A program made the position numbers and the translations under genes. Source: Minisyncoccota bacterium (lineage in GTDB: Bacteria; Patescibacteriota; Minisyncoccia; Phycocordibacterales; GCA-2747955). From it: a stretch of 34,139 nt of DNA. The DNA is taken from positions 1-34,139 of the forward strand of contig CALGNJ010000049.1 of the NCBI GenBank assembly GCA_937958705.1, in the 5' to 3' direction. Under the pieces are notes generated by a model. That model had not been told where the DNA came from, searched no databases, and saw only the letters and a list, made by a program, of their open reading frames with translations. Shown piece by piece: positions 1 to 34,139 of this stretch; the stretch's first letter is position 1; every line of letters begins with the position of its first letter.

Positions 1-759
1 GTTTTGTGTGTCAGTCCACGTGTCCACCGCTGTACCTGTGAGTCCTAGGCCTACTGTATCGTTTGCTCGCAACCATAATGCTAAATCAGTGTCGATACCT
101 CCAGGTGCAACAGTCAATGACTCTGTGACAACCGGCCTGAATCCCCCTGCCCCTGGCTCTCTCCACACAATCGTTTGCACACTTGTTGTTTCAAGCACAC
201 CCCAATTTGCACCTGACCCGACAGATGTTCCTGAATCAGAACCAGTTGCAGTTGTCCCTGTGGCTGTAATAAATCCACCTGCTGCAGGACCTGGTGTAAA
301 TATCCAATCGGTTCCATCAGTAGTAGCAACTGATGGTTGAAACGAGCCTGTTGCTGGTGTTTGCCACACAAAGCCATCACCAACAACCATAGGTTCCAAC
401 CTCATATCAACCGGTGCAGAAAAAGTAATAGTAACTGTAATATCATTATCGTTTACCGTGTTAATGATGTCGAAATCTCCATCAGACTCAATATCAAGTG
501 TGTGAGCACCAGTATCAGCACTACTGGTCACTGTCCAGGTTGTGCCGCTCGGTAAAGTACCTGTAGAAGTGGTTAGATATATATCACTTGCCGCATGTAG
601 CACTGCCGTCTGATATCCTCCAAAAGAAATACCAGAGATAATATATTCTCCGTATGGAAAAAATGAAAATATTCCGATCAATAAAGCCAACAAAAGTTGC
701 TTGCAAGAAAAAGAAGCTACGTTAATAGATCTTCTTCCAAGCTGGAAAATATAGTACAT
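1..759 (-). CDS. 5' part of a large secreted/surface protein (runs off the window start)
   Basis: Hand translation from ATG at 759 is open to position 1 (253 codons; absent from the ORF track because there is no stop). MYYIFQLGRR... has a hydrophobic N-terminal stretch, T/G/S/D-rich beta-type sequence, and ends in APGGIDTDLALWLRAND...VDTWTD, a motif type seen in ConA/LamG-like modules of large surface proteins. Confidence 0.75.
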   Translation of the reverse strand, partial: MYYIFQLGRRSINVASFSCKQLLLALLIGIFSFFPYGEYIISGISFGGYQTAVLHAASDIYLTTSTGTLPSGTTWTVTSSADTGAHTLDIESDGDFDIINTVNDNDITVTITFSAPVDMRLEPMVVGDGFVWQTPATGSFQPSVATTDGTDWIFTPGPAAGGFITATGTTATGSDSGTSVGSGANWGVLETTSVQTIVWREPGAGGFRPVVTESLTVAPGGIDTDLALWLRANDTVGLGLTGTAVDTWTDTQN

Positions 760-947
760 AGAGATAATGGATTAATTACTAAATAAACTACAAACTACTG
801 GTTTGTTACTGTAAATACTACACTCTTTATTTTTTTTGTGAACTATACAAACAACTCATAGTATGGAATAAATAACTACATGCCCGAATGTATGGAAAAG
901 CCACATTTTTTCGTCTTTTTTCTTTGTAGGGTGCATGGTAAAAGTTT

Positions 948-1955
948 TTATAAAAATTTGTGTATTACTTTTTTTATCTCACCCTCTTGCTCACAAATAC
1001 TCTTATGAAGTGCTATTTGTCCCCTCATGCGTGCTAGGTTGTGATCTCTTCGTGTGACATACCTTTTCTTGTTGTATCCAAAATAGTTATCTGCAAAATA
1101 ATCATTACAAAACCGAATAGCAAGCTCAAGTGTAATGAGCTTGATTGATTGCATCAAAAAACCAACCTCTTGTGTATCGAGAGTGTGTTCTGAAAAATAA
1201 CCATCAATAGCTGATTTAAAATAATTACTATTAAATGTATTTTCTGGATTGTCTTCTTCAAGACCACACCAGGACCTAAATGCGTCACCTAGATCAAATA
1301 ACAGAGAGGCACTCGAACAGGTATCAAGATCTATCAGTGCAAAAGCTTTTTCCTCTTTAAATAAAAAATTAGAAATTTTTGGGTCACCATGAATCACTTT
1401 TATAGGTAACGTGCCCGGGAGTAATAGTCCTGAGACTCTCTCTTGTAGATACATAACTTCATCTTGAATATTCGCTGCAAGATCTGAATGCTCGTCCAGG
1501 TGGCTGGTAAATATTTCTAAATACTCTTCGGTAGGGTGATTCGGGCGACCACTCTTAAAAGCATGTTGCAAATCTGACATCTCTCGGTGAAAAATACCAA
1601 GCTGTTTCCCCGCCTCATAAGCAACTTTTTCATTACCCACTATTTCATAACTGCTACCTCCTAGATATGATTGCGCTCTCCAAACCATATCTCCAAACTC
1701 TGTGAGTAAATCATTATCTTTGTTTTTAATAACTTCTGGTGCAACAAGCCCCTTCTCTAAAAGATGCTTTGTGACTGCATCCATGTCCTCTGTTATTGAA
1801 GGAGAAGAAAGAAACTTATTGAGCGATTGAAAGATGTATTCCCTGCTGTCTTCGGTTATCTTATATGTTTGATGGATCAAACCAATCGCTATTGGCTTAA
1901 TTACCACCTCTTCTAGTGTCAGTGAGTATGCGTGGAGTATTTCATCTGGAATCAT
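948..1955 (-). CDS. APH/choline-kinase-like phosphotransferase (N-acetylhexosamine kinase-like)
   Basis: GLIHQTY glycine loop, HGDPKISN catalytic motif, LIDLDT metal-binding motif. Confidence 0.85.
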   Translation of the reverse strand: MIPDEILHAYSLTLEEVVIKPIAIGLIHQTYKITEDSREYIFQSLNKFLSSPSITEDMDAVTKHLLEKGLVAPEVIKNKDNDLLTEFGDMVWRAQSYLGGSSYEIVGNEKVAYEAGKQLGIFHREMSDLQHAFKSGRPNHPTEEYLEIFTSHLDEHSDLAANIQDEVMYLQERVSGLLLPGTLPIKVIHGDPKISNFLFKEEKAFALIDLDTCSSASLLFDLGDAFRSWCGLEEDNPENTFNSNYFKSAIDGYFSEHTLDTQEVGFLMQSIKLITLELAIRFCNDYFADNYFGYNKKRYVTRRDHNLARMRGQIALHKSICEQEGEIKKVIHKFL

Positions 1956-2123
1956 CTGTTTATTCTATCAGCACCCTTTACTATTATCTACAAACTATGT
2001 GTAGGTATCTTTTATGTATATAACGTGCTACAGTGGCATTATCAATATAGAGCTGTAGAGTTGTTCGGAGGTCGTTTTTATAGTATTTCGTTTTGGTACA
2101 TTACCAACCTAATCATAAAAACT

Positions 2124-2318
2124 ATGACACAAGGAACAATCGCAAGAATTACAGACAAAGGATTTGGATTCATCTCTCGAGAGGGAGAAGAAAAAGACCT
2201 TTTCTTCCACATGAACGAATGTCAAGACTTTAACGCTCTAACAGAGGGTCAAACTGTCTCATTCGATGTTGAAGAAGGACCAAAAGGTCTAAACGCTGTA
2301 AACGTAGCAGCTGCGTAA
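2124..2318 (+). CDS. Cold-shock protein (CspA family), 64 aa
   Basis: MTQGTI...KGFGFI (RNP1), DLFFH (RNP2), EEGPKGLNAVNV. True start is ATG 2124, not the 1932 start in the ORF track. Confidence 0.95.
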   Translation: MTQGTIARITDKGFGFISREGEEKDLFFHMNECQDFNALTEGQTVSFDVEEGPKGLNAVNVAAA

Positions 2319-2332
2319 TAAACGCACACAAT

Positions 2333-2360
2333 AAAAGAGCGGCCGTACGGCCGCTCTTTT
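2333..2360. terminator. Bidirectional intrinsic terminator
   Basis: Perfect palindrome AAAAGAGCGGCCGTACGGCCGCTCTTTT between convergent genes. Confidence 0.85.
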
Positions 2361-2372
2361 GTTTTAACCTAA

Positions 2373-4193
2373 CTATTCTGTAACAACCAAGAACCCTTCT
2401 ACATTCCTAAATTCCATAACCGCTCCATCTTCTATCTGCGCGCTTACTCCAACAAGATACAGAACTCCTTGTTCAAACGTAATAGCATGTGGTGGATTAT
2501 CACTAGAAAATCCAAAGCTACTCGTCTCGTCAAATATAAACTCACTCAACTGTTTTGTAATATCTTCTTGGTCTTGTATCCCTGACTTCAAAAAATTGAT
2601 AGTCACTCGATTACCTGCTGTTACACCAAATGGAGTCTTCTTTTCGGTGTATGATTGAATATTAGTAACAGATTCTGAATCGCGTGTATCAATAGTAAAC
2701 CCAGAATGACTTGCGTACCAAGACCTCATAGTTTTCTCATTATTGCCTCTTGTAGACCTCACATATTCAGGAAGACCAATATATGAGAGTAACGCTGAAG
2801 AACCCGCATATGAAGACTCTGTATCTTTTAGAATTGTGTTGTATGAATCACCAACCAAGTCCTTAAGACTCTCACAGCCATGATTTGCACAAATGTACGC
2901 GACAGTAGAAACCATACTATCTTGATCGTCCCGCGGTATGTTTTCAAGCCGTTGCGTAGAAAGTGTCTCCAGTCCTTCCTTGGTTATGATACCGTGAACG
3001 GTAAACAAATTCTGTAACTTATTTACTTGGGATCGCTCAGAGACAGCAAACATGCCCCATGGGCCAGTAAGAACTATGAGTAGCCCAACAAACAATGATG
3101 CTGGCAACACAAACAGCGACTTCTTTCTTGAAAAGATGTAATACAAACATAAAAAAGAAATCCAAACTCCAAACGCGACTACCAAGTATCTATTAATGGT
3201 AAACCCATGTTGCGCGATACGTAAACCAATTGCATAAAAAAGCATAACCATTTGAGGTGCCAGGACATACGGGAACCACTTTCTAAAAATCGAGACTAAT
3301 TGCTCATCTCGTACTTGATATGAAAAAAAGAACGTGATGAAACCAAAAAATGAAAAGATAATTACCATCCACGCAACCACTCCCTCTGGCCACTGGCTAA
3401 ATTGTAATAACACTTTAATTGAATATGCGTACAAAATAGCAAAATATATTCCTATAAACGGCAATGCTAGATACCGAATAACAAAACGTAAGAATTTCTT
3501 AAATACATCTCCTTGCATCTGGCTCACATGTATCTTTTCTGGGACATGCGAAAGAAAGTATACGGGTCCAATAAGTGTCATAGAAACAACCACCCATTGC
3601 AAATACCATTCATCAGATATTGAAAGTGAAAAGAGCGTATCGAGTGATGCTAGTGTTGCAGCACCTAAAATGAGTGAAAGTAGAGCAACCAAAACACCCT
3701 GACTTATTGCCAAAAGCTGTGAGAGTACGAAAAGATAAAATGGCTCATCTTCATAAGTATCAGTACAATATTCTCTCTGAAAACGAGCAGCAAAGGAACC
3801 TACAAGAATAAGAGCCATAATTCCAAATAAAGTAAATATAATCTCGAATGGAACAGCCTGAATTTGGTCTGGAATATAGAGATAGTACATAACACCACAC
3901 ACCACTACCAATACGTATAAAAACCCGCTCCACCAAAAACTCTTACCCTGCCAGGACTCTAGTCCTAAAACTAGTGCATATGAGAGCAGAGCGAGAAACA
4001 CAGAAGTTACAAGAGTTTTAATCAAGATACTATACTCAACAGCTTCATTTCCATAGTCAATATAAATCATGATGGTGCTCACACCAAACAGAACAAGTAA
4101 TGAAACGCTAGTCGCCGGAAATCTATAGACAATCCGTGTTAAGTCGTCCAGTGTAGTCTTGGGTTTTAGTTTGTTATATATTTTTTTAAACAT
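2373..4193 (-). CDS. Multi-pass membrane protein, DUF4153-like
   Basis: About 12 hydrophobic segments plus the RIAQHGFTINRY motif typical of this family. Confidence 0.75.
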   Translation of the reverse strand: MFKKIYNKLKPKTTLDDLTRIVYRFPATSVSLLVLFGVSTIMIYIDYGNEAVEYSILIKTLVTSVFLALLSYALVLGLESWQGKSFWWSGFLYVLVVVCGVMYYLYIPDQIQAVPFEIIFTLFGIMALILVGSFAARFQREYCTDTYEDEPFYLFVLSQLLAISQGVLVALLSLILGAATLASLDTLFSLSISDEWYLQWVVVSMTLIGPVYFLSHVPEKIHVSQMQGDVFKKFLRFVIRYLALPFIGIYFAILYAYSIKVLLQFSQWPEGVVAWMVIIFSFFGFITFFFSYQVRDEQLVSIFRKWFPYVLAPQMVMLFYAIGLRIAQHGFTINRYLVVAFGVWISFLCLYYIFSRKKSLFVLPASLFVGLLIVLTGPWGMFAVSERSQVNKLQNLFTVHGIITKEGLETLSTQRLENIPRDDQDSMVSTVAYICANHGCESLKDLVGDSYNTILKDTESSYAGSSALLSYIGLPEYVRSTRGNNEKTMRSWYASHSGFTIDTRDSESVTNIQSYTEKKTPFGVTAGNRVTINFLKSGIQDQEDITKQLSEFIFDETSSFGFSSDNPPHAITFEQGVLYLVGVSAQIEDGAVMEFRNVEGFLVVTE

Positions 4194-4208
4194 AGTCTTC
4201 TTATTTTA

Positions 4209-4841
4209 TCAGAGTCTATATAACCCTTTAATATTCATAAAGGATGTTTGATATAGGTCTTTTTTTTTGAAATAGGTCTTCCCCATGAGACCCTTAAACT
4301 CCTTTAAAGAATACAAGCACACTGGAACCTGTAAATTAAATCTGTCTTGCATCTCGGGAGATAGTTTTGCAAACCTATCTTTAATCGGGTCGTCTAGTCC
4401 ACCATATCCGTCCCCCATCGCTGAATCAATACAAGATACTGTAATGTATAGATATCCATGTTTAGTCATAATTTTTGGCAAGAACGTAATAACTTTCTCC
4501 GCCTCAGCGTGCGGTACATAATGTAAAACTCTTTGAGCCAGTACAAGTGAAAACGTACCGGAATCAGCAAAAGAATCAGTCTCAGAAATACTGCTTTTGA
4601 TGTAAGTAATTGGTTTTTTCAGCCCAAAAAGTGCATTTGCTTGATTGTAAAATGGAGCATAATCAACAATATCAACACATACGACCTCAAATCCCAACAG
4701 AGCAAGAAAAATGCCGATTCTCCCCTCGCCTGAACCTAAAATCAAACAACGTTTATTTTTCCACTCTTCTTTCATCACGAGTTTGATAATCTTCTTGTCC
4801 TGTTCGTCTAGTCTCTCCTTTGTTATGTCGATACTGTACAT
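4209..4841 (-). CDS. Class I SAM-dependent methyltransferase
   Basis: ILGSGEGR motif I, VVCVD acidic strand, VLHY motif. Start moved to ATG 4841, which follows TATAAT by 6 nt. Confidence 0.85.
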   Translation of the reverse strand: MYSIDITKERLDEQDKKIIKLVMKEEWKNKRCLILGSGEGRIGIFLALLGFEVVCVDIVDYAPFYNQANALFGLKKPITYIKSSISETDSFADSGTFSLVLAQRVLHYVPHAEAEKVITFLPKIMTKHGYLYITVSCIDSAMGDGYGGLDDPIKDRFAKLSPEMQDRFNLQVPVCLYSLKEFKGLMGKTYFKKKDLYQTSFMNIKGLYRL

Positions 4842-4864
4842 CAAAGCATTATACAAAATTTGAT

Positions 4865-4897
4865 AATAAAAAAACCAGGTGTAACCTGATTTTTATT
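4865..4897 (-). terminator. Intrinsic terminator
   Basis: A-tract, CAGG-tgtaa-CCTG, T-tract just past the stop of 4910..5392. Confidence 0.55.
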
Positions 4898-4909
4898 GCT
4901 ATAAGTAAT

Positions 4910-5392
4910 TTAAAGCATTTTTCCTCCGTTCAAGAAGTCTTGATATTCTTCAAGCTCATCCCATTTACCTTCATCAGCAAGCATAGCTTGTTCTGCCCAG
5001 GTAGATGGATCGTGCATTCGGAACCGATCTCCTGCATTGGTAAGAATTTCTTGTAGTCGAGATTTTGGTGCTTTTGCAAGCTCTGACCACGTCTTGATTC
5101 CTCCGTTGTGTAGAAGCTCTTCAATTTTTGGTCCAATACCCTCAACAATTTTAAGGTCGTCTTTTCGGACACCTTTTGGCATCATTGCTACTGGAGCAAC
5201 AGCTGCTGCTGGAGCTGCAACTTTTTTAAGCTCAGCTTCTAGTTCAGATTCATCACAGTGTTGGCATCCCCAGAATTCATTCATAACCCACCGCAATAGA
5301 TACCCAAGGATAGCCGCTACTATGAGCATAATGATGATTTCGCCGAAAGCATCTCCGCCTGTGTAGTTTTCAAATACGTTATTTTTAAACAT
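4910..5392 (-). CDS. Membrane-anchored helix-hairpin-helix protein (DUF4332-like)
   Basis: N-terminal TM helix; DDLKIVEGIGPKIEELL...TWSELA...HDPSTWAEQA...WDEL signature. Confidence 0.8.
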   Translation of the reverse strand: MFKNNVFENYTGGDAFGEIIIMLIVAAILGYLLRWVMNEFWGCQHCDESELEAELKKVAAPAAAVAPVAMMPKGVRKDDLKIVEGIGPKIEELLHNGGIKTWSELAKAPKSRLQEILTNAGDRFRMHDPSTWAEQAMLADEGKWDELEEYQDFLNGGKML

Positions 5393-5399
5393 ACTATTA

Positions 5400-5933
5400 T
5401 TAGTTATTTTCTACTGATGTGTATGCACAGTAGAGTCTATTAATATGATCTCGTGTTGTTTGGTACACGTACCCCGTTGGCGAAGAAAGTCCCCATGGCG
5501 CTAATACCTCCGACCTATATTTCTCCTGGAATCGCTCCACTGCCATCACATCACTTGAATCAAATACTCCATTGACCACTAGGTCTTCATTCTCGTACTC
5601 ATTCAAGAACTCTTCAAGTCGCCTCATATCCTGTGACGAATTGTTATATCCTTCTCGTAGGTATGTACTTAAATACGCATCACATCGAACAACTTTTTCA
5701 CGAGTAACTGTTTGTGTTTCAGTTGTTTGAACTGTTCTTGTTTGTGTATTTTCAATCGTATCAGTTGGTCTGTCTGCTACTTCATCATCAACGTCTTTGT
5801 TGATTGAAATAGTCGAATCAGTTGCAATAACTTCATCCTGACAAAATCCTTTGATACCACATACATACCAGTAAGATGAAATGAATACCCATATCACGAA
5901 CGCTCCTAACACTGTCCAAGTCCATTTATTCAT
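5400..5933 (-). CDS. Membrane-anchored peptidoglycan-binding domain protein
   Basis: N-terminal TM with WYVCGIKGFC; C-terminal DMRRLEEFLN...AVERFQ...PTGYVYQTTRDHIN resembles PG_binding_1. Confidence 0.7.
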   Translation of the reverse strand: MNKWTWTVLGAFVIWVFISSYWYVCGIKGFCQDEVIATDSTISINKDVDDEVADRPTDTIENTQTRTVQTTETQTVTREKVVRCDAYLSTYLREGYNNSSQDMRRLEEFLNEYENEDLVVNGVFDSSDVMAVERFQEKYRSEVLAPWGLSSPTGYVYQTTRDHINRLYCAYTSVENN

Positions 5934-6181
5934 AAAACTGATTTATCATTACTAATCAATGTTGCTCATCATATAATTATTTGACAATTATGTAAAATCT
6001 TATTTAGCAAAAAATATACAGAAAAGTTACATTTATGATGATTTGTTGTGTACAACATGTGTAAAACAACGCCCTGCCGTATAAATATCCGGGTTACTAG
6101 ACCAACAAAGTCACAAGTTCTTGTTCTATCTGGATGCAATTCCTTCTAGAAATTACATCTCGACATAAGAAAGATATAGTC

Positions 6182-6217
6182 GAATAAAAAAAGATGCAAA
6201 GCATCCTTTTTTTATTC
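6182..6217 (-). terminator. Intrinsic terminator
   Basis: GAATAAAAAAAGATGC-aaa-GCATCCTTTTTTTATTC hairpin after the stop at 6235. Confidence 0.65.
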
Positions 6218-6234
6218 TCCTTATCTTTCATTAT

Positions 6235-6669
6235 TTACGCGCCAGCAGGAAGAGATTCACAAACGATTCCATCTTTGTCTCCGTCAAGTCTATTCACATC
6301 AGTTCCACATGCTTCGTATACCTTTTGAGCCTCTGGTTGTGTTAAAAAGTCACTACAGTTGTAATCATAGTAATCAGCTTCTTGTGCATCACAGATAAGT
6401 CCAACGTTTAATAAGTTACCATCCTCGTCACGTGCAAGCATTGATTCTTTTAAAGAACCTGTTTCAAATAAAGTGGCTAAGTCAAAATCTGTATCTGCCA
6501 CTTCAAGCGCACCTGCTGTTACCGCCAGCCCCCCAGCAACAAGTGCAGTATTTTTAACCACCTTGTTATCACTTGTAAACCATACAGCTGCTAATATAGC
6601 GATAAGGATTAAAATAACTACTAGCCGTACATTCTTGTTTCCTCTCATTTTTTGTATTTTTTTGTTCAT
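6235..6669 (-). CDS. Excalibur calcium-binding domain membrane protein
   Basis: C-terminal DYNCSDF...EAQ...[12 protein letters not shown]; two N-terminal hydrophobic segments. Confidence 0.8.
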
Positions 6670-6686
6670 ATATATCTAATTACTAA

Positions 6687-7289
6687 CTATGCCTTTCTAC
6701 CTCTCAAAAACTTCTTCGCCATACCAAGAAAACCTAAGATCTTTGGTACATCATCAATAACACTGCCGTCGTTATCTAAATCCAACATTGACATAATTCC
6801 TGAATTTTTACCATCTTTTGACATCATCTTTGCTGCTCCACCAAGCATGGTTGAGAGCGTCTCTGAATCCATTCCAACTGCTTGTTTCTCCTTACCTAAC
6901 GCACCCAAGATAAGTGGTGCAAATGTAGACATCATCTTCATGGTTGAGTCTTTATCACCCCCTGTTTCCCTCTCGATGACTTGTTCCACATCTTGCGTCT
7001 TATCACCAAATACGTATCCAAGAATCTTAGCGCCATCTTGTTCTAAATCCCCACCCATCACTGAGTCCAGGTTATCAAAAATAGATCCGTCATGTTTGTT
7101 AAGTGCATTTGCTAGTTTACCCGCACCTTCAGGAGTCTTTGCATTTTTCGCCATAGCTCCGGTCATTGCTGGTGTCATCTTATTTAGGACCGTTTGTGCG
7201 GTCTTTGGATCAACACCTACCTCTCTGGCTACCTTTTCAACAATATCATCAGAAAAGTTACCTATCATTCCTTGTAATAAATTATCCAT
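6687..7289 (-). CDS. DUF937 family protein
   Basis: ALNKHDGSI, DGAKILGYVFG, APLILGALG, MLDLDNDGSVIDD motifs. Confidence 0.85.
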   Translation of the reverse strand: MDNLLQGMIGNFSDDIVEKVAREVGVDPKTAQTVLNKMTPAMTGAMAKNAKTPEGAGKLANALNKHDGSIFDNLDSVMGGDLEQDGAKILGYVFGDKTQDVEQVIERETGGDKDSTMKMMSTFAPLILGALGKEKQAVGMDSETLSTMLGGAAKMMSKDGKNSGIMSMLDLDNDGSVIDDVPKILGFLGMAKKFLRGRKA

Positions 7290-7374
7290 ATATCTGCGTT
7301 AGTTATTATAAAAAAATTATATCACGAAAAAAGGCCTCACATTTCTGCTTGGCCTCTTCTTGATTCATGGGGGG

Positions 7375-7530
7375 CTACTTGTATATACCACCACTGAATG
7401 CTCGATCCAGTGCTCCAACAAATGTCATTTGCTCCCTAATTGGAACTTCAGACACACTATCACGCAATTTGTTCTCGATTGTTTTTTTACCCAAAGGCAC
7501 GCCCGCTTTTGCTTCGACATCTTTACCCAT
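7375..7530 (-). CDS. Small hypothetical protein, 51 aa (below ORF-track cutoff)
   Basis: MGKDVEAKAGVPLGKKTIENKLRDSVSEVPIREQMTFVGALDRAFSGGIYK; GAGGAG 6 nt upstream; GGCC hairpin with U-tract downstream (~7327-7358). Confidence 0.5.
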   Translation of the reverse strand: MGKDVEAKAGVPLGKKTIENKLRDSVSEVPIREQMTFVGALDRAFSGGIYK

Positions 7531-7616
7531 ATTATTCTCCTCAACAAGTGATGTGTATAAACTATACCTATTTTGAGTAGAAATTCAAAGAGCGTTATAC
7601 ATGATAAAATGTCAGA

Positions 7617-8165
7617 ATGAAATACCTTTTGATAGGATTGCTTGTACTTCCCGTCTCGTTGCACGCATATGAAACGAAAGTCACAAGAATAGTGGATGGT
7701 GATACCGTCGTAGTAAATTTTGAAAATAAACAAGAAAAGGTACGAATCATAGGTATTAACACGCCAGAGTCGGTTGACCCACGTCGGCCAGTTGAGTGTT
7801 TCGGTAAAGAAGCCTCAAAAAAAGCCACTCGATTACTCCTTAACAAAGAAGTTATTCTAGAAAACTATCAAGAACGTGACAGACACGGAAGACTCCTTGC
7901 ATACATACGTCTCGAAGATGGAACTGATTTCGGTGAAACCATGATTAGTACTGGATATGCGTACTCATTTAAATCATACCCTCACAACAGATTATCTAAC
8001 TACAATCGATTAGAAAAGGAGGCTCGCTCAAATTCTCTTGGCTTATGGTCACCAGAGACATGTCTTACTACCGATACTACACAAGATATTCTCAAGGAAG
8101 AACGGATGACTCTTATCAAACAACTTATAGAAATAATAAAAGCGCTCTTGGAATTATTCTCATAA
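7617..8165 (+). CDS. Secreted thermonuclease (SNase-like)
   Basis: Signal peptide; RIVDGDT, VRIIGINTPE, DRHGRLLAY, EKEAR...GLW. Confidence 0.92.
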   Translation: MKYLLIGLLVLPVSLHAYETKVTRIVDGDTVVVNFENKQEKVRIIGINTPESVDPRRPVECFGKEASKKATRLLLNKEVILENYQERDRHGRLLAYIRLEDGTDFGETMISTGYAYSFKSYPHNRLSNYNRLEKEARSNSLGLWSPETCLTTDTTQDILKEERMTLIKQLIEIIKALLELFS

Positions 8166-8196
8166 TAAAAAATCGCCAATGGCGATTTTTATTTTT
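8164..8196. terminator. Bidirectional terminator
   Basis: AAAAATCGCCA-a-TGGCGATTTTT between convergent genes. Confidence 0.75.
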
Positions 8197-9581
8197 TATA
8201 ATCCAAGTGTCTCAATGTCAGCCCTGAACTTATTTGCACGTTTTACTACTGATTCCCCATACTGAAACCTAAATTTATACCAATTACCTCCTGCATAGTA
8301 CTTAGCTGCAGCGCAACGCTCTCTCAGAGTCTTCTTCGGTGATATATGAGCATTATTGTTTGCGTATGTAGTACATCCAGATGAGTAGTACAGATCACGC
8401 AGGAATGTTCCTGATGTTACAAACGCATCTTGATTATTAAATGGAGATACAGATGTTCCTGCTTTACCAAGAATTTTACCTGCCTTGTCTCGATACCCCA
8501 TCCATGTTGTTGGAATAAACTGTGCTGGCCCCATAGCTCCTCCGTATGAACCATCTCTAGGAATCGGACATGAAACCCGCTGAGTCTCTGGATTACGTCC
8601 AAGCTCCCTCATGAGCTGAAGATATGCAGGTTTTTGCTTTGGAGACATAACAGTCTTGCCTGTTTTTGGATGTACATAGTTATATGTACACTGGCCGATA
8701 TTTCCCCCAATCTGGTTGTTCCACCCAGACTCTTGGAAAAGTACCGATAAGATAAATGCCGCATCAACACCAAGTTCTTTCTCGTAAGGTCGAACTAAAC
8801 TAAGCGCATCGCCAAACTTAATAGAGCCACCATCAGCAATCTTAAATATTCTGCTTCTAATTTGTGCCTTTAAAGCTTCTTTTTCTTTAATCACCGCTGC
8901 GTATTCTCCCTCTTTCTTTTTAGATATATCCAATAATACTTTTTGTTCAGCGCGACGTTTTCTTTCAGCAAGTGTCTCAGCCTCCTTCTGACTCTTTAAA
9001 TCTCGCTCTCGTGATTCAAATTCGGCTAGTTCTTCTGTTTTTTCTTCTGTTTCCTCTTTAATTTCTTCTAGCTCTTGTGACGCAGAAGCAAGGCGCACCT
9101 TAATAACATCAAAGTTATTCCAATCAATGAAAAAGTCAGAAAGTGTCTTTTTTGAAAGGATTGCTTCTAAAAATGAGTAGTCATCAAGTTCGTTCTTCTT
9201 TCTGATAAGAGAGCTCATCGCTTCTTGAATTTTTTGCTCTTGAAGTTCTAACCCTTGTAGTTTCTTTTTCTCACCATTTATCTCTTTGTTAATTCGATAA
9301 ATTTCAATTTCTTTTGACTTAATGTACGCATTAGATTTTCTAATTTGCGAATCAATAGTTGAGAGATCTCGTGAGATAGACTGTGTTTGAGCTTTCTTGT
9401 TTTGCAGTGCTGACTTTTGAGCCGCAATCTCCTGATTACAAACATCGAAAATAGACTGTAGCTCAGCATCTGTGTAATTATCTAAATCCCCTAAATCATC
9501 ACATGATGAAGCAAATGCAAATGACGGAATTAATAAACAGAGTATTATTACTCTAAATAGATATGTGGTAGTTGTTTTCAT
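8196..9581 (-). CDS. Secreted coiled-coil protein with C-terminal lytic murein transglycosylase (SLT_2/MltB-like) domain
   Basis: Signal peptide, ~200-aa E/K/Q heptad region, catalytic QES, GGAMGPAQFIPTTW, AKYYAG. Confidence 0.85.
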   Translation of the reverse strand: MKTTTTYLFRVIILCLLIPSFAFASSCDDLGDLDNYTDAELQSIFDVCNQEIAAQKSALQNKKAQTQSISRDLSTIDSQIRKSNAYIKSKEIEIYRINKEINGEKKKLQGLELQEQKIQEAMSSLIRKKNELDDYSFLEAILSKKTLSDFFIDWNNFDVIKVRLASASQELEEIKEETEEKTEELAEFESRERDLKSQKEAETLAERKRRAEQKVLLDISKKKEGEYAAVIKEKEALKAQIRSRIFKIADGGSIKFGDALSLVRPYEKELGVDAAFILSVLFQESGWNNQIGGNIGQCTYNYVHPKTGKTVMSPKQKPAYLQLMRELGRNPETQRVSCPIPRDGSYGGAMGPAQFIPTTWMGYRDKAGKILGKAGTSVSPFNNQDAFVTSGTFLRDLYYSSGCTTYANNNAHISPKKTLRERCAAAKYYAGGNWYKFRFQYGESVVKRANKFRADIETLGL

Positions 9582-9630
9582 GTCACTTAATTATATCCGA
9601 ACTACAGACATTGTCACTCTTTTATCAACA

Positions 9631-9666
9631 TACAAAAAAACGAGCATACGCTCGTTTTTTTTTGTA
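9631..9666 (-). terminator. Terminator after rplY
   Basis: TACAAAAAAACGAGC-atac-GCTCGTTTTTTTTGTA. Confidence 0.75.
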
Positions 9667-9683
9667 TATCTATTATTGTTAGA

Positions 9684-10319
9684 TTATTCTGCTGACTCCT
9701 CTTCTTCTCCCTTACCTTTTTGTTCAGACTCAATAGCACTCATATCAATTTCTGTTGGAGCCTCCTCTTCAACAATTTCTTGAGCTACTGATGAAGTAAC
9801 AACTGCTTCTTCTGGATCTTCTGTAACTGTAACGTTAGCTGGAAGAACAAGATCTTTTACTAAAATGTTGTCTCCGACGTTTGTCATTGCTGTCATGTCT
9901 ACAACAATCTCTGAAGGTAGATCACGTGGTAGTGAAACTACATTTACTTCTCTCAAAACCTTAGAGATTGATGCTCCTGCTTTTTCAGCTGGTGCAAGCC
10001 CTTCAAATACCAATGGTACAGATGCCTCAATCGCTTCACCTTTAGTAGTGGCATAAAATTCTACGTGTAAAATTTCTTCTGATACTGGGTGTCTTTGAAT
10101 TTCTTTAATGAGAACGTCTTTTGACTCGTCTCCTGCTCCATCAAGTTCAATGATAGAAGAAGTACCAGCTTCTTTATATACTGCTAAAAATTCACTTGTT
10201 AGTAATGAAATCACCACAGACTCACCGTTCCCGTTACATACTGCAGGAACGAAACCGTCTTGTCGCAATGTCTCAAGTGATGCGCCTGCTTGGCGTGCTT
10301 GTGCTGTTAGTTTCATCAT
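9684..10319 (-). CDS. rplY: 50S ribosomal protein L25 / Ctc
   Basis: LRQDGFVPAV, VLIKEIQRHPV, ILHVEFY, VPLVFEG, LPRDLPSEIVVD; acidic tail. Confidence 0.93.
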   Translation of the reverse strand: MMKLTAQARQAGASLETLRQDGFVPAVCNGNGESVVISLLTSEFLAVYKEAGTSSIIELDGAGDESKDVLIKEIQRHPVSEEILHVEFYATTKGEAIEASVPLVFEGLAPAEKAGASISKVLREVNVVSLPRDLPSEIVVDMTAMTNVGDNILVKDLVLPANVTVTEDPEEAVVTSSVAQEIVEEEAPTEIDMSAIESEQKGKGEEEESAE

Positions 10320-10330
10320 AATACGCAGTA

Positions 10331-10567
10331 TTATAGTCGTTTTTTAGGAATAAGCAACCATATACTCCAGCCTGCCCAAATGGAGTTCAAAATAATAAAT
10401 GGCCAGAGCATTCCATCAACTGCGTATGCTAAAAGCAAGACAGAACCAACAAGATTAAAAATCTCGTCAGCCTTAGTTCTTTTATCTAAGTCATTATAGT
10501 TTCCAATAATAAATGCAATGAATATACATAAGGCTCCAACAATTCCTGATAAGTAAAATAAATCCAT
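10331..10567 (-). CDS. Small membrane protein (CBU_0592-like)
   Basis: Three TM segments; NLVGSVLLLAYA...WPFIILNSIW. Confidence 0.7.
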   Translation of the reverse strand: MDLFYLSGIVGALCIFIAFIIGNYNDLDKRTKADEIFNLVGSVLLLAYAVDGMLWPFIILNSIWAGWSIWLLIPKKRL

Positions 10568-10659
10568 AATGCTCGTAGTATACCGTATTCCCCACCATAC
10601 ACCTTAATTCTAACTCAGGCTTGCTATAATCTATCTATTATTTAGTAAATATTTTTTCT

Positions 10660-11703
10660 ATGAGTGAACAATTTGATTTTATTGCAATTGGAGACGTGGT
10701 TACCGATGCTTTTGTAAACCTAGACTCTGTGCAAATCCTCGAGCAAGAAAGAGGTCCAGATTTAATGGCGGTACGATACGGGGACAAGATCCCATTTAAC
10801 TGGCACAAAATTATTCCAGGAGTTGGAAACTCAGCAAATGCGGCGGTTTCAGCAACCAGACTCGGATTAAAAACTGCATACGTAGCAAATGTAGGTGGAG
10901 ATGCATATGGTGCAGAACAAATTGAAGCACTCAAATCAAATGATATCGATACCAAGTTCATTACAGTCCATGAGGGAGAAAAATCAAATTATCACTACGT
11001 ACTGCTTCACAAGGCTGATCGAACTATTCTCGTAAAACACACAGAATTTGATTACAAACTACCCGAGATTGGAACACCTACATGGATGTACCTTTCATCT
11101 ATGGCTGAGAACACACTTCCTCATCACATGGAAATTGCTGACTACCTAGAAGCAAACCCAACAGTAAAACTTGCATTCCAACCAGGAACATTTCAGATGA
11201 AACTTGGAATTGAAAATCTTGGTCGAATTTACAAAAACTCAGCATTATTCTTTTGTAACGTAGAAGAAGCAAAACGAATCTTATATACACACATGCCCGA
11301 ACTAGAAGAGCCTGTTGAGCAACTGGAAACGGATTCTGGACGAAAAGCTGCTGTGAAGATGCTTCTTGAAGAAATGGAAAAACAAGGACCAACAATTCCA
11401 GTTATTACCGACGGACCAGACGGAGCGTACGTACGAGACACTGATGGTTCTATCTACTGGTGTCCCATGTATCCTGATCCAAAACCCCCTATCGACCGAA
11501 CGGGTGCTGGAGACTCATTCTCATCAACCTTTACTGCAATCTATGCAGAAACAGGTGATGTTACAGAAGCACTTCTGGTTGGACCTTTAAACTCGATGAA
11601 TGTTGTGCAACATGTTGGAGCACAAGAAGGACTTCAAACTAGAGAAGAAATCCAAGTGCACCTAGATAATGCTCCAGAATTCTACAAAGTGAGCGAGCTT
11701 TAA
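10660..11703 (+). CDS. PfkB family carbohydrate kinase
   Basis: GNSANAAVSATRLG and DRTGAGDSF PfkB signatures. Confidence 0.93.
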   Translation: MSEQFDFIAIGDVVTDAFVNLDSVQILEQERGPDLMAVRYGDKIPFNWHKIIPGVGNSANAAVSATRLGLKTAYVANVGGDAYGAEQIEALKSNDIDTKFITVHEGEKSNYHYVLLHKADRTILVKHTEFDYKLPEIGTPTWMYLSSMAENTLPHHMEIADYLEANPTVKLAFQPGTFQMKLGIENLGRIYKNSALFFCNVEEAKRILYTHMPELEEPVEQLETDSGRKAAVKMLLEEMEKQGPTIPVITDGPDGAYVRDTDGSIYWCPMYPDPKPPIDRTGAGDSFSSTFTAIYAETGDVTEALLVGPLNSMNVVQHVGAQEGLQTREEIQVHLDNAPEFYKVSEL

Positions 11704-11853
11704 AATAAGTACATTATTTTGTCGGTCGCGAAAAAACTTCCTCATCGTACATCCATACGTCTTGAAAGTTTTTTTCTTACCTCTTACCACTACATCTTCT
11801 TTAAAAACTCTTATGCATTACTTGGAGATAGACTAATGATTATTGAGAAAAAT

Positions 11854-11878
11854 AAAAGCACGCCGTTGGCGTGCTTTT
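11854..11878. terminator. Bidirectional terminator
   Basis: AAAAGCACGCC-gtt-GGCGTGCTTTT. Confidence 0.8.
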
Positions 11879-11896
11879 GAAAACGTGAGATTCTGA

Positions 11897-12190
11897 TTAA
11901 CCAAGCGCCTTGAACAAAGGTTTACGAATGAATGTATCTAATATAAATTCTGCAGCTGCGCATGAACCATTTTTGATACATCTCCAATAGTTTTTCAGAT
12001 GCAAGATTATTTGAAGCTTCTCAAAGATATTTACAATCTCAGCCTCTGGTTTTTTTAGATACCAGCCATATGAAGAATTTCCTGGAATATCTGGATTTGC
12101 AACCAGAGCAACAGCATTAATGCTGGGCGCAGGCACTCCTAATTCCTCAAGGAGTTTTCTTATCTTGGAAGTACTTTGTGGGTAACGCAT
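11897..12190 (-). CDS. Hypothetical protein, 97 aa
   Basis: ATG with AGGA upstream, TATAAT further upstream, terminator downstream; no recognisable motif. Confidence 0.55.
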   Translation of the reverse strand: MRYPQSTSKIRKLLEELGVPAPSINAVALVANPDIPGNSSYGWYLKKPEAEIVNIFEKLQIILHLKNYWRCIKNGSCAAAEFILDTFIRKPLFKALG

Positions 12191-12288
12191 TATTTATCCT
12201 ATACATTATAAATTAAGGTTCAAAAATAGAGACCTCGTGTCTCATATTTAAGCAATATTATACCTGATACAAATCATTTGCGTAAATT

Positions 12289-13134
12289 CTATGATTCCAA
12301 CATTGTCCCGCAGTTCTTGCAGTGAGATGCACTTTGCTCATGAAATTGCAGTCCACATGTTTGACACGGAATTTTCTTTTTGTTGATTTGCCCGATATGA
12401 GCTTGTAGCAAAGTTGACATGTACACAGGAATTGAGAATACTCCTGCCATAATAATAAACATTACAATAAACTGCCCTATCTTAGTAACTGGCGTTATAT
12501 CTCCGAAACCAACAGTTGTCACCGTTACCATAGAAAAATATAACGCATCATCAAAGGTGCCAATCTCCGGGTTTTGTGTTGCCTCGAACGTAAAGAATAA
12601 ACCAGCAGAGACGTAGAGGAGTACAAAAAGTGTAAATGCAATCTTCATGATTAAAATCTGAGTAATCTTTTTTTTAGGAACGTGTTTATGATTAAAATAT
12701 TTATCAAAATATCTAAAAATCTTAAATAGTCGGAATACTCGCAAGAACTGAAGTGAACCAAATCCAGGAATAATTAGTGATAACCAAAACGGTACAACAG
12801 CCAAGATATCAGCAATATTAAAGAACGAACCTAGATATTTTTTATTGTCTTTATTAACACGGATTCGCGCAAACAATTCAATTGAGAAAAACATCATGAC
12901 AAGCACATCTAGTGTTCTTACAAAGGTATACCACTCTGGCGTAAGGTTGTATGTTTCAAGCACGTAAAAACAAGACGATGCGAGCACTAAAATAATAAGA
13001 AATACATCAAAGTAGAATTCTTCTTTTGTCTTGCCTTTTTCGTCAAAGAACTTTGCCAAGTGCTTTGGTTTATAAAAATCTAATGTAAAAAGAGACTTTA
13101 GAAAATCCAAGAACGTGTACTTCCTCCTCGACAT
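12289..13134 (-). CDS. Voltage-gated potassium channel / ion transporter
   Basis: Six TM segments, S4 FLRVFRLFKIFR, selectivity filter TVTTVGFGD, C-terminal CxxC...H...CxxC. Confidence 0.92.
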   Translation of the reverse strand: MSRRKYTFLDFLKSLFTLDFYKPKHLAKFFDEKGKTKEEFYFDVFLIILVLASSCFYVLETYNLTPEWYTFVRTLDVLVMMFFSIELFARIRVNKDNKKYLGSFFNIADILAVVPFWLSLIIPGFGSLQFLRVFRLFKIFRYFDKYFNHKHVPKKKITQILIMKIAFTLFVLLYVSAGLFFTFEATQNPEIGTFDDALYFSMVTVTTVGFGDITPVTKIGQFIVMFIIMAGVFSIPVYMSTLLQAHIGQINKKKIPCQTCGLQFHEQSASHCKNCGTMLES

Positions 13135-13135
13135 A

Positions 13136-13909
13136 CTATATATCTTTAGTTAGCACGACAGGACCCTCTTTTGTAATCAGTACAGTCTCTTCAAACTGAG
13201 AAGTATCAGATCCATCTTTTGTCTCGAAAGTCCATCCATCAGACAGCATTGTAATTCTCCAACCGCCTGCTGTCACAATCGGCTCAATAGCAAGTATCAT
13301 ACCCTCCTTGAGAGGCTCAGCGTATCCTGATCCCCCAAAACTCGGCACAAACGGATCCATATGAATCTTATGACCCACACCATGCCCGCCAAGTTCTTTA
13401 ACTGTCTTGAATCCGTATTTACGGGCACATTCTTCTGCAGCAACCCCAATATCATTTGTAGTGTTTCCCACCCTAGCGGCAGCAATAGCAGCTTGTGTAG
13501 CCTCATAGGAGCACTCAAGAAGCTTCTTTCGTTCTGGTGTTGATTCTCCAACAAGATATGAACGACAGTTGTCTATAAACATACCCTTCCAAATAATAAT
13601 CACATCCAAAGAAACCAGATCTCCTTCTTGAATCACTGTCTTGTTTTCGTAACCAATCCCATGAGCAACATGGCTGTTAACTGAAATACATGTGGCACAC
13701 GGAAACGGAGGGTCAGATTTTTTTGTTTGATATCCAATTGTTCCAGACTGTGCACCAACAGACTCAATGAGTCTTCTTGATTCTATCTCTATATCATGAT
13801 GCGTTACTCCTGGTTTTAAAAAAGTTTTTAACCCACGCATAACTTCAGCAAGCTTTACGCCACCTTCTGTCATTATTGCTATTTCTTGTTCGTTATATGT
13901 CGTTACCAT
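13136..13909 (-). CDS. map: Methionine aminopeptidase type I
   Basis: CISVN..VAHG, GHGVG..IH.DP, AIEP, QFEETVLIT. Confidence 0.96.
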   Translation of the reverse strand: MVTTYNEQEIAIMTEGGVKLAEVMRGLKTFLKPGVTHHDIEIESRRLIESVGAQSGTIGYQTKKSDPPFPCATCISVNSHVAHGIGYENKTVIQEGDLVSLDVIIIWKGMFIDNCRSYLVGESTPERKKLLECSYEATQAAIAAARVGNTTNDIGVAAEECARKYGFKTVKELGGHGVGHKIHMDPFVPSFGGSGYAEPLKEGMILAIEPIVTAGGWRITMLSDGWTFETKDGSDTSQFEETVLITKEGPVVLTKDI

Positions 13910-13911
13910 GT

Positions 13912-14502
13912 CTATAGATTAACACGCTCCATAATTTCTGTGTGAATCTCTTCAATTGATCTGCTGGCGTCAATTTTTAGGAACTGATAATACTCTTCGT
14001 TCTCAAGAAAATCAATTGTTCGCAAGACCTCTTTATCAAACCAATCGAGTCGCTCCTCGATTGCTGCGGCTGTGTCATCTACTCCTCGCCCCCGAGCAAT
14101 CATTCTCTCTTTGGCAAGCTCTCTTGGGAGATCGAGATAAATCACTGTCGGACTTTCGATACCATAAAAACGAAGTGCTCCATCTAATACTTTTGCTTCA
14201 CGAATACGTCGACCAACCCCATCAGCAACTAAGTGTTTTGATCCATTAAAAAAATCTAGAAGCATATGTGACCAGATGTGAATTGCAAGAAATTCTGGTT
14301 GCAATGAACCTGAATTTGCAAGTTCTGCTGAACGTTCTGCTGTATAACCAGACTTTGTCCAGAACTCTCTAAATTGTCCACCTAACTCTAGTCGCAGGAT
14401 ATCCATTCCTTGCTCCTCCATCTTCTCTCTTAGTAATGCGGCTTGTGTTCCTTTCCCACAACCCGAGTTTCCTATAAAAATAAATACTCGTTGTTTTGTC
14501 AT
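13912..14502 (-). CDS. adk: Adenylate kinase family NMP kinase (short, no long LID)
   Basis: P-loop GNSGCGKGTQA, RGRGVDD, position between secY and map. Confidence 0.85.
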   Translation of the reverse strand: MTKQRVFIFIGNSGCGKGTQAALLREKMEEQGMDILRLELGGQFREFWTKSGYTAERSAELANSGSLQPEFLAIHIWSHMLLDFFNGSKHLVADGVGRRIREAKVLDGALRFYGIESPTVIYLDLPRELAKERMIARGRGVDDTAAAIEERLDWFDKEVLRTIDFLENEEYYQFLKIDASRSIEEIHTEIMERVNL

Positions 14503-14542
14503 GACGAGTATTATAACAAGTCTATATTTTTATGCCTTATAT

Positions 14543-14570
14543 TTGACATCCTGTATATAATATGGATAAT
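14543..14570 (+). promoter_or_regulatory. Sigma70-type promoter for the 14607 ORF
   Basis: TTGACA-16 nt-GATAAT. Confidence 0.45.
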
Positions 14571-14606
14571 ATGTATATGTCCTTTTAGAAACCTGTGGAG
14601 AAAAAC

Positions 14607-14861
14607 ATGTTTGGTGCAAAATTTATGGAAGCATTTGGTCACAACTACAAACCGCAACCTCAAAAAAAATTCTCTGACGATGATTACCATCGCTATCTAC
14701 CAACAATGTCTGAAATCGATGAGTGGATCGAGATGGATGATTACTATGAATTGGAGTCTTATCTGGATGAGGTGACTGGGGTAGCATCTTTGGGTGCAGA
14801 TGCATTAAAATTTGAAGGCCCTCGACTCATCACACCAAAACATCTGGGCCGGAAGCGGTAA
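14607..14861 (+). CDS. Hypothetical acidic protein inserted antisense between secY and adk
   Basis: GGAG 6 nt before ATG 14607; own promoter and terminator. Confidence 0.6.
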   Translation: MFGAKFMEAFGHNYKPQPQKKFSDDDYHRYLPTMSEIDEWIEMDDYYELESYLDEVTGVASLGADALKFEGPRLITPKHLGRKR

Positions 14862-14890
14862 TACGAAACCGCTTAAAGTTCATAAATGAC

Positions 14891-14924
14891 TAGCTCTCGT
14901 ATTACATACGAGAGCTAATTTTTT
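14891..14924 (+). terminator. Terminator of the 14607 ORF
   Basis: TAGCTCTCGTA-ttaca-TACGAGAGCTA followed by a T-tract. Confidence 0.7.
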
Positions 14925-14930
14925 ATTTAT

Positions 14931-14959
14931 AAAAAATGATGGCATAGCCATCATTTTTT
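14931..14959 (-). terminator. Terminator after secY
   Basis: AAAAAATGATGGC-ata-GCCATCATTTTTT. Confidence 0.8.
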
Positions 14960-14980
14960 CATCTATAAGTTTAATTCCCT

Positions 14981-16264
14981 CTAGTACTCTCGCATTGTAA
15001 TTTGAGAATCAAGCCGCTTAACAAGATCGATAGTTACCGACACTGCAATAAGAAGTCCTGTACCCCCAATCGCAAGCGACTGCAGCCCAGTGATTCCTTG
15101 GATCACTACCGGCAATACCGCAACTGTTGCCAAGAAGATTGCTCCTACCAATGTAATTTTTGTCATTACATTACCAAGATATTCTTCTGTCTGAGCTCCT
15201 GGACGTACACCTGGAACAAATGATCCACCCTTTTGCAGATTGTCTGCAACTTGTTTTGGATCAAATGTAACTGCTGTATAGAAGTATGTGAACAGAAATG
15301 TGAGCACAAAGTACGCACCTCCATAGATCCACAAGTTAGCAAGTCCCTCTAGAATAGACTGTCCAAGACTAGCCATTGCCGGATTAGCAGAAACTGCCAA
15401 GAACTGTGCAACCATCTGTGGGAAAATCAATACTGAAATCGCAAAGATGATTGGGATAACTCCAGCTTGGTTCAGACGTAGTGGCAAGTATGTTGATACC
15501 GCACCAGCTGATCGTCCTGACCCTCGTGATTGTTTTGCGTGTGAAATTGGAATTGGTCGCTCAGCTTCTGTGATATACACAATTGCATAAATCACTGCAA
15601 ATGCCATAACTAAGAATAGTGCATACAGAGGAATATCTGCGGGATTAACTAAGAGGTTTTGGTATAACGAGAATATTTGTCCCGGCAGGATTGCAACAAT
15701 ACCAGCAAAGATAACGAGTGATACACCGTTACCAATACCAAATTCTGAAACAAGTTCACCAATCCACATAAGTAGAACAGACCCAGCAACAACAATTAAG
15801 ATATTAACTAACAACTCAGCTGTTGTTAGGTTTCCAAGTACTCCCTGTGACTGTAAAAGTTTGATTAGACCAAACCCTTGAATAGCCGCAAGTGGTACTG
15901 ACATAAGTCGTGAGTACATTGAAATCTTTTTTCGTCCTGCTTCTGATTCACGCTGCATTTCTTTTACTTTTGGAGACATCATCCCAACAAGTTGCATAAT
16001 AATAGATGCAGTAATGTATGGACCAACTCCAAGAAGAGCAATTGAAAGGTTTGCAAATCCACCTCCAGAGAAGATGTTTAGAAACCCAAGTAGATCCCCT
16101 CCTTCCCCGTTTAGCAGAGATTGCAATGCTGCAACATCTGCTCCAGGCATAGGAATGTTAGCAAGGACTCGGAAAATCATAAATCCAAAGAGTACAAAAA
16201 GGATTCTATTCCTCAAGACTTGGTCTCCCCATACTAGTTTAAGTTTTTGTGTAAATACGTTCAT
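14981..16264 (-). CDS. secY: Preprotein translocase subunit SecY
   Basis: LGVGPYITASIIMQL, GIGNGVSLVIFAGI, FVPGVRPG, GGTGLLIAVSV. Confidence 0.99.
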   Translation of the reverse strand: MNVFTQKLKLVWGDQVLRNRILFVLFGFMIFRVLANIPMPGADVAALQSLLNGEGGDLLGFLNIFSGGGFANLSIALLGVGPYITASIIMQLVGMMSPKVKEMQRESEAGRKKISMYSRLMSVPLAAIQGFGLIKLLQSQGVLGNLTTAELLVNILIVVAGSVLLMWIGELVSEFGIGNGVSLVIFAGIVAILPGQIFSLYQNLLVNPADIPLYALFLVMAFAVIYAIVYITEAERPIPISHAKQSRGSGRSAGAVSTYLPLRLNQAGVIPIIFAISVLIFPQMVAQFLAVSANPAMASLGQSILEGLANLWIYGGAYFVLTFLFTYFYTAVTFDPKQVADNLQKGGSFVPGVRPGAQTEEYLGNVMTKITLVGAIFLATVAVLPVVIQGITGLQSLAIGGTGLLIAVSVTIDLVKRLDSQITMREY

Positions 16265-16284
16265 AATAAATATATATTACACTA

Positions 16285-16728
16285 TTATTTTACTGATCCA
16301 CCTGCTTTCTCAATTTTGTCGATGGCGGTCTTTGATGCAAGACAGTTTGAAATAGTAAGTTTCTTTGAAATGTCACCTGTTCCAAGAATTTTGATTGATG
16401 GAATTTGTGCTTTCGCGTTGTGATCAACGATTCCTTTTTGAACAAGAATTTTAGGTGAAACAATATCTCCGTTTTCGAAGTGCTTCTCTAATGTAGAAAG
16501 GTTTATTGGGAAGTGATACGTAATGATATCTCGTGCCCGGTTACCGTTCTTACCTTGTCCTCGCAATTTTGGAAATTTCTTAATAAAGTCACGAACTTCT
16601 GGTCGCTTTGAGTTACCAGTCCTTGCATTTTGACCTTTCATTCCTTTTCCTGAAGTCTTCCCTCGCTTTCCTCCTCGTCCAACCCGCTTTCGTGAGCTGT
16701 TTGATTTTGTTAGTGAATGTATCTGCAT
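16285..16728 (-). CDS. rplO: 50S ribosomal protein L15
   Basis: KRVGRGGKRGKTSGKGMKGQNAR, IKILGTG, KIEKAGGSV. Confidence 0.97.
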   Translation of the reverse strand: MQIHSLTKSNSSRKRVGRGGKRGKTSGKGMKGQNARTGNSKRPEVRDFIKKFPKLRGQGKNGNRARDIITYHFPINLSTLEKHFENGDIVSPKILVQKGIVDHNAKAQIPSIKILGTGDISKKLTISNCLASKTAIDKIEKAGGSVK

Positions 16729-16732
16729 AAGC

Positions 16733-17419
16733 CTATTTTTTTACTGCAAATTGACGTAGTGCCTCGATAGTCACTCGTGCGTTATTAATGTTGTTTTTTG
16801 ATCGTGAAAGTAATTTACCTCCAACCTCATCTACTCCCGCTAGTTCAAGTACTGTCCTAACTCCACCTCCAGCAGCAAGTCCTTTACCTGTAACAGGTCG
16901 TAGCAACACTTCTGAGGCTTTGTATTTAGTTTGAACATCGTGTGGAATTGAGTTGTTCTCTGTAAGTTTCAGTGTGATCATGTCTCGTTTTGCAACTCGT
17001 ACAGCTTTGTCAATTGCCGCAGCTGTGTCGTTTGCTTTTGCAAGACCAAACCCTACTCGACCTTTTTTATCTCCAATTACAATTGCAACTGAAAATGAGA
17101 ATCGTCGTCCTCCAGCCATAACTCGAGTAACTCGACGCAGTGAAACAATTTTCTGTTCGAACTCTGGTTTTTCTCGTCGGAAGTTTTTCCGTCGTGGTCC
17201 ACCTCGTCCTCCTGGACGTCCACCTCGCTGTCCTTGTCCACCTCGTGGTCGGAACGCTGGCTTGTCTCCTGGTTTTGCTGCAGCTGGTTTTACTGGCGTG
17301 TCAGTTGTTGTTGCAGTAGTTTCTACTTGTGCTTCTACTTTTGTTTCTGTTGCAGGAGTCTCAACAACTGGTGTTGCTGTATCTGTCGTCTCAACTGCTT
17401 TTTTTTCTTCTTCTGTCAT
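16733..17419 (-). CDS. rpsE: 30S ribosomal protein S5 with long N-terminal extension
   Basis: RRVTRVMAGGRRFSF, GRVGFG, AAGGGVRTVLELAG. Confidence 0.98.
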   Translation of the reverse strand: MTEEEKKAVETTDTATPVVETPATETKVEAQVETTATTTDTPVKPAAAKPGDKPAFRPRGGQGQRGGRPGGRGGPRRKNFRREKPEFEQKIVSLRRVTRVMAGGRRFSFSVAIVIGDKKGRVGFGLAKANDTAAAIDKAVRVAKRDMITLKLTENNSIPHDVQTKYKASEVLLRPVTGKGLAAGGGVRTVLELAGVDEVGGKLLSRSKNNINNARVTIEALRQFAVKK

Positions 17420-17426
17420 ATATCAA

Positions 17427-17768
17427 TTAAAAGTTAAGTCCACCTTCTCGTGCCCCCTCAGCAAAAGCTTTGACACGACCAGTGTACCGGAATCCACCTC
17501 GGTCAAATACAATATCAGTTACACCTGCTTTTTTTGCAAGTTCAGCCATTTGTTTCCCAGCTTCAGAAGCTCGGTCTGTAAATGTCTTTCCTGATCCACC
17601 TTGTGTAGAAACTGCTGCTAATGTGTGTGCTGCTACATCATCTATAAGTTGTGCAGTAAGGTACCGATTTGATCGGTACACAGCTAGGCGTGGTCGCTCT
17701 GCCGTCCCAGAGATCTGAGACCGAACTCGTGCGTGTCGCCTTATTCGTTTTGTTGTTTTTGTTGTCAT
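17427..17768 (-). CDS. rplR: 50S ribosomal protein L18
   Basis: GTAERPRLAVYRSN, VFDRGGFRYTGRVKAFAEGAREGGL; start moved to ATG 17768. Confidence 0.97.
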   Translation of the reverse strand: MTTKTTKRIRRHARVRSQISGTAERPRLAVYRSNRYLTAQLIDDVAAHTLAAVSTQGGSGKTFTDRASEAGKQMAELAKKAGVTDIVFDRGGFRYTGRVKAFAEGAREGGLNF

Positions 17769-17855
17769 GTGTATTGTATGTGTCGTTAAATCAATCCATA
17801 TCTCATCTCTATATACATAAAGTATAGAGAATGCCTTTTGCAATCAGTGTCTGTC

Positions 17856-18389
17856 TTATACGTTTTTCTTCCCTTCCTTTCGTCTAATAATCTCGTCTGA
17901 ATATCGGATACCCTTCCCCTTGTACGGTTCTGGTTTCTTTTGTAGTCGAACCTTTGAAGCAAATAATCCTACTTGCTCCTTATCAACTCCTGCAACCGTA
18001 ATTGTTTGTTTTTCAACAGCAACATCTAGGTCGGATGGAATTTCCATTTCAACTGGATGTGAAAATCCGAGTTGCATAACTAGTTGTGATCCTTTTACCT
18101 CAGCTCTGAATCCAACCCCATCAATGATGAGGTTTTTTGTGAACTTCGTTGTTACTCCATCAATCATGTTTTTTACATGTGATGCTGTTGTTCCCCAAAG
18201 TGCACGACCACGTGGTGTGTCCTCTTTAGGTATAAACGTAACTAGTCCATCATTCAGAGAAATAGTAATAACATCATTAAATGTTCTCTCTAGTTCTCCA
18301 AGTGGGCCTTTCACCGTAACGGTAGACCCATTTATTTGTACATCTGTTCCAGCTGGAACTTGTAGTTCTTGTTTTCCAATTCTACTCAT
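17856..18389 (-). CDS. rplF: 50S ribosomal protein L6
   Basis: MSRIGK, VKGPLGEL, LGFSHPV, PEPYKGKGIRY. Confidence 0.99.
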   Translation of the reverse strand: MSRIGKQELQVPAGTDVQINGSTVTVKGPLGELERTFNDVITISLNDGLVTFIPKEDTPRGRALWGTTASHVKNMIDGVTTKFTKNLIIDGVGFRAEVKGSQLVMQLGFSHPVEMEIPSDLDVAVEKQTITVAGVDKEQVGLFASKVRLQKKPEPYKGKGIRYSDEIIRRKEGKKNV

Positions 18390-18407
18390 AATATGTAATT
18401 AATGGTT

Positions 18408-18800
18408 TTACCAAATAGTGAATAATAGCTCTCCTCCCACTTTTTTAGCTTTTGCTTCTTTCCCTGAGATGATTCCCAACGGAGTTGAAAGCACTGATAA
18501 TCCGTATCCGTATTTCACAGGCCGTAGGTCACGGTATCCTGCATATTTTCGTACAGATAGTTTTGATACACGCCGTAGATCAGTGATCTTTGGTGTTTTA
18601 TCTTTATTGTACGCAATCTCTACTGTGAAAGATTTTGTTACTCCTTTACCAACCTCTTCGAAGTCTGTAATGTACCCTTCCTTCTTTAAAAGTAGTAGTA
18701 TATTTTTCTTCAGCTTTGAAGCAGGAACTGATGTGGTTGCGTTACCAGCCATACCAGCATTTTTTAAACTAATGATTAGTTCTGAAATTTTGTCATTCAT
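18408..18800 (-). CDS. rpsH: 30S ribosomal protein S8
   Basis: LKKEGYI, RRVSKLSVRKY, LSTPLGI, VGGELLF; likely ATG start at 18800. Confidence 0.97.
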   Translation of the reverse strand: MNDKISELIISLKNAGMAGNATTSVPASKLKKNILLLLKKEGYITDFEEVGKGVTKSFTVEIAYNKDKTPKITDLRRVSKLSVRKYAGYRDLRPVKYGYGLSVLSTPLGIISGKEAKAKKVGGELLFTIW

Positions 18801-18851
18801 ATTACGCAAGTGATATTACCCTAGTTAATAACCCCCTAGTATGCCTAAGCA

Positions 18852-19037
18852 CTACCAAGATGATTTTTGAATACCAGGAATCAAGCCTTGATTAGCCATC
18901 TCGCGGAAACAAATACGACACAATTCAAAATCTCGCATGAATCCATGCTTTCGGCCACATTTAAAACACCGATTTACTTTCCGTGTTGAATATTTAACCT
19001 TCTTTTGCGATCGTGCAATAACTGATGTTTTCGCCAT
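18852..19037 (-). CDS. rpsZ: 30S ribosomal protein S14 type Z (zinc-binding)
   Basis: 61 aa, CFKCGR...[16 protein letters not shown]. Confidence 0.97.
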
Positions 19038-19081
19038 ATAATTTTTCTTAATAATTAATACTTATAGATATAAGTCCCGGT

Positions 19082-19109
19082 ATAGTAACAAACCCCTTAG
19101 TAAAGTCAA
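19082..19109 (-). promoter_or_regulatory. Promoter for the rpsZ-secY operon
   Basis: Minus strand TTGACT-16 nt-TACTAT with TGn extension. Confidence 0.5.
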
Positions 19110-19205
19110 TTACAACAACACCTCCTCTTGTATCCGCGAAGTCAGATTTCTCGGAAATAAAGACATGTAGTGCGGTATGGAATTCTTTTTTTAAACTAGT
19201 AATAT

Positions 19206-19248
19206 AAATGTAAAGTATTCTTTACATTTTTTTCCTACTGTGTATAAT
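19206..19248 (+). promoter_or_regulatory. Promoter with palindrome overlapping the -35 box
   Basis: AAATGTAAAG-tatt-CTTTACATTT overlaps TTTACA; TATAAT at 19243-19248 (16-nt spacer). Confidence 0.5.
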
Positions 19249-19282
19249 GGCTTCATTATAAAACTAGATAGTATTAATCATT

Positions 19283-20701
19283 ATGAAAAAACATTACGAC
19301 GTAATTGTAGTCGGTGCAGGATCAGGAGGTCTCACCTCTGCGGTAGGATTTAAAAATATTGGCAAGTCCGTACTCCTTGTTGAGCGTGAACACATGGGTG
19401 GTGAATGTACAAATACTGGGTGCATCCCTTCCAAGTCCCTGCTCCATCATGCAAAGTCATATCACAAAGCGAAAAAACTATCTGGCGATACTCCGGAGCT
19501 GAAAACATATCGAATCAATATTCTCTCTCAAGTACAAGCAAAAATTAATGATATCCTTGCGCACGAAACTCCTGAGCAATTTAAAAATATGGGTATCGAT
19601 GTTGTTATGGGTGAAGCAATGTTTACAAGTGAGAAATCTATCACAGTACAAGACCAAGAATATACTTTTGATACATCAGTTATTGCGACCGGATCATCTC
19701 CACGAATGGTAGACGTGCCGGGACTTCAAGAACAGGATCTCTTAACAAACCAAAATGTATTTACACAAGAAAAACTTCCTGAAAAACTTTTGGTTATTGG
19801 ATCTGGACCAATTGGTATGGAGCTCGGGCAAGCCTTTGCAATGCTCGGATCGAACGTAACTATCGCTACAATCGACCATAGATTCGCAAAATTAGAGGAT
19901 GAAGACATATCTCCGATTATAGAAAAGGAGTTTACAGACCTTGGAGTCAATATAATCAAGCGGGCATATATCTCGAAGATCAAAGACGGTGTCGCTTCTT
20001 TCGATATTAAAGATAGTGAGAACACTATAGTAAGCAGTACAGAAGTTCCTTTTGATAAAGTTCTACTTGCAATTGGTCGCGCACCCAATATGCCACAGGG
20101 ATTAGATGTGGCAAAAATAGAACACACCAAGTATGGAGTGACTACAAATAAGCATCACCAAACATCAAACAAAAATATTTTTGCCGTAGGAGATGTTTCA
20201 CTGAAACTCAAATTCACCCACACTGCAGATGACGCAGCTCGTCATGTTGTTAAAAAGGTACTACTTCCCTTCACTAAATCAGACCGCACTAAGCAGGTAC
20301 CAAAGGTAACCTTTACACAACCTGAAATAGCAGCAGTTGGAATGTCTTGGGAACAAGCCATAGAGAACTATGGAGTAAACCAAGTAGTAAAACTCTCCGT
20401 TCCTTACAGCAAGAACGATCGCGCAATTACAGACGAAGCGACTGAGAATGGATTAGCTGTAGTGATTGCAAAGAAGCTGTCTGGAAAAGTTATTGGTGCA
20501 AACATTATTGGTCAATCATCTGGAGAAATAATTTCATTCTTTACCCTAGCTATGGAGCACAATATTTCCCTTTGGAAGGTTAACAAAATTATTTTTCCAT
20601 ATCCAACAGTCTCCCTCATTATTAAAAAGATATCAGATGAATTTCTCTCGTATCAATTACGAAATATCAAATCAGACCTTGCTAATTACTTTAAAAAATA
20701 A
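19283..20701 (+). CDS. Pyridine nucleotide-disulfide oxidoreductase (MerA/dihydrolipoamide dehydrogenase-like)
   Basis: GAGSGG, GGECTNTGCIPSK redox disulfide, IATGS, GSGPIGME, FAVGD; no C-terminal Cys-Cys of true MerA. Confidence 0.92.
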   Translation: MKKHYDVIVVGAGSGGLTSAVGFKNIGKSVLLVEREHMGGECTNTGCIPSKSLLHHAKSYHKAKKLSGDTPELKTYRINILSQVQAKINDILAHETPEQFKNMGIDVVMGEAMFTSEKSITVQDQEYTFDTSVIATGSSPRMVDVPGLQEQDLLTNQNVFTQEKLPEKLLVIGSGPIGMELGQAFAMLGSNVTIATIDHRFAKLEDEDISPIIEKEFTDLGVNIIKRAYISKIKDGVASFDIKDSENTIVSSTEVPFDKVLLAIGRAPNMPQGLDVAKIEHTKYGVTTNKHHQTSNKNIFAVGDVSLKLKFTHTADDAARHVVKKVLLPFTKSDRTKQVPKVTFTQPEIAAVGMSWEQAIENYGVNQVVKLSVPYSKNDRAITDEATENGLAVVIAKKLSGKVIGANIIGQSSGEIISFFTLAMEHNISLWKVNKIIFPYPTVSLIIKKISDEFLSYQLRNIKSDLANYFKK

Positions 20702-20703
20702 CC

Positions 20704-21396
20704 ATGACAGATAACATCAACAAAAAAAAGAACTATGCAAAAGTAGCAGGTCTACTCTTCTGGGCAACACTACTAATTGGATTCTTCTGGTATAAAACAA
20801 CAAACCAGCTCACGTTTCTCGAAATGGCCAAGACTATTGGGAGTGCAGAGGAAACAAAATGGGCACCACTAGTATTTATTATTGTGTACGCACTCAGGCC
20901 ACTCATCTTTTTCCCTGCTACACTCCTCACTATTCTCGCTGGAGTTTTGTTTGGACCAATTTATGGAATCATTTACACAATCGTTGGAGAGAACATGTCT
21001 GCAAACCTTGCCTACTGGGTAGGAAGATTCTTTGGTGGAGATGTAAAACTTCCAGAAGGAATTGTAAAACATCTTAGGGCAACTGCTCAAGAAAACTCGT
21101 TCACCACAGTTTTAATTGCACGGTTTATTTATCTGCCGTTTGACCTCACTAACTATGCATCAGGTATCCTAAAAGTCTCGTGGCCTTCGTACTTCCTGGC
21201 AACTCTGATTGGAATTATGCCTGGATTAACTACTTTCGTACTACTAGGAGCATCATTTGAAAACTTAGCAGATTTTGATCCCTCAATGGTTACATTTGAC
21301 CCTCAAACATTTGGGATTTCCGCAGCACTCTTTGTAGCATCCCTACTTCTTGCTCGTTTCTTTAAGAAACGACAATCACAAAAGAAAACAGCGTAA
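20704..21396 (+). CDS. TVP38/TMEM64 (DedA/VTT) membrane protein
   Basis: FPATLLTILAGVLFG, ARFIYLPFDLTNYASG, YFLATLIGIMPG. Confidence 0.9.
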   Translation: MTDNINKKKNYAKVAGLLFWATLLIGFFWYKTTNQLTFLEMAKTIGSAEETKWAPLVFIIVYALRPLIFFPATLLTILAGVLFGPIYGIIYTIVGENMSANLAYWVGRFFGGDVKLPEGIVKHLRATAQENSFTTVLIARFIYLPFDLTNYASGILKVSWPSYFLATLIGIMPGLTTFVLLGASFENLADFDPSMVTFDPQTFGISAALFVASLLLARFFKKRQSQKKTA

Positions 21397-21399
21397 AAT

Positions 21400-21424
21400 A
21401 AAAACCGCACTGTGCGGTTTTTTT
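21400..21424 (+). terminator. Intrinsic terminator
   Basis: AAAAACCGCAC-t-GTGCGGTTTTTTT. Confidence 0.75.
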
Positions 21425-21442
21425 AATGATACAATGCGCGCA

Positions 21443-22711
21443 ATGAATAACGAGATGTATGACCTTATTGTCATTGGGGGTGGAGCGGCCGGACTAATGG
21501 CTGCTGGAGTAGCTGCTGAGCGAGGCGCATCTGTTTTAGTACTTGAAAAAAACAAAGAGCCTGGAAAAAAATTAAAGATCACAGGAGGAGGCAGATGCAA
21601 CATTTACAATGCTGAATTTGATACAAAAAAACTTCTCGAGAACTATGGTGATGCAAAAAAATACCTCTACTCTCCTTTCTCACAATTTGCAGCAGAAGAA
21701 TCAAAAGAGTTCTTCCACACCATTGGACTACATACCGTAGTGCAAGCACGTAAACGTGCGTTTCCATACACAGAGAAAGCATATGATGTTTTTAAAGTAC
21801 TAGAAGACTACTGCAAAAAACACCGGGTAGAATTTCGAACAGACACTCCTGTAACTCGGATAGATCAAGAGAACGGACAAATCTCTGGTGTACTCTCGAA
21901 AAAAGAACGTTTTTACGCACAAAACTATATTCTCTCAACTGGTGGGCATGCAGCACCTGAAACAGGATCGACTGGTGACGGATTTAAGTTCTTAGAAAAA
22001 CTAGGACACACCGTTCATAAACCCAGCCCAAATATTGTTCCCCTCACCTCAAATGCACAGTGGATTCACCGGCTTGCTGGAACATCTCTTTCATTCATGA
22101 AGATCCGATTTATCCAAGACGGAAAGACACATATCCGTAAAACAGGAAAAGTTCTTCTTACTCACTTTGGTATTTCAGGACCTCTAATTCTTAACTCTGC
22201 ACAAGAAGTACAAGAACTCATGCATGCTGGAGATGTAACCGGATCTATCGACCTATTCCCTGATACAGAACTTAATGATGTTGATCGGCGTATCTGGAGA
22301 ATCTTCGAACAACACAAAAATAAGAAGGTAAAAAACGTAATTAAAGAATTGGTCCCTAGAACGCTTGGGTTAGAACTATTAGCCATGCTCAAAATTGATA
22401 TAGCAGAAACTGATGTTAACGAGGTTTCAAAAGAATCCAGAAAAGAGCTTGCTTATCTGTGTAAAAATCTTGAATTCCCTATTACTGGAACCCTTGGTTG
22501 GGACAAAGCGGTTATTGCGGACGGAGGCGTGCATCTTGATGAAGTTGATTTCAAAACGATGCAATCAAGAAAATTTTCGAACTTGTACTTACTTGGAGAT
22601 ATCCTACATATTAATCGCCCATCCGGAGGATTCTCACTACAATTGTGTTGGACAACTGCCTGGGTTGCAGCACAAGCAATCCCACTCGAGAAAGAAAAAT
22701 GTAAGAGATAA
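21443..22711 (+). CDS. HI0933/BaiN-family NAD(P)/FAD flavoprotein
   Basis: GGGAAGLMAA, GKKLKITGGGRCN, TGSTGDG, THFGISGP, GGFSLQLCW; start moved to ATG 21443. Confidence 0.92.
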   Translation: MNNEMYDLIVIGGGAAGLMAAGVAAERGASVLVLEKNKEPGKKLKITGGGRCNIYNAEFDTKKLLENYGDAKKYLYSPFSQFAAEESKEFFHTIGLHTVVQARKRAFPYTEKAYDVFKVLEDYCKKHRVEFRTDTPVTRIDQENGQISGVLSKKERFYAQNYILSTGGHAAPETGSTGDGFKFLEKLGHTVHKPSPNIVPLTSNAQWIHRLAGTSLSFMKIRFIQDGKTHIRKTGKVLLTHFGISGPLILNSAQEVQELMHAGDVTGSIDLFPDTELNDVDRRIWRIFEQHKNKKVKNVIKELVPRTLGLELLAMLKIDIAETDVNEVSKESRKELAYLCKNLEFPITGTLGWDKAVIADGGVHLDEVDFKTMQSRKFSNLYLLGDILHINRPSGGFSLQLCWTTAWVAAQAIPLEKEKCKR

Positions 22712-22737
22712 AACAGCACTCAGTGAGTGCTGTTTTT
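22710..22737. terminator. Bidirectional terminator
   Basis: AAAACAGCACTCA-g-TGAGTGCTGTTTT. Confidence 0.8.
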
Positions 22738-22748
22738 ATATATAAGAT

Positions 22749-23207
22749 CTATACAGTTTCGTATGTTACTTCTCCTTCTCCAATATGCTCTAAAATTAGT
22801 ACTACTGTTGGAGTTGCTGCGCCCTTCTGTTGCAAATATGCCAGAATCTTGTCTTTCACTTCCTGTAATTGATCTTTCTGAAACGACACTTCTGCCTCTA
22901 AGGAGTCAAAGTTTTTGTGCCCTCCATATGCACCACAGTCTGTATGATGAAAAACGTAAACTGTCTCACCTGCATGTAACCCAACAGCAACTTCGACACC
23001 AAAGAGTAATACTTCGCCCTTTCCATCAAGAATCCACTTTCCTGCTCCTGGTGCAACCAGTGGATCATAGTCACTATTAGCTAGGCCGTATGCTTCTTGT
23101 AAATACTTTGCACGTGCGTCTTGGAACCGTGGGTCTTGGCAACCCAAAATACATGCCTGTACATTATGAATGGCTGTATGTTTTGTTGAAATTGTTATTT
23201 TTGTCAT
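22749..23207 (-). CDS. Beta-class carbonic anhydrase-like protein
   Basis: Zinc-ligand motifs CQDPR and HTDCG. Confidence 0.8.
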   Translation of the reverse strand: MTKITISTKHTAIHNVQACILGCQDPRFQDARAKYLQEAYGLANSDYDPLVAPGAGKWILDGKGEVLLFGVEVAVGLHAGETVYVFHHTDCGAYGGHKNFDSLEAEVSFQKDQLQEVKDKILAYLQQKGAATPTVVLILEHIGEGEVTYETV

Positions 23208-23262
23208 AGTGATTATTATTGTACTCCTCTTGTATTAATTATGTATATATATATATATTGTG

Positions 23263-23302
23263 CACATAAAAAGAGTGACACCTGTGTCACTCTTTTTATG
23301 TG
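23263..23302 (-). terminator. Terminator, 19-bp perfect inverted repeat
   Basis: CACATAAAAAGAGTGACAC-ct-GTGTCACTCTTTTTATGTG. Confidence 0.75.
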
Positions 23303-23304
23303 AA

Positions 23305-23478
23305 TTACATTCCTTTCATCATTGTTCCCATCGCTAGAACAACAAATGCAGCTAGAACTAGCCAGAATGCAACCATACCTCCAAGCATTGGAACGATCCC
23401 AGTGGCTCCTAGTAATCCTAGTGCCGCCAGAACAACAGTTGCCCAGAACACTACTCGTTTTGGTGCATTTAATCGCAT
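23305..23478 (-). CDS. Small two-TM membrane protein, 57 aa
   Basis: MRLNAPKRVVFW...; start moved to ATG 23478; terminator immediately downstream. Confidence 0.7.
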   Translation of the reverse strand: MRLNAPKRVVFWATVVLAALGLLGATGIVPMLGGMVAFWLVLAAFVVLAMGTMMKGM

Positions 23479-23614
23479 ATTACATTTTTTACTACTAGTA
23501 ATATATTCATTATGGCACAAGATTTTTGATACATAAGAGACTTATCCACCACCTGTCTTGAATGGATTATATATATTTCATAAAATGCAAACTTAATTAT
23601 TAAGAACAAAATAT

Positions 23615-24886
23615 ATGTTATTTCCAATACTAGGGTCAATCGTGTTTATTATCGGGTACATTGGTATCGCGATGGAGCACAAGACCCACATTAATAAATC
23701 AGCATGGGCACTATTTACTGGTGGATTTCTTTGGCTCCTTGTCGCACTAAATGACTATAGTGTTATCGAGGATAAGATGATGCATGCTGGCTATGAGATC
23801 TTCTCGATCACCTTGTTCTTACTCGCAGCCATGTCTTTGGTTGAGATATTGATAGCGTGTGGAGTCTTTGATCTATTGCGCCAAAAGATGCTCACCTACA
23901 ATCTTGATAACAAGAAACAATTTCTTATTTTCTTGATTCTGGCATTTTTCTTATCCGGAATCATCGACAACCTAACTGCAACAATTATTCTGCTACAGAT
24001 TGCACGAAAATTCTTTAAAGCCGAAAACCTGCTGGTTGCTGCGGTCGGAGTAGTACTTGCTGCAAACGCAGGAGGTGCATTCTCACCTATTGGAGATATT
24101 ACAACTATCATGTTGTGGATTGCAGGTAAATTTTCTGCATGGGAAATTATTTCACGTGGATTCCTTCCTTCCCTTGCGATCTTCATGGTTGCAGGACTAC
24201 TACTTATGAGGAAGATGCAAAATGCTGATGACGATACACCTCCATCTGAACAGGTAGCTACACTGTCTGTTGGTAGAAAAATCATTGTTGCGGTAACGCT
24301 ATTATCATTTTTTATGCCTATCGCAGCAAAAGCATTACACCTACCTCCAGTATCAGGAATTCTATTTGGACTTGGACTAACATGGTTGCTTGTAGATTTT
24401 TTACACGCACGTGACACAAAAGAGACAAAGTTCTCAGAAGGCATGGAGGAGCTACTCCAAAAGACTGATATCTCTTCAATTAAATTCTTTGTAGGTATCT
24501 TGCTTGCCGTCTCAGCTCTTGAGGCTCTTGGGGTGCTTGGTGCTATCTCTGGATACATCTATGGAGCAGACCAAGAAACAAGCAGAGTGATTATAGGTAA
24601 TGTCGTAATGGGTATGATTTCTTCAATCCTAGATAACATTCCACTTACTGCAATTGCCATTAACATTCTTGAAGCTGGTGATACAAACCTATGGGTCCTT
24701 CTCGCTATTTGTGTAGGAACGGGAGGATCTCTTCTCTCGATTGGATCAGCAGCCGGTGTAGTAGCAATGGGAATTATCAAGGAACTTACGTTCAAAAAAT
24801 ATTTCCAAATTGCATTTATCCCAGCACTTATCTCATACTTTGTAGGTATTACTGTGTGGTGGATCCAAACAACCCTCTTCTTCTAA
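23615..24886 (+). CDS. nhaD: NhaD-type Na+/H+ antiporter (IT superfamily)
   Basis: HINKSAWAL, IIDNLTAT, ANAGGAFSPIGDITTIMLW, DNIPL, GGSLLSIGSAAGVVAMG. Confidence 0.88.
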   Translation: MLFPILGSIVFIIGYIGIAMEHKTHINKSAWALFTGGFLWLLVALNDYSVIEDKMMHAGYEIFSITLFLLAAMSLVEILIACGVFDLLRQKMLTYNLDNKKQFLIFLILAFFLSGIIDNLTATIILLQIARKFFKAENLLVAAVGVVLAANAGGAFSPIGDITTIMLWIAGKFSAWEIISRGFLPSLAIFMVAGLLLMRKMQNADDDTPPSEQVATLSVGRKIIVAVTLLSFFMPIAAKALHLPPVSGILFGLGLTWLLVDFLHARDTKETKFSEGMEELLQKTDISSIKFFVGILLAVSALEALGVLGAISGYIYGADQETSRVIIGNVVMGMISSILDNIPLTAIAINILEAGDTNLWVLLAICVGTGGSLLSIGSAAGVVAMGIIKELTFKKYFQIAFIPALISYFVGITVWWIQTTLFF

Positions 24887-24902
24887 AGAAAAGAAACATA
24901 CA

Positions 24903-24932
24903 CAAAAACACGGACATCAGTCCGTGTTTTTG
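24903..24932. terminator. Bidirectional terminator
   Basis: CAAAAACACGGAC-atca-GTCCGTGTTTTTG. Confidence 0.8.
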
Positions 24933-24960
24933 AATATCGAATAATAATCTTTCTTACTGT

Positions 24961-25716
24961 CTATTTTCTATCAACAAGCGGCATGAGCAAAAATGACCAA
25001 AGGTTCTTTTCTCCTCCATAAGACAATCCTATTGTATCTGGCGTTGCTCTGTTTTTAGTCTTAAAAAGAATATCCCACCATGAAAATATTACCCCGTAGT
25101 TTGAGTCATGTTCTTGACGTTTATCTGAGTGATGAGTTTGATGTAGCCTGGGAGAGATAAGTACATACTCAAGCACATTCTGTACACGTGCAGGCAATGC
25201 AATGTTTGCGTGATGAAACATAGCAAAAATTGTAATGAGTGATTCATACAAAAAGAATACATATAAGGGAACCCCAAAAACGATTAATATACAGGATTTA
25301 AATAGTACAGATAACAATAGTTCGCCTATATGAAAACGCAAAGCAGACGTAACATTAAGATACCTCTCAGCGTGATGTGTTTGATGAAATGACCAAAGGA
25401 ATGGAATCCTATGATTAATCATGTGCCAAAACCAAATAAGTAGATCTAGTATCAGTATTCCAAGTACATATTGAAGTACAACTGGAACATACTCAAACAT
25501 GTTGTGGATAGCAAACTCGCTCACTAATACAAAAACCAATCCCACACTAAGCACGTATGTCACAACTGTATTACATAGAAAAATTTCTGCATTGGTAGTA
25601 TATGAATTCTTCTTTTGTCTCGGTGCATACATCCGCGCTGGTTTATATAATTCCCACACCAACAAAAGCAGCAGTAAAACAAATGAACCGACACTAAGCA
25701 AAAATTCTATTTCCAT
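24961..25716 (-). CDS. Sterol desaturase / fatty acid hydroxylase family protein
   Basis: His boxes HMINH, HQTHH, FHHAN, HQTHHS; SNYG...WDILF. Confidence 0.9.
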   Translation of the reverse strand: MEIEFLLSVGSFVLLLLLLVWELYKPARMYAPRQKKNSYTTNAEIFLCNTVVTYVLSVGLVFVLVSEFAIHNMFEYVPVVLQYVLGILILDLLIWFWHMINHRIPFLWSFHQTHHAERYLNVTSALRFHIGELLLSVLFKSCILIVFGVPLYVFFLYESLITIFAMFHHANIALPARVQNVLEYVLISPRLHQTHHSDKRQEHDSNYGVIFSWWDILFKTKNRATPDTIGLSYGGEKNLWSFLLMPLVDRK

Positions 25717-25724
25717 ATAACTAT

Positions 25725-26252
25725 CTATTCACACGTGAGTGGTTTGTTAATAAGCCTTACTAATTGCCAGACAGAGAATAACAACGCAATAACTCCAAAG
25801 TAAAGAAATTCAGCCCCCCTAAACGGAAGCAGTAGCACTAATCCACCAAGCCCCACGGTCCCTAAAACAGCAGTAAGAGCGAGTGTTCCACATGCAGAGC
25901 AACCAATACCTAAAAGACCTAGCAAAAGCCCTAAAAAGCCAGTTCCTGAGGTTTTAACCAACACAGCACCTTGCTGTTTATAATAAAATACTAGCAGCGA
26001 GATTATTACTCCTGTAAGTACCGCAATCAACAGTGTGGGAATCAGTGTTGGTTCGGTGTTATGTTTTAAGAGCGTGAGTATCGATTCTCGCATGATAGAC
26101 CCTCCTCCTTGGAGTGAATCATCGAGTGCAATTGCTCCCCCAATCTCTTCTAGATGTGGCGTGATCGAAAAAATAATAAAAGAAACAAGTGATATAAAAA
26201 AACCAAGTACTACATACGTTGGCTTTTTAAAAATAGAAACAAGAGTTTTCAT
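25725..26252 (-). CDS. Membrane protein with intramembrane CxxC (GCSACG)
   Basis: Several TM segments; lies directly downstream of the DsbA-like gene. Confidence 0.7.
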   Translation of the reverse strand: MKTLVSIFKKPTYVVLGFFISLVSFIIFSITPHLEEIGGAIALDDSLQGGGSIMRESILTLLKHNTEPTLIPTLLIAVLTGVIISLLVFYYKQQGAVLVKTSGTGFLGLLLGLLGIGCSACGTLALTAVLGTVGLGGLVLLLPFRGAEFLYFGVIALLFSVWQLVRLINKPLTCE

Positions 26253-26289
26253 GAGTACAGTATACCATGAGTGTCAAGCTAACTTAACA

Positions 26290-26973
26290 TTATAACTCCT
26301 CTGTAGGCGTCGCAATATCCTTCTGTGTTTCTGTTTGCACAGCAGATTTTGCCGCATCTATCAGCTCTTGGAACTCTTGGACGGAACTTGCTCTAATCTT
26401 TTCTCCTTGAAGCATAAATGTTGGTGTTGAATTAACTCCAATCGCAGTTCCGCCGTTAAAATCTTGACTGACTTTATTGAGTGCAACATCTGAAGATCTA
26501 TATGCATTAAATGCATCAATATCTAGACCAAGCTCTTGTGCGTATCGTTCAAAGATATCACTTGCTGCCCCTGTCCCCAAACCTGACCACAAAGTTTGTT
26601 CTTCGAATTGCTTTTCAACCATCTGGTCAAATTGTCCTTGAGCTCCAGCCGCTTCAGCTGCCGCTCCAGCCATTCTTGCGTTTCTATGGAAGTGTAGCGG
26701 AAAGTGCCTTGTAACAACTGCAATGTCTGGATTCGCAGCTTTCACTTGATTCATAATCGGGTGAAATGCAGCACAAGCTGGACATTGTAGATCTAAGTAC
26801 TCGAATAATACGACAGATGAATTTACATCCCCAACCACATGATCATCGGCTTGTATCTGTAATACTTTTGAAGTATCAACTGGTGTTGGTGCTTCTTTTG
26901 CTCCATTAACATATAGCCCAAGTCCTATAATTACCGCAAATAGGATAGCGGTTACTGCAATAATTTTATTCAT
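26290..26973 (-). CDS. DsbA/BdbD family thioredoxin-fold protein
   Basis: N-terminal anchor, EYLDLQCPAC, RHFPL, GVNSTPTF. Confidence 0.92.
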   Translation of the reverse strand: MNKIIAVTAILFAVIIGLGLYVNGAKEAPTPVDTSKVLQIQADDHVVGDVNSSVVLFEYLDLQCPACAAFHPIMNQVKAANPDIAVVTRHFPLHFHRNARMAGAAAEAAGAQGQFDQMVEKQFEEQTLWSGLGTGAASDIFERYAQELGLDIDAFNAYRSSDVALNKVSQDFNGGTAIGVNSTPTFMLQGEKIRASSVQEFQELIDAAKSAVQTETQKDIATPTEEL

Positions 26974-27026
26974 AATTTTATATTAAATTTCTACTATTCT
27001 AGCAAACGCATTACGTAAAACAAACG

Positions 27027-28169
27027 CTATAATAAAATAAATGATAGTTCATCAAACTGTATTCCATTAATCTGCAGAACAGCTCGATGTTCACCTGGAT
27101 ACAAAGTCTTGGTAGACATACTTCTCATCATATGTTTCTTGCTCAAAGAGACTGTTTCTCCTGGAGCAAGTAACAACTTCTTAATCTTAAATGTTTTAGG
27201 TGTCATCTCTCCATTCTTTTTCTGAAAATACACAATGTAATCTACTAATAAATCTTGCTTCTTGTTAGACACAGAACTCACATTAAAAGAAAAATTAAAG
27301 CTTTCTCCTACATGCACATGTTCTGTTTCTTGCGCAACCTGATCCACAACAATATTAGGCTTCCTGTACCCAACCAGCCTGAGCGCATCCTTATTACCCT
27401 GATTCACTAAGGTCCTCAATGAGTGTTTGATAATAAAATCAAGTTCTTGTGGTTCTTGCTTCCCTTCTTGTTTCCATTTCTTAAGAGTTGTAATAACAAG
27501 GTTTGGGTCGATTTTAGAAATATCATTCATGTGGTTCGCAACCGACCTGGTAACATATCGGGTTTTGTCAGCATGCAATCTATTCAGAATAGGCATAGGT
27601 CTTGTGTGGTGGGTATGTATTTTATGACACCATGGCAGCATTACTCGTGTTCCCTCACTCGCCAATCGCCGTACGTGATAATTTGCATCTTGCGCGCATT
27701 TTTCTAAAAACGTGAACGACTCATCAGGAAATTCATTAATAAAGTACCGTATCGCGCCTTCGGCTGAAAATCGTTTTGTCATCTCAACCAATGCTGCAAG
27801 CGAATAATCCAGATGCTCTTTGGTACAACCTTTAGTTGCAACAAAATGAGAATATGGCGCAGGTATAAATAATCCAAAGTCATCATCTTGCTTATTTGGG
27901 TCTAGCTCATCTGGCAGTGAAGCGAGGAGTACAGCTACTGTCCCCTCATAGTCTTTTGCAATATAGTGCTCAAAATTATGACAAATCCAATCTATTCTTT
28001 CTTTGAGCTCTAGATCAGGAAACTTAGAGACAACACGCCGTATAAAACTACGAGTCTTAAATTCTGTGTATACCTTCCCTATTTGTTTGGCAAGCTCACT
28101 AACATTTTTTCTATTAAATAATTCATCTTTAAGTGAAAATTTTGGAGTAGTTTCTTTATAGCTTTTCAT
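27027..28169 (-). CDS. DNA alkylation repair glycosylase, AlkC family
   Basis: TKRFSAEGAIRYF, HVRRLASEGTR, YVTRSVANHMNDISK, C-terminal Ig-like LYPGEH...ING. Confidence 0.88.
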   Translation of the reverse strand: MKSYKETTPKFSLKDELFNRKNVSELAKQIGKVYTEFKTRSFIRRVVSKFPDLELKERIDWICHNFEHYIAKDYEGTVAVLLASLPDELDPNKQDDDFGLFIPAPYSHFVATKGCTKEHLDYSLAALVEMTKRFSAEGAIRYFINEFPDESFTFLEKCAQDANYHVRRLASEGTRVMLPWCHKIHTHHTRPMPILNRLHADKTRYVTRSVANHMNDISKIDPNLVITTLKKWKQEGKQEPQELDFIIKHSLRTLVNQGNKDALRLVGYRKPNIVVDQVAQETEHVHVGESFNFSFNVSSVSNKKQDLLVDYIVYFQKKNGEMTPKTFKIKKLLLAPGETVSLSKKHMMRSMSTKTLYPGEHRAVLQINGIQFDELSFILL

Positions 28170-28270
28170 GATGTGAGTCTAACGTACTATCACAGTAATT
28201 TCACCGCCACCTTGTACACAATAAAAATATTAGTCGAAAAAAATTAGTATTTTAGATATACTATACTGAT

Positions 28271-28597
28271 ATGAATATATTAAATGGAATTATCTTTGTC
28301 TTTACCGGTGCAATAATCCTACTGGTGCAAGCTGATGTGGTTGCACTCAGCTTTAACTGGGCGTGGCCGAGTTTACTCGCATTATATGGACTCTATCTCA
28401 TTCTTTCTTCTCAACGAAAAATCGTTGAGAAATCAGTGAGCAGAAAAGCTGCAAAACATGAAGCAAAGCTTGAGAAAAAACTAGAAAAAGAGCACATCAA
28501 AGAGAAAAAAGTTCTTGAAGAAAAGATTCAGGAAAAAGATAAACTTGTCGAAGAAGCAGAAGAAGTAATTGACGATATGGTAAATCCAAAACTATAA
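28271..28597 (+). CDS. Hypothetical protein, two TM helices plus charged coiled-coil tail
   Basis: Clean ORF between a divergent and a convergent neighbour; shared terminator. Confidence 0.65.
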   Translation: MNILNGIIFVFTGAIILLVQADVVALSFNWAWPSLLALYGLYLILSSQRKIVEKSVSRKAAKHEAKLEKKLEKEHIKEKKVLEEKIQEKDKLVEEAEEVIDDMVNPKL

Positions 28598-28634
28598 ATG
28601 AAAAAGACGGCTGAGCCGTCTTTTTCATTTATAG
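28592..28634. terminator. Bidirectional terminator, 20-bp perfect inverted repeat
   Basis: CTATAAATGAAAAAGACGGC-tga-GCCGTCTTTTTCATTTATAG; contains both convergent TAA stops. Confidence 0.85.
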
Positions 28635-29186
28635 TACCTTTCTTGTTGAGTATCGAGCCAAGAAGACAAGCCAAAGAATTACTAAGAATACAGTAAGTGC
28701 CATCAGTGGAATAGTAATGAATCCCCAGATCAAAACATGGTTTGTGGTGCATGATGGGATAATCCCAATTCCAGAACACGGCATCGTTAATATATTGTCG
28801 AAGATAGCCACCTGTACGTGAAAGTAGTAATGCACCGAAGCAAAGAAGGATCCGATTGCTGCGAGTATTCCTATAATTATCTCGTTGAATTTAATTTTTT
28901 TCCAAACAGTCACCAAAACAATAACATCTATTGGGAACATGAAAATTCTTTGCCACCAACAGTACTCACACACCGGTGTTTTATACACAAACTGATACAC
29001 AAGTGCCCCAATGGTTGCAAGGATAGAGAGCACTCCAATTAATTTTATATATACAAAATAATCTACTCCCTGCATCTTCACACGTGCCTGTCTTGAAAAA
29101 GCAAATGCCAGAATACTTATAATTGTAGTAATTGACAGCAACACAAGTGCCGCCGAAAGCACTACCGAATATTGTTCTAAGTTCAT
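28629..29186 (-). CDS. DsbB/BdbC family disulfide bond formation protein
   Basis: PVCEYCWWQRIFMFP, second Cys pair PCSG...SC, GFITIPLMAL. Confidence 0.92.
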   Translation of the reverse strand: MNLEQYSVVLSAALVLLSITTIISILAFAFSRQARVKMQGVDYFVYIKLIGVLSILATIGALVYQFVYKTPVCEYCWWQRIFMFPIDVIVLVTVWKKIKFNEIIIGILAAIGSFFASVHYYFHVQVAIFDNILTMPCSGIGIIPSCTTNHVLIWGFITIPLMALTVFLVILWLVFLARYSTRKVL

Positions 29187-29191
29187 AATCT

Positions 29192-29302
29192 CTATATGAT
29201 ACCAAACTGATAGCCAAGATAAAATCCAAGAGCAAAAACAGCCACAAAAAGGATAACTGCAACAACCATTGATACCTTAGTAACTTCGTTAAACTTAATC
29301 AT
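29192..29302 (-). CDS. Small single-TM protein, 36 aa (not in ORF track)
   Basis: MIKFNEVTKVSMVVAVILFVAVFALGFYLGYQFGII; fills the gap with 3-nt and 5-nt spacing to its neighbours. Confidence 0.6.
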   Translation of the reverse strand: MIKFNEVTKVSMVVAVILFVAVFALGFYLGYQFGII

Positions 29303-29305
29303 ATT

Positions 29306-29783
29306 TTACTTAACTAATGCTAATGCGGCACTTGCATACGTATAAATATAATCTTTTAATCGGTCATCATCTCTATACATCTTGTCGAGTTCATCTTTTG
29401 TAACCCAGACACATTCTGCGTTCAGACTCGCCTTCTCCTGAGGATTTATTTCTCTTGTGTCTGATTTTGCCACAAACACAAAAGCTGAGTGATCATGAAA
29501 CTCATTAAATTGAGTGCCTATTAATAAATAGAGGTGGCACCAAATCTTTATTGTCTTGAAATGTTTGATGCATCCATGAACTTGGACCTACTAGCTCCGG
29601 TTTTATACCTACCTCTTCCCATACTTCCCTTAAAACGGCTTCGTTAATATCTTCTCCCGGATCAACATGGCCGCCTGGGACAATCCAGATGTTGTATTTC
29701 TCATGCAGCCTTAAAAGGACCGCGCCATCGTTCACAATATACGCATCTGCGCAAAAGTCTAGGTAATAATTTTGATGTGCCAT
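29306..29783 (-). pseudogene. NUDIX hydrolase with a one-base frameshift (pseudogene or assembly error)
   Basis: Nudix box PGGHVDPGEDINEAVLREVWEEVG. Stop at 29505, but removing one base near 29508 restores NEFHDHSAFVFVAK...ECVWVTKDEL...YASAALALVK* (span 478 nt = 159 codons + 1). Confidence 0.8.
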
Positions 29784-29870
29784 AATTTTTTTATACTATC
29801 ATACTAAAAAAGTGCAAATCAACACACATCGTCTTTATAAAACATGAGCACACCTGCTATACTTGTCTTC

Positions 29871-30917
29871 ATGAAAATGAATACACTAGGAAATACAGAT
29901 ATTGTCCTACCAGAGATTTGTCTGGGTACAATGACATGGGGACAAAAAAATACAGAAGAAGAGGCACATCAACAGCTTGATTATGCTGTTAAAGAACGAG
30001 GAACAACTTTTATAGATACTGCGGAAATTTACCCTATCCCCCCAACACCAGAAAAACAAGGTCTCACAGAAACATACCTTGGGAACTGGATTGCTAAAAC
30101 TGGGAATCGTGAAAAATTGTTTATTGCGACCAAGATTGCTCCTGCGAGCCTTATCTCAACGAGACCAACAGGGACTCATGCGAAACTTGATCGAGCAAGT
30201 ATTCGCGAAGCAGTCATGGGTAGCCTCGAGAGACTTCAGACTGATTATATTGATCTATATCAAATACATTGGCCTGAGCGTAAGACAAATTTCTTTAACA
30301 TACGTGGATATTCAGAGGACATGAGAGGAGATTCAACAAGTATCGAAGAAACCCTTGAAGCACTCAAGGAACTTATTGATGAAGGCTTAATAAAACATAT
30401 TGGTGTCTCTAATGAAACTCCTTGGGGTGTATCTGAATATCTTCGTCTGTCCCGTGAAAAGGGACTTCCCCGCATCGTTTCTATACAAAACCAATACTCA
30501 TTACTCAACAGAACGTTTGAGGTAGGTCTTGCTGAGATTTGTATCGAAGAAAATATTAGTCTACTCGCCTACTCTGTATTGAACATGGGAGTACTGACCG
30601 GCAAGTACCTAGAAGGAGCACAACCTGCTGGTGCACGGTTCACCGTCTCAGGCAGAAACTCCGAACGATACAACCCAGAAATTGCACAACCTGCGATACG
30701 CGAATACATTAAGGTTGCACATAAGCATGGACTAAACCCTGCACAAATGGCAATTGCGTTTGCAAATAGTCGAGACTTCACAACATCTTCTATTATAGGG
30801 GCAACTAACCTGGAACAACTAGAGACATGTATTGATGCTCACAAGATCGAGCTTAGTCAAGAAGTCTTAAACGACTTACATGAGGTGTATACAAAATTCC
30901 CAGATCCTTGCTGTTAA
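29871..30917 (+). CDS. Aldo/keto reductase (Tas-like)
   Basis: ICLGTMTWG, FIDTAEIY, SLERLQTDYIDLYQIHWP, IGVSNET, SIQNQYSLLNR; probable start ATG 29871. Confidence 0.95.
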   Translation: MKMNTLGNTDIVLPEICLGTMTWGQKNTEEEAHQQLDYAVKERGTTFIDTAEIYPIPPTPEKQGLTETYLGNWIAKTGNREKLFIATKIAPASLISTRPTGTHAKLDRASIREAVMGSLERLQTDYIDLYQIHWPERKTNFFNIRGYSEDMRGDSTSIEETLEALKELIDEGLIKHIGVSNETPWGVSEYLRLSREKGLPRIVSIQNQYSLLNRTFEVGLAEICIEENISLLAYSVLNMGVLTGKYLEGAQPAGARFTVSGRNSERYNPEIAQPAIREYIKVAHKHGLNPAQMAIAFANSRDFTTSSIIGATNLEQLETCIDAHKIELSQEVLNDLHEVYTKFPDPCC

Positions 30918-30949
30918 ACAAAAGAGACCAAATGGTCTCTTTTGTTTAA
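30914..30949. terminator. Bidirectional terminator, 17-bp perfect inverted repeat
   Basis: TTAAACAAAAGAGACCA-aa-TGGTCTCTTTTGTTTAA. Confidence 0.85.
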
Positions 30950-30952
30950 AGC

Positions 30953-30990
30953 TGGAGGCGTGGGATGAAGTAAGAACTTATTTTGAATAA
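30953..30990. other. Putative att junction: tRNA-Cys-like 3' fragment fused to a recombinase-like C-terminal tail
   Basis: Minus strand CCCACGCCTCCA (30964-30953) looks like a tRNA-Cys 3' acceptor strand with U discriminator and CCA, directly followed by the terminator. Plus strand reads LEAWDEVRTYFE*. Confidence 0.35.
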
Positions 30991-31018
30991 AAAACCTCAC
31001 TCATGTTTGTGAGTGAGG
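30989..31018 (-). terminator. Terminator of the 31036..31227 ORF
   Basis: CCTCACTCA-tgtttg-TGAGTGAGG with an A-tract on the left (U-tract on the minus strand). Confidence 0.65.
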
Positions 31019-31035
31019 CACCAGAAAGCAAGAGA

Positions 31036-31227
31036 TTATTTTTTCAGGATACCCTTGTACTTGCCATCTTTGACTTTTATGGTGAGGATTCCTGTTGTTT
31101 CCCACTTCTCAGGATCTTCAATTTTAGAATCTCTAACCATATCAGACTTAATGATCTGATCTACCAGCGCCATTCCAACAACAACACCTGCTAAAAAAAT
31201 GACGGCATAAATTACAAATTCTTCCAT
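31036..31227 (-). CDS. Small single-TM hypothetical protein
   Basis: AAAGGAG SD upstream of ATG, TTGACA promoter upstream, terminator downstream. Confidence 0.65.
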   Translation of the reverse strand: MEEFVIYAVIFLAGVVVGMALVDQIIKSDMVRDSKIEDPEKWETTGILTIKVKDGKYKGILKK

Positions 31228-31322
31228 AATATTCTCCTTTCAAAAGAACTTTTTTGGACGTTTTCAATTAAATATAATATACACTATATATAAGTATATG
31301 TCAACACTACCCACTCTTGTAT

Positions 31323-31350
31323 TTGACAAATATCAAGTAATAAGTATAAT
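31323..31350 (+). promoter_or_regulatory. Consensus sigma70 promoter
   Basis: TTGACA-16 nt-TATAAT. Confidence 0.7.
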
Positions 31351-31419
31351 AAAAATAGGTTAAATATGGCAAAATGCCAACGCTACCGACGTTTCTCGGT
31401 ATTGAAAGTGATTTAATAA

Positions 31420-31803
31420 ATGAAGACTTTAATTCGTCTTTTCGTCCCTATGGCAGTCTTTGGCATTGTTCATATTGCAATGGCTAATGTTGAGCAGTCC
31501 ATTGACTTACGATATACAGAGCTTGAGTCTGTATACATAACCACAACTGCGGTTGCTGGACTCATCTGTGCAATATGGGCATTAGTCTGCATACTCATCA
31601 GAAAATATGCTGATTTTGGCGTAGCTCTCATGATGTTTTATACAATGCATATGGGTGTTGTACTCTTCTTGGGATGCTCAAATGGTATGCCCGAACCTGC
31701 CCCACCATTCATGCTTGCGCTAACGATAGGTATGGCTTGTGCTGGAGCTATCGGTTGGTTAGTTGCTTCATTCTCGAACGCAACAGAGCCAGAAAAAATA
31801 TAA
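31420..31803 (+). CDS. Hypothetical membrane protein (about 4 hydrophobic segments)
   Basis: Own promoter; CTCACC...GGTGAG plus T-tract terminator at 31805-31848. Confidence 0.65.
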   Translation: MKTLIRLFVPMAVFGIVHIAMANVEQSIDLRYTELESVYITTTAVAGLICAIWALVCILIRKYADFGVALMMFYTMHMGVVLFLGCSNGMPEPAPPFMLALTIGMACAGAIGWLVASFSNATEPEKI

Positions 31804-31855
31804 TCTCACCGAGATGTAGGAAACTTCATCATTCAGGTGAGGTTTTTTATATCAA

Positions 31856-31967
31856 AATCGTTCGAGCCTTCCCCTTCCAGGTATTCTAAAACCCTTGGTG
31901 ACAAGGGCTTAGAAAAGTGCTGACAAAGCTTAAAAAAGTTCGAACCAGTGTGGTGGAGGTGAGAGGT
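31856..31967. repeat. Direct repeat copy 1 (37-bp invariant core 31918-31954; tmRNA/tRNA-Ala-like 3' fragment 31951-31967)
   Basis: Core TGCTGACAAAGCTTAAAAAAGTTCGAACCAGTGTGGT identical in three copies; inner palindrome TTCTAAAACCCTTG-gtga-CAAGGGCTTAGAA. Confidence 0.95.
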
Positions 31968-31974
31968 ATTTAAG

Positions 31975-32385
31975 CTAAGAGAAAAGTAATTCGGCCAACA
32001 TCTTTATCACCTCTTGATGTTCTTCGGTACCCTCCTGCGCTATATAAACAGCTAATTCATCAAGAGTAAAATCTCTGTAGGCTGGAACGAGACCATTTGC
32101 TTCACAGACTATCTCAAATGTCATGCATGCCGTTCTCTTGTTTCCATCTGTAAACGCATGGTCTTTCACAAGAAACCAAAGATACGCTACACACTTTTCT
32201 TCTGTTGTTTTATAAAAATCCTGACCACCAAAAGAACCAAGGATGTTTCCAACTAACGCATCAACTTTAGATTCTGATTCTTGAGCAATCATAAAAGAAA
32301 CTTCACCTTGTTGATGAAGAATCTTATATATTCGACAGATGTGCTTTGACTCGAGAGGTTGAAATGTCTTTTTTCCCTTCGTCAT
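31975..32385 (-). CDS. Fic/Doc (death-on-curing) family toxin
   Basis: HAFTDGNKRT Doc-type Fic motif preceded by EEKCVAYLWFLVKD. Confidence 0.9.
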   Translation of the reverse strand: MTKGKKTFQPLESKHICRIYKILHQQGEVSFMIAQESESKVDALVGNILGSFGGQDFYKTTEEKCVAYLWFLVKDHAFTDGNKRTACMTFEIVCEANGLVPAYRDFTLDELAVYIAQEGTEEHQEVIKMLAELLFS

Positions 32386-32497
32386 ACTGTTTTAATGAGC
32401 TTAATACTTGTTTATTTTGCTTAATTTTACGCATTGCCAAAGACCTGAATTTCACATCAGTTCTTTTTTTGGTAAATTTTTGTAACAAGTTATTCAT
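32324..32497 (-). CDS. 57-aa basic protein, candidate antitoxin (not in ORF track)
   Basis: MNNLLQKFTKKRTDVKFRSLAMRKIKQNKQVLSSLKQYDEGKKDISTSRVKAHLSNI; TGaTAAAAT 6 nt before ATG; overlaps the 5' end of the Doc gene by 62 nt. Confidence 0.65.
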   Translation of the reverse strand: MNNLLQKFTKKRTDVKFRSLAMRKIKQNKQVLSSLKQYDEGKKDISTSRVKAHLSNI

Positions 32498-32553
32498 GTG
32501 ATTATTTTATCATAATTATAAAGAATATCTTTATACCGATTTTTACAACAAGA

Positions 32554-32664
32554 AATGATTCGAGCCTCCCTTTCCAGACATTCTAAAACTCTTGGTAACA
32601 AGGGCTTAGAAAAATGCTGACAAAGCTTAAAAAAGTTCGAACCAGTGTGGTAGAGATGAGGGGT
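32554..32664. repeat. Direct repeat copy 2 (core 32615-32651; tmRNA/tRNA-Ala-like fragment 32648-32664)
   Basis: Aligns with copy 1 over its full length; ends TGGTAGAGATGAGGGGT. Confidence 0.95.
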
Positions 32665-32697
32665 TGTTTGGTATAGATATCAAATAATGTGGTTACT

Positions 32698-33441
32698 TTA
32701 ATTTGCCTCCAACGTGCTCTTCACATGTATCTTTGCTAATTTCCACTCAGGAAACTCATACAAATAAGATGCGTTAACCGAAAGATTTACCTCAGAATTA
32801 AAAGACTCGATTATCAGGAAATTATATCCTACCTCTTCCTGCATGACTGGTTCTTTGGTAATAATGACATGTTCACTCAAAACAGGTGGGAATGTTTTTC
32901 CTGCATCAATATTTTCTGGTAAAAGCTCTTGGTTTAATTCTGATAAAGAAATTTGGTTTTTCCATAATTGTGAGATATGAACGTCATACATTTCCTTCAT
33001 AGTTCCTAGATACATACCTCTTTGCAATAAAGTATGTGTTTGGAGATTTAGCCATTTAAGCTCCTCAGCAGAAGGAATTTCCGCCTTAGTATCATGTCCA
33101 TCTGATGCATTTACTCTAGTTAAAGTCTCTTGATTAACTATTAGCGTATCCTTATCTACTAACTGATAATCAAAGTTCTTTGCAAGAAATAGTAAACCTG
33201 CAGAAAAATTCTCTTTTCCAAATGACTGCATTGGCGCCTTCAGCGAATAGCTTGTTTTTTCTCCTTCTGTTTTATACGAAACACGCCCCTGAGAGAACAC
33301 CTGTAAGGTTGTGTTGTTGCTTGACCATGCCCCAACAATATTTTCATACCCATCTATCTGAGGATTATGAGTTAAGTTCGTAACCACATAAGCCCCTAGC
33401 AGCATAATTACGAGCCCTACGATTATAAATACTTTTTTCAT
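32698..33441 (-). CDS. Hypothetical secreted/membrane-anchored protein, 247 aa
   Basis: MKK plus hydrophobic anchor; IVGAW motif; TGcTATAAT 6 nt before ATG. Confidence 0.75.
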   Translation of the reverse strand: MKKVFIIVGLVIMLLGAYVVTNLTHNPQIDGYENIVGAWSSNNTTLQVFSQGRVSYKTEGEKTSYSLKAPMQSFGKENFSAGLLFLAKNFDYQLVDKDTLIVNQETLTRVNASDGHDTKAEIPSAEELKWLNLQTHTLLQRGMYLGTMKEMYDVHISQLWKNQISLSELNQELLPENIDAGKTFPPVLSEHVIITKEPVMQEEVGYNFLIIESFNSEVNLSVNASYLYEFPEWKLAKIHVKSTLEAN

Positions 33442-33456
33442 AAACTCATTATAGCA

Positions 33457-33556
33457 AATGGTTCAAGCTTCCTCTTTCCGGCTATTCCAAAAGCCTTGGC
33501 AACAAGATCTCTATAAAATGCTGACAAAGCTTAAAAAAGTTCGAACCAGTGTGGTG
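33457..33556. repeat. Direct repeat copy 3 (core 33519-33555), more diverged left arm
   Basis: Same 37-bp core; left part AATGGTTCAAGCTTCCTCTTTCCGGCTATTCCAAAAGCCTTGGCAACAAG aligns with copies 1 and 2. Confidence 0.92.
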
Positions 33557-33641
33557 CAAGCACGCACTAACTGTGTATTTACGTAGATATGAATTTATGT
33601 TTTAATATAACTCGATATAGCTCATTAGATGGAGAGAAAAA

Positions 33642-34139
33642 ATGACTAAAGCACCACAACGTTTCATGCTGAATGTAATGAACGATACTAAGCTGGACTC
33701 AGGAGGAAGAGCGGTTATGTTCCCTGTCGCAAAGACAAGAAAAGGAACTGTAATTTTTGCTACCTGTGCTCATGCAGTCGAGAATCACTCTGGGCGCATC
33801 CAAATGACAGTCTTTGACCACAACGGCGAGAATGTAGAGTATGCTGGTAATACTCAGAACTGGATTATTCCACCAGAGATTGGCGCTGACTTAGTTTTCA
33901 TTGATATGCCTGTCTCAGATATATCTAAATTCCAGCCAGTGCGTCTTCAAAAAGACAAAGTCTCAACAGGAAAAGATATTACATACACCAGAAATGTAAT
34001 GTACAAAAAAGACTTTCCTGAACAAATCCTCTTAACAGAGACAAGCCCAGTAAAACACATCAAAACAGAAACATATGCTCGGAGCTCTAAAGGTTTTGAT
34101 ACCCTACCTACTGGTCATAATTCGAGAGGTAGAAATTAC
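33642..34139 (+). CDS. Trypsin-like serine protease, 3'-truncated by the window end
   Basis: Hand translation is open for 166 codons: MTKAPQRF...FATCAHAV...GADLVFID (His and Asp triad motifs); GGAG upstream. The Ser motif is not reached. Confidence 0.6.
   Translation, partial: MTKAPQRFMLNVMNDTKLDSGGRAVMFPVAKTRKGTVIFATCAHAVENHSGRIQMTVFDHNGENVEYAGNTQNWIIPPEIGADLVFIDMPVSDISKFQPVRLQKDKVSTGKDITYTRNVMYKKDFPEQILLTETSPVKHIKTETYARSSKGFDTLPTGHNSRGRNY

Follow-up and report, generated by a model that had tools for sequence, protein, structure and literature searches.

A cassette-like array of recombinase-free gene units at the 3' end of a tRNA-Gln(CUG) gene in a Minisyncoccota genome

Patescibacteria (CPR) have tiny genomes that are thought to be poor in mobile elements, and little is understood of how accessory and defence genes reach them. 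Near the end of the window analysed here, a whole contig of 34,139 nt from a Minisyncoccota genome (G000), gene-sized units are separated by copies of one conserved repeat. What kind of site is this repeat, and how did the genes come to lie between its copies?

Structure of the repeat

A 37-nt core occurs exactly three times in the window, at 31918-31954, 32615-32651 and 33519-33555, with 0 mismatches on the plus strand (core-to-core periods of 697 and 904 nt); its chance expectation is 0, and none of 100 shuffled sequences held any match. The cores are embedded in direct repeats of about 100-125 nt, whose copies we named R1, R2 and R3, and a repeat search of the window returned a single 98-nt family in which the other two copies are 91% and 76% identical to R1. 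An earlier, sequence-only reading of this DNA had described an invariant core beside drifted arms, and this description holds: against three perfect cores, arm identity is only 53/62 between R1 and R2 and 43/62 for both R1-R3 and R2-R3. At the arm rates, the probability of 37 identical core bases would be about 0.003 and 1e-6. Because the core is identical at 37/37 positions in the three copies while the arms are only 69-86% identical overall, it is taken to be the selected part of the repeat and is probably the protein-binding or crossover side of a site.

Each repeat is a quasi-palindrome of three parts, namely the core (X*), a central dyad hairpin (H) and the tRNA-Gln(CUG) 3' end copied in inverted orientation (X'):

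31860-31880, minus strand: X' part of R1, an inverted, slightly diverged copy of the tRNA-Gln(CUG) 3' end, from the T-loop to the acceptor 3' strand
31883-31914, no strand assigned: H part of R1, the central dyad TTCTAA..CCCTTG-loop-CAAGGG..TTAGAA, predicted in every fold
31918-31954, minus strand: R1 core (X*), the invariant 37 nt
31955-31975, no strand assigned: right flank of R1, conserved with the flank of R2 and with that of the relative G002
32557-32675, minus strand: whole of R2 (X' 32557-32577, dyad 32580-32611, core 32615-32651, flank 32652-32675)
33460-33555, minus strand: whole of R3 (X' 33460-33481, decayed dyad 33484-33516, intact core 33519-33555)

On the minus strand, the core begins with the T-loop-like GGTTCGAAC and ends with the acceptor-like TGTCAGCA, and it occupies the position that the real tRNA 3' end holds at the junction on the neighboring contig C21 (see below). 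Its likeness to the tRNA end is limited to GGTTCGA and TGTC-AGCA and was equalled by 31-34 of 500 shuffles. Judged from its letters, the core appears to be a degenerate copy of the tRNA 3' end, with a likeness that is nonsignificant alone, and it would be unusable as a tRNA 3' end. For the inverted copies, local alignment to the 3' part of the tRNA gave scores of 22 (R1), 25 (R2) and 19 (R3), reached by 0, 0 and 2 of 500 shuffles, respectively. The right flank of R3 differs from those of R1 and R2, and in the G002 copy of the central dyad a T-A pair replaces the outer C-G pair. Calling the repeat structured was right for the local dyad of 6-13 bp and the terminal inverted repeats of 8-10 nt; however, as single strands R1-R3 fold no better than shuffled sequences (z from -1.67 to +0.56 for DNA folds of both strands) and are not stable hairpins. 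The idea of a GNRA loop in the arm hairpin was dropped, the G002 loop being ATAA.

Tests for attC, dif and known RNA families

The repeats had been set apart from integron attC sites for want of the conserved boxes, and a search for R'' (RYYYAAC) and R' (GTTRRRY) boxes lying 45-130 nt apart confirmed this, with 0 pairs on either strand of 31700-33700 (shuffle mean, 0.69 pairs). With no boxes, no stable hairpin in R1-R3 and no IntI, identity with attC was rejected. The genome codes for two tyrosine recombinases, one Xer-like (contig C30) and the other a prophage integrase (contig C22), neither of them near the array nor of the integron type (130 and 85 bits against the integron integrase model TIGR02249, cut-off 265). 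The Xer-type enzyme is the only recombinase conserved in all three genomes of the genus. A search of G000, an 86%-complete genome, found no serine recombinase, reverse transcriptase or IS110-type enzyme, and neither a recombinase linked to the array, which had been suggested as something to look for, nor one that could be identified as cognate to it came to light. A dif-like site was also rejected, as the core holds no arm pair of 9-12 nt with a spacer of 4-9 nt; of such dyads, the repeat itself contains just the arm's central hairpin (7/9, spacer 4), and the other three lie in the unique flank of R2. Rfam, to which the sequence-only reading had pointed, gave 0 matches at the gathering score in the window; for 31700-33700, Rfam 15 yielded sub-threshold, chance-level matches only at E values up to 10, and ARAGORN found nothing in the window.

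Cargo genes

The claim that a single cargo unit, free of any recombinase, occupies every interval was borne out by the ORFs and family scans, by which genes for integration or transfer are absent from all three units. As payloads, the units carry a Doc toxin accompanied by a small partner gene, a membrane-anchored orphan and a trypsin-like peptidase:

31975-32385, minus strand: cargo 1a, Doc/Fic-family toxin, 136 aa
32324-32497, minus strand: cargo 1b, basic 57-aa ORF overlapping the Doc start, an antitoxin-like partner with no family match
32698-33441, minus strand: cargo 2, orphan protein of 247 aa whose N-terminus carries a hydrophobic anchor
33642-34139, plus strand: cargo 3, N-terminal part (166 aa) of a trypsin-like peptidase, with an 88%-identical full-length homolog (P0001, 236 aa)

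Cargo 1a matches the Pfam family Fic/DOC (E value of 1.8e-8) and PADLOC PDC-S23 (E value of 3e-21), and it reaches 32.8 bits, under the cut-off, with TIGR01550 DOC_P1. Both Doc loci inspected in other families have the same kind of small ORF upstream, overlapping the Doc gene and sharing a motif. Five loci with Doc homologues in other genomes were free of comparable flanking repeats, and one of the five has a tRNA gene (tRNA-Tyr in L029, about 1 kb from the Doc gene). Cargo 2 has no match in Pfam, NCBIfam, PHROG or PADLOC, and its best Atlas score of 0.81 is below 0.9 and is a lead only. As for the peptidase, P0001 matches Trypsin_2 with an E value of 5e-4, below the cut-off; it is encoded by a contig of 186,917 nt, and a search of viral contigs with P0001 found no relative.

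The proposal that the units have their own promoters stands only in part. There are -10-like boxes upstream of two minus-strand units (for cargo 2, a TGnTATAAT box, read from the sequence, ends 7 nt before the ATG), but a consensus promoter scan was blank there. Cargo does differ between relatives: the 247-aa gene was found in 0 of 60, Doc homologues turned up patchily, in 16 of 60 other relatives but not within the genus, and the peptidase was matched in 1 of 400. All three payloads count as accessory, vary between strains and include no recombinase. The description of the locus as cassette-like, with recombinase-free units of gene size lying between conserved sites, is supported.

Anchoring at tRNA-Gln(CUG)

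The 3' end of the window adjoins contig C21. The two ends are placed next to each other because a single peptidase gene spans both, the ORF that runs off the window being one end of this gene and a fragment on the facing end of C21 the other; the C21 fragment of 14 residues (IKKYL, nine further residues and a stop, matching the P0001-type end) was matched by eye and was not reported by tblastn, and a search for overlaps between contig ends found none. Since one gene spans both contigs, the array is complete, with three units and no recombinase within. Past the peptidase C-terminus, C21 holds a terminator, a fourth left arm without a core (C21:13658-13724) and tRNA-Gln(CUG). Looking beyond position 34139 for more copies, as had been suggested, led to an arm fused directly to the 3' end of a tRNA gene, the location expected of tandem tRNA-targeted islands.

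Read on the minus strand of the window, the layout starts with tRNA-Gln, H, X' and the peptidase gene, continues with X*, H, X' and the 247-aa gene and then with X*, H, X' and the antitoxin-like gene plus Doc, and ends with X*, H, X' and the chromosome. No further tRNA-end copy was found beyond R1, and a simple insertion model therefore leaves the far boundary of the array without an explanation. In all four arms, the distal 21-24 nt match the tRNA-Gln 3' end in inverted orientation (scores of 19-29), and the sequence common to the core repeats and the tRNA locus runs from 3-5 nt inside the tRNA (CAGCA) to about 60 nt into its trailer. The tRNA end and the fourth arm together fold at about -25 kcal/mol (z of -6.2 and -7.2, with 0 of 200 shuffles as stable), and this tRNA-proximal site is a near-perfect palindrome of about 85 nt, the sole strong one among the junctions. 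As the array is anchored at the tRNA-Gln 3' end and its repeat is built from that end, we class it with tRNA-targeted insertion systems rather than as a free-standing new array.

Distribution and strain variation

The repeat is not scattered along the genome, as the three full copies and one arm of G000 all lie in the array or at the tRNA-Gln junction. Among the first 60 relatives, it matched G002 only. With R2 as a DNA query against 400 genomes of the order, 13 besides G000 had matches of about 20 nt (E values of 7e-4 to 0.007), which we take as chance. The core pattern was found on the G002 contig only in the genome-contig collection, with 0 matches in metagenome contigs and 0 in viral contigs; the arm pattern had two metagenome matches, sharing nothing beyond the pattern itself, and 0 in viral contigs. 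Only two species carry the repeat, so that its boundaries are drawn from a very small number of junctions.

G002, with an identity of 68-82% in syntenic DNA, also keeps the right half of the core and the flank. A patatin-like gene lies there between the core-right half and an arm, 0.85 kb from tRNA-Gln, although the alignment past the core-right half is of low confidence. Past about position 28520, no DNA homology of the window to G001 or G002 was found except for the repeats. The tRNA-Gln(CUG) gene of G001 also has a direct copy of its own 3' end (17/18 nt) about 100 nt downstream, and on this sequence evidence tRNA-Gln may be an insertion hot spot.

The locus was found in one sequencing run, X1, as Logan contigs with a depth of about 4-5, whereas runs X2 and X3 yielded nothing for it. 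These contigs, an independent assembly, break inside each core (records end/start at 31912/31929 and 33544/33527), so the order of units across the 37-nt repeat is that of the original assembly. X1 also contains the G002-type junction and an additional full repeat copy in a different context. Excision circles, empty sites or other joints for the array were absent from the X1 contigs, a single run with a depth of about 5 in which rare forms drop out. Two hairpins lie on the chromosomal side of R1:

30994-31019, minus strand: terminator hairpin at a strain-variable boundary, where a deeper X1 contig (depth of 9.1) diverges
31806-31848, plus strand: terminator-like hairpin, predicted from the sequence, of the membrane-protein gene at 31420-31803

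A variant X1 contig diverges from the window at 31801.

A related family of tRNA-trailing elements

The same grammar is found at at least nine other tRNA genes of G000, where the payload is a conserved structured element of about 100 nt. The order is tRNA end, hairpin, inverted tRNA-end copy, element and direct tRNA-end copy, sometimes in tandem. An inverted copy of the gene's own 3' end lies at most 130 nt downstream of 9 of the 23 tRNA genes in G000, against 1 of 23 in the upstream control. The element was found in 31 of 61 related genomes, which points to a common mechanism; in 8 of the 11 loci fetched the tRNA is directly upstream, and the tRNA-end copies were confirmed in 7 of 7 loci examined. 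Tandem units with perfect copies occur at tRNA-Leu and tRNA-Pro, and at tRNA-Ser(GGA) G002 carries an insertion of about 190 nt with an 18-nt duplication of the tRNA end where G000 is empty, with the orthologous flank kept. In the hairpin of the element 7 of 14 pairs covary, with G-U pairs on the tRNA strand, and its covariance model matches R1 and R2 weakly and on the opposite strand (11.8 and 10.5 bits). At these loci Rfam found tRNAs only, and in the literature searched we found no description of tRNA-trailing elements, nor anything on integrons or comparable arrays in Patescibacteria.

The array and this family are alike in their grammar, their tandem iteration and their occurrence in the same genome and lineage. 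They differ in payload, protein genes in the array versus a structured sequence of about 100 nt, and in the direct copy, which is a degenerate core in the array and usually a near-perfect stretch of 17-20 nt in the family. Several candidate enzymes for the element were rejected: a TnpB-type domain (2 of 21 genomes, absent from G000), an IS110-type enzyme (0 of 5 genomes), reverse transcriptase (0 in G000) and a Y1 transposase-like protein, whose gene is present in 12 of 21 genomes with no link to the element, since both occur together in 6, the element without the gene in 5, the gene without the element in 6 and neither of them in 4.

Interpretation and alternatives

We favor, with modest confidence, the explanation that R1-R3 are the junction sites of tandem, recombinase-less insertion units serially inserted at the 3' end of tRNA-Gln. 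The units would most likely have entered one by one, via site-specific recombination at the tRNA 3' end, every incoming unit bringing its payload and a copy of the site; X* would take the place held by the tRNA's own 3' end at the first junction. We infer that the array is mobile and that it recombines by a crossover near GTCAGCA/CAGCA, with the enzyme supplied in trans. This explanation gives no account of how each family member gained an inverted copy of its own target tRNA.

A bolder reading, which we put forward tentatively as a lesser possibility, is that the order has an undescribed system for insertion at tRNA 3' ends, the Gln platform included, guided or templated by the tRNA sequence rather than by a fixed att site. 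Each unit would carry a terminator hairpin and the inverted end of the target tRNA, followed by a direct copy, and the usual payload would be the RNA-like structured module of about 100 nt; tRNA-Gln(CUG) would have been turned into a gene-capture platform that stacks single-gene defence or accessory cassettes, a functional analogue of an integron. If the copy and inverted copy do mean that the tRNA sequence templates or guides insertion, this would be a new mechanism, and one that might be programmable.

We consider it unlikely that no dedicated recombinase took part, the repeats being portable homology and/or terminator-insulator modules, locally duplicated, with strains exchanging cargo by ordinary homologous recombination once DNA has been taken up. 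The homology would consist of 37 identical nt and about 60 similar nt per repeat, and a perfectly identical stretch of 37 nt in direct repeats would permit RecA-type exchange; no recombinase is linked to the array, every repeat lies 3' of a minus-strand gene with a hairpin and then TTTT, and the tandem tRNA-Leu and tRNA-Pro units with their perfect copies resemble simple tandem duplication. However, neutral duplication fails to account for a core that stayed invariant while the arms next to it diverged by 14-31%, for the split site around the G002 cargo and for the clean sister-family insertion with its 18-nt target duplication, and the arm hairpin was not called by a terminator scan.

Recombination through a folded strand is known from integron attC x attI and from CTX-phage attP. 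As a sub-case of the favored explanation, and a rather improbable one, the sites here could act as folded single strands whose halves mimic the double-stranded tRNA 3' end for a host recombinase. The strong palindrome at the tRNA-proximal site (z of about -6 to -7), the retention of both halves by every unit, the cassette size of the units, one with a TA pair, and the conservation of the Xer-type enzyme across the genus are all consistent with this, but R1-R3 fold no better than shuffles, attC boxes and an 11-6-11 dif-like palindrome are absent and no integron integrase was found.

It is very unlikely that the repeat is instead a cis-regulatory or small-RNA element (an operator, a processing signal or a tRNA-like minihelix) for the flanking genes or tRNA-Gln, with the array arising by reuse. 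Such a role would fit the strong constraint on the core, the covarying hairpin of the sister element with its G-U pairs, and the inverted and direct tRNA-end copies, which would pair as an acceptor/T-stem-like helix; against it, there is no Rfam family match, the repeat has no consistent placement with respect to genes (it lies 3' of two and 5' of one, and between convergent or divergent pairs) and the variable cargo is left unexplained. Finally, a self-spreading selfish repeat of the REP/MITE type between ordinary chromosomal genes is extremely improbable and was rejected, for although the terminal inverted repeats of 8-10 nt, the quasi-palindromic build and the Y1-transposase-like ORFs of G000 recall such elements, only four copies exist in G000, all within one array and its junction, the 400 genomes of the order hold no convincing match, G002 stands alone among the first 60 relatives, the Y1 gene does not track the sister element in 21 genomes and the genes between the copies are accessory.

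Relation to known systems

If the favored explanation is true, single-gene cassettes stacked at a tRNA anchor would give Patescibacteria a compact device for capturing genes; if the array is ordinary tandem accretion of decayed islands, it adds a neat though expected case from a new lineage.

Chromosomal integrons carry arrays with near-identical attC sites of about 120 nt. Like integron arrays and integrase-less attC clusters (CALIN), the array described here has gene-sized units, including a TA pair, with one imperfectly palindromic site of about 100 nt each, high similarity of sites within the array and no recombinase inside the units. Unlike them, it lacks R''/R' boxes, stable hairpins in R1-R3 and a detectable IntI, begins at a tRNA gene and not at attI, has one inverted unit and carries cargo that appears to have its own -10 boxes. 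In Xer-dependent integrating elements (IMEX) and pdif systems, recombinase-less modules, sometimes TA pairs, gather at one chromosomal site via a host recombinase, and CTX-type elements use a folded palindromic single-stranded site. The gathering of recombinase-less modules at one site and the presence of an Xer-like recombinase in G000 are shared with IMEX/pdif, whereas the array has no 28-31-nt site of the 11-6-11 type, targets a tRNA 3' end and not dif, and has direct repeats of about 100 nt.

The closest parallels are offered by tRNA-type genes that collect tandem units, such as the tandem genomic islands at the tmRNA gene (ssrA) of Dehalococcoides (PMC3146451) and the accretion of cis-mobilizable elements in ICE/IME-CIME systems (PMC5704250). 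There, units are likewise stacked immediately downstream of one tRNA-type gene, some units have no integration module and content is strain-variable; they are bounded by copies of the gene's 3' end, as the units of the present array may be, next to a conserved motif that cannot be aligned to the gene. Islands and CIMEs measure kilobases to tens of kilobases, whereas the units of this array span 0.7-0.95 kb and contain a single gene or TA pair. The array is further distinguished by a site of about 100 nt that is quasi-palindromic and includes an inverted tRNA-end copy, by a direct copy that is degenerate yet invariant, with no integrase-bearing member seen, and by its host, a Patescibacteria-type genome with an assembly of about 0.6 Mb.

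A tRNA-anchored stack of accessory-gene cassettes

The locus is a stack of three accessory-gene cassettes anchored on a tRNA-Gln gene and lying between sites derived from the tRNA end. The source genome, G000, is a 607-kb assembly of 49 contigs (ca. 40% GC, 86% complete) in which the window is all of contig C49. We found exactly three copies of the 37-nt core (31918, 32615, and 33519), all on the plus strand and without a mismatch, where shuffles led us to expect none; the identical direct repeats reported from sequence alone are therefore real. A dispersed REP or MITE is ruled out, since the core has no copy in G000 outside the window and the left arm without a core recurs only at the end of contig C21 (92% identity). 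This fourth arm lies directly 3' of tRNA-Gln(CUG), whose strand is opposite to the window plus strand. The ORF that the window end cuts off (33642-34139, 166 aa) shares 88% identity with P0001, a 236-aa homolog whose C-terminus matches an ORF fragment at the C21 end, with a common IKKYL motif, 9 residues more, and then a stop. Because P0001 spans both pieces, the two contig ends are neighbors with about 55 codons absent between them, and the further copies sought beyond 34139 come down to the coreless arm on C21.

Order of the locus in the direction of the tRNA
1. tRNA-Gln, arm 4, terminator, peptidase gene (reverse)
2. Core 3, arm 3, 247-aa gene
3. Core 2, arm 2, small ORF and Doc gene
4. Core 1, arm 1, terminator, membrane-protein gene (reverse)

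Each of the three units is roughly 0.7 to 0.95 kb. ORF and family scans found no recombinase gene among them, and the earlier description of one cargo unit per interval holds. The cassette array proposed in the sequence-only reading was broadly right but incomplete, as it missed the anchoring on tRNA-Gln and the tRNA-end origin of the separating sites.

Make-up of the repeat, with an inverted copy of the tRNA-Gln end

The core is embedded in a direct-repeat family of about 98 nt (R1 to R3; identity to R1 of 91% and 76%), and about 20 nt more are conserved to its right in R1 and R2, not in R3. The arms of R1 and R2 share 53 of 62 positions, and each shares 43 of 62 with R3. Had the core drifted like the arms, 37 unchanged bases would be improbable (ca. 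0.003 and 1e-6); it is therefore under constraint. As single strands, R1 to R3 are not unusually stable (z of -1.67 to +0.56); the label "structured" therefore stands only for a local dyad and terminal inverted repeats of 8 to 10 nt. ARAGORN and Rfam, the latter suggested in the sequence-only reading, gave no matches in the window.

In each arm, the distal 21 to 24 nt reproduce the tRNA-Gln 3' end in inverted orientation and with slight divergence, spanning T-loop to acceptor 3' strand (alignment scores of 19 to 29, those of R1 to R3 being reached by 0 to 2 of 500 shuffles). Between this copy and the core sits the dyad TTCTAA..CCCTTG / CAAGGG..TTAGAA, whose outer C-G pair is T-A in the same-genus relative G002, a compensatory change; in R3 the dyad has decayed and the core is intact. 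At the C21 junction the genuine tRNA end stands in the place of the core and forms with the dyad and the inverted copy a palindrome of about 85 nt (ca. -25 kcal/mol; z of -6.2 and -7.2). Read in the tRNA direction, the core starts with a T-loop-like GGTTCGAAC and ends with TGTCAGCA, near the TGTCCAGCA of the tRNA, with extra bases in between, a likeness that alone is not significant. The sequence common to the R sites and the tRNA junction starts at CAGCA, 3 to 5 nt inside the tRNA.

A direct copy of the tRNA 5' half (27 to 29 nt, to the anticodon stem) lies about 75 to 100 nt upstream of both tRNA-Gln genes, on C21 (L013, 13488-13514) and upstream of tRNA-Gln(UUG) on C38; it is kept between G000 and G002 (L002).

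Cargo genes

Unit 1 codes for a Doc/Fic-family toxin (Pfam E value of 1.8e-8; PADLOC PDC-S23, 3e-21) with an overlapping 57-aa ORF upstream, for which a family search gave no match. A small overlapping ORF with a common motif also precedes Doc homologs in two other families, and this recurrence indicates a real two-gene module. Doc has matches in 16 of 60 other relatives and in none within the genus. Upstream of the small ORF (32498-32530, minus strand) there is only a -10-like box.

Unit 2 codes for a 247-aa orphan with a hydrophobic N-terminal segment, without matches in the 60 relatives or among families and with only subthreshold leads in Atlas. A TGnTATAAT box (33442-33458, minus strand) ends 7 nt before its ATG and a Shine-Dalgarno sequence is lacking, features suggestive of a leaderless mRNA. 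Among 400 genomes of the order, only one other has the trypsin-like peptidase of unit 3.

Variability among relatives

DNA synteny with the same-genus relatives G001 and G002 ends near 28520, and from there to the window end the repeats alone match. Just past this point there is a bidirectional terminator (28591-28635, a perfect 22-nt inverted repeat with a 1-nt spacer). A possibly broken gene for a NUDIX hydrolase (29306-29783, minus strand) appears as an ORF of 92 aa that includes the NUDIX domain and, adjoining it, one of 57 aa.

In G001, past the end of the syntenic block come two unrelated genes, of which one codes for a Fic protein, and then tRNA-Gln(CUG), which has the Fic-domain gene and an endonuclease/exonuclease/phosphatase-family gene on its 5' side. 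About 100 nt downstream of this tRNA (L010, contig C5, ca. 3330-3450, minus strand) lies a direct copy of its own 3' end (17/18 nt), which we read as left behind by a small insertion. In G002, 0.85 kb from tRNA-Gln, a patatin-like gene has on one side a core-right half whose flank resembles that of R2 and on the other an arm with GTCAGCG before it; the model alignment past the core-right half is of low confidence.

The sole public run with the locus, X1, is available as contigs, which contain G002-type junctions and one more full repeat copy in a different context, with no difference listed within the core. Some diverge from the window at 30994 and 31801. The contigs give no check on unit order because they break inside each core. 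The circle or empty-site joints that mobile cassettes had been expected to leave were sought in these contigs and none were seen.

The same grammar at other tRNA genes

The arm is not peculiar to tRNA-Gln, since at 9 of the 23 tRNA genes of G000 the gene's own 3' end recurs, as an inverted copy with a high score, no more than 130 nt downstream (upstream control, 1/23). The layout is the tRNA, a terminator-like hairpin, the inverted copy, which a small hairpin often interrupts, a conserved element of about 100 nt, and finally the tRNA end again as a direct copy that begins in the T-loop; some loci have a second tandem unit.

Loci of the ca. 100-nt element
G000, contigs C5, C7, C8, C12, C28, C36, C38, and C45: L033 to L040
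Other genomes: L041 to L051

The hairpin of this element, which has no match in Rfam, shows compensatory changes in 7 of 14 pairs, with G-U pairs on the tRNA strand. A covariance model placed it in 31 of 61 relatives; the largest number in one genome was 11 copies. A tRNA gene lies 60 to 90 nt upstream in the same orientation at 8 of the 11 loci fetched from other genomes; all seven loci examined have the inverted copy and six a near-perfect direct copy. The orthologous tRNA-Ser(GGA) site is occupied in G002 and empty in G000, the difference being a clean insertion of about 190 nt with an 18-nt tRNA-end duplication and an orthologous downstream flank. This comparison shows that units of this grammar inserted at tRNA 3' ends. 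The model found no copy of the element in the tRNA-Gln array, where it scored only weakly at R1 and R2 (11.8 and 10.5 bits), with both matches on the opposite strand.

Proposed insertion mechanism and known systems

The best reading of the array is the serial insertion of recombinase-less units at the tRNA-Gln 3' end, each of which would contribute its payload and a copy of the site. We infer the mobility of the array from comparative anatomy. The inverted copy of the target tRNA may stem from tRNA-specific lineages, from templating by the tRNA, or from a folded single-stranded site. The underlying tRNA-directed insertion mechanism may itself be new, although this is less likely than not.

G000 codes for a Xer-like recombinase, conserved in the genus, and for a prophage integrase, whose contig is phage-like; searches of this 86% complete genome turned up no integron integrase, serine recombinase, reverse transcriptase, or IS110-type enzyme. 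TnpB-type and Y1-type genes were rejected as cognate enzymes, as their presence does not track the 100-nt element. Two ORFs on C7 (1419-1730 and 48472-48663; 215 to 268 aa) have weak Y1 (IS200-like) transposase domains, and similar genes occur in 12 of 21 related genomes. The phage-like contig (L011, C22, 7741 nt, GC of 0.379, lower than the genome) opens with the tyrosine integrase, followed by exonuclease, SSB, DnaD-like loader, polymerase-exonuclease, and dNMP-kinase genes; a search for the repeat there found no similarity.

A dif-type site was ruled out by a site test. In agreement with the sequence-only reading, the repeats are neither attC sites (no attC boxes, no integron integrase found in G000) nor CRISPR, given their spacing.

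The closest known cases are tandem islands and cis-mobilizable elements at tRNA and tmRNA genes (PMC5704250, section 2.3; PMC3146451). The repeat of the Dehalococcoides ssrA islands likewise has a conserved motif next to it that shows no alignment to the target gene (PMC3146451). The tRNA-Gln units differ from such islands and elements in being of single-gene size, in their quasi-palindromic site of about 100 nt with an inverted tRNA-end copy, in a core that is invariant yet degenerate, and in the link of the array to a lineage-wide family of tRNA-trailing insertions.
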